Of a stretch of DNA of 64,000 bases, positions 1-64,000 are shown in pieces. The DNA is taken from the NCBI GenBank assembly GCA_016936815.1, contig JAFGXD010000098.1:12987-76986 (forward strand), given 5' to 3'. Under the pieces are notes generated by a model. That model was not told where the DNA came from. It did not search any database and saw only the letters and a list, made by a program, of their open reading frames with translations. This stretch comes from Bacteroidales bacterium (GTDB lineage: Bacteria > Bacteroidota > Bacteroidia > Bacteroidales > GWF2-38-335). The translations under genes and the position numbers were made by a program. The stretch's first letter is position 1; each line of letters opens with the position of its first letter.

Positions 1-1065
1 TCTGCAATGCTTCACGTAAATTCGGTTACAAAGGGCTTTCTACTTCCTAGAATTACAGGTTCTTCACCTGCATCTCCAACATTAGGATTGATTTATTACA
101 ATACTGTTTCCGATTTGGTTTTATATTATGATGGCGCCGATTGGCAAATGACGTATTCAACTGTTTCAAATGCTGTTGCAGGAGGTGCCGATACTCCGGC
201 AGGGGTTTTAATAGGAACAGGAACAATAGATCAATCTGCAAAAATGGAAGTAAGAACAACCACAAGGAAAGGTCTTTTAATTCCCAGAATGAATAATGCC
301 CAAAGAGATGCAATTGATTCTCCTGTTGAAGGTCTCACTATTTACAATTCTCAAACAAATGAGGTTCAATATTATGTTGGAGGAACATGGTATAAATGGA
401 CAAATTCCACTTCAAATTATGGGCAAGATATTTCAACTCCGGGTTTAAGTTGCAAGGATATCTACGATACAAATCCTTCAACCCAAGGAGTTGATGGCAC
501 ATATTTTATTGATCCTGATGGAGCAGGGGCAAATGTAGCTTACGAGTGTTATTGCGATATGACTACTGATGGTGGCGGCTGGACTTTGGTTGAAAATACC
601 GGCCCAAAATTTACAAACAACAGGGTAACCGGAACAGCGGGATCAACACCTATTTTACCAACAGATTTAACTTTTGGTAAACTGAGCGATTCTGATATTA
701 ACCTAATTAGAGGCAGTTATGCTACTTCTATTTTAAGAGTTGAAAAGGCAAAAGCTTGTAATACTAATACTATTTATTTTAAACATAACAGGGTTCTTAA
801 TTCCAATTCTGCAAATAATACCCAGTCCATACGACAATATTACACTTCTTATGCAAATGCTGTTTCTGGAACTGGAATGAATACCGGAACGTCTAGTTAT
901 GGAAGTGCTTTTGATTCATGGTCAGGTGGAATTGGTGGTTATCAAATTATTTTCTCTTATGGTGGAGAAGGATTTATTTATTCGGGTTGTAATAGTATTC
1001 ATGCAGATTGTCCTGCCAATAACAGGTCGGTTTGTAATGTGCTTGTTTGGGTAAAGCAGCCTTAA
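1..1065 (+). CDS. Surface/secreted protein with C-terminal fibrinogen-like (YCDxxxxGGGW) domain; 5' end outside window
   Basis: Frame 1 is open from nt 1 (no stop before the listed ATG at 7), so the gene is probably 5'-truncated. Two copies of a KG(F/L)L(L/I)PR...GL(I/T)(I/Y)YN...YYxGxxW repeat (aa ~8-47 and ~88-131). These are followed by SCKDIY...GTYFIDPDG...YCDMTTDGGGWTLV (YCD..GGGW = nt 550-582), the fibrinogen C-terminal-like signature. Confidence 0.6.
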   Translation, partial: SAMLHVNSVTKGFLLPRITGSSPASPTLGLIYYNTVSDLVLYYDGADWQMTYSTVSNAVAGGADTPAGVLIGTGTIDQSAKMEVRTTTRKGLLIPRMNNAQRDAIDSPVEGLTIYNSQTNEVQYYVGGTWYKWTNSTSNYGQDISTPGLSCKDIYDTNPSTQGVDGTYFIDPDGAGANVAYECYCDMTTDGGGWTLVENTGPKFTNNRVTGTAGSTPILPTDLTFGKLSDSDINLIRGSYATSILRVEKAKACNTNTIYFKHNRVLNSNSANNTQSIRQYYTSYANAVSGTGMNTGTSSYGSAFDSWSGGIGGYQIIFSYGGEGFIYSGCNSIHADCPANNRSVCNVLVWVKQP

Positions 1066-1080
1066 TTTAAAACAACAATA

Positions 1081-1959
1081 TTAATATGTTGTTGTCATTG
1101 TTTCAGGAACTACAATAATAAAATCGGCCATATTAATGTATTCGTCCGAAAGTTTATCTAATTCAGCTTGGGTAACGGTTGTTATTGTAAAGATTTTAAG
1201 TTTCTTATTTTTATTTTTCACATACCAAACAATACCTTGATAATTATCTGAATGATAACTACCATTGTAATGAATTGATATGTAGTTTTCTTTGTGATTT
1301 TTTGTAATAAAATGAGCCATTGTAGCATCCTTAATTGCTTGAGATTTAGGGAAATTTTCGTTAGTTTTTCCCATTCCTTTTCCCATTCCGCCCATTTTCA
1401 TCATATTTTTATAACAATCAAGGTTTTCGTCATAATCAACAGGTAAAGGTGCAATAAATCTTTTTGCCTCATCGTCCAGACTTTCAAGTCCTTCGAAACC
1501 CTTGTTAAAAACAACTGAGGCATATCGACGAGGAATGTTTGTGGCAATAAAAGCAAGATTGTTTTCCTTGGCAAAGCTTACAAGTGGCTTATAATCTGTT
1601 GAATAATTAGGCCATAGTCTCGCTTCATCTTCAAATTTAGATTCTGCTATTGTCCCTTTTAAATACTCATTCATTATTAATTGATTGTCGGATTCGAACA
1701 TTTCGGCGCCTAAAATAATTTTTCCTTCTTTCTCTTTGTGAAGATCTTTTGTAAGTTCGTACTGAAGCCAATGAGAAATTGGGTTATTATGTAACTCACC
1801 AAAAAAGACAATATCGGCATCCTTAGCCATTTTTAGCATTTCAGAATAGTTTGTTTCTTTTCCGTTTTTGTCGAATAGTTTATAAGCCGGTTTTGTATCA
1901 TTAAAGCTTTGAAGAATTAAGACACAGGCAATAATTGAAATTGTAATAATAATTTTCAT
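1081..1959 (-). CDS. ChaN-family (haem-binding uptake / Tiki superfamily) lipoprotein-like protein
   Basis: 292-aa ORF with an N-terminal hydrophobic signal. Motifs DIVFFGELHNNPISHWLQ and GAEMFESDNQ resemble the ChaN family, recognised by eye. Confidence 0.6.
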   Translation of the reverse strand: MKIIITISIIACVLILQSFNDTKPAYKLFDKNGKETNYSEMLKMAKDADIVFFGELHNNPISHWLQYELTKDLHKEKEGKIILGAEMFESDNQLIMNEYLKGTIAESKFEDEARLWPNYSTDYKPLVSFAKENNLAFIATNIPRRYASVVFNKGFEGLESLDDEAKRFIAPLPVDYDENLDCYKNMMKMGGMGKGMGKTNENFPKSQAIKDATMAHFITKNHKENYISIHYNGSYHSDNYQGIVWYVKNKNKKLKIFTITTVTQAELDKLSDEYINMADFIIVVPETMTTTY

Positions 1960-2061
1960 TGTTTATGCTTTGTTTCAAATTTATTTATTGGGTAAAGTTA
2001 ATTGAAAATTAAATGAAAGACTAAATTATTTTTCTAAGGTTGCAAAAAGGTAAAGTTTTTA

Positions 2062-2069
2062 TATATTTG
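2062..2069 (+). promoter_or_regulatory. Bacteroidota-type -7 promoter box
   Basis: TATATTTG matches TAnnTTTG, 38 nt upstream of the ATG at 2107. Confidence 0.45.
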
Positions 2070-2106
2070 CACAAGTATAACCAATGTTTCACCTAATATT
2101 TACACA

Positions 2107-2538
2107 ATGAAAACCACAAAAATTCTACTTGTTTTGGCCGTTATTGCATTTGTTTTTGCCTCTTGTTCAAAGTATGAAGAAGGCCCGTCAATTAGTTTAA
2201 AATCTAAGAAATCTCGACTGGCAAAAGAATGGAAACTTGTTTCTTTGTACGATGCTAATGGTGATGAACAATCTGTTGTTCCTGATTGGGAAAATAATTA
2301 CACAAAAGGGGGAGATTATTCCACCAAGGTTTATGGTATTGAACAGAATGGAACATGGGAATTCGATGGTGATGTAAATTTAAAAATCACTTACGAACTA
2401 TCCGGTGGCGGTGCAACCTTTAAATCATACGAAAATTACGAAATAATTCGTCTAGCTTCCGATGAGTTATGGCTTAAAGATAATAACTCCGGTCACGTTA
2501 CCACTAATGGTTACGAGTTGAGATTTGAGCCTAAATAA
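2107..2538 (+). CDS. Small lipocalin-like lipoprotein (paralog family, copy 1 of 3)
   Basis: Signal peptide ending in FASC. CSKYEEGPSISLKSKKSR..W and YEIIRLASDELWL are shared with the ORFs at 28843-29232 and 29239-29643. Confidence 0.65.
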   Translation: MKTTKILLVLAVIAFVFASCSKYEEGPSISLKSKKSRLAKEWKLVSLYDANGDEQSVVPDWENNYTKGGDYSTKVYGIEQNGTWEFDGDVNLKITYELSGGGATFKSYENYEIIRLASDELWLKDNNSGHVTTNGYELRFEPK

Positions 2539-2831
2539 TAGGCTCAATTTAAACAGCCTATAATTATTACTTATAAATTTTGCAGGGGAAATTGTTTGTC
2601 AAGTACCTCGAAAGTTTTTTTTTAAAAGCGAAAATGTACTTGCAATTAATCTATTTATACAATCAATAATATTTGCAAAAGCCCGAATAGTTTTGTTCTG
2701 CGTTATTGCAAATTATTATCAATACAAATATACATTTTTATTGAAATAATGTCAACGCATTGATGTTTTTATTTGGTGAATTCCTAAAACATATCGACAG
2801 ATTGGCTTATGGCTAATAACAAACAAAAGAC

Positions 2832-3965
2832 CTACCCCTTAATCAACAATATCATCTTTACTGCAAAATCGAACAAAACAATTTTTGCATTGCCGTTTCT
2901 TTCTATGTGAAAATATGCTTTTCCGGTTTCATCGTACATTCCAAACACATTATTTTTGTGAATAAATGGAGAAAATTTTTCTGAAAAATCTCTTTCTGCG
3001 GCGGTAAGACAAGTAATTGAAGGTTCCTGAATATTTAGAATAAAATTTTCTCTAATAAGCCTCATCATATAATTTAATAAATCTTTTTGTTTTTCCCGCC
3101 CCATACTTACAACCTCTTCTACCCATTGGTTAATACCAAAAATATCTTTTTTGTATGCCAGACGCATTATCCTTACAAAAAGCTCGAAATTTCCTTTAAG
3201 GTTTTCGGAAGAATTAATTAACTCATGAATTTCCGCAAGGCAACCATCTGCAATTACAGCTAAATCAAGAGCCTCCTGTTCGGAAAGGCTGGAGCTTTTT
3301 AATATTTCATTCTTTATTTCCTCACTACCTAATCTTGGAATTCTTATATGTTGCATTCTTGAAAGCACAGTTGGCAGCAGCTTATCGGGAGCTTCTGAAA
3401 CCATTATTATGAGAGTTTTTTCAAACGGCTCCTCCAGCATCTTAAGAATCTTGTTTGCCACCGAATTGTGCATTCTCTCAGGCAGCCAAATAATCATTGT
3501 TTTGTAATCGGCCTCGTAAGTCTTCAAATTAAGTTTTTCAAGTATTTTCGAAGCTTCCTCAACAAAAATTCCCGGCTGCTGATTTTCCAAATCTAGTTTG
3601 TTCATCCAACTTTTTATGTTAAAATATGGATTTTCACTAATTTGTTCACGCCATAAAGGCAGACAATCATCTGAGGTTCTTATTTTTGGATTGTCTTTTT
3701 TTACCAAAGGGAAAACAAAATGCAAATCGGGGTGAGCAATTTTCTGAATTTTACTACAGGAAGCACAAACCCCACAAGAATCGTAAGGAGTTCTATTTGT
3801 GCAATTTACATACTGAGCCAAAGCTATTGCTAAAGCAAGTTTTCCTACTCCTTCTTGTCCCGAAAACAGCAAAGCATGGGGCAAACGATTGTTTTGCACC
3901 ATGTTAACAAGGTTCTCCTTGATTTGGGCAGATCCGGCAATATCTTTAAACATCATACAGTACAA
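2832..3965 (-). CDS. holB: DNA polymerase III subunit delta' (clamp-loader)
   Basis: NRLPHALLFSGQEGVGKLALAIALAQYVNC P-loop-like region, a CxxC zinc module (CGVCASC) and SRMQHIRIP sensor motif. The true start may be the internal MMFKD (about 3953-3956). Confidence 0.8.
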   Translation of the reverse strand: MYCMMFKDIAGSAQIKENLVNMVQNNRLPHALLFSGQEGVGKLALAIALAQYVNCTNRTPYDSCGVCASCSKIQKIAHPDLHFVFPLVKKDNPKIRTSDDCLPLWREQISENPYFNIKSWMNKLDLENQQPGIFVEEASKILEKLNLKTYEADYKTMIIWLPERMHNSVANKILKMLEEPFEKTLIIMVSEAPDKLLPTVLSRMQHIRIPRLGSEEIKNEILKSSSLSEQEALDLAVIADGCLAEIHELINSSENLKGNFELFVRIMRLAYKKDIFGINQWVEEVVSMGREKQKDLLNYMMRLIRENFILNIQEPSITCLTAAERDFSEKFSPFIHKNNVFGMYDETGKAYFHIERNGNAKIVLFDFAVKMILLIKG

Positions 3966-4287
3966 AAATAGTTATTAGCAATTAAATCTATTGTGCTGAA
4001 ACGGATTTTTTTATTCATTTTTGCGGTTTTATCAAATTTCCCGGATTATCTAATTCCCTAGTGCGTTGCGTTGGGCTGTATTGAATGACCCCTTCAGGCT
4101 CTGACCCATATTGCGTAATTTTCATTTGTTACCAAACTAATATTTACAAAGTAAACCAAAGCCTGAAGGGCTGACACACTTTTGCCCCGCGGTAAAACCC
4201 GGGATGAGAAATAAATATTAAACCCCTAAATAAAATTTTGTGTTGAAAATGATATAGTATTATCTTTATCGCAAAAATTAAAATATT

Positions 4288-6672
4288 ATGAACCACATCG
4301 ACAATTACAATTTCCAAGACAAGAGAGTATTGATTAGAGTTGATTTTAATGTTCCCTTAAACAAAGATTTTGAAATAACCGACGATACCAGAATTGTAAC
4401 TGCAATACCAACAATCAGGAAAATTCTTGCCGATGGAGGTTCCCCAATTATTTTAACACATTTGGGTAGACCAAAAGGTCAAATTCGTCCCGAAATGTCG
4501 TTGGTTCATATTCTTCCCAGACTTGAAAAATTGCTAGACACAAAAATTATTTTTGTTGAAGATGCTGTAAGCGACAAAGCTTTTGATGTTTGCAAAAACC
4601 TTAAACCACGAGAAATTGTCTTACTTGAAAACCTTCGTTTTAATAAATCAGAACTTGAAGGCGATGAAGAATATGCCAAAAAACTTGCTCGTTTGGGAGA
4701 CGCATACGTAATGGACGCTTTTGGTACAGCTCATCGAGCGCACGCTTCAACCTATACCATTGCAAAGTATTTTCCTTACGACAAAATGCTTGGATATCTT
4801 GTAGAAAGTGAATTGAAAAACATTGACAAGGTTCTAAAAAAAGCACAACGTCCTTTTACCGCAATTATTGGTGGTTCAAAAATTTCAACAAAAATCCATA
4901 TTATTGAAGCTTTGTTACAAAAAGTTGATAATCTGGTTATTGGCGGAGGTATTGTTTACACTTTCGTAAAAGCTATGGGAGGTGAAATTGGAAATTCACT
5001 CTACGAAGAGGAGTTTTTAGATGTAGCGAAAAGAGTAATTGATAAAGCTGCAAAAAACAATGTGAAACTATATCTTCCCACAGATGTGCTTATTGCCGAT
5101 AGTTTTTCCAACGATGCTAACATTAACCATTGCGAAATAGATAAAATTCCTGAAGGTTGGATGGGACTAGATATTGGAGTAAAATCTGGCAGCAGAATTG
5201 AAGAAGTAATAGAACATTCAGCTACTATTTTATGGAATGGTCCTATGGGGGTTTTCGAAATGCCTCATTTTTCTATGGGAACTCTAAAAGTGGCTCTTTC
5301 GGTTGCCAGAGCCACCGACAAAGGAGCTTTTTCATTGGTTGGCGGGGGCGATTCAATTGCTGCTGTTAACAAATACAGTCTTGCTCATAAAATATCATAC
5401 GTTTCAACAGCAGGTGGAGCTTTGCTGGAATATATTGAAGGTAAGAAACTTCCAAGTATTAAAGCCATAAAACAATCTTACTCGGTTGACGATTACGACT
5501 TCTTTGGAAAACGTGCTTTAATTAGAGTTGATTTTAATGTTCCTCTCGATAAAGATGGCAATATTACTGACGATACAAGAATTAAGACGGCTATTCCAAC
5601 AATTAGAAAAGTTCTGGCAGATGGCGGTTCGGTAATAATAATGACACATATTGGAAGACCCAAAGGAAAACACATGCATGAATACTCTGTGAAACACATT
5701 GTATCTCATGTTTCAAAACTACTTGAAAGAGAAGTAATTTTTCTTGAAAAATGTATTGGCCCTGAAACCAAAAAATTCTGCGACACCTTAAATCCGGGAT
5801 CTGTTGTAATGCTCGAAAACCTTCGTTTTACCGAAGCTGAAACAAAAGGCGATGAAAAATTTGCATCGCAACTTGCCGAACTTGGCGATGTGTATATTAT
5901 GAATGCTTTTGGAACAGCCCACAGAGCCCATGCATCAACATATACAATAGCCAAATTCTTCCCAAATGATAAAATGCTTGGCTATTTGGTTGAGGCTGAA
6001 ATTAATAACATAGACAAAGTTCTTAAGAATCCTCAAAGGCCATTTACAGGTATTCTGGGAGGTTCAAAAGTTTCAACTAAAATTCAAATTATTGAATCTC
6101 TGTTAGATAAAGTAGATAACCTGATTATTGGTGGAGGAATTGTCTTTACAATTATTAAAGCAATGGGCGGAAAAGTTGGGGAATCTTTGGTGGAGGATGA
6201 ATACTTAGATGTTGCTAAGAGAATTATTGAAAAAGCTGCTAAGAATAATGTTAAACTCTATTTTCCGCAGGATGTGCTTATTGCAGATAAATTCGACAAT
6301 AACGCCAACATTCACCATTGCGAGATAGACAAAATTGAAGATAATTGGATGGGAATGGATATAGGAATAAAATCGGGAAACGAATTTGAAGAAGTAATAA
6401 ACCGTTCTGCCACAATACTATGGAATGGCCCAATGGGAGTTTTTGAAATGACAAACTTCTCTATGGGTACTCTAAAAGTTGCCTTGGCGGTTGCAAGAGC
6501 CACAGATAATGGAGCTTATTCCTTGGTTGGTGGAGGAGATTCGATTTCTGCCCTTAACAAATACAGTCTTGCTCACAAAATTTCTTACATTTCAACAGCC
6601 GGCGGTGCTTTGCTGGAATATATTGAAGGCAAAGAATTACCTAGTATTAAGGCTATAAGAGGAAAGTTTTAA
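4288..6672 (+). CDS. pgk: Tandem-duplicated, in-frame fused phosphoglycerate kinase (PGK-PGK, 794 aa)
   Basis: Two complete PGK units (about 4288-5475 and 5476-6672) offset by exactly 1188 nt. Each has RVDFNVP, H(L/I)GRPKG, AFGTAHRAHAS, GGSK(I/V)STKI, WNGPMGVFE and GGGDS motifs. Confidence 0.9.
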   Translation: MNHIDNYNFQDKRVLIRVDFNVPLNKDFEITDDTRIVTAIPTIRKILADGGSPIILTHLGRPKGQIRPEMSLVHILPRLEKLLDTKIIFVEDAVSDKAFDVCKNLKPREIVLLENLRFNKSELEGDEEYAKKLARLGDAYVMDAFGTAHRAHASTYTIAKYFPYDKMLGYLVESELKNIDKVLKKAQRPFTAIIGGSKISTKIHIIEALLQKVDNLVIGGGIVYTFVKAMGGEIGNSLYEEEFLDVAKRVIDKAAKNNVKLYLPTDVLIADSFSNDANINHCEIDKIPEGWMGLDIGVKSGSRIEEVIEHSATILWNGPMGVFEMPHFSMGTLKVALSVARATDKGAFSLVGGGDSIAAVNKYSLAHKISYVSTAGGALLEYIEGKKLPSIKAIKQSYSVDDYDFFGKRALIRVDFNVPLDKDGNITDDTRIKTAIPTIRKVLADGGSVIIMTHIGRPKGKHMHEYSVKHIVSHVSKLLEREVIFLEKCIGPETKKFCDTLNPGSVVMLENLRFTEAETKGDEKFASQLAELGDVYIMNAFGTAHRAHASTYTIAKFFPNDKMLGYLVEAEINNIDKVLKNPQRPFTGILGGSKVSTKIQIIESLLDKVDNLIIGGGIVFTIIKAMGGKVGESLVEDEYLDVAKRIIEKAAKNNVKLYFPQDVLIADKFDNNANIHHCEIDKIEDNWMGMDIGIKSGNEFEEVINRSATILWNGPMGVFEMTNFSMGTLKVALAVARATDNGAYSLVGGGDSISALNKYSLAHKISYISTAGGALLEYIEGKELPSIKAIRGKF

Positions 6673-6719
6673 GAAATTTGATTTACAGATAAGACGTAAA
6701 AAATGAATACATTTGTATT

Positions 6720-7148
6720 ATGCTTTCTTTTTACAAATACTTCAGGTTATCTTCCAGCGAGCGTAAAATTTTCTACCTTTGTGTTTCTAATTTATTTAAA
6801 GCCTGGTACAAAACTCGTTTTCAAGCACCAAAAAAATACTTAAAAAAAGTTGGACTTGAGGGAACTATAGCAAAAAATCCTATTTCGGAAGATTTTGAAT
6901 ATATTTTTTCTGTTAAGAGAGGAATTGCAAGGGCTGTAAAAGTCACACCATTTAAGACTAAATGTTTACAACAGGCAATTGCAGGAAAAATAATTCTAAA
7001 CAAGAATAGTATTCCTTGCACAATATATTTTGGACTTAGTAAAAAAGAAAACAAACTAAAAGCCCATGCCTGGTTAAAGGCCGGAGAAGTATTTGTTACG
7101 GGACAAAAAGGTCATAAAGACTTTACAGTAGTATCCACTTTTGGTTAA
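6720..7148 (+). CDS. Transglutaminase-like / lasso-peptide B2-type cysteine protease homolog (orphan)
   Basis: 142 aa. KCLQQAIAGKIIL (Cys82) followed 34 residues later by KAHAWLKAGEVFV (His116), the Cys...His arrangement of the McjB C-terminal/B2 fold. Confidence 0.55.
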   Translation: MLSFYKYFRLSSSERKIFYLCVSNLFKAWYKTRFQAPKKYLKKVGLEGTIAKNPISEDFEYIFSVKRGIARAVKVTPFKTKCLQQAIAGKIILNKNSIPCTIYFGLSKKENKLKAHAWLKAGEVFVTGQKGHKDFTVVSTFG

Positions 7149-7174
7149 AAAAAAAGGCCGCATAAAGCAGCCTT
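7147..7174 (-). terminator. Rho-independent terminator (minus-strand sense)
   Basis: Minus-strand reading is AAGGCTGC-TTTAT-GCGGCCTT followed by a T9 run (plus-strand A9 at 7147-7155). 7 of 8 stem pairs. Confidence 0.6.
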
Positions 7175-7197
7175 AATAATTATTTGTTTATTATTTA

Positions 7198-7349
7198 GTG
7201 CCAGCAGAAAACCACCTTTTTTCTAAAGTGGCTGATAAGAAAACTTCGAGAACAAGGCTTTCGATTTCTGAAAATCAAGGAGTCTACTTTTGTAAATGAC
7301 TGTTTTCAGAAATCGTATAACGCAGTTATCGGAGTTTTCTTGCAGACAC
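7198..7349 (-). ncRNA. Candidate structured RNA: ~150-nt rod-like imperfect hairpin between tdh stop and the terminator
   Basis: Three nested stems: 7198-7212/7334-7349 (13 of 16 pairs), 7232-7238/7324-7330, and a perfect 13-bp stem 7262-7274/7303-7315. Asymmetric internal loop (22 nt versus 8 nt). No ORF. The strand is inferred only from the adjacent minus-sense terminator. Confidence 0.25.
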
Positions 7350-7352
7350 TAA

Positions 7353-8315
7353 TTAAATCAGTCCTTGTTTGTGTTTTTCTCCAATAACCTTTAGCATATC
7401 CTGAGTCATTGCATCCAAATCAAACGATGGGTTCCAACCCCATTCCTGTCTTGCAGCAGTATCGTCAACTGAATTTGGCCAAGAATCGGCAATTGCCTGA
7501 CGGAAATCAGGTTCGTAAGAGATTTCAAAGTTTGGCATATATTTCTTAATAGAGGCAGCAAGTTCGGCAACAGAGAAACTCATAGCTCCAACGTTGAAAT
7601 CGCTGTGGTGCTTAAGTTTGCTAAAGTCAGCCTGCATTAAATCAACTGTAGCTTTTAAGCAGTCGGGCATATACATCATAGGAAGTCTGGTATCCTCTCT
7701 AACAAAGCATTTGTATTTTCCGTATTTCACAGCATCGTAATAAATAGCAACAGCGTAATCGGTAGTTCCGCCACCGGGTAGCGTTTCGTTGCTAATAATA
7801 CCGGGGTAACGTAATCCGCGAACGTCAAGATTATATTTTCTAACATAGTAATCGGCTAGTAACTCGCCTGCAACTTTTGTTACACCGTACATTGTTGTTG
7901 GTTTTAGAACTGTTTCCTGTGGAGCTGAATCTAAAGGAGTTCCGGGACCAAAAACAGCAATTGAAGATGGGACAAGAACTTGTTTCATGTTCATTTCGCG
8001 AGCCACTTCAAGAACGTTAATTAGTCCGTTCATATTAACATCCCATGCCAACATTGGGTTTTGTTCACCAACTGCTGAAAGAATAGCAGCCATATTTACA
8101 ATACAGTCAACATTATATTTTTTACAAACATTGTAAAGGTCTTCCTTTTTAGCAACATCAAAAAATTCAAACGGACCTGTTTCCTTAACTTTGTCAGACG
8201 GGGGAGTCTTTCTTGTAGAGGCAATCACATTTTCATTTCCATAAATATTTCTAAGAGTAAGTGTAAGCTCGGAGCCTATTTGTCCTACTGCACCAACGAT
8301 AAGAATTTTGTTCAT
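7353..8315 (-). CDS. tdh: NAD-dependent L-threonine 3-dehydrogenase (epimerase/dehydratase-type)
   Basis: Rossmann ILIVGAVGQIGSEL, a YGVTK catalytic motif, and the kbl partner gene nearby. Confidence 0.75.
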   Translation of the reverse strand: MNKILIVGAVGQIGSELTLTLRNIYGNENVIASTRKTPPSDKVKETGPFEFFDVAKKEDLYNVCKKYNVDCIVNMAAILSAVGEQNPMLAWDVNMNGLINVLEVAREMNMKQVLVPSSIAVFGPGTPLDSAPQETVLKPTTMYGVTKVAGELLADYYVRKYNLDVRGLRYPGIISNETLPGGGTTDYAVAIYYDAVKYGKYKCFVREDTRLPMMYMPDCLKATVDLMQADFSKLKHHSDFNVGAMSFSVAELAASIKKYMPNFEISYEPDFRQAIADSWPNSVDDTAARQEWGWNPSFDLDAMTQDMLKVIGEKHKQGLI

Positions 8316-8350
8316 AATTAAGAGAATTAAACGGTTTAAATTGTGGGTAA

Positions 8351-8358
8351 CAAAAATA
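8351..8358 (-). promoter_or_regulatory. Bacteroidota-type -7 promoter box for tdh
   Basis: Plus-strand CAAAAATA is TATTTTTG on the minus strand, 36 nt upstream of the tdh ATG (8315). Confidence 0.4.
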
Positions 8359-8458
8359 CGTAAATTTGTTCAAATAAAAACCGGCTATTTATGATGTACA
8401 GCATGAAAATTCTTTGGAAATAATCTTTATAATAATTCCAATAAAAAGGATAAAGTAT

Positions 8459-9619
8459 TTATCTGATAATGAACTTCTTCTTGTATATTTTATCCTGAGA
8501 GGTTCCTACTATAATATAAGTTCCAGGAGACAGAACATTGTTAGGGTCAACTGCTTCAAGAACACTTCCACTTAGGTCGGTAAACAGAACTTTTGAATAT
8601 TTCAATTTCCCCATAATGTCGTTAACAATAACTAAAACCTCTTTATTAGGATCAAGCCCTTCAAAATTGACATTAATTGTTTCTCCTTTTTCAGCAGGAT
8701 TTGGAAATACAAGCATATCACCGGAAAAAATACTTTCGAAACGGAAAGGAACAATTGGTGAGAAAGCTGTTGTACCATCATAATCTACTTGTCTCAAACG
8801 ATAGTAAGCCAATCCATTTTCCGGAGCAGTATCTTCAGCCGAATAATGCGTTAATTCTGAAGTGTTTCCTGCGCCCATTACTTTTGTAAGTTCCACAAAT
8901 TGTTTCCCATCAACAGATCTTTCAACAATAAAGTGAGAGTTATTAATTTCAGAAGCGGTTGTCCATTCAAGTCTTACTCCGAAAAACTCCGCATGAAGAG
9001 CACTAAAACTTATTAATTCAACAGGAAGTGGAAATGGAATTTCTGAACCGGGAGGTATAGAGCTATTGGGACTAAATCCAAATGTAGTTCCGCTTCCTGT
9101 AAATGTTCCTGCTGAAATTGACCCCGTTCCTGCAATTATTCCACCATTTCCATTATAAAAATCACCTGTAACATCAACTGCTCCATCAATTGAAACATCG
9201 TCACTATTGTTCATGTTGGTAAGGTCGTTTAATACAATGGTTGTGGAATTAGTTAGTAAATTTACAAATGATCCGTTGTAGAATGTCAAATCCCAAACCC
9301 TAAGCAATCCATCAGAATTTAATGTTCCTCCGGCATTTACTTCTAAATTGTAAGTGTTTGTTGTTAAACTTGCACCATTTGCAATTGTAAGAGATTCTCT
9401 AATTCTAAAATTAACATCAAGAGTCATGTCGGTTTCTACATAAATAATATCTCGTTCTCCCGGAACTGCACCACATGGAGCTCCGCCTGATGAAAAAGAC
9501 CAATACCCTCCGTTATTCCAGTTTCCGCCCATTCCCATACCGTCTAAAATTGAATAGAATGTACCAGAAAATGCGGATATTGAAGATATTAAAAATATTA
9601 TTAGTATGTTTTTTTTCAT
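8459..9619 (-). CDS. T9SS-secreted beta-helix-like surface protein (type-A C-terminal sorting domain)
   Basis: Likely start is MKKNILIIFLISS (the listed ORF extends to 9646). The C-terminus LVFPNPAEKGETINV...YIIVGTSQDKIYKKKFIIR resembles a T9SS CTD. The internal LPVELISF...YYRLRQVDYDG module is shared with the ORF at 21607-23007. Confidence 0.7.
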   Translation of the reverse strand: MKKNILIIFLISSISAFSGTFYSILDGMGMGGNWNNGGYWSFSSGGAPCGAVPGERDIIYVETDMTLDVNFRIRESLTIANGASLTTNTYNLEVNAGGTLNSDGLLRVWDLTFYNGSFVNLLTNSTTIVLNDLTNMNNSDDVSIDGAVDVTGDFYNGNGGIIAGTGSISAGTFTGSGTTFGFSPNSSIPPGSEIPFPLPVELISFSALHAEFFGVRLEWTTASEINNSHFIVERSVDGKQFVELTKVMGAGNTSELTHYSAEDTAPENGLAYYRLRQVDYDGTTAFSPIVPFRFESIFSGDMLVFPNPAEKGETINVNFEGLDPNKEVLVIVNDIMGKLKYSKVLFTDLSGSVLEAVDPNNVLSPGTYIIVGTSQDKIYKKKFIIR

Positions 9620-9774
9620 TTTGTTTTTTTGGGTGTTAATACTCATCGGGATACGTATTAATACCTAATTTTGTTCTATTTAAGTTGTATAAAAATGATG
9701 AAGACTTTTTAAAAGATGGTAAACGGCAAATTTTTTCATGCTAAATATCATAGTTAATTACTCAGAATTATGCT

Positions 9775-9782
9775 TATCTTTG
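9775..9782 (+). promoter_or_regulatory. Bacteroidota-type -7 promoter box for kbl
   Basis: TATCTTTG, 40 nt upstream of the ATG at 9822. It lies inside the longer listed ORF, which argues for the shorter start. Confidence 0.45.
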
Positions 9783-9821
9783 ATTCCCAAAATTTTTGTT
9801 AAACCTTTAGAAAATAAAAAA

Positions 9822-11012
9822 ATGTATAAACGAGTTCAGGAATTTCTTCAGAAAGAGATCAGCGACATTAGAGAAGCAGGTCTGTATAAAAACGAAAGAA
9901 TAATTGTTTCACCACAAGGTGCTGACATTAAGGTAAGTACCGGTGCTGATGTGCTTAATTTTTGTGCCAACAATTACCTTGGATTATCAAATCATCCACA
10001 GTTGGTAAAAGCTGCAAAAGATGCTATGGATTCTCATGGTTATGGTATGTCATCTGTACGCTTTATTTGCGGAACACAAGATTTGCACAAGAAATTGGAG
10101 CAAAAAGTTGCCGACTTTTTTGGTACAGAAGACACAATTTTGTACGCTGCATGTTTCGACGCAAATGGTGGTGTTTTCGAGCCTTTGCTTAACGAACAGG
10201 ATGCTATTATCTCCGATTCATTAAACCATGCTTCAATTATTGACGGTGTTAGACTTTGTAAAGCACAAAGATACCGTTACGAAAATGCAAACATGCAAGA
10301 TTTGGAAGAACAACTAAAACTTGCTCAAGCACAACGTTTTCGTCTAATTGTTACCGATGGAGTTTTCTCAATGGACGGTAATGTTGCTCCAATGGATAAA
10401 ATTGTTGAGCTTGCCGAAAAATATGATGCAATGGTTATGGTTGACGAATGTCACTCTGCCGGAGTTGTTGGTAAAACAGGAAGAGGTGTTACCGAACAAT
10501 TTAATGTTAGAGGTAAGGTTGAAATTATTACAGGAACTCTTGGAAAAGCTTTTGGTGGTGCTATTGGCGGTTTCACTACAGGTAAAAAAGAAATTATTGA
10601 ATTACTTCGTCAGCGTTCACGTCCTTATTTATTCTCAAACTCAATTCCACCTTCAGTTGCAAACGCCGGAATTCGTATGTTTGAAATGATGGACGAAACT
10701 TCAGAACTTCAGGATAAACTACACAGAAATACTGATTATTTTGTAGAAAAAATGAAAGCTGCCGGCTTCGACTTAAAGCCAACAAAATCAGCTATTTGTG
10801 CAGTAATGTTGTACGACGCTAAACTTTCTCAGGATTTTGCTGCTAAACTTCTTGAAGAAGGTATTTATGTTATTGGATTCTACTATCCTGTTGTTCCAAA
10901 AGGACAGGCAAGAATTAGAGTTCAGCTTTCTGCTGCTCACGAAACAGCTCATTTAGATAAAGCTGTTGCTGCCTTTACTAAAGTTGGAAAAGAACTTGGC
11001 GTTCTAAAATAG
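9822..11012 (+). CDS. kbl: Glycine C-acetyltransferase (2-amino-3-ketobutyrate CoA ligase)
   Basis: 396 aa from MYKRVQEFL. NFCANNYLGLSNHP, SVRFICGTQ and the PLP-lysine context TGTLGKAFGG. Confidence 0.9.
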   Translation: MYKRVQEFLQKEISDIREAGLYKNERIIVSPQGADIKVSTGADVLNFCANNYLGLSNHPQLVKAAKDAMDSHGYGMSSVRFICGTQDLHKKLEQKVADFFGTEDTILYAACFDANGGVFEPLLNEQDAIISDSLNHASIIDGVRLCKAQRYRYENANMQDLEEQLKLAQAQRFRLIVTDGVFSMDGNVAPMDKIVELAEKYDAMVMVDECHSAGVVGKTGRGVTEQFNVRGKVEIITGTLGKAFGGAIGGFTTGKKEIIELLRQRSRPYLFSNSIPPSVANAGIRMFEMMDETSELQDKLHRNTDYFVEKMKAAGFDLKPTKSAICAVMLYDAKLSQDFAAKLLEEGIYVIGFYYPVVPKGQARIRVQLSAAHETAHLDKAVAAFTKVGKELGVLK

Positions 11013-11037
11013 ATTATTTGCTGAATTTTAAATACTT

Positions 11038-11072
11038 AAGAGGCTGTCCACTTTTGAACAGCCTCTTTTTTA
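11038..11072 (+). terminator. Rho-independent terminator after kbl
   Basis: Perfect 10-bp stem AAGAGGCTGT / ACAGCCTCTT with a 10-nt loop, followed by TTTTT. Confidence 0.7.
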
Positions 11073-11198
11073 ATTGTTAATATTTCTAAATACTCTTTTG
11101 TTTGAATTTCTCAAGAACTAGAACTCTCCATTACCGTATTTCTTTCCCCAAAAAAATCTTCAAACTGTAATATCTTTTCAAAAAAAAACTGCAATACT

Positions 11199-13589
11199 CT
11201 ATTCTTCAAATTCAAAAAACCCTTTCTTTTCTTCTTTCTTTCCAATCCCAAAAGTGTAGCGTATGTTTATTCCAAAGCGACGGTTATCGGTGTACCTGTC
11301 GCCCCAGGCATTAACGCCTCCCTGATTTAGTTCGTAGGCTACTAACATGGTCTTAAAAATGTCTCTAACATTAAAACTTACAGTAAGTTTATTGTCGAGA
11401 AAATTCTGTCGCAGACCAATATTCAACATTCCAAAATCTTTAAGCTCGTAAAAGTTCATAAACCCATCTTTCATAATAAATCCAAAAACTGTAAATTTTG
11501 TATTCTTAGTAATTGAAAGCATGTGAAAAGTGAAAAACCTCCAACTGCTTCTGCTATAGGAAAGAGGCTGATTTTCATATAAACCATCATATTCGTTTTT
11601 CGAAAATTGCGCACCCAATGCAAAAAAATACTTTCCTCCGGGTGGAATCCCTACCATTCCTCGTAAATATGTTTCAATGTTTTTCCCCAAATTATCGTAA
11701 GTTCTAATTGCAACATCCTCGAATTGAGGATTTTGATAAACTACCTGCGAAAAAATATCTGTGGTATAATTTCGACCTATTGCAAATACAGGATGGTCTT
11801 CGAAACTAACATTAATTTCTACATTGTCGCTAAACTGAGGTTTAAGGGCAGGATTTCCTGTTTCGTACATATATTGGTCTACAAAACTTATGGCAGGATT
11901 TAACATTCCATATTCCGGTCGGTTTATGGTGCGACGATAAATCATGTAGGCATGAAGCTCTATTCCCATCATCTTTATAATTCTTCTACTTAGATAAATG
12001 TAGGGAAAAAAATCGGCTCTGTTTATTAAAAATGATGTGTCGGAGGGAATAGTCTGACTACCTTTCATATAAGTATGCTCCATTCTCACTCCGGTTTTTA
12101 AAATCAGGCCATCTTTTATGGTTTTTGAAAATTGAAAATAAGCTGCATTAATACTTTCATTATAATTGAAAGAGTTTGTTCTGGAAGGGTCTTCAAGGCT
12201 TGTTTCCCCCAACAAATAAAAGTACTTTACATTACTGTTGAAATTCTGAAAACTGCTTTTTACTCCTGTTTCAATTTTTAGTTTTTTAGGAAAATGGTAA
12301 GTTAAGTCGCTTTGCAAAACAGAAAAATGCCTTTGTTGTTCATTATCACCAAATCCGTTAATTGAATAATTTGAAGGAATTGTAAAAATATATTCGTAAT
12401 CCTGATTCAATATTCTGCTATTGAAGTTATAAGAAAACTTACTGTCCCATTCGGAACCCGAACTATCTAGTTTTACCAAAGCACCAAAATCTTGCTGAAT
12501 ATTTATAAAATCCGAGTTATTTTCAATAATATTTTGATTTTCTGAAAGGTATACATCTTCAATTGTTTCAGTTAGATTAGAGTTATTAGTTTTTGTTTGG
12601 GGAATTGAATAGTTTATTCTACCATCGTAACTAAGGTTAAGTTTTTCATTTGGGTCGTAAGTAATTCCATAACCGGCATACATCTGATGGTTGAGATTTC
12701 TGGTAATAGCCGATTGCCGAAGAAAAGTGTCGGTTTGCAAAAGACGATTTACATTAAGCAGCTCCTCCATGTCGTTGTAATTGTAGTTTACATTTAGGTA
12801 TTGACTGGTTTTTTCTCCGCTGTTATTAATTGTAAAACCTGCAAACTTATTACCGTATTTTCCTTGGTTAAAACCTGCCGAAACTGAGCCGAAACGACCA
12901 ATTTTTACTCCTTTTTTTAGAACAATATTAATAATTCCTCCCGAACTTGCCGCATCGTATTTTGTTGAAGGTGTTCTCATTACTTCAATTCTTTGCACAG
13001 AACCCGGAGGAAGACTACGAAGAATTGTTGAAACATCCTGATTATTCATTTTTTGTTCCCGGCCATTAATATATACCTTAGCGGGAGTAGCACTTGAGAG
13101 ATAAATTCCACCGTCCTGATCTACAAACAAACCGGGAGTGCTTTCCAGAACTTCAAGAGTGTTGGTGGATGTTTGAGCCATGTTTTCCGGATCAATAATC
13201 ATTTTGTCGTCTTCCTGCCTAATTAGTGGGGTTTTTGCTTTTACCTCAACAACATCAATGCCTACGGAACTTTCTTTAAGTCGAAACCAGAATGTTCTCT
13301 CATCGGGCTTCACCATAATAGATTTATTAAGAGTTTCGAAGCCCACAAAGCTAATTTTAACAGCATAAAGAGTGTTTTCAAGTTTTTCGAAAACGGCAAT
13401 ACCTTCCTGATTTGTACTAGCAAAAAACTCCTTTGAATCGGATGTCTTCGTAAGCTGAACGGTTGCTCCGGGCATGGGCTTACGGTCGTTATCGCGTACG
13501 TTAATTTTTACGGTTTGAGAACGACTATTATTTACAAAAAAGATAATAATAAATAAAAATAGAGTAAAATTTAGTTTGTTTTTGCTCAT
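11199..13589 (-). CDS. TonB-dependent-receptor-like outer-membrane beta-barrel protein with N-terminal carboxypeptidase-regulatory-like domain
   Basis: Probable start is MSKNKLNFTLFLF (the listed ORF extends to 13643 and would overlap yjbQ). VKINVRDNDRKPMPGATV resembles a CarboxypepD_reg fold. A plug-like region, a long beta-rich body and a C-terminal aromatic-rich end. Confidence 0.65.
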   Translation of the reverse strand: MSKNKLNFTLFLFIIIFFVNNSRSQTVKINVRDNDRKPMPGATVQLTKTSDSKEFFASTNQEGIAVFEKLENTLYAVKISFVGFETLNKSIMVKPDERTFWFRLKESSVGIDVVEVKAKTPLIRQEDDKMIIDPENMAQTSTNTLEVLESTPGLFVDQDGGIYLSSATPAKVYINGREQKMNNQDVSTILRSLPPGSVQRIEVMRTPSTKYDAASSGGIINIVLKKGVKIGRFGSVSAGFNQGKYGNKFAGFTINNSGEKTSQYLNVNYNYNDMEELLNVNRLLQTDTFLRQSAITRNLNHQMYAGYGITYDPNEKLNLSYDGRINYSIPQTKTNNSNLTETIEDVYLSENQNIIENNSDFINIQQDFGALVKLDSSGSEWDSKFSYNFNSRILNQDYEYIFTIPSNYSINGFGDNEQQRHFSVLQSDLTYHFPKKLKIETGVKSSFQNFNSNVKYFYLLGETSLEDPSRTNSFNYNESINAAYFQFSKTIKDGLILKTGVRMEHTYMKGSQTIPSDTSFLINRADFFPYIYLSRRIIKMMGIELHAYMIYRRTINRPEYGMLNPAISFVDQYMYETGNPALKPQFSDNVEINVSFEDHPVFAIGRNYTTDIFSQVVYQNPQFEDVAIRTYDNLGKNIETYLRGMVGIPPGGKYFFALGAQFSKNEYDGLYENQPLSYSRSSWRFFTFHMLSITKNTKFTVFGFIMKDGFMNFYELKDFGMLNIGLRQNFLDNKLTVSFNVRDIFKTMLVAYELNQGGVNAWGDRYTDNRRFGINIRYTFGIGKKEEKKGFFEFEE

Positions 13590-13632
13590 AAAAAAATCTG
13601 ATGAATTAGGCTGTAAATATACTTGTAAATAT

Positions 13633-14049
13633 TTACTCGCCAATAATTTTCACCAAAACTCTTTTTCTTCTTTTTCCATCGAATTCTCCGTAGAAAATCT
13701 GTTCCCATGGACCAAAATCCAGATTTCCATCTGTAATAGCCACCACAACCTCTCTGCCCATAATTGTTCTCTTAAGATGAGCATCGGCATTGTCTTCGTA
13801 ACTATTGTGACGGTATTGATTATGAGGATGTTCGGGAGCAAGTTTCTCTAACCAAATTTCAAAATCTTTGTGAAGACCCGATTCATCGTCGTTTATAAAC
13901 ACACTGGAAGTAATGTGCATTGCATTTACAAGACAAAGTCCTTCTTTAATTCCACTTTCGGTAAGACATTGTTTAATTTTTGGAGTAATGTTTATTAACT
14001 CTCTTCGGTTCTTAATATCGAACCAAAGTTCTTTTCTGTACGATTTCAT
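13633..14049 (-). CDS. yjbQ: YjbQ/UPF0047 family protein (secondary thiamine-phosphate synthase enzyme)
   Basis: 138 aa. [26 protein letters not shown] and [13 protein letters not shown]...[13 protein letters not shown] match the family pattern. Confidence 0.75.
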
Positions 14050-14073
14050 TCTTAGGAAATTATTTGCAATCTT

Positions 14074-14610
14074 TTATTTGTTTTCTATCCAGTCGGTAAT
14101 AGCTTTATCGTCGGGTTCGGTTTTTGTTCCGTGCACTGCAACCAGTTTGCCGTTTTCATCTATTAGATACTTTTGAAAATTCCATTTTACATCAGAATCT
14201 TCAAATCCATTTTTCTCTTTGCTTGTAAGCCAGAGATAGAGAGGGTGCATATCGTCTCCTTTAACAGATATTTTTTCCATCATTGGAAAGCTAACTCCAA
14301 ATTTTTTCTCGCAAAATTCTTTAATTTCTTTGTTTTTAGCAGGTTCCTGATTGGCGAAATTATTTGCAGGGAAACCAATAATTACGAAGCTACTGTCTTT
14401 ATACTTGTCATAAAGTTCTTGTAGAGCTTTATACTGGTAAGTAAATCCGCATTTTGAAGCGGTGTTTACAATCATTACTTTTTTCCCTTTAAGACTTGAA
14501 AAGTCGAACTTTTTTCCGTCTATATCTTTCACCTGAAATGAATAGAAATCTTCCTGTGAGTAGGAAAATGCTGCTAACGATAGCAAAATAGCTGTTATTA
14601 CTGTTTTCAT
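14074..14610 (-). CDS. Glutathione peroxidase (Cys type, secreted/periplasmic)
   Basis: KGKKVMIVNTASKCGFT, GFPANNFANQEP and WNFQKYLID motifs with an N-terminal signal peptide. Confidence 0.85.
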   Translation of the reverse strand: MKTVITAILLSLAAFSYSQEDFYSFQVKDIDGKKFDFSSLKGKKVMIVNTASKCGFTYQYKALQELYDKYKDSSFVIIGFPANNFANQEPAKNKEIKEFCEKKFGVSFPMMEKISVKGDDMHPLYLWLTSKEKNGFEDSDVKWNFQKYLIDENGKLVAVHGTKTEPDDKAITDWIENK

Positions 14611-15010
14611 ATTTTTTGTTTTTAATTGTTGTTTTTGTTTGTAATGTTAATTTTTAAATAATATACTAGACTTTCCGACTATTATCGATTAGTCTTTCTA
14701 GGTCAATCACCCTGCCCTTTTCTAAGGGGAATGTCCATTATCATTCTTTTTCCCTGGCCAATCAACTTTTCGACCTTGTGACCCCGTCACTTCGTCACCC
14801 CGTCACCAATTATTAACCCGAAAATTACTAAAAAGTTCACAATCCGCAAAAAAAACCTCAAGTGTACGCTATCGTACATCTTCTGTATGAACGTGGACAG
14901 AAAAGTAATTTATAATAACTTCTTTATGTATTGAATAACAGCCACTTATAAACTTTGGCATAAACTTGGTATTAAAGGTAGTAAAGATGTAAAACTAAAA
15001 TGACTTTATT

Positions 15011-15355
15011 ATGAAAACAACAGCGTTAACTCTACTAATGGTTCTTTGCATAACAGTTATGGCCAAAAACCAGAGCTTCGACAAGCCGGCTAAAATTTAT
15101 GAAGATAAATGTTTAACCAGAACTTTGGAGAAGACAATGAAAAATCCTTCTGAAATTCAGATAGATGACAATTCTTATGTAATTGCAACATTTATTTTGG
15201 ATGAAAACGGGAATATTTCCATAAAGGAAGTTAAGTCGGTAAATCAACAGCTTGCAGATTACGTTTCGGCAAGACTTGAAACATTCCGACCGGAAATTCT
15301 GGAAGAAGGTACTTTGGGAAGGGAATTGACTTATAAGTTTCTTTTCAAGGTTTAA
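15011..15355 (+). CDS. Hypothetical secreted protein
   Basis: 114-aa ORF with a signal peptide (MKTTALTLLMVLCITVMA), followed by a terminator. No recognisable motif. Confidence 0.4.
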   Translation: MKTTALTLLMVLCITVMAKNQSFDKPAKIYEDKCLTRTLEKTMKNPSEIQIDDNSYVIATFILDENGNISIKEVKSVNQQLADYVSARLETFRPEILEEGTLGRELTYKFLFKV

Positions 15356-15404
15356 AAAAGGCTTTTCTTCATAAGGATAAGTGCAATAAGTTAAGTAGTG
15401 AATG

Positions 15405-15443
15405 AGAGAGGGCGATACAAGGTATCGACCCTCTTTCTTTTTT
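15405..15443 (+). terminator. Rho-independent terminator
   Basis: Stem GAGGG-CGATAC / GTATCG(A)CCCTC with one bulge and a 3-nt loop, followed by TTTCTTTTTT. Confidence 0.6.
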
Positions 15444-17898
15444 ATCTTATTTCGGCAGAAAGTTGTTCTTTATAAACGGTAATTAACCGGCTCATAATCT
15501 TATCTATCTGCTTGTCTGTTAGTGTTTTTTCTTTATCCTGAAACACAAAACTTACAGCATACGATTTCTTTTCTTTTGCGATTTTATCTCCCTTATAAAA
15601 ATCGAACATTGAAACTTTTACAAGTAATTCTCTTTCGGTTTTATGAGCCAATTCTTTTATTTTGCTGAATTTCACACCATTGTCTATTAGCAATGCTAAA
15701 TCTCTTCGAACAGCAGGAAATTTAGATATTTCAGCAAAGCTAACATCCTCCTTCGAGACGGTATTAAGTAATTCTGTATAATTAATATCTCCAAAAAACA
15801 CCTCCTGTCTAATATCGAAATTATTAAGCAGTTTTTTGTCAACTATTCCTACACTTGCTAATACTTTGTTATTTTTAAGTTTATATGCAAAACCTGCAGA
15901 AATTACATCGTCCGAAAATTCTTCCCAAATTAAACTATCTAAATGAATTCCGGTTCTTTTTAAAATATTTTCCAAATAAGATTTTAGATAAAAAACTGAA
16001 GTCTTGCTTCCGGGGGTTATCCAATTTATCAATTCTTTTTCTCCGGAAATAAACATTCCAATATGAGCCTCTTCTAAATAATTATCTCTTGGATTCTCGC
16101 TATTAAGATTTTTGTCTGAAAAATAACAATTACCAATTTCAAAAATTTTAATGTCGGAATTTTTCCTGTTTATGTTATAAGAAATAACCTCCAGTCCACC
16201 GTAAAGCAAAGTCTGTCGCATGCAATTTAAATCGTTGCTTAAAGGATTCAGAATTTTAACTAATCTACTTTCCGGAAATTTGTTATTTCCTTCGTAATAA
16301 GAAGATTTGGTTAGAGAATTATTCATTATCTCGTTAAAACCATTTGAACTTAAATACCCGGAAATTGTGTTTGTAATAAGCTCTTTATTAGGCTTTTTAG
16401 AAATTGTAATTGCTGAATTTACAGTTTCAGAAATTTCAATATTATTATATCCGTATATTCTTAGAATTTCTTCAATAACATCGGCAGGTCTTTTAACATC
16501 AACGCGGTAAGCAGGAATTTCGAGCAAAAGTGCTTTTTCTTTTTCAGCAAGAATTTTGATATCCAAAGATGCAAGGATGTTTTTTATTTGGTTTCTCTCA
16601 AGTTGTTTTCCAATAAGGCTTTCCACTTCAGCAAAACTTAATTCAACAGAAGTATTTTTTATTGGATGAGGGTATATGTCAACTATTTCAGAAGAAATTT
16701 CACCTCCGGCAATTTCCTTAATAAGCATTGCTGCACGTTTTAGAGCATAAACCGTAATATTTGGATCGGAACCTCTTTCGAAACGGAAAGAAGCATCGGT
16801 ACTTAATCCATGTCTTTTTGCCGATTTTCTTATGCTTACGGGGTTAAAACAAGCCGATTCGAGAAAAATATTTTTTGTTGTTTCCTTAATTCCTGAATCA
16901 ATTCCCCCAAAAACTCCTCCAATGCACATTCCTCCGTTAGAATTGCAAATCATTAAATCTTCTGAAGAAAGTTTTCTTTCAACTTCATCCAGAGTAACAA
17001 AAGTAGTTCCCTCTTGTAAGTTTTTAACTATCACTTTGTTTCCTTGAATTTTATCCAAATCGAAAGCATGCAAAGGTTGGCCAATTTCAAACAGAACAAA
17101 ATTGGTAACATCAACTACATTATTAATAGGTTTGTGACCAATAGACAAAAGTCTTTCTTGCAGCCACTTTGGACTTTCCCCTACTTTAACGCCCGAAATA
17201 GTTAATCCTGAGTATCTTGGACAAGCTTCAGGATTTTCCACAATAATTTCAATTGGATTTGAATTATTGTCAATTTTAAAATTATCAACAATTGGTTTAT
17301 TAAGTTCCACCTCTTCAAAATACTGACGCATAAAAGCAGCTAAGTCTCTGGCCACGCCAAAATGAGAAGCTCCATCTATTCTGTTTGGAGTCAATTCAAC
17401 TTCAAAAATAGTATCGGAAGATATTTTAAAATAACTCGCAGCCGAAGTGCCAGGTTTGGCATCGTTTGGCAGCACCATTATTCCTTCGTGCGATGTTCCA
17501 AGTCCAATTTCATCTTCTGCACAAATCATTCCTTCCGAAACCTGACCTCGAATTTTTGCTTTTTTAATTGTAAAACTTTCATCGTTATGGTACAGAGTTG
17601 TTCCAACGGTTGCAACAACTACTTTCTGACCGGCTTCCACGTTGGGCGCACCACAAACAATATGTAAAGGCTCTGCTCCGCCAACATCAACTGTGGTAAG
17701 ACTTAGTTTATCGGCATCAGGATGTTTTTCTTTTGTTAAAACTCTTCCAATAATAATACCTTCAAGACCGCCTTTAAGCGACTGAAATTTTTCAGTACCA
17801 CTAACTTCTAAGCCAATATCGGTAAGTATTTCAGAAACTTTTTCAGAATCAATTTCAAGATTCAAATACTCCTTTAACCAATTGTATGAAATTTTCAT
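15442..17898 (-). CDS. pheT: Phenylalanine--tRNA ligase beta subunit
   Basis: 818 aa. MKISYNWLKEYL N-terminus, tRNA-binding domain (KHPDADKL), B3/4 and B5 regions, and a C-terminal anticodon-binding-like domain. Confidence 0.9.
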   Translation of the reverse strand: MKISYNWLKEYLNLEIDSEKVSEILTDIGLEVSGTEKFQSLKGGLEGIIIGRVLTKEKHPDADKLSLTTVDVGGAEPLHIVCGAPNVEAGQKVVVATVGTTLYHNDESFTIKKAKIRGQVSEGMICAEDEIGLGTSHEGIMVLPNDAKPGTSAASYFKISSDTIFEVELTPNRIDGASHFGVARDLAAFMRQYFEEVELNKPIVDNFKIDNNSNPIEIIVENPEACPRYSGLTISGVKVGESPKWLQERLLSIGHKPINNVVDVTNFVLFEIGQPLHAFDLDKIQGNKVIVKNLQEGTTFVTLDEVERKLSSEDLMICNSNGGMCIGGVFGGIDSGIKETTKNIFLESACFNPVSIRKSAKRHGLSTDASFRFERGSDPNITVYALKRAAMLIKEIAGGEISSEIVDIYPHPIKNTSVELSFAEVESLIGKQLERNQIKNILASLDIKILAEKEKALLLEIPAYRVDVKRPADVIEEILRIYGYNNIEISETVNSAITISKKPNKELITNTISGYLSSNGFNEIMNNSLTKSSYYEGNNKFPESRLVKILNPLSNDLNCMRQTLLYGGLEVISYNINRKNSDIKIFEIGNCYFSDKNLNSENPRDNYLEEAHIGMFISGEKELINWITPGSKTSVFYLKSYLENILKRTGIHLDSLIWEEFSDDVISAGFAYKLKNNKVLASVGIVDKKLLNNFDIRQEVFFGDINYTELLNTVSKEDVSFAEISKFPAVRRDLALLIDNGVKFSKIKELAHKTERELLVKVSMFDFYKGDKIAKEKKSYAVSFVFQDKEKTLTDKQIDKIMSRLITVYKEQLSAEIR

Positions 17899-17926
17899 GC
17901 GTAAAATATTTTCGAATTCGAACCAA

Positions 17927-17934
17927 CAAAATTA
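17927..17934 (-). promoter_or_regulatory. Bacteroidota-type -7 promoter box for pheT
   Basis: Plus-strand CAAAATTA is TAATTTTG on the minus strand, 29 nt upstream of the ATG (17898). Confidence 0.4.
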
Positions 17935-18067
17935 ATAATAATTGGGTTTTATGGTCAGAAAAATGACATTTATTATAAGACATATTTTCAATTCCCCTCC
18001 CCCACTTATTAACATCCAAATTTTAAAACATTTTTTAAACAATCATTTTTGTTGAGGGCTAAAAAAC

Positions 18068-18075
18068 TATCTTTG
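18068..18075 (+). promoter_or_regulatory. Bacteroidota-type -7 promoter box for surE
   Basis: TATCTTTG, 26 nt upstream of the ATG at 18101. Confidence 0.45.
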
Positions 18076-18100
18076 CTACTGCTAAAAAAAAAGGTCTAAG

Positions 18101-18871
18101 ATGAAGAAAAAACCTTTAATTCTTGTTTCAAACGACGATGGAGTTAATGCATTGGGCTTAAAAGCTTTAATAGAAGTTGTAACTGAATTTGGAGAAGTAA
18201 TTGTTGTTGCTCCCGAAAAAGGTGAATCGGGTATGTCGCATGCCATTTCTATAGTTAATCCCATAAGAAAAAAGTTTGTTAGTAAGGAAGATAATCTTAC
18301 AATTTACAGTGTTAACGGAACTCCGGTAGATTGCGTAAAACTTGCTTTAAATCAAATAGTTGACCGAAAGCCGGATTTTCTGGTTTCAGGAATAAACCAC
18401 GGTTCAAATGCATCAATTTCTGTAATTTATTCAGGAACAATGGGAGCCGCTATTGAAGGTTGTTTCAACGGTATTCCATCGGCAGGTTTTTCACTTCTAA
18501 ACCACGATGCAAATGCCGATTTTACTGCTTCAAAGGTTTTTACGAGAATTATTTTTAAGGAAATGATGCAAAATGGCCTTCCTCAGGGTACTTGCCTTAA
18601 TGTAAATGTGCCGGATTTGCCTCTTGAAAAAATTACCGGAATTGAAGCGTGCAGAATGGCAAAAGGCGTATGGAAAGAAGAATACGACAAAAGAACCGAT
18701 CCGCATGGCAGAGAATATTATTGGTTAACAGGTCATTTTAACAATTTCGAGCCCAACGCAAAAGATACCGATGAGGCTGTTCTGGCGGCTAATAAAGTTG
18801 CTATTGTACCTGTTTCTGTTGATATTACAGATTATGAAATGTTGAAGAGTATAAAAAATTGGAATTTATAG
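18101..18871 (+). CDS. surE: 5'/3'-nucleotidase SurE
   Basis: ILVSNDDGVNALGL, SGINHGSN and YSGTMGAAIEG motifs. Confidence 0.9.
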   Translation: MKKKPLILVSNDDGVNALGLKALIEVVTEFGEVIVVAPEKGESGMSHAISIVNPIRKKFVSKEDNLTIYSVNGTPVDCVKLALNQIVDRKPDFLVSGINHGSNASISVIYSGTMGAAIEGCFNGIPSAGFSLLNHDANADFTASKVFTRIIFKEMMQNGLPQGTCLNVNVPDLPLEKITGIEACRMAKGVWKEEYDKRTDPHGREYYWLTGHFNNFEPNAKDTDEAVLAANKVAIVPVSVDITDYEMLKSIKNWNL

Positions 18872-18880
18872 AAAATAGTT

Positions 18881-19171
18881 ATGAGAAATAAATTAAACAA
18901 ACTTTCAATCGGACTGGTTCTGGGACTTATTTTGCCCATTATTATTTTGTTTATTGTATATAATGCAAGTTATAACGCTATGACTTTTTCTGAATTTGTT
19001 AAGTACACCGAGGAATTCGATTTATTTACAAAAATTGTTTCAATTTGCGTTTTGCCAAATCTGGGTCTGTTTTTTCTTTTCATTAAACGTAACATGCTTA
19101 TGGGAGCCAGGGGAGTACTTTTTTCTGTAATTGTTTATCTTATTTTTATTGCCATTTACAAAGTAGTTTAG
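18881..19171 (+). CDS. Small integral membrane protein, unknown function
   Basis: 96 aa with three hydrophobic segments, packed between surE and lpxB (9-nt and 1-nt gaps). Confidence 0.45.
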   Translation: MRNKLNKLSIGLVLGLILPIIILFIVYNASYNAMTFSEFVKYTEEFDLFTKIVSICVLPNLGLFFLFIKRNMLMGARGVLFSVIVYLIFIAIYKVV

Positions 19172-19172
19172 T

Positions 19173-20300
19173 TTGAAATATTACATTATTGCAGGCGAAG
19201 CATCGGGCGACCTTCATGGCGCAAATCTTATTAAGGGATTGAAAAAAAATGATCCTGAAGGTGTATTTCGTTGTTGGGGCGGTGACAAAATGCAGGAACA
19301 AGGGGCGGAAATTATTAAACATTACAAAGATTTAGCTTTCATGGGCTTTATACCTGTTTTGCTTAATATTAGAACCATTTTTAAAAATATTTCCTTCTGC
19401 AAAAAAGACATACTTGATTTTAATCCCGATGTTCTAATTTTGGTCGATTATCCCGGATTTAACCTTAGAATAGCTGAATTTGCTACAAAAAACAAGATTA
19501 AAGTTTTTTACTATATTTCTCCCACAGTTTGGGCTTGGCATAAATCCAGGATTAAAAAAATTGAAAAATATGTTTCCAAACTTTTCGTAATCCTTCCTTT
19601 CGAAAAAGAGTTTTATAAAAATCATGGCCTTGAGGTTGATTTTGAAGGACATCCGCTTCTGGATGCTTTGGAATTCCGACTAAAAAACAAACAATCTCGT
19701 GAAGATTTTCTTAAAGAAAATAATCTCGAAAACAAACCAATTATTGCTCTTTTGGCAGGAAGCAGGGTTCAGGAAGTTAAGAAAATGTTGCCTGTTATGC
19801 TTTCAATTATTGATAATTATCCTGATTATAATTTTGTAATTGCAGGAGTAAAATCTTTAGATACAGCCCTTTATACTAATATTATTGGCAGCAACAAGGT
19901 TTCTATTTTGTTCGACAAAACTTATGAATTGGTGCAACAATCCGAGGCTGCCCTTGTTACTTCAGGAACTGCTACTCTCGAAACAGCTTTGCTTAATACC
20001 CCTCAGGTTGTTTGTTACAAAACAGGCAAACTAACCTTTTTTATTGCAAAAAACCTTGTTGATATTAAATACATTTCCCTTGTAAATCTTATAATGGATA
20101 AGGAGGTTGTTAAAGAATTAATTCAAAACAACTTAAATAAAACAATTCTCAAATTTGAGCTAGATAGACTGTTGTTCGATTCGGAAACCAAAAATAGAAT
20201 TTTGGAAGAATATAAGCAATTACATGAAAAACTAGGTGGTGCGGGAGCTTCTAATAGAATTGCAGATAAAATGTTTAATTACTTAGAAGAAAAAAATTGA
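19173..20300 (+). CDS. lpxB: Lipid-A-disaccharide synthase
   Basis: TTG start. YYIIAGEASGDLHGANLI N-terminus and TSGTATLETALLNTPQVVCYK. Confidence 0.85.
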   Translation: MKYYIIAGEASGDLHGANLIKGLKKNDPEGVFRCWGGDKMQEQGAEIIKHYKDLAFMGFIPVLLNIRTIFKNISFCKKDILDFNPDVLILVDYPGFNLRIAEFATKNKIKVFYYISPTVWAWHKSRIKKIEKYVSKLFVILPFEKEFYKNHGLEVDFEGHPLLDALEFRLKNKQSREDFLKENNLENKPIIALLAGSRVQEVKKMLPVMLSIIDNYPDYNFVIAGVKSLDTALYTNIIGSNKVSILFDKTYELVQQSEAALVTSGTATLETALLNTPQVVCYKTGKLTFFIAKNLVDIKYISLVNLIMDKEVVKELIQNNLNKTILKFELDRLLFDSETKNRILEEYKQLHEKLGGAGASNRIADKMFNYLEEKN

Positions 20301-21490
20301 AATCACTTTTTATAATAATATCAGTTTTTTTTCTAACGAGTTTTTACTCTTTTTCTCAGCGAATTAACATTGGTATTTATTCAACTACTAATGTTAAGAC
20401 TTTTGTTTTTACTCCAACAAATGGAAATTATACTTTTATTGGCGACACCAATTTTGTTAGAGAAATAACGGAAAACGACGTTCTTTATGTAGCTGTTTTA
20501 GGCGAGAAAGTTACAATTAAAACTCTTGATGAGAATTATGGCAATTTTCGAGAAATCCTCCTAATTGGCCAAAGTCAGGATTGCTCTTTTAAAATAAAAC
20601 CTGTTTTTCCCGATATAACTACCAGGGAATATGATAACGATTTGCGGGTATTTGTAAAATATTCGTTTCTAATGTTGGTAAATCATGTTGAGCTGGAAAG
20701 TTATATTTCAGGTGTTGTAGAATCGGAAGGAGGTGGAAATGCGCATTTAGAGTATTATAAATCTCAGGCCATAATTTGCAGAACTTACGCTCTGGCCAAT
20801 ATTAACCGTCATGCCGGAGAAGGCTTTAACCTTTGCGATGGTGTTCATTGTCAGGCTTATTTTAACAAATCGGTTAAAAACGAAAAAATCCCAACAGCAA
20901 CTCAGCTTACCAGAGGACTAATTATTGTTGACACTACTCTAAGTCTTATTACTGCTGCTTTTCATTCGAATTGCGGAGGTCAAACTGCCAATTCGGAGGA
21001 TGTTTGGTTGTCGAAATTATCGTATTGCCGCTCAATTAACGATTATTATTGCAGAAGCTCACGAAATGCGGAATGGAAAACCACAATTACTGTAAGTGAA
21101 TGGATAAACTATTTGAAAAAAAACGGCATTACAGTTCCCGAAAATACTGTTGCTCAAGATTTTGCTTTTGCACAAACAAGTAGAAAAGTCTATTACAGCT
21201 TTAATAATCAGAATATTCAGTTAAAAAAAATACGTGCTGATTGGAAACTTAAATCCACTTTTTTTTCAATTGTTCCCGAGGGCAATAATTTGGTATTAAA
21301 CGGAAAAGGTTTTGGTCACGGAGTAGGTTTATGTCAAGAAGGAGCCATGAAAATGGCAAATACCGGCTTTACCTACGATCAGATAATAAAATTCTACTAT
21401 AAAAACACTTACACTATAAGCCTTAGGGCTTTGGAATTCTTTAAGGAACCTGTAAAAATTCATCCTGAAGAAACTGAATCTATGCCCTAA
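20297..21490 (+). CDS. SpoIID/LytB domain protein
   Basis: 4-nt overlap with lpxB. YISGVVESEGG, AIICRTYALAN, NLCDGVHCQAY, FHSNCGGQTANSEDVW and GHGVGLCQEGA motifs. Confidence 0.8.
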   Translation: MKSLFIIISVFFLTSFYSFSQRINIGIYSTTNVKTFVFTPTNGNYTFIGDTNFVREITENDVLYVAVLGEKVTIKTLDENYGNFREILLIGQSQDCSFKIKPVFPDITTREYDNDLRVFVKYSFLMLVNHVELESYISGVVESEGGGNAHLEYYKSQAIICRTYALANINRHAGEGFNLCDGVHCQAYFNKSVKNEKIPTATQLTRGLIIVDTTLSLITAAFHSNCGGQTANSEDVWLSKLSYCRSINDYYCRSSRNAEWKTTITVSEWINYLKKNGITVPENTVAQDFAFAQTSRKVYYSFNNQNIQLKKIRADWKLKSTFFSIVPEGNNLVLNGKGFGHGVGLCQEGAMKMANTGFTYDQIIKFYYKNTYTISLRALEFFKEPVKIHPEETESMP

Positions 21491-21606
21491 ATTACATTTT
21501 TAATATAAGTGCTTTTAAGCAAAATACAATGTTTGGTATGTTCTTTAGCCTTCGTTAGGTTTCTTTTGCAAAAATCTCTATTGCGATTTAATTCGTTTTC
21601 CAAGAA

Positions 21607-23007
21607 CTATAAAACAATAACATTCTTACGCACAGATTCATTGTTCTTGTTTGAAATATATAAAATGTAGGAACCGTTGGATAGGTTGCATTTTGAAATC
21701 TGGTGATATGTTTTTGTTTCTGAGGGAAATATGAGGTTTTCATAAACCAATTTTCCTTGTATATCATAGAGCATAATTTTACCCTCTTTTTGCTGAAATG
21801 ACTCCAAAACAAATGTCAACACATTTTCATCTTGATAGTAATAAACCAAGGACTCAATATTTTCTGTGCAATTCGAATATTTAATTTCTGTTGTGCTTTC
21901 AACTCCATTAATATCTACCTGTTTTAGTCGGTAATAAGCCTTTTCTAAAGAATTATCATAGACTATATATTTTCTCAATTCAGTGCTATTTCCTGCTCCA
22001 GCTACTATTTCAAAATCAATGAAATTTATACCGTCTACACTTTTTTCTAGAACAAAGTAATCATTATTTGTTTCGCTGCTTGTTTCCCATTTAATAGCTT
22101 TCAGGTTGTCTTCACAATTAATATTAAAGGAAATTAATTCAATAGGCAAAGGAATCAGGTCGCTTCCTAGTGTAAGTTTAATATAATTTAATGCGCTTAC
22201 CTCACTTATTCCATTTGCAATTGGAGATGTATTGCCGGTAATTTTCGGCTCCCAAAACACCGGACCGGCCCAACCTCCATAATAATACTGAGCTTCCTGA
22301 AACATAATTAGACTTCCGTCTGAATGACCATTTAATTCAAATGCCGGATAGTAATTAAAGTTAATATTTATTGAAGTAATATTGGTTGGTTGTATTTCAT
22401 AATATCTGAAAATACTCCAATTTGAAGCATAGCTGCCTGTTCCCGCTTGTTGTTCATGTCCTCTTATTATTACAGTGCTTCCCAAGGCAGATGATGGTGT
22501 AATATTTAACCCAAGGCCTGCAACATTTCCTGTTGGGTTGGTTCGGGATGCCCGAATTGTTCCGGTGCCCATTCCATCTAAACCTACTGCATTTGTAGCT
22601 TTTACTCTCTGCGATGATGCTTCGTTTACCAGATTTCCTGTGGTTCCTAAATCTATCGTCTGATTCTTTAAATCAACATCGCCATCGTAAAGTCTTATTT
22701 CATTTGTTATTCCTATGTTTGAGTACAAGGCCAGCCCGGCGCCGGTATTATCTATAAGCAAGTTATAAAAGTTAACCTGATTGCTTCCTGATATTTCCTG
22801 CAAAGCATTGCCCATAAACTTTACATTGCTATTGGTATTGCAAGTAATAGTGCCATTATTTTCAATATTTCCCGATCCAATAATTAGCAGATTAGCATTT
22901 CCCTGGACAACAATTTTAGCTCCATTATTTATCAATCCTTGTGTAAAAGCCAATATTGACGTAGAAACAAGAATTATAATAAAAAGGAATTTGTAATTAT
23001 TTTTCAT
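21607..23007 (-). CDS. T9SS-secreted surface protein (type-A C-terminal sorting domain)
   Basis: Signal peptide and beta-helix-like N-terminal half. A LPIELISF...YYRLKQVDINGV module, and a C-terminus IMLYDIQGKLVYE...GSYILYISNKNNESVRKNVIVL typical of a T9SS CTD. Confidence 0.7.
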   Translation of the reverse strand: MKNNYKFLFIIILVSTSILAFTQGLINNGAKIVVQGNANLLIIGSGNIENNGTITCNTNSNVKFMGNALQEISGSNQVNFYNLLIDNTGAGLALYSNIGITNEIRLYDGDVDLKNQTIDLGTTGNLVNEASSQRVKATNAVGLDGMGTGTIRASRTNPTGNVAGLGLNITPSSALGSTVIIRGHEQQAGTGSYASNWSIFRYYEIQPTNITSININFNYYPAFELNGHSDGSLIMFQEAQYYYGGWAGPVFWEPKITGNTSPIANGISEVSALNYIKLTLGSDLIPLPIELISFNINCEDNLKAIKWETSSETNNDYFVLEKSVDGINFIDFEIVAGAGNSTELRKYIVYDNSLEKAYYRLKQVDINGVESTTEIKYSNCTENIESLVYYYQDENVLTFVLESFQQKEGKIMLYDIQGKLVYENLIFPSETKTYHQISKCNLSNGSYILYISNKNNESVRKNVIVL

Positions 23008-25360
23008 TCTTTTTCTTCTTATTCGATTCTTTCTCTTGCTTTCTTAAGACTCTGTCTCTTGTTTTGGTTCTTTCTTTTTCTAATAATTGAACAGCAGCGG
23101 CATTTTCAGTTTCAATTGCGCCGGAGTCTTTTGAGTCTGAAATTGTTGTAACGCTACTATGTTTTCCCACATACAATTCTCCATTTTCGTAATATAAGCC
23201 ATTGGCATCATCAGCAATATTATTATCGTTTTTAAGACCCTGTTTCATTTTAAGGTTATAGTCGCTGCTTACAATTTCGTTAGGTAATTCGGGTGACTCA
23301 AATCCTGCTCTTTTTCCAATAGCTATAAACATAAAACTTGAATTTGAGCTTCCTTCATTGTTTTCCCTAACGGTGAAGCCATTTTTATCGGAACTTTCAA
23401 TAAACAATGAATTTGAGCAACTTTGGGTTAAAGTAACGGAAATAACAATTGGCTCAGAATCGCTTACTGTGCTTTTAAAAACATCGTTAAAACTTATATA
23501 GCACAATCCGTTTATTAACTGGCCGGTTCCACAAGTTTGTATTGTAACATCTGTTGAAACACTTGTATAAAGAACATTCATATTTCCATCTCCTGTCGAT
23601 CTGAATTCCTCGTTTGAAGCTTGCAAATGCACATCTAGTCCGTCGCGAATAACATCGCCATGTGAATAGATAGCATAATTATTTCCTTCAACATAAAGTC
23701 CATAAACATCGCCATGAATATCGGCGCCTAATAATCCTCCATGTGCTGCAATTCCTGCACTTGTGTAAAGAGTTGATTTTCCTAATCCTGTGCCGGTAGA
23801 TGTAAAATAGCCTCCATAAGTAGTTCCACCGGAGCTTTTATAGCCCAGCGATCCCCAGTAAGTTCCTCCGGATACGGCTCCAATTACCCCGCCTGTTCGG
23901 TTGTAATCGTTATAATTATGTCCCGAAACGCCAAAATTGTAGACATCTCCCCAATAAACATATCCTTGAATTGCCTCATTAGTTCCTGAGTAAGCATATG
24001 AGATACCATCGTTCTGGGCAGACCTTGTTTTATATGCATAAATAGTATTGTCGTTATCTGTAGTTGTACCTGAATTCTTATAAAAGTAATTTGTATTTGA
24101 AGGGTCGGTATTGCTTCCACCTATATATGAATATGAATTACCGTCGAAATAATTATACAAACACCTTGTAGTTCCTGTGTAATATCCGCCGGTTGGTGAT
24201 CCGGTTGAATATATTCCGTAAGAATTTCCGGTAGTATAGAGACCGTATGTAGCTCCAAAAAATCTTCCACCATCGGTTGAAGTTCCAATAAGCCCATAAC
24301 TCTGAGATGAGGTAAAGCAAGTAGTTAGATTTCCAACGGTATTAGAATAATAGCCGACTACACCTGCCGAAAATGCTCCGGTCTGAGATGTTCTTCCCAA
24401 AACACCGGAACAAAACTCTCCTGCTCCGGGCGGCGCTGAATTCCATCCATACACACCTTGTTGGCCATATTCTCCACTCCAACCGCTATCATCGTATAAA
24501 ACCTCACCTAAAACACCTGCAACAGGCCAAGAACTGTTTGTTCCCCCGTTATCATCAAGAGCAATTCCTCTAATTCCGGCATCAAGAACGCCAATACCGG
24601 TTTGACCTACATAATAATTTCCGTAGGCATAAAACCCCGACCAAGTTAATAAATCTGTATTGTCAATATCTCCATCTCCTCCGTCATCAAAAGGGAAATC
24701 ATCAGAAGTCCAACCGGGTAAGTCGCTAGCAGAACTTCTGGTTGAAACTGCACCCATATCGCTTCCACTAAAAAAGGCTCCAACATCGTTACTGCCCTCA
24801 TAAAAATACCCAAAATCCTGTCCATCGTCGAAAACTCTGGCATTTGGATTAAGAGCAGGTCTAATGTAGAACTCACCTGTAGGTCTAATCCACCATTCAA
24901 CATTTCCGGGAATTGGAGGAGGACTGGGAAAAGGGGACCACGAACCTCCACTATTCTTGTATTCAAGGACTCCAAGGTTCGACCTTAAACCATATCCTCC
25001 ATCTCCAAGGGTACTACTAAAGTTTATATAGGTACTATTATTCAGCGCAAAACCATATGAGCTTATAATTGCTCGTTGTAAATTATTTGTGTACAAACCA
25101 ATATTTGCATTCTCTCTGTTAATAAGGCTTACTTCAAAACCGGCTCCCATATTAATGTAAAATCCATCTGTACCTGTTGTTCCAGAGCTGGTATTTGTCA
25201 TCTGAAACATTATACCGCTGGCAGCATTTCTATGAAGATGTAACAAATAATTGGGTGTTGTAAAAGAAGGATTATCTGAAATTCCAACATTTTGAGCGTA
25301 TAATTTCCCGAATCCAATAATAAATGAACTTGTTAAAATAAGCAGAATAAAGTTTTTCAT
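22997..25360 (-). CDS. Large secreted G/Y/S/T-rich protein with tail-fibre-like N-terminal region and Lys-rich C-terminal tail
   Basis: 787 aa with a signal peptide. The N-terminus GISDNPSFTTP...MFQMTNTSSGTTGTDGFYINMG...LINRENANIGLYTNN resembles tail-fibre-like repeats of Bacteroidota surface proteins. Many YG(L/I)Y.TG motifs. Ends KERTKTRDRVLRKQEKESNKKKKNEK with no T9SS CTD. 11-nt overlap with the downstream gene. Confidence 0.6.
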   Translation of the reverse strand: MKNFILLILTSSFIIGFGKLYAQNVGISDNPSFTTPNYLLHLHRNAASGIMFQMTNTSSGTTGTDGFYINMGAGFEVSLINRENANIGLYTNNLQRAIISSYGFALNNSTYINFSSTLGDGGYGLRSNLGVLEYKNSGGSWSPFPSPPPIPGNVEWWIRPTGEFYIRPALNPNARVFDDGQDFGYFYEGSNDVGAFFSGSDMGAVSTRSSASDLPGWTSDDFPFDDGGDGDIDNTDLLTWSGFYAYGNYYVGQTGIGVLDAGIRGIALDDNGGTNSSWPVAGVLGEVLYDDSGWSGEYGQQGVYGWNSAPPGAGEFCSGVLGRTSQTGAFSAGVVGYYSNTVGNLTTCFTSSQSYGLIGTSTDGGRFFGATYGLYTTGNSYGIYSTGSPTGGYYTGTTRCLYNYFDGNSYSYIGGSNTDPSNTNYFYKNSGTTTDNDNTIYAYKTRSAQNDGISYAYSGTNEAIQGYVYWGDVYNFGVSGHNYNDYNRTGGVIGAVSGGTYWGSLGYKSSGGTTYGGYFTSTGTGLGKSTLYTSAGIAAHGGLLGADIHGDVYGLYVEGNNYAIYSHGDVIRDGLDVHLQASNEEFRSTGDGNMNVLYTSVSTDVTIQTCGTGQLINGLCYISFNDVFKSTVSDSEPIVISVTLTQSCSNSLFIESSDKNGFTVRENNEGSSNSSFMFIAIGKRAGFESPELPNEIVSSDYNLKMKQGLKNDNNIADDANGLYYENGELYVGKHSSVTTISDSKDSGAIETENAAAVQLLEKERTKTRDRVLRKQEKESNKKKKNEK

Positions 25361-25625
25361 GAGATTTAAGGTTTGTTTTTCAGCTTAAACTTATTATTGT
25401 TATAAATGAAAACAAAACTTCTGTTGTATAAATCATCTCTATATGAATTAATGTTAAAGATGAAATATTAGCAAAAAATCTCTACATGAAAAATTTAAAT
25501 CTTTATTATTAAATGTATTATGCATATATTTTTATCTACATAAATGAACTGTGCAGTATAGACATTTTAGCATAGATTGTAAGTAAGAGTTTGTTTTTTT
25601 ATTAAAACGATTGCAATAAATAGCA

Positions 25626-25645
25626 GGTTTAGTAATTTCTAAACC
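25626..25645 (-). terminator. Possible weak terminator hairpin after the TPR-LuxR gene
   Basis: 7-bp stem GGTTTAG/CTAAACC with a 6-nt loop, 5 nt beyond the stop. No clear T-run. Confidence 0.25.
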
Positions 25646-25649
25646 CTAA

Positions 25650-27314
25650 TTAGCCTGAAAGTTGATTTAAAAATTCTGAGAAATTCTGTTCAGCCGGAAC
25701 ATTCATTTTCTTTCTCAATCTGTACCTGTTCATATCAACAGATTTGGCAGTAATATTGAATAGAATAGATATTTCTTTTGAACTTAATTCGAGCATTAAC
25801 AGAATGGCCAAACGTTTTTCATTATTAGAGAGATTTGGAAAATGTTTGTCGAGTTTAAAAATCGTTTCCTGATGAATTTGTTCAATATAGGTTTCAAATT
25901 CCTTTTTTTGCGAATCGTTTGAGAGATTCGACTCAATCATGGATTTAATCTTCAAAAAGCATTTGTTATCTTCCTGATTATTCAATTTCTCCATTTCGTT
26001 AATGATTGTTTCCAGAAAACTGTTTTTTTCTACAATATGCAGTGCAAGATTTTTTAACTCAACATTTTTGTGTTCTAATTTTTCTTTCAGGTGTTTTTCT
26101 GCAAGTTGAGTGTTTTCTAATTCAGCTTTAACCAGAGCATTTTCTTTTAATGATATTTCTTTGTGTTGTCTTGCCCTGAAACGAATCCAAAAATAGAAAA
26201 GGATTGCAATTATTACAATTAGAACAAGCAATACTATCAAGAAACTGTTCCTCTGCTCTATTTTTTTCAATTTTGTTTCACGAGCCTCAAATTTGGCTTT
26301 CTGAAGTTTAGATTCCTGACTTTTTCTTTGTAGCTCGTAACTTGCCTTTAGTTTTTCGATTAGTCGATTAGATTCGTCTCTAAAAAGACTGTCGTTTAAG
26401 GCTGTGTGTTTTCTGTAGAATTCGAGTGCTTTTTCATAGTTCTTTTGAACAGAATAAAACGAATGAAAATAATAGTAGCACAAGCTTACAGTACTTAAAT
26501 CGTTAATGCTTCTTGCTCCGGCCAGCGCTTCATTAAGATATTTTTCACCCTCAGAATAGTTTTTAATTAAATAATGCATACGACCAATATTTATTTTTAT
26601 TCTGTTCATACCTTTTAGGTCGTTAGTCTCTTTACTCATAGACAAAGCCAGATAAAAATACTTAAGAGCCTCCTCATTTTCCGAATTATGGCTATAAGCA
26701 TATCCAATATTATTATAAACCGGCGTTAAATCTTGCTTTTCATCAAGGCTATTGTTATACTCAATAATTCTTTTGAAATGATCGATTGCTTTTTCCATCT
26801 CACCCTTTCTCAGAAAAACAACTCCAATTTTGTTGTCGGCAGAAACAATCTTCTCGGGAATATTTAGTTTTTTAAATAATTCAAGAGCTTTATAATAATA
26901 ATTCAGGCTTTCAGTATTGTTTTCAATCTCATAATATATTTGTCCCAAGGTTAGAAAAATATCGCCCAATAGTTCTTTGTTATTAATCTCCTGAGCAAGA
27001 TTCTGACTTTCCATTAAAGACGACAAGGCATTGGCATAATCGTAAACAGCAAGATAGAAAAGACCTGTCTTTCTTAACGATTTTGCTTCGTAGTATTTGT
27101 TATTTGAAATTTGAGCTTTTTCCCTTAACAGGCATGACAAATAATAAAAAGTAGTATCAGAATAAAAATCGTATTTGTCTGTAATATTGTCAATTTCTTC
27201 TATTGAAAAAGCTTTGTATTGCCCCACAACTCTAATGCTGTCGTCGTTTCCTTTTGAATTAGAAACAACAAGAAACAATATAATCATTAGTATTAGTTTG
27301 TAACAGTTTTTCAT
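25650..27314 (-). CDS. Membrane-anchored TPR-repeat sensor with C-terminal LuxR/GerE-type HTH
   Basis: Signal/anchor, about 300 aa of TPR-like repeats (Y..A...Y.KAL), a TM segment FLIVLLVLIVIIAILFYFWIRF, a coiled coil, then LSNNEKRLAILLMLELSSKEISILFNITAKSVDMNRYRLRKKM. Confidence 0.7.
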   Translation of the reverse strand: MKNCYKLILMIILFLVVSNSKGNDDSIRVVGQYKAFSIEEIDNITDKYDFYSDTTFYYLSCLLREKAQISNNKYYEAKSLRKTGLFYLAVYDYANALSSLMESQNLAQEINNKELLGDIFLTLGQIYYEIENNTESLNYYYKALELFKKLNIPEKIVSADNKIGVVFLRKGEMEKAIDHFKRIIEYNNSLDEKQDLTPVYNNIGYAYSHNSENEEALKYFYLALSMSKETNDLKGMNRIKINIGRMHYLIKNYSEGEKYLNEALAGARSINDLSTVSLCYYYFHSFYSVQKNYEKALEFYRKHTALNDSLFRDESNRLIEKLKASYELQRKSQESKLQKAKFEARETKLKKIEQRNSFLIVLLVLIVIIAILFYFWIRFRARQHKEISLKENALVKAELENTQLAEKHLKEKLEHKNVELKNLALHIVEKNSFLETIINEMEKLNNQEDNKCFLKIKSMIESNLSNDSQKKEFETYIEQIHQETIFKLDKHFPNLSNNEKRLAILLMLELSSKEISILFNITAKSVDMNRYRLRKKMNVPAEQNFSEFLNQLSG

Positions 27315-27406
27315 TAAAGTGGTTGCTTGTTCTCTAAAAGTTTATTATCATTATCACAAAGTTAATACTTTTTTTGAAAGCTATATTTTTTCTAAAATCA
27401 TTGGTT

Positions 27407-28429
27407 TTACATATTTTCGTTAATTACCTTGTAGAGCTTAATTTTGCCATCAAATTTCTTAAAAAAATAGATAGTTCTGTAGCTAACTTCTCCCGATTTT
27501 CCTATTTCATAAACATATCCTGTTTCCGGGTTTTTAAACTCAGAGTTTATTACCCAATAATATTGCCCTTTCTCTCCACTACCATGCTTTACAGGATTTC
27601 CAAGGGAAACTTCCTGCATAGATGGTGTTAATTCAGGAATAAGCTTTGGTGATTGTGTAGGTTTCAAAAACTCGTCTGATATTTCTATAATATTTTTAGA
27701 ATATTCCTCTAAAACATCTCCAAAATCGAGTATTTGAACATCAATTGAGCTATTAACGAAATCCTGAATTTTTGATGTATCCTTATTTTTTACAAATTCC
27801 TTAAATTTTTCCCAAAACACCATAAACTCCTCTTTGCTGATTTTAGTAGGATTTTCTATTGATGAAGCTTTGACTCTAAGATTTTGTAAATCCGGATCAT
27901 CAACCGCTAATCCTTCACAGTAATTTGCTATTTCATATAAAGGTATTGCATTTTTCTGTGCTACTGCCAAAGAATCTATTTGTTTATAGCATTTTATTCT
28001 TTGTTCTCTACCAAATAAATTAAACCTTAACTCCTGAGCCATAATATATATAGCCAGCATTGGATCTCCATCATTTATGGCAATATTCCATGCTTCAAAT
28101 AGCATTTTATAAGGACTCAAATTCCCATAAGTAAAAACACTTTCAAATTCCAGTATAGATAATTTATAAATCAGATATCCGTCTTTATTAGTCTGAGCTT
28201 CTTTATACAATGCTTTAATATCCTTTGAATTGTTAATATGATATGGGTAATTGTTTCTAATTTTTGAAGGAAGAAATGTCTTATTATACCCCAAAGTATC
28301 TACTTTAACAATATTAAGCTTGCTGTTGGCAAACAAAGATTCGTTTTGAGCAAAAACGTTTGAATTTAATGCTAAGAAAACATTTATAATCAAACAAAAA
28401 TTCAGTAAAGTTTTAATTCTCTTTTTCAT
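27407..28429 (-). CDS. Hypothetical secreted protein, probably co-transcribed with the TPR-LuxR regulator
   Basis: 340-aa ORF with a signal peptide (FLALNSNVFAQ), 92 nt upstream of the regulator gene on the same strand. No recognisable motif. Confidence 0.5.
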   Translation of the reverse strand: MKKRIKTLLNFCLIINVFLALNSNVFAQNESLFANSKLNIVKVDTLGYNKTFLPSKIRNNYPYHINNSKDIKALYKEAQTNKDGYLIYKLSILEFESVFTYGNLSPYKMLFEAWNIAINDGDPMLAIYIMAQELRFNLFGREQRIKCYKQIDSLAVAQKNAIPLYEIANYCEGLAVDDPDLQNLRVKASSIENPTKISKEEFMVFWEKFKEFVKNKDTSKIQDFVNSSIDVQILDFGDVLEEYSKNIIEISDEFLKPTQSPKLIPELTPSMQEVSLGNPVKHGSGEKGQYYWVINSEFKNPETGYVYEIGKSGEVSYRTIYFFKKFDGKIKLYKVINENM

Positions 28430-28503
28430 AATTCTCTTGTTAATAATAGTTATTCAATATAATTTAAAATAGTTAATAATCGTATTATGTAATGCTCTAG
28501 CTA

Positions 28504-28635
28504 TCACCCGTGTGGGCTTTCAATCACAATATTTGTTTCAACCATCTTAGAAAGGCTAATCTTATGATTACGTGCATATTGCTAAGCTCTTTCAATTACA
28601 ACCTCATTTAGTCTTAGGGTCAATTTTGTATCCAC
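28504..28635 (-). pseudogene. Decayed ribbon-helix-helix antitoxin-like ORF (DUF6364-like) with in-frame TAG
   Basis: The minus strand reads (GTG)M-DTKLTLRLNEVVIERA-TAG-QYARNHKISLSKMVETNIVIESPHG-TGA, with the internal stop at 28582-28584. The pattern TKLTL.L...VIE.AK.YA....SLS..VE resembles small Bacteroidota antitoxin-like proteins. No toxin ORF follows. Confidence 0.3.
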
Positions 28636-28842
28636 AATGTTAAAATCTAATCGCATACAAAAATAATAAATAAACACGTAAAACTAAATAACTTTCTCAA
28701 GCTGTTAAGTTGCCAACCATTTATTCTTTATATTTCTGAGAATGGAAAGGTTAAATATTTGTTGAATCAAAAATATTAATCCTATAAAAAATTCTGTATC
28801 TTGCAGCCAGTTATTAATTTTTACATCCTTAATAATTATTTA

Positions 28843-29232
28843 ATGAAGAATATTTCAATAATTTTATTGCTCACCGGAATAATAATATCTTCTTGTCAAC
28901 CTTACGAAGATGGACCGAAAATTAGTCTCAAATCGGCAGATTCCAGATTTCAACAAACATGGGTTCTAAGTAAAATTGTAAACTCCGATGGTACAGAAAT
29001 AACTCCAACCACTAGCTCTTATTACGAATTTAAAGAAAATGGTATTCTAATTATTACAACCGGCGGCGATGTTTTTGAAGCAAATTGGGAAATTACCGAC
29101 AAAACAAAGCTAAAATTATCTTATTCCGAAATTGGTTTTGATGAATTTGAAATTAAAAGGCTTTCCTCAAAGGATTTGTGGCTTGAAGAAAAGGCCGGAC
29201 TATATGTAAACAAATTTATTTCAAAGAATTAA
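28843..29232 (+). CDS. Small lipocalin-like lipoprotein (paralog family, copy 2 of 3)
   Basis: Start taken at MKNISIILLLTGIIISSC (the listed ORF starts at 28801). CQPYEDGPKISLKSADSR..W and FEIKRLSSKDLWL motifs. Confidence 0.65.
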   Translation: MKNISIILLLTGIIISSCQPYEDGPKISLKSADSRFQQTWVLSKIVNSDGTEITPTTSSYYEFKENGILIITTGGDVFEANWEITDKTKLKLSYSEIGFDEFEIKRLSSKDLWLEEKAGLYVNKFISKN

Positions 29233-29238
29233 CTTTTC

Positions 29239-29643
29239 ATGATAAAAGCCTTATTTCTATTATTACTAATTGTTCTGACTTTTCCTTTTTGCACCGAATA
29301 CGAAGAAGGCCCCTATTTCAGCCTTAGATCTAAAGAAAAAAAGGTTTGTCAGAAATGGGAAGTTGAATCGGTTACTGATTTGCAGTACGATGAAACTTAC
29401 ACTTCTATGTATCGCGACTGGGAAATGGAAATAAGTGTAACCGGTACTTACACAAAAAAAATAATTTATCTCGACCAAGTTTCTTCAGAAAATGGAACCT
29501 GGGAATTCGACGGTTCTAAGCACATCAGATTTTACTATACAAAAAACAATAGTAACTTTTTGAAAAAATACGAGATAATTAGGCTTTCCAAAAATGAAAT
29601 GTGGTTGCGAGACGATTTGGAAGAAATTCATTATAGAAATTAA
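29239..29643 (+). CDS. Small lipocalin-like lipoprotein (paralog family, copy 3 of 3)
   Basis: CTEYEEGPYFSLRSKEKK..W, NGTWEFDG (also present in copy 1) and YEIIRLSKNEMWL. Confidence 0.65.
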   Translation: MIKALFLLLLIVLTFPFCTEYEEGPYFSLRSKEKKVCQKWEVESVTDLQYDETYTSMYRDWEMEISVTGTYTKKIIYLDQVSSENGTWEFDGSKHIRFYYTKNNSNFLKKYEIIRLSKNEMWLRDDLEEIHYRN

Positions 29644-29645
29644 TT

Positions 29646-30629
29646 ATGGTTAAATTTTTAATAATAAGGTTTAGTTCCATTGGCGATATTGTTCTAACAA
29701 CAACTGTAATACGTTGTTTAAAACAACAGGTGGAAGATGCTGAAATTCATTTTGTTACTAAAAAAGAATATGGTTTTATTCTTGAAAACAATCCTTTTGT
29801 AGACAAGGTTCACCTTTTGGAAAACAATCTTAACGAATTAATTAGAACATTAAAATACGAACATTTCGACCATATTATCGATTTGCATAAAAATCTTAGA
29901 AGTTCCAGAGTTAAAAGCAAACTAAGTCTTCCGGCATTTACGTTTAACAAGCTTAACTACAAAAAATGGCTGCTGGTTAATTTCAAGATTAATAAAATGC
30001 CCGATTTGCATATTGTAGATAGGTATCTAGAAACTGTTAAAGTTTTTGATATACAAAATGATGGAAAGGGACTTGATTATTTTATTCCTTCCGAAGATGA
30101 AATAAAACCTGAAGAAATACACGCTTCTCTTGCAAAAGGATATGTTGCCATAGCTATTGGAGGACAATGGTTTACAAAACAATTGCCTGCTGAAAAACTT
30201 GTTTCAATTATTGAAAAAATTAAATTTCCGGTTGTTTTACTCGGAGGAAAAGAAGACATGGAGAAAGCAGCCTACTGCAAAGAAAAACTGCCCAAAATTA
30301 TAGATTTAACAGGAAAGCTTAATTTGAATGCTTCGGCTTCCATGGTAAAACAAGCAAATATTGTTATTACTCACGACACAGGATTAATGCATATTGCAGC
30401 GGCTTTCGGTAAAAAAATTGTTTCCATTTGGGGAAATACAGTTCCTGAATTTGGAATGTATCCGTACTTTCCCGGAATTCCATCAATAATTTCTCAGGTT
30501 AACGATTTAAAGTGCAGACCTTGTACAAAAATCGGTTTTCGTTCTTGTCCCAAAAAGCATTTTAATTGCATGAACAAACAAAACGAAGATGTTATAATAG
30601 AATTTGTTGATAAAAACTATACAACTTAA
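29646..30629 (+). CDS. Glycosyltransferase family 9 (heptosyltransferase-like)
   Basis: ILIIRFSSIGDIVLTTTVIRCLK N-terminus and THDTGLMHIAAAFGKKIVSIWG motif. Confidence 0.8.
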   Translation: MVKFLIIRFSSIGDIVLTTTVIRCLKQQVEDAEIHFVTKKEYGFILENNPFVDKVHLLENNLNELIRTLKYEHFDHIIDLHKNLRSSRVKSKLSLPAFTFNKLNYKKWLLVNFKINKMPDLHIVDRYLETVKVFDIQNDGKGLDYFIPSEDEIKPEEIHASLAKGYVAIAIGGQWFTKQLPAEKLVSIIEKIKFPVVLLGGKEDMEKAAYCKEKLPKIIDLTGKLNLNASASMVKQANIVITHDTGLMHIAAAFGKKIVSIWGNTVPEFGMYPYFPGIPSIISQVNDLKCRPCTKIGFRSCPKKHFNCMNKQNEDVIIEFVDKNYTT

Positions 30630-30634
30630 TATAA

Positions 30635-31351
30635 CTACCTTTTTATCAATCTTTTATTAACGTAGTTATTAATAAAATCATCTCGAAAAATTCTTCCAAT
30701 TGGAACTTCATTTCCTTTCAGAATAACATAATCGGCATCTATTTCCTTAATGTGATTAATGTTTATAATAAACGACTTGTTGATTCTTGCAAAAATATCT
30801 TCAGGCAAACGAGAGTGAATTGTTTTTAAATTCATTGCAGTCATTATTTTTACCTTATCGGTATGAATTATAACATAGTCTTTTAGTCCTTCAATATAAT
30901 TTATTTCTGTAAAGAAAATTTTTACATATTTTCGGTCGGCTTTTACGAAAATGTAGTTTTCCTCGAAGCTTTCTATTTGCGATTTTGCCGAGTTTTTTAA
31001 TTCATGTAATTCTCTGGCTTTATTAACAGCTTTAATAAACCTTTCTATTCTAATAGGTTTTACTAAATAATCAATTACATCTAAATCGTAACTTTCTAAA
31101 GCAAATTGAGGATAAGCTGTGGTTAAAACTACCAAAGGTTGAACTTTAAGAGTTTTAAGAAAGTCTAAGCCGGTCATTCCCGGCATTTGAATATCTAGAA
31201 ACATAAGGTCAACTTCATTTTCTGCAAGAAAGTCGTTGGCTTGCATGGCATTTTCGAAACTACCTACAAGTTCCAGTTTATCAACCTCCTCAATATTCAT
31301 CCTCATTCCCTCCCGGGCTAAAGGTTCATCTTCAACAATTATACATTTCAT
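30635..31351 (-). CDS. LytR/AlgR-family response regulator (REC + LytTR)
   Basis: KCIIVEDEP...DLMFLDIQMPGMTG receiver domain. The C-terminal LytTR region includes FVKADRKYVKI and FARINKSFIINI. Confidence 0.85.
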   Translation of the reverse strand: MKCIIVEDEPLAREGMRMNIEEVDKLELVGSFENAMQANDFLAENEVDLMFLDIQMPGMTGLDFLKTLKVQPLVVLTTAYPQFALESYDLDVIDYLVKPIRIERFIKAVNKARELHELKNSAKSQIESFEENYIFVKADRKYVKIFFTEINYIEGLKDYVIIHTDKVKIMTAMNLKTIHSRLPEDIFARINKSFIININHIKEIDADYVILKGNEVPIGRIFRDDFINNYVNKRLIKR

Positions 31352-31381
31352 AATTCCAAATTTAATAATAAGACTTTTAGC

Positions 31382-32443
31382 TTATTCAACTTCAAGAACC
31401 AAATTTACAATAAAACGATTGCCTTTATCATCAATTGTTAGTAAATGTTTTTTTGGATAAAGCAATTCAAGCCGTCTTTTAATATTTTTTAATCCTAATC
31501 CACCCTCGTCGTGAGTTTCAACTATTTCTTTCTTAGTGTTTTCAATACTAAATTTAACAATGTTGTTAAGTGCTTCAAACTTTACTTTTATATTAGATTC
31601 GTTTTTATCGTCAATTCCATGTTTAACTGCATTTTCGAAAAACGGAAGAAAAATAAATGGATAAACAGTTTTTCCGTTAACATGACCTTCTACCTCAAAA
31701 TTAACGTTTGCTGTTGTTTTTCTTATTCTATCTAGGTCTAAGTAATTTTTTAGATACTCAATTTCCTTGGCAAGAAAGACCTTTTCTTTGGTACACTCAT
31801 AAAGCTGATAACGTAACAATTCTGAAAGTTTCATTATTGTTTGAGCCGCTCGTTTTGAATCAAGTTTTGTCTGTACGTAAATATTATTCAAGGTATTAAA
31901 TAAAAAGTGAGGATTTATTTGCGACTTTAAATATTCAAGCTCAGAAACCAAATTTGTATTTTCCAGAAATTGAATTTTCTGTTGGTTTTTAATCCATATT
32001 TTGAATAGCTTTAAACCCACTGCTGCACCGACAAAAAGTGCTTGGTTTTGTAAATTCCAGATAATATTAATTATAATGAAGCGGGTGTGCCTTGCATCAA
32101 GAATAGTTCTATGTCCTCTTGCTTTTTCAATAATTAACTCTAAAACTTCGGCAAAAATTAAACCAAGCAATATTAGCATTACAAAAAGCCAAAACTTGTT
32201 TTTTAGCAGAAAATTAGGTGTAAAGACGTAAAGGCTTATGTAAATAATAAGAACATCAATACTAAAATTTATTAGTATAGTTGTTGCTGTTTCTTGAGGT
32301 CTGGAGGTATTTGCAAGCAAAATAATATAATCAACCGACAGCACCAGCCAAAATAGCAAATGATGAATCACTCTGTAGCGATCATCAAACAATTTGTAAA
32401 TTCTATTGTTCCCTTCAACAACCATTTTAAGTTCAAATAACAA
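31382..32443 (-). CDS. Sensor histidine kinase (LytS/YehU-type His_kinase domain)
   Basis: Multi-TM N-terminus, then SQINPHFLFNTLNNI (H-box of the LytS-type family) and an ATPase region with GGLGLKNIKRRLELLY. Confidence 0.8.
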   Translation of the reverse strand: MLFELKMVVEGNNRIYKLFDDRYRVIHHLLFWLVLSVDYIILLANTSRPQETATTILINFSIDVLIIYISLYVFTPNFLLKNKFWLFVMLILLGLIFAEVLELIIEKARGHRTILDARHTRFIIINIIWNLQNQALFVGAAVGLKLFKIWIKNQQKIQFLENTNLVSELEYLKSQINPHFLFNTLNNIYVQTKLDSKRAAQTIMKLSELLRYQLYECTKEKVFLAKEIEYLKNYLDLDRIRKTTANVNFEVEGHVNGKTVYPFIFLPFFENAVKHGIDDKNESNIKVKFEALNNIVKFSIENTKKEIVETHDEGGLGLKNIKRRLELLYPKKHLLTIDDKGNRFIVNLVLEVE

Positions 32444-32610
32444 TCAATATTATGCAAAAAAAACGAATATAGTTGCTTATATTATATAACAGGTTGTTTC
32501 TTTTATATTAATAGTTGATTTTTTTGAAGGACTAAGACTAATATAACAATTAAGTAAATGAAATTGCTAGAGAGTATGTTGAAATAAATACCAATTTAAG
32601 TATAATGTAG

Positions 32611-32820
32611 CTATATTTTTGATGCTGGTTCTTTTCTTTCATCTACAATTCCATACAAACCAACTTTATATCCTTTGCTATTGTAACCTGTTTTTACAAT
32701 ATTTTTTCCTTCGCATGCCGAAATTCCTGTCCATTTGCAGTTTTCGCAATGTTTTAATCCATTAATCTGAACCCCCCAACATTCATCAGTTGAAAGCTTC
32801 GAAGTATCTATTTTTCTCAT
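32611..32820 (-). CDS. 69-aa four-cysteine miniprotein, last gene of the redox operon
   Basis: ATGA start/stop overlap with the upstream NifX-like gene (32817-32820). Cys at positions 24, 35, 38 and 46 (C..10..CxxC..7..C). No family recognised. Confidence 0.45.
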   Translation of the reverse strand: MRKIDTSKLSTDECWGVQINGLKHCENCKWTGISACEGKNIVKTGYNSKGYKVGLYGIVDERKEPASKI

Positions 32821-33152
32821 TGGTACATATTATTTTTAAAGTTTTCGTAAGCCTGTTTAGCGGATATTTCCCCAACATCCTTAATCATTTTTACATTTGT
32901 TGCCGAAAGAACGTCAAAAGCTTTTGGTCCAATATCGCCTCCTGTAATAATTACATCGGCTTTTAGTTTAGCTATTAGCTGTCCCGTTTGAATTCCGGCT
33001 CCATGTCCGGCTCCGGCATTTTCATTATTTGAATGAAAGTCTAAATTACCATTTTCTTCCGAGAAACACAAAAATCCTTGTGCTCTTCCAAAACGTGAAG
33101 AAATTAGGGAATCCCATCCCTTATCAGAATCTACTGCAAATACAATAATCAT
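32817..33152 (-). CDS. NifX/NifB-C-terminal-like (dinitrogenase FeMo-cofactor-binding fold) small protein
   Basis: 111 aa. SSRFGRAQGFLCF, then VIITGGDIGPKAFDVL, the typical pattern of this fold. Confidence 0.7.
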   Translation of the reverse strand: MIIVFAVDSDKGWDSLISSRFGRAQGFLCFSEENGNLDFHSNNENAGAGHGAGIQTGQLIAKLKADVIITGGDIGPKAFDVLSATNVKMIKDVGEISAKQAYENFKNNMYQ

Positions 33153-33154
33153 AG

Positions 33155-34033
33155 TTATTTTGTTTTTAAATTTATTTTATTCCATATTTCTTTTAAGACT
33201 TCAGAAATTTCTTTGCCTTCTTTTATTTCTCCTACAGTTAATTTTTTATTTAATGCTAAATTAAATGCTTTGTGATATGGAAGTTTTCCCAATAATGAAA
33301 TTTCTTTTTCTTTCAGAAATTTTTCTATTTCATTTGTCTTTTCCACATTTAAATCCCATTTATTAATAATACAAGAGGTATTAATTCCCATACTACTTGC
33401 CAGTTGAATTACTCTTTCCAAATCGTGTAATCCTGAAACGGTAGGTTCGGTAACCACAACTACTAAATCGGCTCCTGTAATAGAAGCAATAACCGGACAG
33501 CCAATTCCGGGAGAACCATCTACCAAAATGTTGTTAATTTGAGACTTTTCTGCAACTGCTTTTGCTTTTTGTCTAACTCTGCTTACAAGCTTACCCGAAT
33601 TTTCCGCTCCAATTGTAAGTTCAGCATGCACCAAAATATTGTCCAATCGTGTATTAGAGCAAAATAACAATCCTGTATGGTTTGGAATCATTTCAATTGC
33701 ATTTTCGGGACAAACTCTGGAGCAGTAACCACAGCCTTCGCAATCAATTTTTCTAACCATGTATTCCCCATTAACAATATTAATGGCATTAAATCGACAA
33801 ACTTGTGCGCAAAGGTTACATGCAATGCATTTTCCACTATCTATACTGGCAAAGCTTCCGCTGAAAAAATCTTCCTGCGATAAAAAGTCAGGATGTAAAA
33901 GAATGTGCATATCGGCAGCATCTACATCGCAATCGGCTACTACAAGAGGTTTTTCCGACAGAAATGCAAGGGCGGCTGTTACAGAAGTTTTTCCTGTACC
34001 ACCCTTGCCTGATATTATCACAATTTCTGTCAT
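33155..34033 (-). CDS. MinD/ParA-superfamily P-loop ATPase with inserted 2x[4Fe-4S] ferredoxin domain (COG1149-type)
   Basis: Deviant Walker A SGKGGTGKTS. CIACNLCAQVCRFNAI and CEGCGYCSRVCPENAI (two CxxCxxCxxxC motifs), then DGSPGIGCPVIAS. Confidence 0.8.
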   Translation of the reverse strand: MTEIVIISGKGGTGKTSVTAALAFLSEKPLVVADCDVDAADMHILLHPDFLSQEDFFSGSFASIDSGKCIACNLCAQVCRFNAINIVNGEYMVRKIDCEGCGYCSRVCPENAIEMIPNHTGLLFCSNTRLDNILVHAELTIGAENSGKLVSRVRQKAKAVAEKSQINNILVDGSPGIGCPVIASITGADLVVVVTEPTVSGLHDLERVIQLASSMGINTSCIINKWDLNVEKTNEIEKFLKEKEISLLGKLPYHKAFNLALNKKLTVGEIKEGKEISEVLKEIWNKINLKTK

Positions 34034-34900
34034 TTAATATATATTGAGGTTAGTATAAATTTGTTTTGCTATTTTTTCAAGTTCTTTTTGAACTTCCAAA
34101 CAGCTTTCTAATAAAAGACCTTTGGAATAGAGCTCAGCAACCTTTCTTGAATATGGAATTTTTCCTGCAATTTCTATGTTTTGTTTTTTGCAGTATTTTT
34201 CAATATCCTTATTTCCAATGCCATATCTATTTATTACAACAAGAATTTTTTTATCTAATTCCCTCATAGTTTTAACAGCAAGCCTCAAGTCGTGAAATCC
34301 AAAAGGTGTTGGTTCTGTAATAAGAATAACTAAATCAGCATCTTTTGTAGCTTCAATAACAGGACAAGAGGTGCCGGGGGGTGAATCAAACAGCAGCAAT
34401 GAATCTTTATTTATTTTGTTTTCAGCTAATTCCTTAATCTTTTTAATTAGAGGAACGGCAGATTCCTGACCGATATCCAAAACACCCTCTAAAAAAGTAA
34501 AGTTTTGGTTAATAGAAAAAACTCTGCTTATTCCCATTTTTAAGTTTTCCATTGGCAAAGCATCTTCGGGACAAAGTTCCGAGCAGGCATAGCAGGAATG
34601 ACAAAGTTCTTTAAAAACCAAAATAGTTTTTGGCAAACTTGCAATAGCATTAAAATTGCATAAAGAATTGCATTTTCCGCAGAAAGTACATTTATCGGGT
34701 TGCCATACAGGAACCGGCCGGTATTCAGGTTGTTCTTTAAGAAGCTTTCCTTTAAGAAACAAACCCGAATTCGGTTCTTCAACGTCTAAATCGGCTAAAA
34801 CCACTTTTTTACCAAGTTTCCCACTTAAATAATAAGCAAGATTAACCGACAGTGTTGTTTTGCCTGTACCGCCTTTTCCGCTGGCAATTGCAATTTTCAT
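34034..34900 (-). CDS. MinD/ParA-superfamily P-loop ATPase with inserted 2x[4Fe-4S] ferredoxin domain (paralog)
   Basis: SGKGGTGKTT. CTFCGKCNSLCNFNAI and CHSCYACSELCPEDAL, then DSPPGTSCPVIEA. Zero-nt gap to the downstream paralog. Confidence 0.8.
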   Translation of the reverse strand: MKIAIASGKGGTGKTTLSVNLAYYLSGKLGKKVVLADLDVEEPNSGLFLKGKLLKEQPEYRPVPVWQPDKCTFCGKCNSLCNFNAIASLPKTILVFKELCHSCYACSELCPEDALPMENLKMGISRVFSINQNFTFLEGVLDIGQESAVPLIKKIKELAENKINKDSLLLFDSPPGTSCPVIEATKDADLVILITEPTPFGFHDLRLAVKTMRELDKKILVVINRYGIGNKDIEKYCKKQNIEIAGKIPYSRKVAELYSKGLLLESCLEVQKELEKIAKQIYTNLNIY

Positions 34901-36249
34901 TAGCCCATTTTAATTTGCTTCCAAGCCATTTCTGCCGCTTTTATTAAAGGATAAGCTGCCGGGGAAGCTGTTAACAAAGGATGTGTACCAATTTGAGAAG
35001 TAATTAAGGAAGCCAGACTCATTTTGCTCTGAATCATAATTCCTACTACATTAATTAATTCCCCTGAGCTAATTCCTCCAATTATTTCTGCACCTAAAAT
35101 AGTTCCACATTCTTTGGAGACAATTAGTTTAACTTTTTGTTTATGTGATCCGGGTAAAGCTCCGGGGTGACGGTCGACTCCTTCAAAAACTCCTGTAATT
35201 ATATTATATCCCTCATCAATTGCCATTTTTTCAGTTAGACCTGCTGTGCTAAATGAGGTATTACCAACGGCAGTTGAATAAATTGCAATAGTTCCTCCAA
35301 AAGTTTTTAGAACCGACAGTTGAAAAATATTCATTGCAGCAATTCTTGCCTCGGCACAAGCTGTTGAAGCTAGCATGGTACTGCTTATTTTTCTGGTGAA
35401 GAAATCTCTCTTTTCAGCACAATCTCCTGCTGCAAAAATTCCATGAACAGAAGTTCGCATATATTCATCTACCTGAATAAATCCTTTTTCATTAAGCGTT
35501 AACCCACATTTTTTTGCAAGTTCGTTATTGGGAGCATATCCCATTGACAATACAACTGCATCTGCCTGTATTTCTCTTCCATCCTCTAAAATTATTCCTT
35601 GAACCTTCTCATTTCCAATAATTTCTTTTATTCCCGAACCTGTAATTACCTTAACTCCTCTTTCTGAGATAATAGCATTAGCTTCCGCTGCAATTTCTTC
35701 ATCGAAAGCTGCAGGCAAAATCTGGTTTTGTTTTTCAATAATGGTAACATTTTTACCAATTTTTTTTAACTCATCGGCAACCTCAACACCAATAAAGCCG
35801 GCTCCTATTATTGCTATGTCCTTTATATTTTCAAGTTCAGTCTGAAAGCTGTCAAGGTACTTTTTATTTTTAGGTATTACATAAACATTTTGAAGGTGGG
35901 ATCCTTTTAGCCATTGTGGTTTTATTGGAGTAGAACCTGTTGCAATAATTAGTTTCTCGAAATTAATTTGTTCTCCTGAACTGCTCTTACAGAATTTCTC
36001 TGAACAATTAATATCTGTTATTTCCCCAATATTAATTTCAACCCCGGCATTTTTTAAGCCCATATCGGGTAAAACGTTCTTTTCGGAACTGCCTGTTGTT
36101 CCATAAATGTAAGGAATTCCACAAGGAATCATAACAACTTCCTCGTTTCTAAAAAGAACTACCTTTTTGTTGGGATAGTTGAGTTTTGCGGTTGAAGCTG
36201 CAACAAATCCTGCTGCACTTCCGCCAATAATTAAGATGTCTGTTTGCAT
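34900..36249 (-). CDS. FAD-dependent pyridine nucleotide-disulfide oxidoreductase (CoA-disulfide reductase / NADH oxidase family)
   Basis: ILIIGGSAAGFVAA FAD site, redox-Cys context VVMIPCGIPYIYG, a second dinucleotide site IAIIGAGFIGVEVADEL, and GIFAAGDCA. Confidence 0.8.
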   Translation of the reverse strand: MQTDILIIGGSAAGFVAASTAKLNYPNKKVVLFRNEEVVMIPCGIPYIYGTTGSSEKNVLPDMGLKNAGVEINIGEITDINCSEKFCKSSSGEQINFEKLIIATGSTPIKPQWLKGSHLQNVYVIPKNKKYLDSFQTELENIKDIAIIGAGFIGVEVADELKKIGKNVTIIEKQNQILPAAFDEEIAAEANAIISERGVKVITGSGIKEIIGNEKVQGIILEDGREIQADAVVLSMGYAPNNELAKKCGLTLNEKGFIQVDEYMRTSVHGIFAAGDCAEKRDFFTRKISSTMLASTACAEARIAAMNIFQLSVLKTFGGTIAIYSTAVGNTSFSTAGLTEKMAIDEGYNIITGVFEGVDRHPGALPGSHKQKVKLIVSKECGTILGAEIIGGISSGELINVVGIMIQSKMSLASLITSQIGTHPLLTASPAAYPLIKAAEMAWKQIKMG

Positions 36250-36287
36250 TACTATTAGTATTAATTTGTGATTGTTAGCAAGAATTA

Positions 36288-37199
36288 TTAGTTTCTTGCA
36301 GATTTGTGATTGTTTGTTTTTTGTGTGATTGAATTCATTACAATAAAGCTTTTTACAGGTACATTAATGGATTCTGCAATTACAGGGCATTTAACCATTA
36401 GAAGAAAAAACAAGCGCGAGTCTTCTTCGTTAAATAACCCTTCAAGATTTCCCTGTCCTTTTGAAATAATAACATCAGCTTTGCGATAAATTTCTATAAA
36501 TTCATCCGAGCATTTATTAAGAATTGTTGAGGGAGCATCGTAACCATTTGAAATAATTGTACAATACCTGTCAAGACCAACTGCATAAGCATCTTCCTTT
36601 GTAGCATCATTCATAACGGGTTTGTCTTTTACTGCATAATAAACTTTTGGTTTATTTATTGTTTCCAATAATAACCGGTCGAAAACAATTTCCCCACAAT
36701 TATCGCCTAATACCAAAATTGTTTTGGCTTTCTTAATTGCTTTTTGAAGTTGAACAACATCATTTATTGCAAAATCCGCTTCCAAAACCGATTTTAAAAC
36801 TTCATTCATTTTTTCCGATGATTTATCCATAAAATCTGGTACAGCAGCCATATCCATTATATTACCTGCAATTGAAATTCTAACAGCAGTTTCAAAAATG
36901 TTTTCACCTGTTTCTGTAAGAATTTGTAATTTCTGATAATAGTTCTCAGCCAGTCTGTTACACATATCTTTTTCTTCAAAACAAGGATCCTCAACGCCCG
37001 AAAAATCTTTAATTATTCTATGTAACGAAGCGGCAACTTCAGGTATTAAAAAATCAGTTTTATCTTCCGCAAGTTCACAAAAAAGTCTGTTAATTAACAA
37101 GTCTTTCTTGCTATTATCCAAATCAAGCCTTGCTACTACTTTTTCGGTTGACCTTATTAAGCAGTATTTACAGCGGTAGTCCATTAATGATCGCAACAA
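36288..37199 (-). CDS. DUF89 / ARMT1-like (damage-control phosphatase family) protein with N-terminal CxxC
   Basis: CKYCLIRS near the N-terminus, VLGDNCGEIVFDRLLLE (DN.GE motif) and ISKGQGNLEGL (KG..N.E motif). Confidence 0.65.
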   Translation of the reverse strand: MLRSLMDYRCKYCLIRSTEKVVARLDLDNSKKDLLINRLFCELAEDKTDFLIPEVAASLHRIIKDFSGVEDPCFEEKDMCNRLAENYYQKLQILTETGENIFETAVRISIAGNIMDMAAVPDFMDKSSEKMNEVLKSVLEADFAINDVVQLQKAIKKAKTILVLGDNCGEIVFDRLLLETINKPKVYYAVKDKPVMNDATKEDAYAVGLDRYCTIISNGYDAPSTILNKCSDEFIEIYRKADVIISKGQGNLEGLFNEEDSRLFFLLMVKCPVIAESINVPVKSFIVMNSITQKTNNHKSARN

Positions 37200-37519
37200 T
37201 TATCCGAGGTTTCAAGACTTCCTTCCAAAAAGTCAAGAACTAATTCTTTTGGAGATTTTGCCGGTACACCAATAAATACGTTTATTTTATTCTGATTAAA
37301 AAGTTCAATTGCTCTCTGTCCCATACCTCCGGCAATAACATCGGTAACTCCCATATCGGCAAGCCACTTTGGATAAACACCCGGCTCGTGAGGAGGAGGA
37401 GTTAATTGCTCTTCCTTAACTATTTGATTATTACTCGTTTCATATACATGAAAACTGTTTGTATGCCCAAAATGCATATTTAACTGCCCGTTTACAACCG
37501 GAATTGCAATTTTTCCCAT
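37184..37519 (-). CDS. NifX/NifB-C-terminal-like small protein, CCDH C-terminus
   Basis: HFGHTNSFHVYE, VIAGGMGQRAIELF. Ends SDNCCDH. 16-nt overlap with the downstream DUF89 gene. Confidence 0.7.
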   Translation of the reverse strand: MGKIAIPVVNGQLNMHFGHTNSFHVYETSNNQIVKEEQLTPPPHEPGVYPKWLADMGVTDVIAGGMGQRAIELFNQNKINVFIGVPAKSPKELVLDFLEGSLETSDNCCDH

Positions 37520-37530
37520 AAATTTTTTTT

Positions 37531-37600
37531 AGCTGTTAGCTTTTAGCTGTTGGCTGTTGGCTATGTTTTATAGCTTTAGACTGTTGACTATTAGCTTATT
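37531..37600. repeat. Degenerate short tandem repeats (AGCTGTTRGCT on plus; AGCYAACAGC on the mRNA strand) in the intercistronic spacer
   Basis: agctgttagct / tagctgttggct / gttggct / agctttagactgttgactattagct. On the transcript, CAACAG/AACAG occurs 4 times and AGCUA 5 times within about 70 nt, just before the ATG at 37519. Confidence 0.5.
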
Positions 37601-37623
37601 AATAAATTTCTTAATACCATTAA

Positions 37624-37809
37624 TTATCTACCACCCCTATGCTGGTTACCTCTTCCTTTTCCTGCGCCATTTCCGGCACCACGTCCTCTGCCACCACCAT
37701 TTCCGCGTGTGTTGTTTTCATCATTTTGTGTTGCAGGTTTGCAATTTCCCAAACCTCTTCCTGTTCTTGAACCTTTTCCTTGTGGTCCTGTTCCATCTTG
37801 ATTAGGCAT
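37624..37809 (-). CDS. DUF5320-like G/R-rich miniprotein, first gene of the redox operon
   Basis: MPNQDGTGPQGKGSRTGRGLGNC matches the MP..DGTGP.G.G..TGRG.G.C family signature, followed by a GRG/GNG low-complexity tail. Preferred over the antisense 82-aa ORF at 37557-37805. Confidence 0.65.
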   Translation of the reverse strand: MPNQDGTGPQGKGSRTGRGLGNCKPATQNDENNTRGNGGGRGRGAGNGAGKGRGNQHRGGR

Positions 37810-37901
37810 AATTCCTCCTTTTTAAATTGTTAATATTAACCATTACAGAAATAAAAATAAATCCAAATTTGCAGGATTTTTATTATTTAAGTCTGGCCTT
37901 A

Positions 37902-37909
37902 CAAAGGTA
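37902..37909 (-). promoter_or_regulatory. Candidate -7 promoter box for the redox operon
   Basis: Plus-strand CAAAGGTA is TACCTTTG on the minus strand, 93 nt upstream of the ATG at 37809. Confidence 0.3.
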
Positions 37910-38032
37910 AGACAACAAATTATCTATAGTAAGAAAATACCTTACGAACATATTTAGGGATAAGCTAAGATATCTCAACTTTTTTGTTGAGGTAGATTAA
38001 TATAATTTATTAAGGTATTAGAATTTTATGAC

Positions 38033-38040
38033 TATTTTTG
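38033..38040 (+). promoter_or_regulatory. Bacteroidota-type -7 promoter box for the Crp/Fnr gene
   Basis: TATTTTTG, 56 nt upstream of the ATG at 38096. Confidence 0.45.
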
Positions 38041-38049
38041 CATAAAATG

Positions 38050-38079
38050 TTTGTTTCAACAATAATTCTATGAAACAAA
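38050..38079. promoter_or_regulatory. Perfect 9-bp inverted repeat TTTGTTTCA-N12-TGAAACAAA between promoter box and Crp/Fnr start codon
   Basis: Arms at 38050-38058 and 38071-38079 are exact reverse complements. The position is operator-like or a 5'-UTR hairpin. Confidence 0.35.
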
Positions 38080-38095
38080 TGTAATTTTACAGAAA

Positions 38096-38782
38096 ATGCC
38101 GGTTGAAAAAAGTTGTCTGTTATGCGAGAAAGGATCGAATTGTTTCAGGAAATTAATCCCTGAAGAATTAGAATTTATTAACCGAAAAAAAACTCAAATA
38201 ACTTACTTAAAAGGTGAAAACATGTGTAAACAGGGAGCTTTTGCTTCTTATGTTTTATATATTTCAGAAGGACTTGTGAAACTTTATTTGGAAAATAATA
38301 ATCAAAAAATTACTAATGTTCAATTATTGCAATCGGGCAGTTTTATTGGTCTTTCATCAGTGTTTGGAAAAAATATTTACAATTATTCTGTTGTGGCTCT
38401 TAAAAATTCTGAGGTTTGTCTTATTGAAAAAGAAGGTTTACGAAATTTACTGGAAAAAAATGGTCTTTTTGCTTCCTCGGTAATAAAAAACTATAGCAAT
38501 ACCGAAGCATATTTATTCGAAAAGCTTAAGAGTCTTAGCTACAAACAAATGAATGGCAGAATAGCTGATGCTTTATTATATTTGTCCGATAACAGCATTT
38601 TTGATGAGAATATTTTTCCATATTTAAGCAGAAAAGATCTTGCTGACTTTGCCTGTGTTTCTACAGAATCTACAGTCAAAATTCTTGGTGAGTTGAAAAC
38701 TGAGGGAATAATAGATATGAAAGGAAAAACTATTGATATTCTTGAACCAGAACGACTTAAACAAATTTCGAGATTGGGATAA
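38096..38782 (+). CDS. Crp/Fnr-family transcriptional regulator with FNR-like Fe-S cysteine motif
   Basis: 228 aa. Cys7-x2-Cys10-x5-Cys16 plus Cys108, a cNMP-binding-like beta-roll, and a C-terminal HTH (SRKDLADFACVSTESTVKILGELKTEG). Confidence 0.85.
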   Translation: MPVEKSCLLCEKGSNCFRKLIPEELEFINRKKTQITYLKGENMCKQGAFASYVLYISEGLVKLYLENNNQKITNVQLLQSGSFIGLSSVFGKNIYNYSVVALKNSEVCLIEKEGLRNLLEKNGLFASSVIKNYSNTEAYLFEKLKSLSYKQMNGRIADALLYLSDNSIFDENIFPYLSRKDLADFACVSTESTVKILGELKTEGIIDMKGKTIDILEPERLKQISRLG

Positions 38783-38817
38783 GTAATTCTTTTTGCAGTT
38801 TTTAAGAAATAATTTAC

Positions 38818-39570
38818 CTAAAATAATTTCTGACTTTTATACTGAAGTTCCGGATAAAAAACCGGTTTCTGAATATCAATGCCAATTTTCTCCGTTTGGT
38901 TTGAGCTTATCTGTTTGCCAATTGTAAAAGCTTTCATTTTTTCTGAGTCGAATGGTTTCATAAAATCCCGAATTTCTTCTTCTTTTATATCCTCAACCAG
39001 CCAATCGCATGCTTTTTCAGGCGGAATTATTAATGGCATTCGTCTTTTTAAATTGTGTATTTCTGCCATTAACTCGTTAGCTTGGGTAGTAATAATTGAG
39101 AAAGAATCGATGATTTGTCCTGTTTCCATATTTTTGTACGAATCCCAAATTCCTCCGAAAACAAACATTTCATCGTTTTGCATTGAAATGTAATAAGGAT
39201 ATTTATAAGATTTGGCTCCATTTTTTATTGTGTACCATTCGTAAAAACCGGTGGCAGGAATTAGGCAACGACGACTAATTATAGATTCGGAAAAGGATGG
39301 CTTTTCGAAAACTGTTTCCGCTTTTGCATTTAAAGTGATTTTTCTTATTTCCTCAGCCTTTTCAATATTTGCAGTCCAATTGGGTATTAATCCCCATTCA
39401 AAAAAATTAAACTCATCTTTTTCGGTATTAGTAATAACAGGGCAAGCAATATTTTGAAATCCCGAAATATGGTAATTATCTTCCAGCTTTTTTATTTTCT
39501 CAAGACTAACTACCTTATTATTAATTAAATCGGATGCTTTTGCTTTTACTAGAGCGAAGTGGTAGCACAT
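38818..39570 (-). CDS. SOS-response-associated peptidase (SRAP/YedK family, abasic-site processing)
   Basis: Starts MCYHFAL (catalytic Cys2), with PATGFYEW and RMPLII motifs. Confidence 0.8.
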   Translation of the reverse strand: MCYHFALVKAKASDLINNKVVSLEKIKKLEDNYHISGFQNIACPVITNTEKDEFNFFEWGLIPNWTANIEKAEEIRKITLNAKAETVFEKPSFSESIISRRCLIPATGFYEWYTIKNGAKSYKYPYYISMQNDEMFVFGGIWDSYKNMETGQIIDSFSIITTQANELMAEIHNLKRRMPLIIPPEKACDWLVEDIKEEEIRDFMKPFDSEKMKAFTIGKQISSNQTEKIGIDIQKPVFYPELQYKSQKLF

Positions 39571-39585
39571 AGTTTCTTAAAATTT

Positions 39586-40029
39586 CTAAAAATTATAAAA
39601 GTAACCCAATTCCAAAGCCAACGGAAAAAAGGTAAAGCCGGGATCCAGACCATATAAGGCATATCCAAACAAAAATCTGAACTTCATTTTTTCCTCACCA
39701 AATTCAAATCCCATACCAAGTCCGGTACTTACAAAACCTGAAAGGTAATGCCAACCGTTATAAATTAGCAAAGTTTCTCCTTTCCCAACGGGTATATCGT
39801 AATGGAAACCCAGTGCGGCACTAAACCCGGGCATAAAAGTGAATTGCGTTCCAAATTTCCCAAAATATCTAATATATGAAAAGCCTATTCCGGTTGTTGA
39901 ACCAAGATTAAATCCCAAGTAGTTTTTGTTCTTCTCCAAATGTTTTTCAGGAATTGAATCTGATTCAATCTGACTGAAGGAACAAAAGGAAATTAGCAAG
40001 ACCAGAATTACAATTGCAGCCTTTTTCAT
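39586..40029 (-). CDS. Small outer-membrane beta-barrel-like protein, unknown function
   Basis: 147 aa with a signal peptide, alternating G/aromatic beta-strand pattern and C-terminal ...GYFYNF. Confidence 0.4.
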   Translation of the reverse strand: MKKAAIVILVLLISFCSFSQIESDSIPEKHLEKNKNYLGFNLGSTTGIGFSYIRYFGKFGTQFTFMPGFSAALGFHYDIPVGKGETLLIYNGWHYLSGFVSTGLGMGFEFGEEKMKFRFLFGYALYGLDPGFTFFPLALELGYFYNF

Positions 40030-40042
40030 AGTATTTTAGGTT

Positions 40043-40852
40043 TTATTCACCAAAATTGTAGCACAAAGAAAAATGTGGCGACATGCCCAAATCTCTGTGA
40101 GTGCTAAATGCAAAATCAACTCTGAAATTTTTCAAAACATAGCCAATTCCAAAACTATTTTGCGTTGGATTGGTTGAGATACCGGCTCGTAATAATAAAT
40201 TTTCCACCAAATAAAACTCTAAACCCGACTTAAACACCGGATTGTACATTAGATCTTTTTCTGTTTCTATTGAAAAATAAACTTTATCATCGAAGTTATA
40301 ACCCATACCAAGTTTCATAACAGTTGGTATTTTTTCGCTGTTGTAATCAGCTATTTCCGATTTTGTGGGATTGAAAATATGTCCACCAATAAAAAAGTTT
40401 TCGAAAGGTTCTGCTAAAAAACCCAATTCGGCTGCTATTGTACCTTTATTCCCATATAAATTTGAAATATAGGTGTTTAGATAATCAATTTGTATTCCGA
40501 ACGAAAATTTCTCACTTAATTTCTTTCCAAAACCTAAGCCAATTTTTGTTTCCGAATACTTAGAATACCCGAAATGATTCATGCTTAAACTAAAAGTTCC
40601 CGATTTAATGGGCATAATTCCTGAAAAAGATTTTAAACTATATTCGGATACTGCAAAACGATTTTCGTAATGAAAACCAATGGCTTTTTTCTCCAAAAAT
40701 CCCAATGCTCCCTGATTATTTGTGCTAGCCCACAAATCTTTTAGAGTTACTGCTGCATTGCCCATTCCGGAACTGCGAGCTCCTGTTGGCCAATTTTCGC
40801 TTCTAACCGCTGCAAACGAAATCAGAAAAACTAAAATTAATATTAACCTCAT
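40043..40852 (-). CDS. Outer-membrane beta-barrel protein, PorQ/PorV(FadL-like)-type N-terminal motif
   Basis: Signal peptide followed by TGARSSGMGNAAVTLKDLWASTNNQGALGF, resembling the GAR..GMG.A motif of PorQ/PorV-like proteins. 1-nt overlap with purE. Confidence 0.4.
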   Translation of the reverse strand: MRLILILVFLISFAAVRSENWPTGARSSGMGNAAVTLKDLWASTNNQGALGFLEKKAIGFHYENRFAVSEYSLKSFSGIMPIKSGTFSLSMNHFGYSKYSETKIGLGFGKKLSEKFSFGIQIDYLNTYISNLYGNKGTIAAELGFLAEPFENFFIGGHIFNPTKSEIADYNSEKIPTVMKLGMGYNFDDKVYFSIETEKDLMYNPVFKSGLEFYLVENLLLRAGISTNPTQNSFGIGYVLKNFRVDFAFSTHRDLGMSPHFSLCYNFGE

Positions 40853-41358
40853 TAATTGGTTTTGTGTTTAAATTCAATTTTTGAAAACTCTAAATTAGCT
40901 TCAATTATCTTCTGTTCCAAATTTACTTTAAACTCATCAAATTTCTTTGCTATTTCTGCATCTCCTGTTGCAAGAATTTGAGTGGCAAGCAAAGCAGCAT
41001 TTTGTGCTCCGTTAATTCCCACAGTAGCTACCGGAATTCCGGGAGGCATCTGAACAATTGCCAACAAAGAGTCCATTCCGTCTAATGAAGCTTTAATGGG
41101 CACTCCAATTACAGGTAATGCTGTAAAAGCTGCAATAACACCGGGAAGATGAGCCGCCATTCCTGCTGCCGCAATTATTACTTTTACTCCTCTTGAAGAT
41201 GCTGTTTTTGCAAAAGCTTCAACTTTTTCGGGTGTGCGATGTGCCGATAAGGCATTAATTTCGAAAGGAATTCCAAAATCATCTAGTGTTTTGGCTGCTT
41301 TTTCCATAACGGGCCAGTCTGATGTGCTGCCCATAATAATGCTAACTTTTGGATTCAT
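40852..41358 (-). CDS. purE: 5-(carboxyamino)imidazole ribonucleotide mutase
   Basis: VSIIMGSTSDWPVM, SAHRTP and AAGMAAHLPGVIAA motifs. Confidence 0.9.
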   Translation of the reverse strand: MNPKVSIIMGSTSDWPVMEKAAKTLDDFGIPFEINALSAHRTPEKVEAFAKTASSRGVKVIIAAAGMAAHLPGVIAAFTALPVIGVPIKASLDGMDSLLAIVQMPPGIPVATVGINGAQNAALLATQILATGDAEIAKKFDEFKVNLEQKIIEANLEFSKIEFKHKTN

Positions 41359-41393
41359 GTCGTTCTTTTTTAAAATTTTTGTTGTTCAGCATA

Positions 41394-41401
41394 CAAAAAT
41401 A
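41394..41401 (-). promoter_or_regulatory. Bacteroidota-type -7 promoter box for purE
   Basis: Plus-strand CAAAAATA is TATTTTTG on the minus strand, 36 nt upstream of the ATG (41358). Confidence 0.4.
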
Positions 41402-41431
41402 AACTTAATTTCATGGAATTCATATTAATTT

Positions 41432-41439
41432 TATCTTTG
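41432..41439 (+). promoter_or_regulatory. Bacteroidota-type -7 promoter box ~195 nt upstream of hpt-adk
   Basis: TATCTTTG. The next long ORF start on this strand is at 41635. Confidence 0.4.
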
Positions 41440-41462
41440 CATTTAATATTGAATGAGAAGAC

Positions 41463-41528
41463 TTTACGTTCTGAACTGATTTTGGATGATAAACATCCTG
41501 AGGTACAGAACGTTAAATTTTTATTTTT
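41463..41528 (+). terminator. Intrinsic-terminator-like hairpin inside the hpt-adk leader (attenuator or sRNA 3' end)
   Basis: Stem 41463-41473 / 41506-41517 (8 bp, one bulge, 3 bp) with an inner GGATG-ATAAA-CATCC hairpin (41484-41498), followed by TTTTTATTTTT (41518-41528). No T-run in the opposite orientation. Confidence 0.5.
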
Positions 41529-41634
41529 GAATTTTAATTATTACGAAATGAAACATTAATTGATGAAATTATTAGCATTTTTAGCCTTAATTCTTAATTG
41601 ATGTTCTATTTTGACCTTAATAAAAAACAAACAA

Positions 41635-42756
41635 ATGAAAAGAGTAAAAGTTCTGGACAAGGAATTTTCGCTTAGCATTCCGAGTGCTCAGATACAGGAA
41701 ATTGTTGAGAAACTGGCAAAAAGAATTGAGAAGGATATGAAAGGCAAAGACCCTATTTTGCTGGTAATTCTTAACGGATCTTTTCTTTTTGCTTCCGATT
41801 TGTACCGAAAAATTGATATCGACTGTCAGATTTCTTTCCTTAAACTTGCCTCTTATCAGGGTTCTGCAACAACCGGACAGGTAAAACAGCTTATTGGTTT
41901 AAACGAAAATCTTAAAGACAAAAGCGTAATAGTTGTTGAAGATATTGTTGATACCGGAATTACTCTAGATAATATTATTCGTCAGCTTAAGAGCCACGAA
42001 CCCGCCGAAATTAAAGTGGCTACCATGTTGTTTAAACCGGAATCTTATCTTATGAATTATCCTGTTGACTATGTTGGCATGGAAATTCCTAACGATTTTG
42101 TTGTGGGTTATGGTCTGGATTATAACGGTTACGGAAGAAATCTCGATGATATCTATCAACTTATTGAAACTAAGAAATCTGAAAAACTTAATGTTGTTTT
42201 GTTCGGACCTCCCGGTGCAGGTAAGGGAACTCAGGCACAAAGTCTTTTAAGGGAATACGACCTTATTCACATATCTACAGGCGACATATTAAGAATGGAA
42301 ATTGCCGATGAAACTGCATTAGGAATAGAAGCTAAAAAACGTATAGAAAAAGGAGAGCTTGTCCCCGACAGCATAGTTATTGGCATGATTAGCAGAATTT
42401 TAGATAAAAATGCAAATGCAAATGGATTTATTTTCGATGGTTTCCCCAGAACAAAAGTTCAGGCTGTAGAATTAGATAAACTGCTAAAAGAGAAAGGTTG
42501 GGAAATAAACGTTATGGTTACCCTTGATGTTTCAGATAATGAAGTTGTTAGAAGGATATTAATTAGAGGAAAAGACTCCGGACGAGCAGATGACCAAAGC
42601 ATTGATGTTATTCTTAACAGACTTAAAGTTTATCACGAAATTACAGCACCCGTTATTGAACATTATAAAGCTCACAAAAAATATCAATCTGTTGAAGGAA
42701 CCGGAAACATTGAGGATGTTTTTGCAAGACTTTGCGCCATAATTGATGAGTATTAA
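41635..42756 (+). CDS. hpt/adk: Fused hypoxanthine phosphoribosyltransferase - adenylate kinase
   Basis: The N-terminal half has the PRPP motif VIVVEDIVDTGITL and GYGLDYNGYGRNL. After a short ETKKSEK linker comes a complete short-type Adk (LNVVLFGPPGAGKGTQ from nt 42187, GDILR, GFIFDGFPRT). Start taken at MKRVKVL (the listed ORF starts at 41611). Confidence 0.85.
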   Translation: MKRVKVLDKEFSLSIPSAQIQEIVEKLAKRIEKDMKGKDPILLVILNGSFLFASDLYRKIDIDCQISFLKLASYQGSATTGQVKQLIGLNENLKDKSVIVVEDIVDTGITLDNIIRQLKSHEPAEIKVATMLFKPESYLMNYPVDYVGMEIPNDFVVGYGLDYNGYGRNLDDIYQLIETKKSEKLNVVLFGPPGAGKGTQAQSLLREYDLIHISTGDILRMEIADETALGIEAKKRIEKGELVPDSIVIGMISRILDKNANANGFIFDGFPRTKVQAVELDKLLKEKGWEINVMVTLDVSDNEVVRRILIRGKDSGRADDQSIDVILNRLKVYHEITAPVIEHYKAHKKYQSVEGTGNIEDVFARLCAIIDEY

Positions 42757-43777
42757 GCCCACAAATATTATTCTTAGCCGTACCGATAATCTTGGAGATG
42801 TAATTCTTACTTTGCCTATGGCAGGACTTATAAAGAAGGAGTTTCCCGATTGCCGGGTTTTGTTTTTAGGAAAATCATATACAAAACCTATTATCGATTG
42901 TTGTAAAAATATTGATGAATTTATCGATTGGTCGGTTTTGGAAAATATGAACCATGAAAAACAAGCTTCAGAATTAAAAAAATACGGAGCAGACACCATT
43001 ATTCATGTTTTTCCAAATCCTGCAATAGCTAGAGCTGCAAAAAATGCAAATATTAAAACAAGGGTTGGGACTAGTAGGAGAATTTATCACCTAACAACCT
43101 GCAATAGGCGAATAAATTTAAAAAGAAGAAATTCTCATTTACATGAGGCTCAATTAAATCTTAACTTATTGTCGGTTTTGGGAATAAAAACTGATTATCC
43201 TTTGTTTTCAATTCCCGATTTTTACGGTTTTTCGGCTAAAGAAGAACTAAATTATGAATACAGGCAATTACTTGACCCAAATAAGGTAAAGCTTATTCTT
43301 CATCCCAAATCAAAAGGCAGTGCCCGAGAATGGGGTTTGGAAAACTTTGCTACATTTTTACATTTTCTTCCTACCGAAAAATATCAGGTTTTTGTAACCG
43401 GAACTGAGGATGAGGGTACAGAAATAAGGTCATTTTTAGATGAGTACAGTCATATTGTTACCGACTTAACCGGAAAGCTAAGTCTAATGCAATTAATAAG
43501 TTTTATTAAAAGCTGTGATGTTTTGATTGCCGCAAGTACAGGTCCTTTGCACATTGCAGCAGCATTGGGAAAATTTACTTTGGGGCTTTATGCTCCAATG
43601 CGCCCAATACATCCCGGACGATGGGCTCCCTTGGGAAAAAATGCCGAATATCTTGTTCTTGAAAAAGAATGCAGCAAATGCAAAAAGTCGGAAGATTGCG
43701 AATGTATTAGAAGTATTAGTCCTAACGAGGTTTTGCAAAAACTTGAAAGAAATACCGGTAATTTCTATAAACCGTAA
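42743..43777 (+). CDS. Glycosyltransferase family 9 (heptosyltransferase-like)
   Basis: ILSRTDNLGDVILTLPMAGLIK N-terminus and AASTGPLHIAAALGK motif. 14-nt overlap with hpt-adk. Confidence 0.75.
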   Translation: MMSIKPTNIILSRTDNLGDVILTLPMAGLIKKEFPDCRVLFLGKSYTKPIIDCCKNIDEFIDWSVLENMNHEKQASELKKYGADTIIHVFPNPAIARAAKNANIKTRVGTSRRIYHLTTCNRRINLKRRNSHLHEAQLNLNLLSVLGIKTDYPLFSIPDFYGFSAKEELNYEYRQLLDPNKVKLILHPKSKGSAREWGLENFATFLHFLPTEKYQVFVTGTEDEGTEIRSFLDEYSHIVTDLTGKLSLMQLISFIKSCDVLIAASTGPLHIAAALGKFTLGLYAPMRPIHPGRWAPLGKNAEYLVLEKECSKCKKSEDCECIRSISPNEVLQKLERNTGNFYKP

Positions 43778-43779
43778 AA

Positions 43780-44898
43780 ATGACAAAGTCACTGGAAATA
43801 AAGAACTTTTCAACTTGGTTTAATGAACCAGCTAAAATACCTTTTGTTATAAGCGGTCCATGCAGTGCAGAAAGTTTTGAACAATTGCTTGAAACAGCAA
43901 AAGAAATAGCAGCAAATGGAAAAGTTTGCGCACTTAGAGCAGGTATTTGGAAACCCAGAACCAGGCCGGGATCATTTGAAGGAGTGGGAGTTAAAGGACT
44001 GAAATGGCTTTCAGAAGCAGGAAAAATTACAGGATTAAAAACAATTACGGAGGTTGCCACACCAAAACATGTTGAACAGGCAATTGCTCAAAAAATAGAT
44101 TGTTTGTGGATAGGAGCAAGAACAAGTTCAAACCCCTTTTCGGTGCAAGAAATAGCTGAGGCACTTACTGCTATTGATATTCCTGTTTTTGTAAAAAATC
44201 CGGTTAACCCCGACATTAATCTTTGGATTGGAGCTCTGGAAAGAATAAACAAAGCCGGTATTATTAGACTTGGAGCAATTCACAGAGGCTTCTACCCTTT
44301 CGAAAAAACTGTTTTTAGAAATATACCGAAATGGGAACTTCCAATAGAACTTAAGCTACTTTTTCCAAACTTGCCTGTTATATGCGACCCAAGTCATATT
44401 GCAGGAAACAGACAATTTTTAAGGGAAATTTCTCAAAAGGCTTTAGATTTAAACATGGACGGATTAATGATAGAATGCCACATTAATCCCGACGAAGCTC
44501 TTTCGGACGCAAATCAGCAAATTAGTCCAAATGAACTTAAAAAACTTCTAGAAGATTTGGTTTACAGAAAAGCCGATTCCGAAAACCGTCAATTTTTGGA
44601 AATACTAGACCAACTTAGAAATCAGATAGATTCTTTAGATTCTCAACTACTTGAACTACTTGGCAGAAGAATGGATATTGTGGAAAAAATTGGTGAGTTT
44701 AAAAGAAAAAACGATATTACAATTTTACAATTGCGACGATGGGAAAATATACTAAAAACCCGAACGGAATGGGGGCAGAAATTGGGACTAGACAACGAAT
44801 TAATTAAACAAATGCTTGAAATAATACATAAATCGTCAATTAAGAAACAAGAATTTGTTATGAGAAGAAGAAATGGAGAAAAACACGATGATTGTTAA
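43780..44898 (+). CDS. Bifunctional 3-deoxy-7-phosphoheptulonate synthase / chorismate mutase type II
   Basis: ISGPCSAES...LRAGIWKPRTRPGSFEGVG (class I-beta DAHPS/KDO8PS-like). The C-terminal LDQLRNQIDSLDSQLLELLGRRMDIVEKIGEFKRKN is an AroQ chorismate mutase helix. Confidence 0.8.
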   Translation: MTKSLEIKNFSTWFNEPAKIPFVISGPCSAESFEQLLETAKEIAANGKVCALRAGIWKPRTRPGSFEGVGVKGLKWLSEAGKITGLKTITEVATPKHVEQAIAQKIDCLWIGARTSSNPFSVQEIAEALTAIDIPVFVKNPVNPDINLWIGALERINKAGIIRLGAIHRGFYPFEKTVFRNIPKWELPIELKLLFPNLPVICDPSHIAGNRQFLREISQKALDLNMDGLMIECHINPDEALSDANQQISPNELKKLLEDLVYRKADSENRQFLEILDQLRNQIDSLDSQLLELLGRRMDIVEKIGEFKRKNDITILQLRRWENILKTRTEWGQKLGLDNELIKQMLEIIHKSSIKKQEFVMRRRNGEKHDDC

Positions 44899-44940
44899 TA
44901 ATTTTTTTTAATCGTTTTGTATTAAAAACTATATCAATAC

Positions 44941-44948
44941 TATTTTTG
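44941..44948 (+). promoter_or_regulatory. Bacteroidota-type -7 promoter box
   Basis: TATTTTTG, 26 nt upstream of the ATG at 44974. Confidence 0.45.
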
Positions 44949-44973
44949 CAAAACATTGTAAATACATATTTAT

Positions 44974-45429
44974 ATGCTTAAAGACATTATGGCTATTTCC
45001 GGAAAACCCGGCTTATACAAATTGGTTTCCCAATCGAGAAACGGAATTATTGTAGAATCTCTTGAAACTAAGAAGCGAATACCGGCTTATGCATCAGACA
45101 AAGTAAGTGCTTTGGAAGATATTGCTATTTATTCGGGCGATGAGGAAGTTCATTTAAAAGAGGTTTTTAAGCTGATTGCTGAAAAATACGACCACAAACA
45201 GTCTATAACCACAAAAGCATCCAACGATGAGATTAAGGCTGTTTTTGCGGAAATTCTTCCCGAATACGATAGAGAGAAGGTTTATGTTTCCGATATGAAA
45301 AAGGTTTTTAATTGGTATAACATTATTCAGGAATTTGTTGGTCTTGATTTTTCGGAAGCAGAAGAAAAGAAAGAGGAAGAAACTGTAGCCTCTGAATTAG
45401 AGCAAGTAGAAGAGAAAGAAGTAAAATAA
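44974..45429 (+). CDS. Conserved Bacteroidota protein (DUF5606-like) with acidic C-terminal tail
   Basis: ISGKPGLYKLVSQSRNGIIVESL N-terminus resembles DUF5606 proteins (recalled from memory). Ends in an E/K-rich tail. Confidence 0.45.
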   Translation: MLKDIMAISGKPGLYKLVSQSRNGIIVESLETKKRIPAYASDKVSALEDIAIYSGDEEVHLKEVFKLIAEKYDHKQSITTKASNDEIKAVFAEILPEYDREKVYVSDMKKVFNWYNIIQEFVGLDFSEAEEKKEEETVASELEQVEEKEVK

Positions 45430-45439
45430 GAAGTAAGAA

Positions 45440-46108
45440 TTAATTACCCTTTCGTTTAGTTTTCTTTGAAAAGGACATTTTCGATTCTTTTCCGGAAATT
45501 AGTTTTGAAATATTTTGCTGATGCGTAAGTGGCAGTAAAACAGCAATCATAATAGAAAAAATAAACAAGGGTTCAGAAACCGGTCCAAAAGCAAAAATTA
45601 CAAGCAAAGGGAAAGAAATAGCTGCAAAAATAGAACTCAAAGAAACGTATCTTGTTGTTAATAAGGTTAATAAAAAAACTCCGGTAGCAATTAATGTTAC
45701 TTCAGGATGAACTCCTATTCCAACCCCAAGAAGAGTTGCAACACCTTTTCCTCCTCTAAAACCTACATAAACAGGGAAAATATGTCCGCATAAAGCTCCA
45801 ATGGCCATCAAAATTTCGAGTTTAAAAAACTCCAAGGTTTCCGGAGCATACAAATGTGTAAACAAAGCAAGTTTTACGGCAATAAAACCTTTAAAAACAT
45901 CAACAATTAAAACCACTAATCCCGGAACAGTTCCTAAAACTCTAAGTGTATTAGTAGCTCCGGCATTTCCGCTTCCATGCTGACGAATATCGATGTTAAA
46001 AAAAATCTTCCCAATCCATACAGATGTTGGTATGGAACCTATCATGTAGGCCGCAATTATTAGAAGGATATTGTAAAAACCTTCTATGCCTGAGAAATAA
46101 TTCAACAT
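45440..46108 (-). CDS. plsY: Glycerol-3-phosphate acyltransferase PlsY
   Basis: HGSGNAGATNTLRVLG and FRGGKGVAT motifs in a multi-TM protein. Confidence 0.9.
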   Translation of the reverse strand: MLNYFSGIEGFYNILLIIAAYMIGSIPTSVWIGKIFFNIDIRQHGSGNAGATNTLRVLGTVPGLVVLIVDVFKGFIAVKLALFTHLYAPETLEFFKLEILMAIGALCGHIFPVYVGFRGGKGVATLLGVGIGVHPEVTLIATGVFLLTLLTTRYVSLSSIFAAISFPLLVIFAFGPVSEPLFIFSIMIAVLLPLTHQQNISKLISGKESKMSFSKKTKRKGN

Positions 46109-46176
46109 TAATTTTTAATTATTTTACGGCAAATGAAGTAAAAAAATACGGATTTTCAAAGTTTAGCACCCTTTGT

Positions 46177-48444
46177 TTAAAAAGTACTTAGCTCCTTATA
46201 TAATCTTTCAGGCTCCCTTAACAATCCCGGATTTTTGTCTAAATGAATAAGTCCCGGAATTGATAGCTGCATTACTTTTACAGATGGTTTTTCTTTGGGA
46301 TTATCGCTGCATTTGCACTTTGCAATCATTAACTTCCCTATAACTATTGCAAAAGAATCTATGTTTTTAGCTGATGAAAATAGGTTTGATACCGCCTGAT
46401 TAATTTCATCTTCTTTTGCATTTTTTCCAATTAAGGAAGTTTCCAACAAATCAATTTTTTCATAAACATCTCTTAGAGATAAAGATTCTCTGGAAATCCC
46501 CATTCTTTCATTAAAAGGTTCGGCTTTTTTGTCGGGGTTGTAAAAGTCGAACCCAAGCTCTTCAATAAGTTTCTTTAAACTCTCGAAAGCCTGATTTAAA
46601 ACTTTTTCACCTGTAGCTTCAAAAAATGAATATACAGGCATGTGTCGTTTTAACTTTCTGGTTTTGTAGGATGTATTTATTGAGTTAAATGAAATATACT
46701 CTCCAAAAGCATTTTGCAAAATGTAGATCTGACCTTTTAATCTGGCAACTTCATCTTTGTGTTCTCGTTCAAGATTTTTAATTTTGCTCTCGTAGTATGA
46801 GTAATATTGTTTCATATACTCATTCTTTGGACCGGCTGCAACTAAACGTTTTCCTTCATCGGTGTCGGTAAAATTCTCGAAATTTTCAATAAATTTTTCT
46901 GCAAGCATCTGAGCTTGCTTTACGTAAGAAGACTCATATTTCCATGTGTTTCTTGGATTTAGAATTGCCGAATTTACTCCGTTAACCTCCTTCGGAATAT
47001 TTAAACCAAATGTTGGTAATTCTATATATTCCGCATCGTCAAGGCTTCCATCCAAAATTGCTTTAATTATATTACGTGTAGATTCTAAATCTATTCTTTT
47101 TCCTACACCGTATGCTCCGCCAATCCAACCTGTATTAACCAAATATGCTGTTGCATTGTGTTCTTCCATTTTTGTAGCAAGTTCTTTAGCGTAAACAGTT
47201 GGATGAAGTAATAAAAAAGCAGCTCCAAATGCAGAAGAGAACGTTGGCATTGGTTCTTTTACTCCACGTTCTGTACCGGCCAACTTTGCTGTGTAACCAC
47301 TTAAAAAATAGTACATTGCCTGATCTCTTGAAAGCTTAGAAACGGGTGGAAAAACTCCAAAAGCATCTGCTGTTAAGAATATTATTTTCTTTGGATGTCC
47401 GCCTTTAGAAATAGGACGAACTATGTTGTTTATATGATCTATAGGATAACTTACTCTGGTATTTTCAGTTTTTGAAATGTCGGCAAAATTTATTTCTCCT
47501 GTTTTCTCATTAAAAACAACATTTTCCAAAAGTGCATTTTTTCTAATTGCTGCAAAAATGTCCGGTTCATTTTCTTTGCTAAGATTAATACATTTGGCAT
47601 AGCAACCACCTTCAAAATTAAAAATTCCATCTTCGTCCCAACCGTGCTCATCGTCGCCAATTAAGAATCTTTCGGGGTCGGCAGAAAGTGTAGTCTTTCC
47701 TGTTCCTGAAAGTCCGAAGAAAATAGCAGTATCACCATTTTTTCCCATATTTGCCGAACAATGCATTGCAGCAATACCTTTTAATGGAAGAAAATAATTC
47801 ATTATTGAAAAGAAACCTTTCTTTATTTCACCACCATACCATGTTCCACCAACAACCGACATTTTTTCTTTAAGGTTGAAGGCTACGTAAACATCTGAAT
47901 TTAAGCCATGTCGCTCCCAATCCTCGTTAACAGTCTTACAGGCATTTAGCATTACAAAATCGGGCTGAAAGTTCTTTAATTCTTCCTGACTTGGTCTAAT
48001 AAACATATTTTTTACAAAGTGCGATTGCCAGGCAACTTCCGAAATAACTCTTATTTTTAATCTTGTATCTTCATTAGCACCACAAAAAGCGTCTGTAACA
48101 TATAGTTTTTTGCCCGAAAGCTGTTTACACGAATTATCAACTAAATCGTTCCATACCTCTGTACTTATTGGCTTATTATCGGAATCCTTTCTTTTGGGAT
48201 CTGCCCACCAGATATTATTTTTCGACTCTTCTTCGTAAACTATATATTTATCTTTTGGCGAACGACCTGTAAAAATGCCCGTATCAACAGCTACAGCTCC
48301 CAGGTTTGTTACAAAACCTTTTTCAAAACCCTGTACTTTGCCACTGGTCTCATGTTCAAATAATTCATCGAAAGATAAGTTTCTATATACCTCAGTACAG
48401 TCGCTTATGCCATACTTTTCAAGGTCCTTAATGATTTTTTTCAT
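46177..48444 (-). CDS. pckA: ATP-dependent phosphoenolpyruvate carboxykinase fused to a 215-aa C-terminal domain of unknown function
   Basis: aa 1-540 (46825-48444) form a complete PckA ([19 protein letters not shown], ending LVAAGPK). aa 541-755 (46180-46824) continue in frame with an unrelated sequence. Confidence 0.9.
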
Positions 48445-48498
48445 AGTAGAAAAGGATATTTTCTGATATTATAAAGTAAAAGATTGTAATAAAGACTA

Positions 48499-48506
48499 CA
48501 AAGATA
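48499..48506 (-). promoter_or_regulatory. Candidate -7 promoter box for pckA
   Basis: Plus-strand CAAAGATA is TATCTTTG on the minus strand, 55 nt upstream of the ATG (48444). Confidence 0.35.
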
Positions 48507-48576
48507 TAGCTTATTATAATAGTAGCAATGTGTTTTTCAATACAGTACTTTCGTTATTTTATGACCATTGTTTTTA

Positions 48577-48584
48577 TAATTTTG
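48577..48584 (+). promoter_or_regulatory. Bacteroidota-type -7 promoter box for mnmD
   Basis: TAATTTTG, 12 nt upstream of the internal ATG at 48596 and inside the longer listed ORF. This argues for the shorter start. Confidence 0.4.
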
Positions 48585-48595
48585 CAAATAATATT

Positions 48596-49261
48596 ATGCA
48601 TACAGAACTAATTTTTACAGAAGACGGATCTCATACTTTGTTTGTTCCTGAATTAAATGAGCATTTTCATTCAATTCATGGAGCAATACAGGAATCGCTT
48701 CATGTTTTTATTGAAGCTGGATTAAAATCAATTTCAAATTCCAAAATAAAAATCCTTGAAATTGGCTTCGGCACAGGTCTTAATGCTTTGCTCACACTTC
48801 ACTATGGAAGTAATAATAACTTGAATATTGAATATCATTCAGTTGAATTTTACCCTATTTCTTTAAACAAAATTGAACAACTTAATTATACTGATTTTTT
48901 TCCATTGAGATATATAGAGCTCTTCCGATTAATGCATATTTGCGCATGGAATTCTTTGGTTGAAATTGAGGAAAATTTTAGTTTGAAAAAGATAAATGCC
49001 AGTTTTATTGATTTTACTGCAAACGACAAATACGATTTAATTTATTTTGATGCTTTCGGACCCGATAAACAACCTGAAATGTGGTCAGAAAAATTAATGC
49101 AGAAATTATTTGACTGTCTTAATGAAAGCGGAATTTTAACAACCTATTCCGCAAAAGGTCAGGTTAAAAGAAATTTGAAAAACGCCGGTTTTGAAATTGA
49201 ACTAATTCCAGGACCTCCCGGTAAAAGAGAAATGATAAGGGCAATAAAACCAAAAAATTAA
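48596..49261 (+). CDS. mnmD: tRNA (5-methylaminomethyl-2-thiouridine)(34)-methyltransferase (MnmC methyltransferase-domain type)
   Basis: TEDGSHTLFVPELNEHFHSIHGA, ILEIGFGTGLN SAM motif and YFDAFGPDKQPEMW. Confidence 0.7.
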   Translation: MHTELIFTEDGSHTLFVPELNEHFHSIHGAIQESLHVFIEAGLKSISNSKIKILEIGFGTGLNALLTLHYGSNNNLNIEYHSVEFYPISLNKIEQLNYTDFFPLRYIELFRLMHICAWNSLVEIEENFSLKKINASFIDFTANDKYDLIYFDAFGPDKQPEMWSEKLMQKLFDCLNESGILTTYSAKGQVKRNLKNAGFEIELIPGPPGKREMIRAIKPKN

Positions 49262-49500
49262 CTGTTCATTGTTTCATCCTTTTTCTTATCCGAAGAAGAA
49301 TCTGTTAAAAACAATTTGTTTATTGCAAGTACAACAAGAGCTCCTAAAATAACCGCTAATAAGGAAAGAATAACATTATTGAACATTTTATTGGCGTTTA
49401 TTTCAATTAATCCCCAAATTGCCAAAACAGCAACTATTGTTACCGTAAGTACTGTGCCAATAAGTATGTAGGAAATAAAAAGTTTAATATTCTTGTTCAT
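49258..49500 (-). CDS. Small membrane protein, unknown function
   Basis: 80 aa with two hydrophobic helices. Lies 18 nt downstream of the ABC ATPase gene on the same strand. Confidence 0.4.
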   Translation of the reverse strand: MNKNIKLFISYILIGTVLTVTIVAVLAIWGLIEINANKMFNNVILSLLAVILGALVVLAINKLFLTDSSSDKKKDETMNS

Positions 49501-49518
49501 AGATTTGTTTTTTTATTT

Positions 49519-50523
49519 CTACAAATTTATTCTTTTTATTTGTCTTAGCAAATCGTAAATTGATGAAAATTCTACATTTTCGTTATTTGGAATTTTCAAA
49601 ATAAATCCGTTATTAACCCCATTAACTATTTGAACCTCAGAAATCCCTTCCTTTGTGCTAACTGAAAAACCTATTCTTTCGATAGCTTTTTTTGTCCAAA
49701 AATATTTATTTCCTTCTCCTGAAAGCTTAATTTCTTTGGAACTTTCTTTTCTTTCTAAAAAAATTCCGGATTCCGGGTTAAACAATAAATCTTCAGATGA
49801 AAAAACCTCTTCCAATAATCCGCTTAATACCATGTCTTCAGGTGCACCTTCGCTTATGGAAGAATTATTTATTATCCAAAGCTTGTCGGCAACCTGCATT
49901 AAATTCCCTAAATCGTGAGATGAGAATAATATTGCTTTTTCTTTTTCTAAGCATAATCTCTTTAACAGATGTATTATTTCATATCTGTTTTTAATATCTA
50001 AAAAGGCAGTGGGTTCGTCAAGTATTATTATTGGCGTATCTTGTGCCAAAGCTCTGGCAATTGAGGCTCTTTGTCTCTCTCCATCACTTAGTTGCATTAT
50101 TTTTCTATTCATTAGCTTTTCAAGTCCAACTTGCCATAAAGCTTCTTCAACAATACTTTTATCTTTACCGCTTAGTTTTCCATTCCATCCGGTGTAAGGG
50201 TAACGTCCAATTGCAACCAGCTCATAAACAATCATTTCGCTAACCCTAATATGCTCAGTAGAAACATAACTGCATAAAAGTGCAACTCTATTTGAATCAA
50301 GTAGTTTAATATTTTTTCCTTCGAAAAGAACCTGTCCTTCTAATGGATTATTTAGCTTTAGTAATGTTTTTAAAAATGTGCTTTTTCCTATTCCGTTTAG
50401 CCCTATAAGTCCAGTTAATTCGCCCTTTTTTAAGGTTAAATTAATGCCATCGGCTAAAATACCGGTTTCTTTATAACCAATAGCTAAATTCTTAATTTCC
50501 AGTATGTTATTTTCAGCTTTCAA
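49519..50523 (-). CDS. ABC transporter ATP-binding protein (FecE/BtuD-like) with ~80-aa C-terminal extension
   Basis: GLNGIGKST Walker A, LSDGERQRASIARAL signature, IIILDEPT Walker B. At 334 aa it is longer than the usual roughly 255-270 aa for this class. Confidence 0.8.
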   Translation of the reverse strand: MKAENNILEIKNLAIGYKETGILADGINLTLKKGELTGLIGLNGIGKSTFLKTLLKLNNPLEGQVLFEGKNIKLLDSNRVALLCSYVSTEHIRVSEMIVYELVAIGRYPYTGWNGKLSGKDKSIVEEALWQVGLEKLMNRKIMQLSDGERQRASIARALAQDTPIIILDEPTAFLDIKNRYEIIHLLKRLCLEKEKAILFSSHDLGNLMQVADKLWIINNSSISEGAPEDMVLSGLLEEVFSSEDLLFNPESGIFLERKESSKEIKLSGEGNKYFWTKKAIERIGFSVSTKEGISEVQIVNGVNNGFILKIPNNENVEFSSIYDLLRQIKRINL

Positions 50524-51571
50524 ATTTAAATTTCTTAATTACCAAATAAATAATTACAGGCACTCCAATAATAGCAGTAACCGAGTTAATGGGTAAGACC
50601 GTATCGCTTCCGGGAATCCTAGATAATAAATCCGACATTAGCATAAACAAGGCTCCAATAAGTGAACTTCCCCAAATTAGGGTAAAAACATTTGAAGTGC
50701 GAAAAATAATCCTAGCAATATGAGGAACCACAATACCAACAAAACCAATTGGACCACAAAAAGCTGTAACAGTTCCGGCTAAAATTGAAGCTCCTGCAAA
50801 GACTAATATTCTAGCTTTTAAAACATTAACACCCATAGATTTAGCGTAGTTTTCGCCCAAAAGAAGTGCGTTTAGCATTTTGGCAGATAGAATTGAAAGA
50901 AACAAACCAATAATTACAGAAGGTAATAAAACAGCCAGTTGCGATTTTGTTACACCACCAAGACTTCCCATTGTCCAAACCACATAAGACTTTAAGGATT
51001 GCTGATCGCTAAAAAACTGAAGAATATTTACAAGTGAGGAAATTGCTGCTCCAAACATAATTCCAAGAATTAAAACGGTTAATACGTCTTTAACTCTTAT
51101 AGAAACAAGTAAAACGAGGAAAAGAACAATTCCAGATCCCAGCCATGCCGCCAAAACCATAGCCCAATTTCCAAGAAAAGAAAAATTTGTTTCATTAAAT
51201 AACCAACCCGAACTTAAAAGCAATATTGCAACTCCCAAGCCTGCACCGGAACTAATTCCCAAAACATAAGGACCGGCAAGTGGATTTCTAAAAATTGCTT
51301 GCATTTGCAAACCACTTACTGCCAGCGCAATACCTACAACAATTGCAGTTATTATTTTTGGAAGTCGAAAATCAGCAATTATGGTTGTGTTTGCTTCATT
51401 TTCTGAAATTCCTAAAAACACGATATTAAAAATTTCTTTAAATGAAATGCTTACTGAGCCAATAAATAACTCAATAAAAAACATAGTAATCAGCATTATA
51501 ATTAGTAAAGCCGAAACAATTATTAATCTCTTATTTGCTGAATATTTCAATTTTATAAAAACTTTGCACAA
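50513..51571 (-). CDS. Iron-siderophore/cobalamin-type ABC permease (FecCD/BtuC family)
   Basis: About 9 TM segments. RNPLAGPYVLGISSGAG and LLLGENYAKSMGVNV motifs. Confidence 0.8.
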   Translation of the reverse strand: MCKVFIKLKYSANKRLIIVSALLIIMLITMFFIELFIGSVSISFKEIFNIVFLGISENEANTTIIADFRLPKIITAIVVGIALAVSGLQMQAIFRNPLAGPYVLGISSGAGLGVAILLLSSGWLFNETNFSFLGNWAMVLAAWLGSGIVLFLVLLVSIRVKDVLTVLILGIMFGAAISSLVNILQFFSDQQSLKSYVVWTMGSLGGVTKSQLAVLLPSVIIGLFLSILSAKMLNALLLGENYAKSMGVNVLKARILVFAGASILAGTVTAFCGPIGFVGIVVPHIARIIFRTSNVFTLIWGSSLIGALFMLMSDLLSRIPGSDTVLPINSVTAIIGVPVIIYLVIKKFKFES

Positions 51572-51613
51572 AAGTAAGAAAAAACCTCAGTTTTTTTTAG
51601 TTAGTAAGTTTCT

Positions 51614-51621
51614 TAGCTTTG
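51614..51621 (+). promoter_or_regulatory. Bacteroidota-type -7 promoter box for asnB
   Basis: TAGCTTTG, 23 nt upstream of the ATG at 51644. Confidence 0.45.
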
Positions 51622-51643
51622 CAAAAAATAAAAACCAAATTTT

Positions 51644-53527
51644 ATGTGCGGCATTGCAGGTATTTATTCTTTTAATAATTCTGTTGAAGACCACAAAAAC
51701 AAGATGAATCAAGCTCTTGTTCAGCTTGGCAAAAGAGGCCCCGATGCAAAAGGAATTTATCAATTCAACAAGATAATTCTTGGACATACAAGACTTTCTG
51801 TAATAGACACTTCCGAGGCTGCCAATCAACCATTTTCCGATGAAACAGGAAATTATACTATTGTTTTTAATGGGGAATTTTATAACTATCGCGAAGAAAG
51901 AAAAATTCTTGAGCAAAAAGGATATAATTTCTTAACAGCCTCAGATACAGAAGTACTGTTAAAAATGTACATTTGTTATGGAGTAAAAGCTTTTGAAAAA
52001 ATTAATGGTTGCTTTGCATTTGGAATATACGATAAATTACAAGAAAAACTTATTCTTGTAAGAGACCGTTTCGGAATAAATCCTCTATGTTACTACATTA
52101 ATAACGAAAAACTAATTTTTGCTTCCGAAATTAAGGCTTTGGTCGCTTTAGGGATTCCAAAAAAAATTGATAACAGTTCCCTAAGATTATTTTTTAACCT
52201 CAATTATATTCCTTCTCCTCATACAATTTACGAGAATACTTATAAACTGGAGCCCGGAAATTATTTGGAAGTAATTAATAATAAAATTGAAAAGCATTCA
52301 TATTATTCAATTAATTACACAACACCAGCAAATTTTTCAGGAAATTACGATGATGCAAAAATAAAAATTATTGAATTGCTTGATGAAGCTGTAAGAAAAA
52401 GACTTGTTGCCGATGTTCCTTTAGGAGCTTTTCTTTCCGGAGGTATAGATTCATCGGTAATAACTGCTTTGGCTTCACGTCATACTTCCCGACTAAAAAC
52501 TTTTTCTATTGGATATTCTGACGAACCATTTTTTGACGAAACAAAATATGCCGAAATTGTTGCCGAAAAATTTAAAACCGACCATAAAACCTTTAAACTT
52601 AATAATTCAGATTTATTTTCTGAGCTTTTTAATTACTTAGATTATATTGATGAACCTTTTGCAGATTCATCGGGACTTGCTGTTTATCTTCTAAGTAAAA
52701 AGACAAGAAAACATGTAACTGTTGCACTTTCTGGCGACGGTGCCGACGAGCTTTTTGCAGGTTATTACAAACATAAAGCACATTTCTTGGCATCTAAAGA
52801 CAGTTTTGCAAATTATTTACTCAAGTTTTCTTCTCCTGTTCTTTCTATTTTACCTTCATCAAGAAATTCCGCTGTATTAAACAGAATTCGTCAGCTTAAA
52901 AGGTATTCAAAAGGATTACAATTAACTGAAAAGGAAAGATATTGGAATTGGTGTTGTTTAATGAGCGACAAACAAAGCGAAAATCTTATTTTGAACAAGA
53001 ATTTTACTGATTTTGCATCAAGAAAATCAGCAATAATAAGGGAAATTGACAAAAACGGAGATATTAATAAAATACTGCTTTCTGATGTTAAATTGCTTTT
53101 ACCCGGCGATATGCTTACAAAAACCGATATGTCATCAATGGCCAACAGTCTTGAGGTTAGAACTCCATTTCTAGATCATAATCTGGTTAATTTTACTTTT
53201 TCACTTCCTTCCTCTTTTAAAATAAATTCATCTTTAAAGAAAAGAATTCTTCAGGACAGTTTCCGGCAAATTCTTCCGCAGGAATTATACAATCGTCCAA
53301 AACATGGCTTCGAGGTTCCTTTGTTAAAATGGCTGAGAACAGAACTTCAACCGATAATTAACAACGATTTACTTAATATCGACTTTATTGCAAGTCAGAA
53401 TTTGTTCAATTTTAAATATGTTGAAAGATTAAAAAAGCAAATAAAAAGCGGCAATCCGGGTGAAGCAACGGCTAATATTTGGGCTTTATTGGTTTTTCAG
53501 TATTGGTGGAAAAAATACCAAAGTTAA
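51644..53527 (+). CDS. asnB: Asparagine synthase (glutamine-hydrolysing), EPS-locus associated
   Basis: MCGIAG N-terminal nucleophile, FNGEFYNY, and the PP-loop FLSGGIDSS. Confidence 0.85.
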   Translation: MCGIAGIYSFNNSVEDHKNKMNQALVQLGKRGPDAKGIYQFNKIILGHTRLSVIDTSEAANQPFSDETGNYTIVFNGEFYNYREERKILEQKGYNFLTASDTEVLLKMYICYGVKAFEKINGCFAFGIYDKLQEKLILVRDRFGINPLCYYINNEKLIFASEIKALVALGIPKKIDNSSLRLFFNLNYIPSPHTIYENTYKLEPGNYLEVINNKIEKHSYYSINYTTPANFSGNYDDAKIKIIELLDEAVRKRLVADVPLGAFLSGGIDSSVITALASRHTSRLKTFSIGYSDEPFFDETKYAEIVAEKFKTDHKTFKLNNSDLFSELFNYLDYIDEPFADSSGLAVYLLSKKTRKHVTVALSGDGADELFAGYYKHKAHFLASKDSFANYLLKFSSPVLSILPSSRNSAVLNRIRQLKRYSKGLQLTEKERYWNWCCLMSDKQSENLILNKNFTDFASRKSAIIREIDKNGDINKILLSDVKLLLPGDMLTKTDMSSMANSLEVRTPFLDHNLVNFTFSLPSSFKINSSLKKRILQDSFRQILPQELYNRPKHGFEVPLLKWLRTELQPIINNDLLNIDFIASQNLFNFKYVERLKKQIKSGNPGEATANIWALLVFQYWWKKYQS

Positions 53528-53631
53528 TCAACAAACAACATAGACTTATAATTATTTTAACAACTTTTATTTTTCTTTGCACTATAAAAGAAGAAGAAGA
53601 CCAAATTAAGTAATAAAACTAAATAACGTCG

Positions 53632-54828
53632 ATGCCAAGAGTATTGCGAATTATTAACAGATTTAACCTGGGAGGGCCGACTTATAACGCAGCAAACCTA
53701 ACCAAGTATATGGAGCCGGAGTTTGAAACTTTGTTGCTTGGAGGTATGCGCGACGAAACCGAAGACAGCTCAGAATTTATTTTAGATAATTTAGGAATTT
53801 CACCCATAATTATTGACGAAATGCGTAGGGAGATAAGTCCTAAAAACGACTTGATAGCCTATAAAAAAATAAAGAAAATAATAAAGGAATTTAAACCGGA
53901 TATTGTTCATACACATGCAGCAAAGGCCGGTACAATAGGACGATTAGCAGCTTACAATTGTAAGGTTCCTGTCGTTGTTCATACTTTTCACGGACATGTT
54001 TTTCATTCATACTTTAATTCTTATAAGTCTAGTATTTTCAAGAAGATAGAGAGAAATTTGGCCAAAAAGACAAATATGATTATTGCCGTAAGTGAAAATC
54101 AAAGACTTGAATTAGCAAATACATACAAAATTACTGCTCTAGATAAAATAAGAGTTATTCCTCTTGGTTTCAACCTTTCGCGTTTTAGAGAAAATATGGA
54201 TAAAAAGAGACTTGAATTTAGAGAAACTTATAGAATTCAAGACGATGAAATAGCCATAGGAATAGTTGGAAGACTTGTACCTATTAAGAATCACAACTTC
54301 TTCTTAGATGCAATTCAAAGATTAAGAATGAAATCCAACAAAAAAATACGAGTTTTCGTTGTTGGCGATGGTGAAAGCCGAGAAAGTTTACTAACAAAAG
54401 CCGAAGAATTAAATCTTGATTACGTTTGTAATGGACAATCAAAGCTGCGTTCGGCAACTGTAACTTTTACTTCTTGGATAAAAGAGGTAGATTATGTTTA
54501 TGCCGGAATGGATATTATTGCCCTAACATCGCTAAATGAAGGAACACCCGTTAGTTTAATTGAAGCACAAGCCGCCGGCAAAGCAATTATTAGTACAAAT
54601 GTTGGGGGAATTGAAAATATTGTTATCCCGGGAGAAACTGCTCTTCTAACAAACAATGGAAATATTAAAGAATTCTCCACTAAACTTATAGAGCTGGTTA
54701 ACAACGACTTACTTAGAGAATCTATAGCAGGAAAAGGATGGGATTATGTTAGAGAGAGATTTCATTTCGAAACATTGGTTGGCAATATGAAAAACCTTTA
54801 CTACGAATTATTAAACTCCAAAACTTAA
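53632..54828 (+). CDS. Glycosyltransferase family 4 (GT-B, GT1/GT4 type)
   Basis: GGPTYNAANL, HTHAAKAG and EGTPVSLIEAQAAGKAIISTNVGG (E..7..E region). Confidence 0.8.
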   Translation: MPRVLRIINRFNLGGPTYNAANLTKYMEPEFETLLLGGMRDETEDSSEFILDNLGISPIIIDEMRREISPKNDLIAYKKIKKIIKEFKPDIVHTHAAKAGTIGRLAAYNCKVPVVVHTFHGHVFHSYFNSYKSSIFKKIERNLAKKTNMIIAVSENQRLELANTYKITALDKIRVIPLGFNLSRFRENMDKKRLEFRETYRIQDDEIAIGIVGRLVPIKNHNFFLDAIQRLRMKSNKKIRVFVVGDGESRESLLTKAEELNLDYVCNGQSKLRSATVTFTSWIKEVDYVYAGMDIIALTSLNEGTPVSLIEAQAAGKAIISTNVGGIENIVIPGETALLTNNGNIKEFSTKLIELVNNDLLRESIAGKGWDYVRERFHFETLVGNMKNLYYELLNSKT

Positions 54829-54856
54829 TAATTGTCCTTACTTAAAAAAAAATCTT

Positions 54857-54864
54857 TATCTTTG
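54857..54864 (+). promoter_or_regulatory. Bacteroidota-type -7 promoter box for the wza-wzc block
   Basis: TATCTTTG, 23 nt upstream of the ATG at 54887. Confidence 0.45.
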
Positions 54865-54886
54865 ACCTTGTATTTTATAAGTTATA

Positions 54887-55696
54887 ATGTTGAAACTAAA
54901 CAAAAAACGAGGTTATTTTTCCTCAATAAACAATAGGTTGTTACCTGTGGGAATTCACTTTTCACAGATATTGATAATTTTCTTGTTTATTTCTCTGGCT
55001 TTTTCATCCTGCAAAATTCTCAATCCAAATCAAATGTTTAAGGAAAACAGCAAAAACGATTTTTCAGGATTCGAATCTACACCTCAGGAATATATATTAA
55101 AACCCTACGACAAGCTTGATGTTAAGGTTTTTTCCAATAAAGGCGAACGATTAGTAAATGTTTTTGGAACAGATTTTAATTTGCAAAATGCTTCAATGGA
55201 ATATAAAATTGAATACGATGGAATGGTTAAATTGCCAATGTTGGATACTGTTCATCTTGAGGGATTAACAATACGTCAGGCCGAAGAAAAACTTGAAGAT
55301 GCCTACCATAAATACTTTCAGGATCCTTTTATTTTTATTAAAGTAACAAACAAAAGAGTAATTGTTTTTGCAAATGGAAGTGCTGCAGGTTCAGTAATTT
55401 TAATGAAAGAAGATAATTACACTCTTGTTGAAGCAATTGCTGAAGCCGGAGGAATTTCGGATTATAGTATGTCTTATAAAATTAAACTGATTAGAGGCGA
55501 TTTAAATAATCCACAGATTTTTCGTTTCGATTTGTCAAAAATAGAGAAAATGAAAGATGCAAATTTTGTACTTCAGGCAAACGATATTATTTACGTGGAT
55601 TCAAGACCGCGATACAGTTCCAGAATTTTGCAAGAGTTAACCCCTTATCTATCACTAGTTACAACAGGTTTGCTTTTAGTAAATATTTTTAAATAA
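54887..55696 (+). CDS. wza: Polysaccharide export outer-membrane protein (Wza-like, Poly_export + SLBB)
   Basis: YILKPYDKLDVKVF, GMVKLPMLDTVHLEGLTIRQAEEKL and TLVEAIAEAGGIS motifs. Confidence 0.75.
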   Translation: MLKLNKKRGYFSSINNRLLPVGIHFSQILIIFLFISLAFSSCKILNPNQMFKENSKNDFSGFESTPQEYILKPYDKLDVKVFSNKGERLVNVFGTDFNLQNASMEYKIEYDGMVKLPMLDTVHLEGLTIRQAEEKLEDAYHKYFQDPFIFIKVTNKRVIVFANGSAAGSVILMKEDNYTLVEAIAEAGGISDYSMSYKIKLIRGDLNNPQIFRFDLSKIEKMKDANFVLQANDIIYVDSRPRYSSRILQELTPYLSLVTTGLLLVNIFK

Positions 55697-55701
55697 TTAA
55701 T

Positions 55702-58128
55702 ATGCCAAAAAAAATACCATTAATAAACGAAACTTTCGATTTTAGAATTTTTCTTACAATAATTAAGAGAAGTATCTGGATTGTTTCGCTTATTATGATT
55801 GCTGCTATTTTTGGTGCATTTCTTTACCTAAGATATACCCCCCCTCTTTACAAATCAGTTTCAATTCTTCAGATAAGTACAGGCGATAAAACAAATAAAA
55901 TTTTGGAGGTTGATGGATTGTATGAAGAAAAAAATCTGGCTCAGATAATTGAACTAATGCGTTCGCCGGAATTTTTAAAAAGAGTTTTTAATAAACTGCC
56001 CGTTGCAATAGGATATTATAATGAAGGGACTTTTCTTTCAACAGAACTCTATAGAAATTCACCATTTGAAGTGAAAATTCTTGAAGGTGGAGGTTTATTT
56101 GAAAGCAAAATTGATGTTGGAATTTTAGATAGTAAGAATTTTTCATTAAAAATTGACGGCGCTAATATTGAAATGGAAAACCTTGAATTTGGTGTTCCTT
56201 TTAAAATTGGAACAATGAAAATGCAAATTGATGTTTCTGATTATGCCTTATTTAATTCAGAAGAAAATCTGGAAAAAAGAAAATTCTATTTTATTATTAG
56301 AGAACCTGGAAATATAATAAATTACCATCTTAATAAATTGGAAATTAAACTATTAAACCAACAGGCTAATACTATTGAAATTGCTTATACCGACAATAAT
56401 GCTCAGAAAACAGCAGAGGTTGTAAATACCATTGCAGACGAATTTAGAAAGTATGATGTTGAAAGACAAAGAGAAAGTACAGAAAGTATTCTAAAGTTTA
56501 TTGAGGAAAAACAAGATCAGGTTTACAAGAAATTATCGGAAACAGAAAGGCAGATTCATGCTTTTAAAAAATCAAATAATATTTCTCCGAATTCAGATAT
56601 GACTATGTCAACTTTCCCTCTTTACACAACAAAAATTCATGAATTCGAAAAGGAAATAATGGATATTGAATTCGAACTTGTTACTTTAGATAGAATAAGA
56701 ACAGAAATTCATGAGAACCACAACATGAACATTTATGAACTTATTGCTCTTCTCTCGGGAGCTAAATCGGAAGGAAACATTGTTAGTATTTTACATTCTT
56801 TGCAAGAAAAAAACGATCGAAAAGAAGAATTGCAAAACGATATTACTGCCAATCATAACAAAATTAAAATACTTGAAGGTCAGATTACTAATTTAAAAAA
56901 TACACTAAAGGAATTTATCGACAACACTATAAAAACACTAAAACAAAAAACTATTGAATACGATAAAAAAATAAACGAATATCAGGAAGAAATTTTTAAT
57001 ACAAAGGGCTATAACGAAGTTGAATATGCCAGACTTACTAGAATTTATGAAATAAATGAGGAGTTTCTTACACAATTAATAGAGAAAAAAGCTCAATATT
57101 CCATTTCACAAGCAGGTTATGTTTCGCAAAATATTATTCTTCAACGTTCTCCAATTCCTAATTCCCCCATTTTTCCACTGAAAAAGACTGTATTAATAGT
57201 TTTTATTCTTCTGGCAATGCTTATTAGTTTTATGGTTATTATTATAAGATATTTGCTTTATAGCCAAATAGTTTCAATTAACGATATAACTTCATATACC
57301 GATGCACCAATTGTTGGAACCATTCCAAAATACAATAAAGAAATACCTGTTTCTCAACTAATTGTTAATATTAACACCAAATCTATTATTTCTGAGGCAT
57401 TTCGTACTCTAAGAACAAATTTGGAGTTTATTTCTCATGGACAGGAAAATAAAGTTGTTACGGTTTCATCTACTGTGCCGGGTGAGGGAAAAACTTTTGT
57501 TGCAATTAATCTAGCAGGTATTTTGGCAATTTCAGGGAAAAAAGTAATTCTGCTCGACCTCGACCTTAGAAAACCAAGAATTCATAAAGGTTTTGACATA
57601 ATTAACGATAAAGGAATTTCAACCATTTTAATAAACAAACATGGTGTTGAGGATTGTATTAAACACTCTAAGTTCGAAAATCTGCATTTTGTTACAGCAG
57701 GTCCCATACCTCCAAATCCTTCAGAATTAATAATTAGCAAGGAAATGGATAGTCTTTTGGAACATCTAAAACTTACTTACGATTACATTATTATTGATAC
57801 TCCTCCTATTGGAATTGTTTCGGATGGTGTAAGTGTTTTTAGAAAAGCTTCTTTCCCTATTTATGTAACCAGAGCCGGTTACAGCAGAAGAAATTATATT
57901 AATAACATTAACCACTTAGTTGATGATAAACAAATTACAAAATTGTCTGTGGTTTTAAACGGACTCGATTCTAAACAAACTCGCTATGGTTATGGATATG
58001 GTTACGGATACGGCAGCTACGGAAACAATGGCGCTTATGGATATGGATATTTTGAAGATGCCGAACCTGAAAGAATTCCTATTTGGAAAAGAATAATTAA
58101 TAAAATGTTGTTTTTTAGAAAAAAATAA
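55702..58128 (+). CDS. wzc: Polysaccharide co-polymerase / tyrosine autokinase (Wzc/GumC-like)
   Basis: Wzz-like N-terminus with two TM segments and a long coiled coil. Kinase domain SSTVPGEGKTF (Walker A), LLDLDLRKP (A') and YIIIDTPP (B). Tyr-rich tail YGYGYGYGSYGNNGAYGYGYF. Confidence 0.85.
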   Translation: MPKKIPLINETFDFRIFLTIIKRSIWIVSLIMIAAIFGAFLYLRYTPPLYKSVSILQISTGDKTNKILEVDGLYEEKNLAQIIELMRSPEFLKRVFNKLPVAIGYYNEGTFLSTELYRNSPFEVKILEGGGLFESKIDVGILDSKNFSLKIDGANIEMENLEFGVPFKIGTMKMQIDVSDYALFNSEENLEKRKFYFIIREPGNIINYHLNKLEIKLLNQQANTIEIAYTDNNAQKTAEVVNTIADEFRKYDVERQRESTESILKFIEEKQDQVYKKLSETERQIHAFKKSNNISPNSDMTMSTFPLYTTKIHEFEKEIMDIEFELVTLDRIRTEIHENHNMNIYELIALLSGAKSEGNIVSILHSLQEKNDRKEELQNDITANHNKIKILEGQITNLKNTLKEFIDNTIKTLKQKTIEYDKKINEYQEEIFNTKGYNEVEYARLTRIYEINEEFLTQLIEKKAQYSISQAGYVSQNIILQRSPIPNSPIFPLKKTVLIVFILLAMLISFMVIIIRYLLYSQIVSINDITSYTDAPIVGTIPKYNKEIPVSQLIVNINTKSIISEAFRTLRTNLEFISHGQENKVVTVSSTVPGEGKTFVAINLAGILAISGKKVILLDLDLRKPRIHKGFDIINDKGISTILINKHGVEDCIKHSKFENLHFVTAGPIPPNPSELIISKEMDSLLEHLKLTYDYIIIDTPPIGIVSDGVSVFRKASFPIYVTRAGYSRRNYINNINHLVDDKQITKLSVVLNGLDSKQTRYGYGYGYGYGSYGNNGAYGYGYFEDAEPERIPIWKRIINKMLFFRKK

Positions 58129-58134
58129 TTTGAG

Positions 58135-59190
58135 ATGGATTTTATATTCGCCGGGTTTTTTGTTGCTTGTGTAATTTTTAGTTTTTTTCTTCATAAGTTC
58201 TTCCTAAATAAATCCAAAAAACATACTTTAAAAAAAGCCAATATAAGCGGAATTAGATGGGGTAGCCAGTCGAAACCCGTTTCAGGAGGTATTACTATTT
58301 ACGTTTTTTTTATTGTTGGACTTTTGTTTCATCTGTTTTATACAGAAGATAATCCAAATTTCGAAAACCCTTTAGTTGGAATTGCAATTGTTGTAACACT
58401 TTCTTTTTTAATGGGTTTATCCGACGATATTATTAACACTTCACCATACTTTAAGTTTTTTGTTCAAATTCTATCGGGAATTATCTTAATCCGCTTTGGA
58501 ATCTATATCTCTATTTTTCCATACGAATATTTCAATTATTTAATAACAATACTTTGGGTTGTTGGCATAATGAATTCCATAAATATGCTCGACAATATGG
58601 ATGCTGTTACTACCATTGTTTCAATCTCTATTTTTCTCGGTTTGCTTGTTAATTATTTTCTGTTTTTTTCCAATTTAGATTCAGGAATTGCTTTTATTCT
58701 TATTGGAACATTGGCCGCAATGATTAGTTTTCTTTATTTTAATTGGTCTCCTTCTAAAATGTATATGGGCGATAATGGCAGTCAAGTTCTGGGTTCTTTA
58801 CTTGCTGCTATAAGTATTTTGCTTGTTTGGAACAACACTCAATCGCATTGTGTTTGTGCCATTCCTAAACAAATACTAATGGTTATTCTAATCTTTCTTG
58901 TTCCAATGGTCGACACTACTACAGTTACAATTAATCGCCTTTTAAAAGGAAAATCTCCTTTTATTGGTGGAAAAGACCATACAACACATCATTTGGTTTA
59001 TAGAGGCTTTTCAGAAAAAAATGTTGCAATATTTTTATTCATTATTTCTTTAATTTCCGTGTTTTTGTCGGTCTATATCCTTAATTTTGTAAAAAAACCG
59101 GGAATTACAATTCAAATTCTTTTGTGGGTTTTTATTTCTGTGGTTTTTCTGGCTTTGTATATTAATACCAAAGTAACAAAACAGAAATAA
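58135..59190 (+). CDS. MraY/WecA-family polyprenyl-phosphate sugar-1-phosphate transferase
   Basis: About 10 TM segments. LSDDIIN, NSINMLDNMDA (variant of the N..D..D motif) and MGDNGSQVLG. Confidence 0.7.
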   Translation: MDFIFAGFFVACVIFSFFLHKFFLNKSKKHTLKKANISGIRWGSQSKPVSGGITIYVFFIVGLLFHLFYTEDNPNFENPLVGIAIVVTLSFLMGLSDDIINTSPYFKFFVQILSGIILIRFGIYISIFPYEYFNYLITILWVVGIMNSINMLDNMDAVTTIVSISIFLGLLVNYFLFFSNLDSGIAFILIGTLAAMISFLYFNWSPSKMYMGDNGSQVLGSLLAAISILLVWNNTQSHCVCAIPKQILMVILIFLVPMVDTTTVTINRLLKGKSPFIGGKDHTTHHLVYRGFSEKNVAIFLFIISLISVFLSVYILNFVKKPGITIQILLWVFISVVFLALYINTKVTKQK

Positions 59191-59244
59191 GCCCTAAAGA
59201 GATTATTAACCAATTCCCAAATTAATTTATTAATATTCAAATAT

Positions 59245-60210
59245 TTGTATATGAAAAAAATATTGCCAACCATAATAAAAACCGGCTCTGTTTTAGCCGG
59301 ACTGTTAATTATTTGGGTTGTTATTAATCTTTTCAATTATTCTTATGTAATTTCTCCCGAAGACCAACCACATCAGGATGAATTTAATTTAAAGTATAGT
59401 GTTTTTAGTCTTAATATTCCGGAAAAAGTTGATTTTGCCGGCGAAGAAATGCCTATTCAATATTTCGATGTTATGGAAAGCCTCGACAGAGAATTGCTTG
59501 TTAACACCTACTGGCAATCGCAAACCCTAATGTTTTTCAAAAGAGCAAATAAATACTTTCCCATTATTGAGCCAATTTTGGAAAAAAATAATATTCCCGC
59601 AGACTTTAAATATTTGGCACTTGCCGAAAGTGGACTTATGAACGTAGTTTCACCTGCCGGAGCAAGCGGATTCTGGCAATTTATGAAAGCTACAGGACTT
59701 GAATATGGACTTGAAATAAATAACGAAGTTGATGAAAGGTATAACTTGATTCTGGCAACAGAAGCGGCTTGTAAATTGCTAAACGATGCTTATAAAAAAT
59801 ATGAAAGCTGGAGCTTGGTTGCGGCATCTTATAATATGGGAATGGGTGGATTAGATAAGCAACTTAAACAACAAAAGGTAAACGATTATTACGATTTACA
59901 CCTAAATAGCGAAACTGCCAGATATGTTTATAGAATTGTAGCTATTAAATTAATAATGGATAACCCTAAATTATTTAGTTTTCATTTTAGAGAAAAAGAT
60001 TTATACCAAATGCCTATTACAGAAGAGATTGTTGTTGATTCAACAATTACCGACTGGGCAGATTTTGCCTTAGAGCACAATACCAATTATAAAATTCTTA
60101 GAGAATTAAACCCTTGGATAAGAGGATTATCATTGACAAACAAAAACAAAAAACAATACTCGGTAACTATTCCTAAAAAGGGTTACAGAGATTTGAGAAA
60201 AAATGACTAA
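59245..60210 (+). CDS. Lytic transglycosylase (SLT-domain, MltD-like)
   Basis: N-terminal anchor. LALAESGLMNVVSPAGASGFWQFM (catalytic ES motif) and AASYNMG. Confidence 0.75.
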   Translation: MYMKKILPTIIKTGSVLAGLLIIWVVINLFNYSYVISPEDQPHQDEFNLKYSVFSLNIPEKVDFAGEEMPIQYFDVMESLDRELLVNTYWQSQTLMFFKRANKYFPIIEPILEKNNIPADFKYLALAESGLMNVVSPAGASGFWQFMKATGLEYGLEINNEVDERYNLILATEAACKLLNDAYKKYESWSLVAASYNMGMGGLDKQLKQQKVNDYYDLHLNSETARYVYRIVAIKLIMDNPKLFSFHFREKDLYQMPITEEIVVDSTITDWADFALEHNTNYKILRELNPWIRGLSLTNKNKKQYSVTIPKKGYRDLRKND

Positions 60211-60231
60211 CTAAAAGACTTTTTATTTAAG

Positions 60232-63048
60232 GTGGAAAAAAAAGATGAAGTTGCTGTTTTTGGCGCCAGGGTTCACAATCTAAAAAACATAGATATTTGC
60301 ATTCCCCGCAACAAACTTACTGTAATTACAGGGATTAGCGGTTCGGGTAAGTCTTCTCTGGCTTTCGATACAATTCATGCAGAAGGACAACGACGTTATA
60401 TAGAAACTTTTTCGGCTTATGCACGTCAGTTTCTTGGCAATATTGAACGCCCTGATGTTGACGAAATTACTGGTCTTAGCCCGGTTATTTCCATAGAACA
60501 AAAAACCACAAATAAAAATCCAAGATCCACTGTTGGAACCGTTACCGAAATTTACGATTTCCTTCGGCTGCTTTATGCTCGTGCAGGAATTGCATATTCC
60601 CATGTTACCGGAAAACCAATGGTGAAATATACCGATGAACAAATAAAAAACCTAATTTTTAGAGAGTTCGAAAACAAAAAGACTCTGGTTTTAGCTCCAA
60701 TTGTAAAAGGAAGAAAAGGACATTATAAGGAGCTTTTCGAACAAATGCGCAAAAAAGGTTATCTATATGTTAGAATCGATGGCGAAGTTGTGGAACTGCG
60801 ACCGGGACTAAAAACCGACAGATACAAAGCTCACTATATTGAGCAAGTAATTGATAGATTAATTATTGAACCGGGAAGCGAAAAACGGGTTAAAACAGCT
60901 ATTGATTCAGGAATGAAAATTGGAAAGGGAATTATTATGATTCTTGATGCTGAAAAAAATGAAGCAAGATATTTTTCACGAGAATTAATGTGCCCAGAAT
61001 CCGGAATATCTTATAATGAACCTCAGCCGAATTCTTTCTCCTTTAACTCTCCTCAAGGCTCATGTAGTGTATGCAACGGTTTAGGCGAAATTAAGGAAAT
61101 AGATATCTCTAAAATTATTCCCGACGATAATCAAAGCATTTATAAAGGAGGAATTGTTCCTCTGGGACCATATAAAAGCTCCATAATTTTCTGGCAGATT
61201 GAGGCTATTGCTCATAAATACGAGTTTTCGCTTAAAGACCCCATTAATACTTTACCCGAAACCGCTTTAAATATAATATTATACGGCTCCGGAGAGACTT
61301 TTAGACTTGTTAATACTCCTTTAGGGAATTCATCAAATTATTTAATGTCGTTCGATGGAATACTAAGCTATATAGAAAAAACTCAAAATCAGGGAAATTC
61401 AAAGGCTAAAAACAAATGGACCGATAAATTTATTAGTAAAAAAATATGTCCTGAATGTTTGGGAACTCGCTTAAAAAAGGAATCTCTACAATTTAAAATT
61501 GCTAAGAAAAACATCGCTGAATTGTCGGCTATGGATATTAGCGATTTGCATAACTGGATAAAAAATCTTCCTAAAAAATTGGACGATAGACAATTAAAAA
61601 TAGCCGGCGAAATAATTAAGGAAATAACAGACCGTTGTGCTTTTCTATTAGATGTTGGATTGAATTACCTGAGTCTTAGTCGCAGCTCCAAATCCCTTTC
61701 AGGTGGAGAAAGTCAGAGAATAAGACTGGCAACTCAAATTGGCTCAAAACTCGTTAATGTTCTGTATATTTTAGATGAACCAAGTATTGGCCTACATCAA
61801 AGAGATAATTTAAAACTTATTAAATCTTTAAAAACTTTACGCGATAATCAAAATTCAATTATTGTTGTTGAGCACGACAAAGAAATGATTTGCGCAGCCG
61901 ATTATGTTGTTGATATTGGCCCCGGTGCAGGTAGATTTGGTGGAAAAATTACTTTTTCAGGAACTGTTGAGCAATTAAAAAACTCGCAATCCCTTACGGC
62001 AGAATATATTACTGGTCGTAAAAAAATTCCCATTCCTGAAATAAGACGTCCCGGAAATGGTAAAAGCATTATTCTAAAAGGAGCAACAGGAAATAATCTT
62101 AAAAATGTTGATTTGGAAATTCCTTTGGGTAAATTAATTTGTGTTACAGGAGTTTCGGGTAGCGGAAAATCTTCCTTAATAAATGAAACACTTCATCCTA
62201 TTTTATCAGCTTATTTCTACAGATCTCTTGATGAACCTCTTCCATACAAAAGTATAAAAGGTTTGGAAAATATTGATAAAGTAATTGAAGTTGACCAATC
62301 GCCTTTAGGACGCACGCCTCGTTCTAATCCTGCCACTTACACAGGCGTTTTTGGCGACATTAGAAAACTTTTTGAAATGGTTCCCGAAGCAAAAATACGA
62401 GGTTACAAATCAGGACGATTTTCTTTTAATGTTAAGGGCGGAAGATGCGAAACTTGTCAGGGTGCCGGAGTAAAAACAATAGAGATGAACTTCCTCCCCG
62501 ATGTATATGTAAATTGCGACCAGTGTTTTGGAAAAAGATACAACAGAGAAACTCTTGAAATAAGATATAAAGGCAAGAACATAAACGATGTTCTAAATAT
62601 GACAATAAATCAGGCTGTTGAATTTTTTTCAAATATTCCATCAATTGTAAATAAAATTAAAGCTCTAAAAGAAGTAGGCTTGGGGTATATAACTCTTGGT
62701 CAACCTAGTACAACTCTTTCGGGCGGAGAATCACAAAGAGTTAAACTGGCAACAGAGCTGGCAAAAAAAGATACAGGAAAAACACTTTACATTTTCGACG
62801 AGCCAACTACAGGCCTTCATTTTGAGGATATAAGAGTGTTAATGGGAGTACTAAACAAACTTACCGACAAAGGAAATTCAATAATTATTATCGAACATAA
62901 TATGGACGTTATTAAAATGGCCGATTATATTATTGACATTGGTCCGGAAGGAGGAAAAAATGGGGGGAAAATAATAGCAAGCGGAAGTCCGGAAGAAATA
63001 ACTGAAAATTTGGAAAGCTATACTGCCGAATTTCTAAGAAAAGAATAA
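60232..63048 (+). CDS. uvrA: Excinuclease ABC subunit A
   Basis: GTG start. GISGSGKSSLAFDT, zinc modules (CSVCNGLG; CPECLGTR; CETCQGAG...CDQCFG), two LSGGESQR signatures and GVSGSGKSSL. Confidence 0.95.
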   Translation: MEKKDEVAVFGARVHNLKNIDICIPRNKLTVITGISGSGKSSLAFDTIHAEGQRRYIETFSAYARQFLGNIERPDVDEITGLSPVISIEQKTTNKNPRSTVGTVTEIYDFLRLLYARAGIAYSHVTGKPMVKYTDEQIKNLIFREFENKKTLVLAPIVKGRKGHYKELFEQMRKKGYLYVRIDGEVVELRPGLKTDRYKAHYIEQVIDRLIIEPGSEKRVKTAIDSGMKIGKGIIMILDAEKNEARYFSRELMCPESGISYNEPQPNSFSFNSPQGSCSVCNGLGEIKEIDISKIIPDDNQSIYKGGIVPLGPYKSSIIFWQIEAIAHKYEFSLKDPINTLPETALNIILYGSGETFRLVNTPLGNSSNYLMSFDGILSYIEKTQNQGNSKAKNKWTDKFISKKICPECLGTRLKKESLQFKIAKKNIAELSAMDISDLHNWIKNLPKKLDDRQLKIAGEIIKEITDRCAFLLDVGLNYLSLSRSSKSLSGGESQRIRLATQIGSKLVNVLYILDEPSIGLHQRDNLKLIKSLKTLRDNQNSIIVVEHDKEMICAADYVVDIGPGAGRFGGKITFSGTVEQLKNSQSLTAEYITGRKKIPIPEIRRPGNGKSIILKGATGNNLKNVDLEIPLGKLICVTGVSGSGKSSLINETLHPILSAYFYRSLDEPLPYKSIKGLENIDKVIEVDQSPLGRTPRSNPATYTGVFGDIRKLFEMVPEAKIRGYKSGRFSFNVKGGRCETCQGAGVKTIEMNFLPDVYVNCDQCFGKRYNRETLEIRYKGKNINDVLNMTINQAVEFFSNIPSIVNKIKALKEVGLGYITLGQPSTTLSGGESQRVKLATELAKKDTGKTLYIFDEPTTGLHFEDIRVLMGVLNKLTDKGNSIIIIEHNMDVIKMADYIIDIGPEGGKNGGKIIASGSPEEITENLESYTAEFLRKE

Positions 63049-63117
63049 TTCAGTTTTTTTTATAAGGGTAAATTTTAGTTCTTGTGTAATGTACATGAAA
63101 CTAAAAAATTTATTGAA

Positions 63118-64000
63118 ATGAAAAAGACTTTTTTATTCGTGTTAGCCACCCTGGTATTAGGTTCCATAGTTATTACAGGCTGTAAGAAAGACAAAGACCA
63201 AGATGAAAATCCTACAGGAAATATTATTCCTTCTACTTTTAAGGTTGATATTCCCGACGCTATTTCACACCCGTTTAGTGGTGCAAAATCTGTAAATTAC
63301 AAAGGAGTAATGACAGACACTATACCCGGAGATGTAATTTATGAACACCTTGCAAATTTTATTTATATAGGCGAAGAAGCTGCACAAATTATTCAGGATA
63401 TTATGACTTTTATCGCTGTTTATAATATAAATCATCCTATTGATTTTACATATACCGGCGAAGAAGATGGCCGCGATAAACACATGGTTGTTATTGAAAA
63501 CTCCAGTTATGATGGAATCAATTATGAATACCAAATGACAGTTACAGATGCCGATTACGAAGGTAATGCCGATGGTGGAAAAGCTGTTCAGGTTTTCTGG
63601 AACACAAGTCCTGTTAAAGGAGTTGCAATAATTAAACCTGCAAACTTTGATGTTAATTCTTTTGCAGCTCTTACAGAAACTATGTATCGCGTAGACTATA
63701 GCGAGGCAGGAGAATTAGATTACGAAAAATATATGGTTGTTTATATTGCCAACTTACCTCTTGAAAATCCTTTAACCAATCCTTATTCAATGCAGAATTT
63801 AAAAATGTTTGCAGGAAAAGATGGCGATGTTATTGATGTATGGGGAAATTCAGACCATCCTAATGCAAAATTCTATAACGACGATGTAGGATTCGATTGG
63901 GCTTTTGTTGCTTCAGGCATAAAAACTGAAAATATTGGTGTTGCAGAAGTTGGTATTCCAAGAAGAACTCTTGATTCTTCCGATAGAACAGCTTTACTTG
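63118..64000 (+). CDS. Lipoprotein of unknown function, 3' end outside window
   Basis: Not in the ORF track because no stop is reached. I translated frame 1 from the ATG at 63118 to the window end with no stop. Starts MKKTFLFVLATLVLGSIVITGCKKDKD (lipobox). It overrides the antisense ORF at 63265-63534. Confidence 0.55.
   Translation, partial: MKKTFLFVLATLVLGSIVITGCKKDKDQDENPTGNIIPSTFKVDIPDAISHPFSGAKSVNYKGVMTDTIPGDVIYEHLANFIYIGEEAAQIIQDIMTFIAVYNINHPIDFTYTGEEDGRDKHMVVIENSSYDGINYEYQMTVTDADYEGNADGGKAVQVFWNTSPVKGVAIIKPANFDVNSFAALTETMYRVDYSEAGELDYEKYMVVYIANLPLENPLTNPYSMQNLKMFAGKDGDVIDVWGNSDHPNAKFYNDDVGFDWAFVASGIKTENIGVAEVGIPRRTLDSSDRTALL

Follow-up and report, generated by a model that had tools for sequence, protein, structure and literature searches.

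A Bacteroidota variant of the Orange Protein (ORP) gene cluster encoded divergently from an FNR-type regulator

Judged by its sequence, the locus described here, located in a window of 64 kb (the whole stretch of DNA analysed), represents the anaerobe-specific gene cluster of the Orange Protein (ORP) in a variant form from Bacteroidota (Marinilabiliales-like). Its core is the already published ORP system of Desulfovibrio, and what is new here is the putative control by an FNR-type regulator and the presence of two extra enzymes aboard the cluster. The most likely reading, which we hold at slightly less than even confidence, is that such a locus encodes an anoxia-induced, ATP-driven machine handling anionic metal-sulfide clusters, which it would assemble, hold and hand over. 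The initial annotation had described an uncharacterised redox/metallocluster system with no experimentally assigned function. The general idea of an anoxia-tied, ATP-driven Fe-S/metallocluster module is supported, but the system itself is a known one: the ORP complex, its Fe-S loading and its expression at low redox potential have been published, while its physiological function is still unsolved (PMC6345978, PMC8359166). For the source organism we infer the co-transcription of the operon, the sign of its regulation and all substrates.

The eight minus-strand ORFs and the divergent Crp/Fnr gene lie at the positions initially reported (Table 1), and the operon-like packing is supported by the recomputed junctions, which are in transcript order a 104-nt spacer, -16, 38, -1 (TAATG), 0, 2 and -4 nt (ATGA). 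All of these values agree with the earlier ones, but the 16-nt overlap at 37184-37199 is probably 1 nt: the PH1575 and Pfam alignments of the DUF89 protein begin at residues 6-7, so that its start is more likely ATG 37184 than TTG 37199, giving a TAATG stop/start overlap. Curated HMMs recovered all of the family assignments, the 69-aa protein being without a Pfam or NCBIfam match, and the Cys motifs were located as claimed in the ATPases, the flavoprotein, NifX-like #1, the DUF89 protein, the miniprotein and the regulator. A search of 30 other large ORFs of the window yielded no nitrogenase or NifB-type genes, which bears out the reported absence of nif genes.

Table 1. Features of the locus (window positions). 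The eight minus-strand ORFs are given in transcript order; Pfam matches are above the gathering thresholds.
Feature	Position	Strand	Basis or remark
DUF5320 protein (61 aa)	37624..37809	-	Pfam DUF5320, 42.8 bits, profile positions 1-54 of 99
NifX-like #1	37184..37519	-	Pfam Nitro_FeMo-Co; NCBIfam MrpORP 119.7 bits, profile positions 266-365 of 365
DUF89/ARMT1-like metal-dependent phosphatase, subfamily-I type	36288..37184 (36288-37199 as ORF)	-	Pfam ARMT1-like/DUF89, 194 bits; ATG 37184 preferred, TTG 37199 possible
Flavoprotein (449 aa), single-Cys group-3 pyridine-nucleotide disulfide oxidoreductase (CoADR/NSR/Nox/Npx type)	34900..36249	-	Pfam Pyr_redox_2 + Pyr_redox_dim
ATPase A, MinD/SIMIBI P-loop with inserted 2x[4Fe-4S] ferredoxin domain (Orp4/Orp3 type)	34034..34900	-	Pfam CbiA/ParA + Fer4
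ATPase B, of like architecture to its paralog A (30% identity)	33155..34033	-	Pfam CbiA/ParA + Fer4
Orange Protein (Orp8) ortholog, NifX-like #2	32817..33152	-	Pfam Nitro_FeMo-Co; best PDB match 2WFB
69-aa 4-Cys orphan protein	32611..32820	-	ATGA overlap with the Orange Protein ortholog gene
Divergently encoded Crp/Fnr regulator of FNR type (228 aa)	38096..38782	+	Pfam cNMP_binding + HTH_Crp_2
Candidate operator, core TAnCTyA-N10-TrAGnTA	37971..37994	.	~30-bp imperfect palindrome, 6-nt A/T-rich centre
Candidate Bacteroidota-type -7 box TACCTTTG facing the operon	37902..37909	-	81 bp between the end of the box and the operator centre
Candidate -7 box TATTTTTG facing the regulator gene	38033..38040	+	57 bp from the operator centre

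The identity with the ORP system is drawn from several proteins of the locus and its relatives. NifX-like #2, encoded directly after ATPase B, matches the Orange Protein of D. gigas (2WFB, E 2.3e-15, residues 10-107), and a gene for a protein of 111-116 aa stands at the same place in many of the 82 loci of our census. NifX-like #1 is homologous to the C-terminal "Di-Nase" domain of MrpORP (Orp9) but stands alone, and it bears TPPPHEPG and a C-terminal CCDH, both reported motifs of MrpORP (PMC6345978). Also, ATPase pairs found with our alignment adjoin proteins above the NCBI MrpORP equivalog cutoff (510-557 bits vs 450), and the architecture agrees with the published description of Orp3/Orp4 (PMC6345978). 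The Desulfovibrio core, two ferredoxin-insert MinD ATPases (Orp3/Orp4) and the Orange Protein, is of the same types as that of the window. In Desulfovibrio Orp3, Orp4 and Orp8 co-purify and, in vitro, apo-proteins receive Fe-S clusters from MrpORP (PMC6345978), loading of the ORP proteins with Fe-S by MrpORP has been demonstrated (PMC6345978, PMC8359166), and orp expression is confined to low redox potential (PMC8359166). The window differs in that the Di-Nase domain is a separate protein without the Mrp ATPase half of MrpORP, and in having an FNR-type regulator instead of sigma54/OrpR.

The census comprised 82 loci, 80 of which are the best matches to ATPase A and not an unbiased sample. The ATPase pair was present in 80 loci, a NifX-like gene in 77, DUF5320 in at least 46, DUF89 in 20, the flavoprotein in 8 and Crp/Fnr in 2; the NifX and DUF5320 counts are approximate because fusion proteins cross-contaminated the seeded profiles. 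The pair with an adjoining NifX-like gene thus recurs in 77-80 of the 82 loci, in many phyla, and such a gene arrangement is far beyond chance. DUF89 and especially the flavoprotein are optional accessories outside the core, and the 69-aa protein is not a conserved component of the ORP cluster. Accessories that recur at the surveyed clusters include radical SAM, CGGC, an Mrp Fe-S carrier and a flavoprotein of the persulfide-reductase type.

Both ATPases have a GKGGTGKT Walker A motif and two CxxCxxCxxxC motifs. Among 56 A-type sequences the eight ferredoxin Cys and C179 are 100% conserved, as they are in the ATPase B subfamily, where C35 is conserved at 77%. C179 sits in D.PPGT.CP directly after switch II, and from the position of this motif the switch-II Cys would be equivalent to NifH Cys132. 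The AF2 model of ATPase A (pLDDT 96.8) has as its nearest folds FlhG and the SIMIBI metallochaperones/reductases HypB-ATPase, NifH, BchL, ApbC and MinD; the ferredoxin insert is absent from every one of these matches, and no solved structure was found for the family. ATPase A precedes B in 55/55 adjacent pairs and tandem fusions of ~600 aa are common among the family representatives (595 aa in locus L021), which, together with the co-purification of Orp3, Orp4 and Orp8 (PMC6345978), argues for an A/B heterodimer. Its nucleotide cycle, coupled via the switch-II cysteines, may load or unload a cluster on the NifX-like carriers, with electrons entering via the ferredoxin inserts; such a role of the switch-II Cys is suggested by its full conservation in both subfamilies and by the nearest folds.

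With MinD and FlhG/FleN as the closest structural neighbours of the ATPase body, it could also be thought that MinD-like ATPases set the septum placement anaerobically and that the metalloproteins are redox inputs. We consider this unlikely. A cell-division role has indeed been proposed for the Desulfovibrio ORP complex: lost orp expression leads to morphological defects, MrpORP is polar and a C-terminal amphipathic helix is reported for Orp3/Orp4 (PMC6345978, PMC8359166), and the ATPase A model likewise ends in a long helix (268-284). However, MinD has no counterparts of the invariant switch-II Cys and the eight ferredoxin Cys, minC, minE and ftsZ were not found within or beside any surveyed cluster, the constant partners are metallocluster carriers with accessories of the families listed above, and the Desulfovibrio authors themselves call the physiological role "still unclear".

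Handling of anionic metal-sulfide species is suggested by the DUF5320 protein, which is cationic and Gly/Arg-rich (pI 11.8; 20 Gly, or 33%, and 11 Arg/Lys in 61 residues) and has one conserved Cys (C23). A natural fusion of Nitro_FeMo-Co and DUF5320 was confirmed by Pfam in L078, and more fusions to NifX domains occur in L080, L062, L033 and L090. These resemble IssA, an IPR003731 domain with a cationic Gly/Arg tail that binds anionic thioferrate; the "IssX" clade with a Gly-rich tail is uncharacterised (PMC5524996). Based on the fusions, the composition and the IssA precedent, the DUF5320 protein may act in trans like the IssA tail, stabilising anionic metal-sulfide species electrostatically. 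Against a metal-sulfide module count the short form of DUF5320 in the window, lacking the C-terminal coiled coil, and the absence from NifX-like #1 of both Cys of CxHFGHCE, the motif to which cluster binding in MrpORP is attributed.

The cargo could instead be a Mo/W/Cu thiometallate, the Orange Protein sequestering the tetrathiomolybdate-copper species that arise spontaneously in sulfidic habitats and the ATPases assembling or dismantling the cluster, either to detoxify or to store Mo/W for molybdo-enzymes. According to the work cited in PMC6345978, the one Orange Protein cargo that is chemically defined is [S2MoS2CuS2MoS2]3-, bound non-covalently; the window ortholog, like ORP, is almost free of Cys (C29 alone), as would fit an anionic cluster bound non-covalently, which cationic DUF5320 would also suit. 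Nevertheless this seems improbable, as no molybdate/tungstate transporter, molybdopterin or copper genes were found in or near the window cluster, Mo/W transport, molybdopterin and copper genes are absent among the recurrent accessory families, and it is unproven that the Mo-Cu cluster matters physiologically. The physiological cluster of the Desulfovibrio protein is disputed, and the Mo-Cu cluster may be adventitious. The reading also overlaps that of a metal-sulfide module, the metal being the sole difference.

The regulator has the Cys ligands C7-x2-C10-x5-C16 plus C108, of which C108 aligns with C122 of E. coli FNR. C108 is invariant and C7/C10/C16 are at least 90% conserved in 20 orthologs; the FNR-type ligands are present as claimed. 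Orthologs are divergent from DUF5320 and NifX genes in L010, L093, L094/L095 and L096, and in L028 from a NifX1-type gene with the flavoprotein behind it. The pairing of the regulator with DUF5320 and a Di-Nase-type gene was seen in six distinct loci, the window included (seven fetched). This DUF5320 and Di-Nase-type NifX pair is the regulator's conserved partner, kept also in genomes that have no ATPase genes downstream of it.

The candidate operator pattern has a single match in the 64-kb window (0.06 expected) and is confined to the regulator-bearing loci among 96 loci, with one promoter match each in L010, L093 and L096, and a promoter match plus two more sites in L094/L095; because these same promoters served to define the pattern, its absence from the other loci is the one independent piece of evidence. 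The candidate operator is not a canonical FNR box. TAnnTTTG is the -7 promoter consensus of Bacteroidota. From the operator centre to the operon-side -7 box there are 81, 80 and 81 bp in L010, L094 and L096 (80-81 bp in 4/5 promoters), and to the regulator-side box 58 bp in L010 and 57 bp in L096 (57-58 bp in 3/5). The shared palindrome is upstream of both divergent candidate promoters at a fixed distance and does not overlap their boxes, which points to activator geometry. The regulator would hold an O2/redox-labile [4Fe-4S] cluster and, from an upstream (class-I-like) site, activate the operon and its own gene under anoxia, as an independently recruited functional analog of OrpR. Such regulation is suggested by the Cx2Cx5C...C ligands, the divergent pairing, the palindrome and its fixed spacing, and by the Desulfovibrio orp genes, which are shut off via an Fe-S sensor at rising redox potential (PMC8359166).

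The redox Cys of the flavoprotein, Cys43 in MIPCGIPY, is aligned in its best PDB matches, NoxA-3 (6PFZ), Pyrococcus CoADR (5L1N/4FX9) and CoA-persulfide reductase (8A56), and the protein scores under the CoADR equivalog cutoff (232 vs 458). With NAD(P)H it may reduce sulfane sulfur or CoA persulfide/disulfide, thereby supplying sulfide or maintaining reduced thiols. The link to sulfur is drawn from these CoADR/NSR and CoA-persulfide reductase relatives, from rhodanese domains on cluster-linked flavoproteins in L086, L027, L087 and L076 (4 loci, 3 phyla), and from Thermococcales, which on elemental sulfur co-induce NSR, IssA/SipA, the SipB ATPase and Mrp (PMC6981617, PMC4463584). The low number of flavoprotein-bearing loci, the absence of a rhodanese domain from the window copy and the missing Mrp half speak against a metal-sulfide module.

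The flavoprotein family contains H2O-forming NADH oxidases and NADH peroxidase, the best PDB match is named an NADH oxidase, DUF89 proteins are described as damage-control phosphatases and MrpORP hands clusters to apo-proteins (PMC6345978). From this it could be argued that the locus serves oxidative-stress protection or Fe-S repair: the flavoprotein would be an NADH oxidase/peroxidase removing O2 or H2O2, the ATPases and carriers would repair or re-load damaged clusters, and the FNR-type protein would de-repress the operon once O2 has destroyed its own cluster. This is doubtful: Desulfovibrio orp expression drops rather than rises with increasing redox potential (PMC8359166), the operator has the activator geometry, the flavoprotein is missing from 74/82 clusters and the proteins encoded by the cluster themselves contain much O2-labile Fe-S.

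The DUF89 protein, for which a role as an optional phosphatase accessory is proposed, has its best PDB match in 2G8L (PH1575, E 3e-40), with which it has in common GDNxGE, NDAT, KGQGN and the N-terminal CxxC (C10/C13 in the window), and it is under the NCBIfam equivalog cutoff (183.6 vs 440). That the ORP core is one module, with DUF89, the flavoprotein and the 69-aa protein as unrelated passengers of the operon in this lineage, is the least probable of the alternatives. In its favour, the closest relative L096 (DUF5320-NifX-A-B-ORP-mini69) has neither DUF89 nor the flavoprotein, L010 has the flavoprotein without DUF89, and the flavoprotein and miniprotein are found alone in other genomes. Against it, DUF89 often lies between the NifX1-type gene and ATPase A in bacteria and also archaea (L039, L044), CoADR-type flavoproteins adjoin the cluster in four phyla, the regulator in L028 is divergent from a NifX1-type gene that precedes the flavoprotein, and the window junctions are translationally coupled or very short. 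The flavoprotein, being rare at the cluster and solitary in many other genomes (Clostridia, Thermotogota, Asgard), may be a loosely coupled passenger. The 69-aa protein is probably a passenger, and its membership in the system is not sustained: the gene is in unrelated contexts in 3/3 more distant genomes (L001, L002, L004), and at the operon end only in the window and L096. Its AF2 model (pLDDT 74) gave no PDB fold match. The protein is found in 133 clusters at 64-100% identity, and of its Cys residues C14/C28/C36 are invariant and C25 is ~90% conserved.

The eight minus-strand genes of the locus and the plus-strand Crp/Fnr gene transcribed divergently from them very probably represent a cluster of the Orange Protein (ORP) type. 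The first lead came from the upstream NifX-like protein (NifX1), which matched the C-terminal 100 residues (positions 266-365) of the NCBIfam model of MrpORP (Orp9) with 119.7 bits. The equivalog cutoff of that model (450 bits) is passed, at 510-557 bits, by a two-domain neighbour of the ATPase pair in six of 80 loci collected from GTDB species genomes by alignment of ATPase representatives. With the ATPases of these MrpORP-linked loci the window pair shares 42-61% identity; the window ATPases therefore belong to the Orp3/Orp4-type family and the genes around them to an ORP-type cluster. The initial annotation had proposed an uncharacterised redox/metallocluster operon: its observations were confirmed and its interpretation survives in part, but the system is not uncharacterised. 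The ORP system has been studied since 2004 without a function being assigned, and nearly all experiments have been performed in one Desulfovibrio species.

The ORP complex includes the paralogous ATPases Orp3 and Orp4, with two [4Fe-4S] ferredoxin motifs each, as well as Orp5, Orp8 and Orp9 (PMC6345978). Orp8, the Orange Protein, is a one-domain 'Di-Nase' protein with a non-covalent [S2MoS2CuS2MoS2]3- cluster; Orp3, Orp4 and Orp8 co-purify and contain Fe-S clusters, and their Fe-S loading by MrpORP is possible in vitro (PMC6345978). The orp operons are activated by sigma54 and OrpR, a regulator confined to Deltaproteobacteria, which has a redox-sensitive [4Fe-4S] cluster in its PAS domain, and rising redox potential turns orp expression off (PMC8359166). 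With the ORP system of D. vulgaris Hildenborough the locus shares the pair of MinD-type ATPases with two [4Fe-4S] motifs per subunit, a neighbouring Orange Protein ortholog (Nitro_FeMo-Co family), an MrpORP-type Di-Nase domain, the restriction to anaerobes and a dedicated, divergent redox regulator of Fe-S type nearby. However, the window genes form a single operon where Desulfovibrio has two divergent ones, the Di-Nase protein stands alone with the Mrp/NBP35 ATPase half absent from the cluster, and DUF89 and CoADR-type flavoprotein genes are added. The regulators differ as well: Crp/Fnr with FNR-type Cys in the window, a sigma54 enhancer-binding protein with an Fe-S PAS domain (OrpR) in Desulfovibrio, and the window has no sigma54-type promoter. 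Counterparts of Orp5 and Orp7 may be DUF5320 or DUF134.

All nine open reading frames were found exactly where the initial annotation had placed them (see the table), and recomputing the junctions in transcript order gave the same values: the 104-nt spacer followed by -16, 38, -1, 0, 2 and -4 nt. The sequence motifs were likewise recovered: the Walker A motif GKGGTGKT and two CxxCxxCxxxC motifs in each ATPase, Cys43 within MIPCGIPY of the flavoprotein, the C-terminal CCDH of NifX1, C10/C13 of DUF89, four Cys in the 69-aa protein and C7/C10/C16/C108 in the regulator. Curated Pfam models identify every family that had been proposed, each above its gathering threshold, while the 69-aa protein has no match in Pfam or NCBIfam. 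Nitrogenase (nifHDK), nifEN and radical-SAM nifB are absent, as had been claimed, from a set of 30 further large ORFs of the 64-kb window, and the cluster is surrounded by housekeeping and envelope genes. There is no sign of a foreign island, since the GC content is uniform (approximately 0.30-0.36 across the window), and the best protein matches are in Bacteroidota, near Marinilabiliales MAGs. A generic scan of the cluster for sigma70 promoters and terminators gave nothing above chance (24 vs 26.8 expected and 5 vs 4.1, respectively), and no terminator was predicted 3' of the 69-aa gene.

Coordinates of the features of the locus, of other window features and of features in comparison loci
Feature	Sequence	Positions	Strand
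69-aa protein gene	window	32611-32820	-
Orange Protein ortholog gene	window	32817-33152	-
ATPase B gene	window	33155-34033	-
ATPase A gene	window	34034-34900	-
Flavoprotein gene	window	34900-36249	-
DUF89 gene	window	36288-37184 (37199 from the TTG start)	-
NifX1 gene	window	37184-37519	-
DUF5320/NifX1 spacer	window	37520-37623	-
DUF5320 gene	window	37624-37809	-
30-bp palindrome	window	37968-37997	
Candidate operator	window	37971-37994	
Crp/Fnr regulator gene	window	38096-38782	+
Regulator segment missing from public gene call	window	38096-38221	+
Tandem phosphoglycerate kinase ORF	window	4288-6672	+
Extended PEP carboxykinase ORF	window	46177-48444	-
Additional operator-pattern sites	Saccharicrinis L094/L095	4428-4451, 9698-9721	
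Split flavoprotein gene	Bacteroidetes MAG L018	10917-12286	
DUF134 and other accessory genes, examples	L017	6552-6986	
	L087	4222-5172	
	L018	4995-5438	

In all 55 adjacent ATPase pairs the A-type gene comes first and the B-type gene second, and the eight ferredoxin Cys together with C179 are 100% conserved in both subfamilies. Tandem fusions of approximately 600 aa are common among the best representatives of the family, and a Lentimicrobiaceae locus has a 595-aa one. The invariant gene order, the fusions and the published co-purification of Orp3, Orp4 and Orp8 make it very likely that A and B form a heterodimer; if gene order is the guide, the counterpart of A would be Orp4 and that of B Orp3. 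The ferredoxin-insert family has no member of solved structure, and the nearest folds of a confident AF2 model (pLDDT 96.8) were MinD, FlhG/FleN, ATPase-type HypB, BchL, NifH and ApbC, all of which lack the insert. C179 lies just past switch II in the context D.PPGT.CP or DG.PG.GCPV. The cluster ligand Cys132 of NifH sits in the switch-II region, to which C179 would correspond as far as motif position can tell. With the SIMIBI metallocluster ATPases (NifH/BchL, Mrp/NBP35/ApbC, CooC and ATPase-type HypB) the pair shares the deviant Walker A motif GKGGxGKT, an expected dimer-dependent nucleotide cycle, a conserved switch-II Cys and NifX-like carrier partners. Unlike any of those families, however, both subunits have an inserted two-cluster ferredoxin domain, there is one switch-II Cys per subunit compared to two ligands in NifH and CxxC in Mrp, and A and B are an obligate pair of paralogs.

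[quoted passage not shown] It has TPPPHxPG and the C-terminal CDH, both of which have been described for the MrpORP Di-Nase domain (PMC6345978), and lacks both Cys of the CxHFGHCE motif. For the protein encoded directly after the ATPase pair the best PDB match is the D. gigas Orange Protein (2WFB, E 2.3e-15, residues 10-107).

The first gene of the operon encodes a DUF5320 protein of 61 aa with a pI of 11.8, 20 Gly and 11 Arg/Lys residues, and a single conserved Cys, which is part of the N-terminal motif MPNxDGTGPxGKGxRTGRGLGNC. The protein is a short form: it covers positions 1-54 of the 99 in the Pfam profile and lacks the coiled coil with which DUF5320 proteins usually end. In several loci an Orange-Protein-type NifX domain, a Gly/Arg/Met-rich region and the DUF5320 coiled coil are fused in a single protein; in a 185-aa example (locus L078) Nitro_FeMo-Co (13-102) and DUF5320 (103-181) both pass the Pfam thresholds. 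A similar arrangement is seen in IssA (SipA, PF2025) of Pyrococcus furiosus, where an IPR003731 domain is followed by a cationic Gly/Arg-rich tail that has one Cys and is proposed to wrap around anionic thioferrate through electrostatic interactions; the same study mentions a clade with Gly-rich tails, 'IssX', as uncharacterised (PMC5524996). By this analogy we infer that DUF5320 may be an IssA-tail-like cationic partner encoded in trans. Common to both systems are the IPR003731/NifX-like domain and a cationic, Gly/Arg-rich, largely unstructured segment with a single Cys, and in Thermococcales IssA is induced together with P-loop ATPases and a CoADR-type flavoprotein (NSR). The one-polypeptide architecture of IssA is not found here, as both window NifX-like proteins are 111 aa long and tailless, and the cationic segment is a gene of its own, fused forms occurring in other loci. 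Furthermore, thioferrate and nanoparticles are known on the IssA side, and paired ferredoxin-insert ATPases are not reported as needed by IssA. SipB (PF2026), weighed as a possible link of IssA to the ferredoxin-insert ATPases, is called no more than 'ATPase C-terminus' in PMC6981617 and PMC4463584. Literature searches returned nothing relevant on COG1149/COG1433 or on DUF5320 and its function.

The spacer behind the DUF5320 gene has short direct repeats (three copies of CAACAGC and several of AGCTAA) and closes with an A-run ahead of the ATG. It is not conserved, being much shorter in the closest relative, L096 (25 nt), and in the JGI contig L010 (70 nt). The DUF5320 gene has a strong Shine-Dalgarno-like sequence, AGGAGG, also present in L094; such sequences are uncommon in Bacteroidota.

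The flavoprotein is a single-Cys group-3 pyridine-nucleotide disulfide oxidoreductase. Among solved structures its best matches are A. fulgidus NoxA-3, Pyrococcus CoADR (both approximately 30-35% identical), CoA-persulfide reductase, Npsr and NADH peroxidase, and Cys43 aligns with the redox Cys of CoADR (PCGIPY). With the CoADR/NSR/Npsr reductases it shares the FAD-binding, NAD(P)H-binding and dimerisation domains and the single redox Cys in xPCGxPY. No substrate can be named, since the protein falls below every NCBIfam equivalog cutoff, including that of CoADR (231.9 vs 458 bits; 220.3 vs 578.8). Homologs of approximately 60% identity stand alone in Clostridia, Thermotogota and an Asgard archaeon. 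CoADR-type genes also recur beside ORP clusters, and in four loci from three phyla (L086, L027, L087 and L076) they encode a C-terminal rhodanese domain that the window protein does not have. A C-terminal rhodanese on a CoADR-type protein is the persulfide/polysulfide-reductase architecture. In Thermococcales, the CoADR-type NSR is induced by elemental sulfur together with IssA/SipA, the SipB ATPase and Mrp/Nbp35 (PMC6981617, PMC4463584), which may bear on the role of the flavoprotein as a parallel, not as a proof. In the Bacteroidetes MAG L018 the cluster-linked flavoprotein is spread over three consecutive ORFs of 72, 99 and 315 aa, a pattern that points to frameshifts, a decayed gene or errors of assembly.

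DUF89 proteins are metal-dependent phosphatases. The window member has an ARMT1-like domain (Pfam, 194 bits), is below the NCBIfam equivalog cutoff (183.6 vs 440) and is nearest to PH1575 (2G8L), with which it shares the metal-site motifs GDNxGE, NDAT and KGQGN. The N-terminal CxxC is also present in PH1575 and is thus a trait of the subfamily rather than of the locus. The 16-nt overlap with NifX1 is arithmetically right when counted from TTG 37199; the start itself is more probably ATG 37184, because the PH1575 and Pfam alignments begin at residues 6-7, and it produces a TAATG stop/start overlap as at the flavoprotein/ATPase junction. The DUF89 gene is often found at this very place in bacteria and archaea, with the Di-Nase-type gene on one side and ATPase A on the other, and it is absent from the cluster of L096.

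The distribution of these genes was scored in 82 loci with profiles seeded from the window proteins; the loci are best matches to ATPase A rather than a random sample. The ATPase pair or its fusion was found in 80 loci, an adjacent NifX-like gene in approximately 77 and DUF5320 in approximately 46 at least, the last two numbers being approximate because natural fusion proteins entered the profiles and mixed the NifX, DUF5320 and Mrp signals. For the same reason de novo single-linkage clustering merged the ATPases with the NifX proteins; key cases were confirmed with curated Pfam/NCBIfam models. Bacterial taxa include Bacteroidota, Spirochaetota, Campylobacterota, Planctomycetota, Desulfobacterota, Chloroflexota and Cloacimonadota, and several archaeal lineages are also represented. 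DUF89 was present in 20 of the 82 loci, the CoADR-type flavoprotein in eight, Crp/Fnr in two and the 69-aa protein in one, the window. The eight-gene system of the initial annotation is consequently retained for its core (DUF5320, the Di-Nase-type NifX, A, B and the Orange Protein), with DUF89 and the flavoprotein as optional accessories and the 69-aa protein as a co-located orphan. A rival explanation takes the accessory genes as mere passengers. De novo clustering of same-strand gene runs, combined with Pfam, revealed further recurrent accessories: DUF134 (sigma70-region-4-like), zinc-ribbon, radical SAM, SAM methyltransferase and MBL-fold proteins, a thioesterase and a CGGC protein. All of them recur in ORP-type clusters of other phyla (L011-L090) and are missing from the window; they may be informative about the cargo.

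The 69-aa protein belongs to a family of 133 clusters (64-100% identity) which in Bacteroidota is very strongly conserved (ECWGVQINGLxHCxNCKWTGISACEGKNIVKTG), C14, C28 and C36 being invariant and the fourth Cys nearly so. It is found at the end of the operon just in the window and in L096, and beside unrelated genes in three other genomes (L001, L002 and L004). An Orp5-like role as a conserved small Fe-S component of the system was rejected in view of these unrelated contexts, and the protein is best treated as a neighbour, perhaps co-transcribed here, outside the system. Its AF2 model (pLDDT 74) had no structural neighbour in the PDB. In two genomes the gene adjoins a dihydroorotate dehydrogenase-like gene and an NAD-linked [NiFe] hydrogenase operon.

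The regulator consists of a cNMP-binding-like sensor domain and a C-terminal Crp-type HTH (Pfam). Its FNR-type Cys ligands were correctly recognised at the outset: C7-x2-C10-x5-C16...C108 has the spacing of E. coli FNR (C20-x2-C23-x5-C29...C122), and C108 aligns with C122 in BLASTP. C108 does not vary among 20 orthologs (49-79% identity) drawn from contig look-ups and a protein search, and conservation of C7, C10 and C16 is 90% or higher. Scanning metagenomes with the regulator gave just two distant loci, at 44% identity, which were of no use for footprinting. The public gene call (P0391, 186 aa) starts at an internal ATG and loses the N-terminal Cx2Cx5C. We argue for the 228-aa form from its sequence, since the full-length orthologs all support it, and the short call is likely a systematic mis-annotation that masks the FNR-type character of the family.

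The regulator gene is divergent from DUF5320 and the Di-Nase-type NifX in L010, which has the full cluster, and in L096, and from the same pair with no ATPases following in the cultured Labilibaculum antarcticum (L093) and Saccharicrinis (L094/L095). In L028 it is divergent from a NifX1-type gene followed by the flavoprotein gene. An imperfect palindrome of approximately 30 bp, with the core TAnCTyA-N10-TrAGnTA, is common to the five promoters aligned out of six distinct divergent ones, L028 being left out. This candidate operator occurs once in the window (0.06 expected) and, in approximately 1.4 Mb of fetched loci, in the regulator-bearing ones only; as the pattern was derived from these same promoters, its absence elsewhere is the sole independent evidence. 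The Bacteroidota-type -7 box is TAnnTTTG. In four of the five promoters the operon-facing box ends at distances of 81, 81, 80 and 81 bp from the centre of the palindrome, and in three the regulator-facing one lies 57, 58 and 57 bp from that centre. The operator would thus be an activator site rather than a repressor site, since it is upstream of both core promoters at fixed distances. No sigma54 -24/-12-like element was seen in the divergent promoters.

In its sensor the regulator appears FNR-like, and it seems to stand outside the FNR box type of regulon. The Crp/Fnr fold, the N-terminal Cx2Cx5C with a central Cys and the conserved Glu of the recognition helix are shared with E. coli FNR. However, the helix reads ESTVK compared to ETISR in FNR, so that the E--SR signature of FNR members is missing, the protein scores below the NCBIfam Fnr cutoff (38.5 vs 228), and the divergent region has the candidate operator TAnCTyA-N10-TrAGnTA and no canonical FNR box (TTGAT-N4-ATCAA). 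Whereas FNR is a global regulator, the window protein, with putative cluster binding, is apparently local and serves one gene pair or operon. In Saccharicrinis (L094/L095) the operator pattern occurs twice more, at one site upstream of a 152-aa helical ORF without Pfam match and at a second one that lies just past the regulator gene and precedes a membrane-like ORF of 58 aa; both ORFs may be additional members of the regulon.

As a whole, an anoxia-induced, ATP-driven module for handling metal-sulfide clusters is the reading with most support and is put forward tentatively, at somewhat less than even chances. The FNR-type sensor would activate the operon, the A/B heterodimer would couple its nucleotide cycle and ferredoxin clusters to the loading or unloading of a cluster on the NifX-like carriers, DUF5320 would stabilise anionic cargo and the flavoprotein could supply sulfide or reduced thiols. 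Rival explanations are the handling of Mo, W or Cu thiometallates, the repair of oxidative-stress damage and a role in cell division. A further-reaching and rather improbable form of the cluster-handling module is an 'IssA in trans' with its own motor: DUF5320, the NifX-like carriers and the A/B pair would both store and mobilise inorganic metal-sulfide polymers or clusters (thioferrate- or thiometallate-like) as a widespread ATP-/electron-driven system, fed in the Bacteroidota version by a persulfide-reductase-type flavoprotein and switched on by an FNR-type regulator. If true, both the ORP complex and DUF5320 would at last have a biochemical function, throughout the anaerobic bacteria and archaea.

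The ORP system occurs in strict anaerobes of many bacterial and archaeal phyla, and what is new in this variant are the regulator, the candidate operator and informative fusions. The independent recruitment of an Fe-S-type regulator, FNR-type here and OrpR in Desulfovibrio, argues that tight coupling to anoxia is intrinsic to ORP. The DUF5320-NifX fusions tie ORP to the IssA thioferrate paradigm, and the recurrent persulfide-reductase-type flavoproteins and DUF89 phosphatases hint at a sulfur source. Cultured relatives are available in Mangrovibacterium marinum DSM 28823, Labilibaculum antarcticum, Saccharicrinis and Geofilum; M. marinum has a full cluster that includes DUF89 and a rhodanese-bearing flavoprotein. 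Should the locus be just a lineage variant of an unexplained complex, its value would lie mainly in better annotation, the genes deserving ORP-type names instead of NifX, MinD or "hypothetical".

Two other genes of the window are of note. A 794-aa ORF consists of two complete phosphoglycerate kinase copies in tandem, in frame and with no stop between them, and the halves share 70.9% protein identity and 72.6% DNA identity; such a fusion is unusual. The ATP-dependent PEP carboxykinase (Pfam, residues 18-492) is followed by approximately 260 aa without a Pfam match, which could be either a real C-terminal extension or a two-gene read-through.
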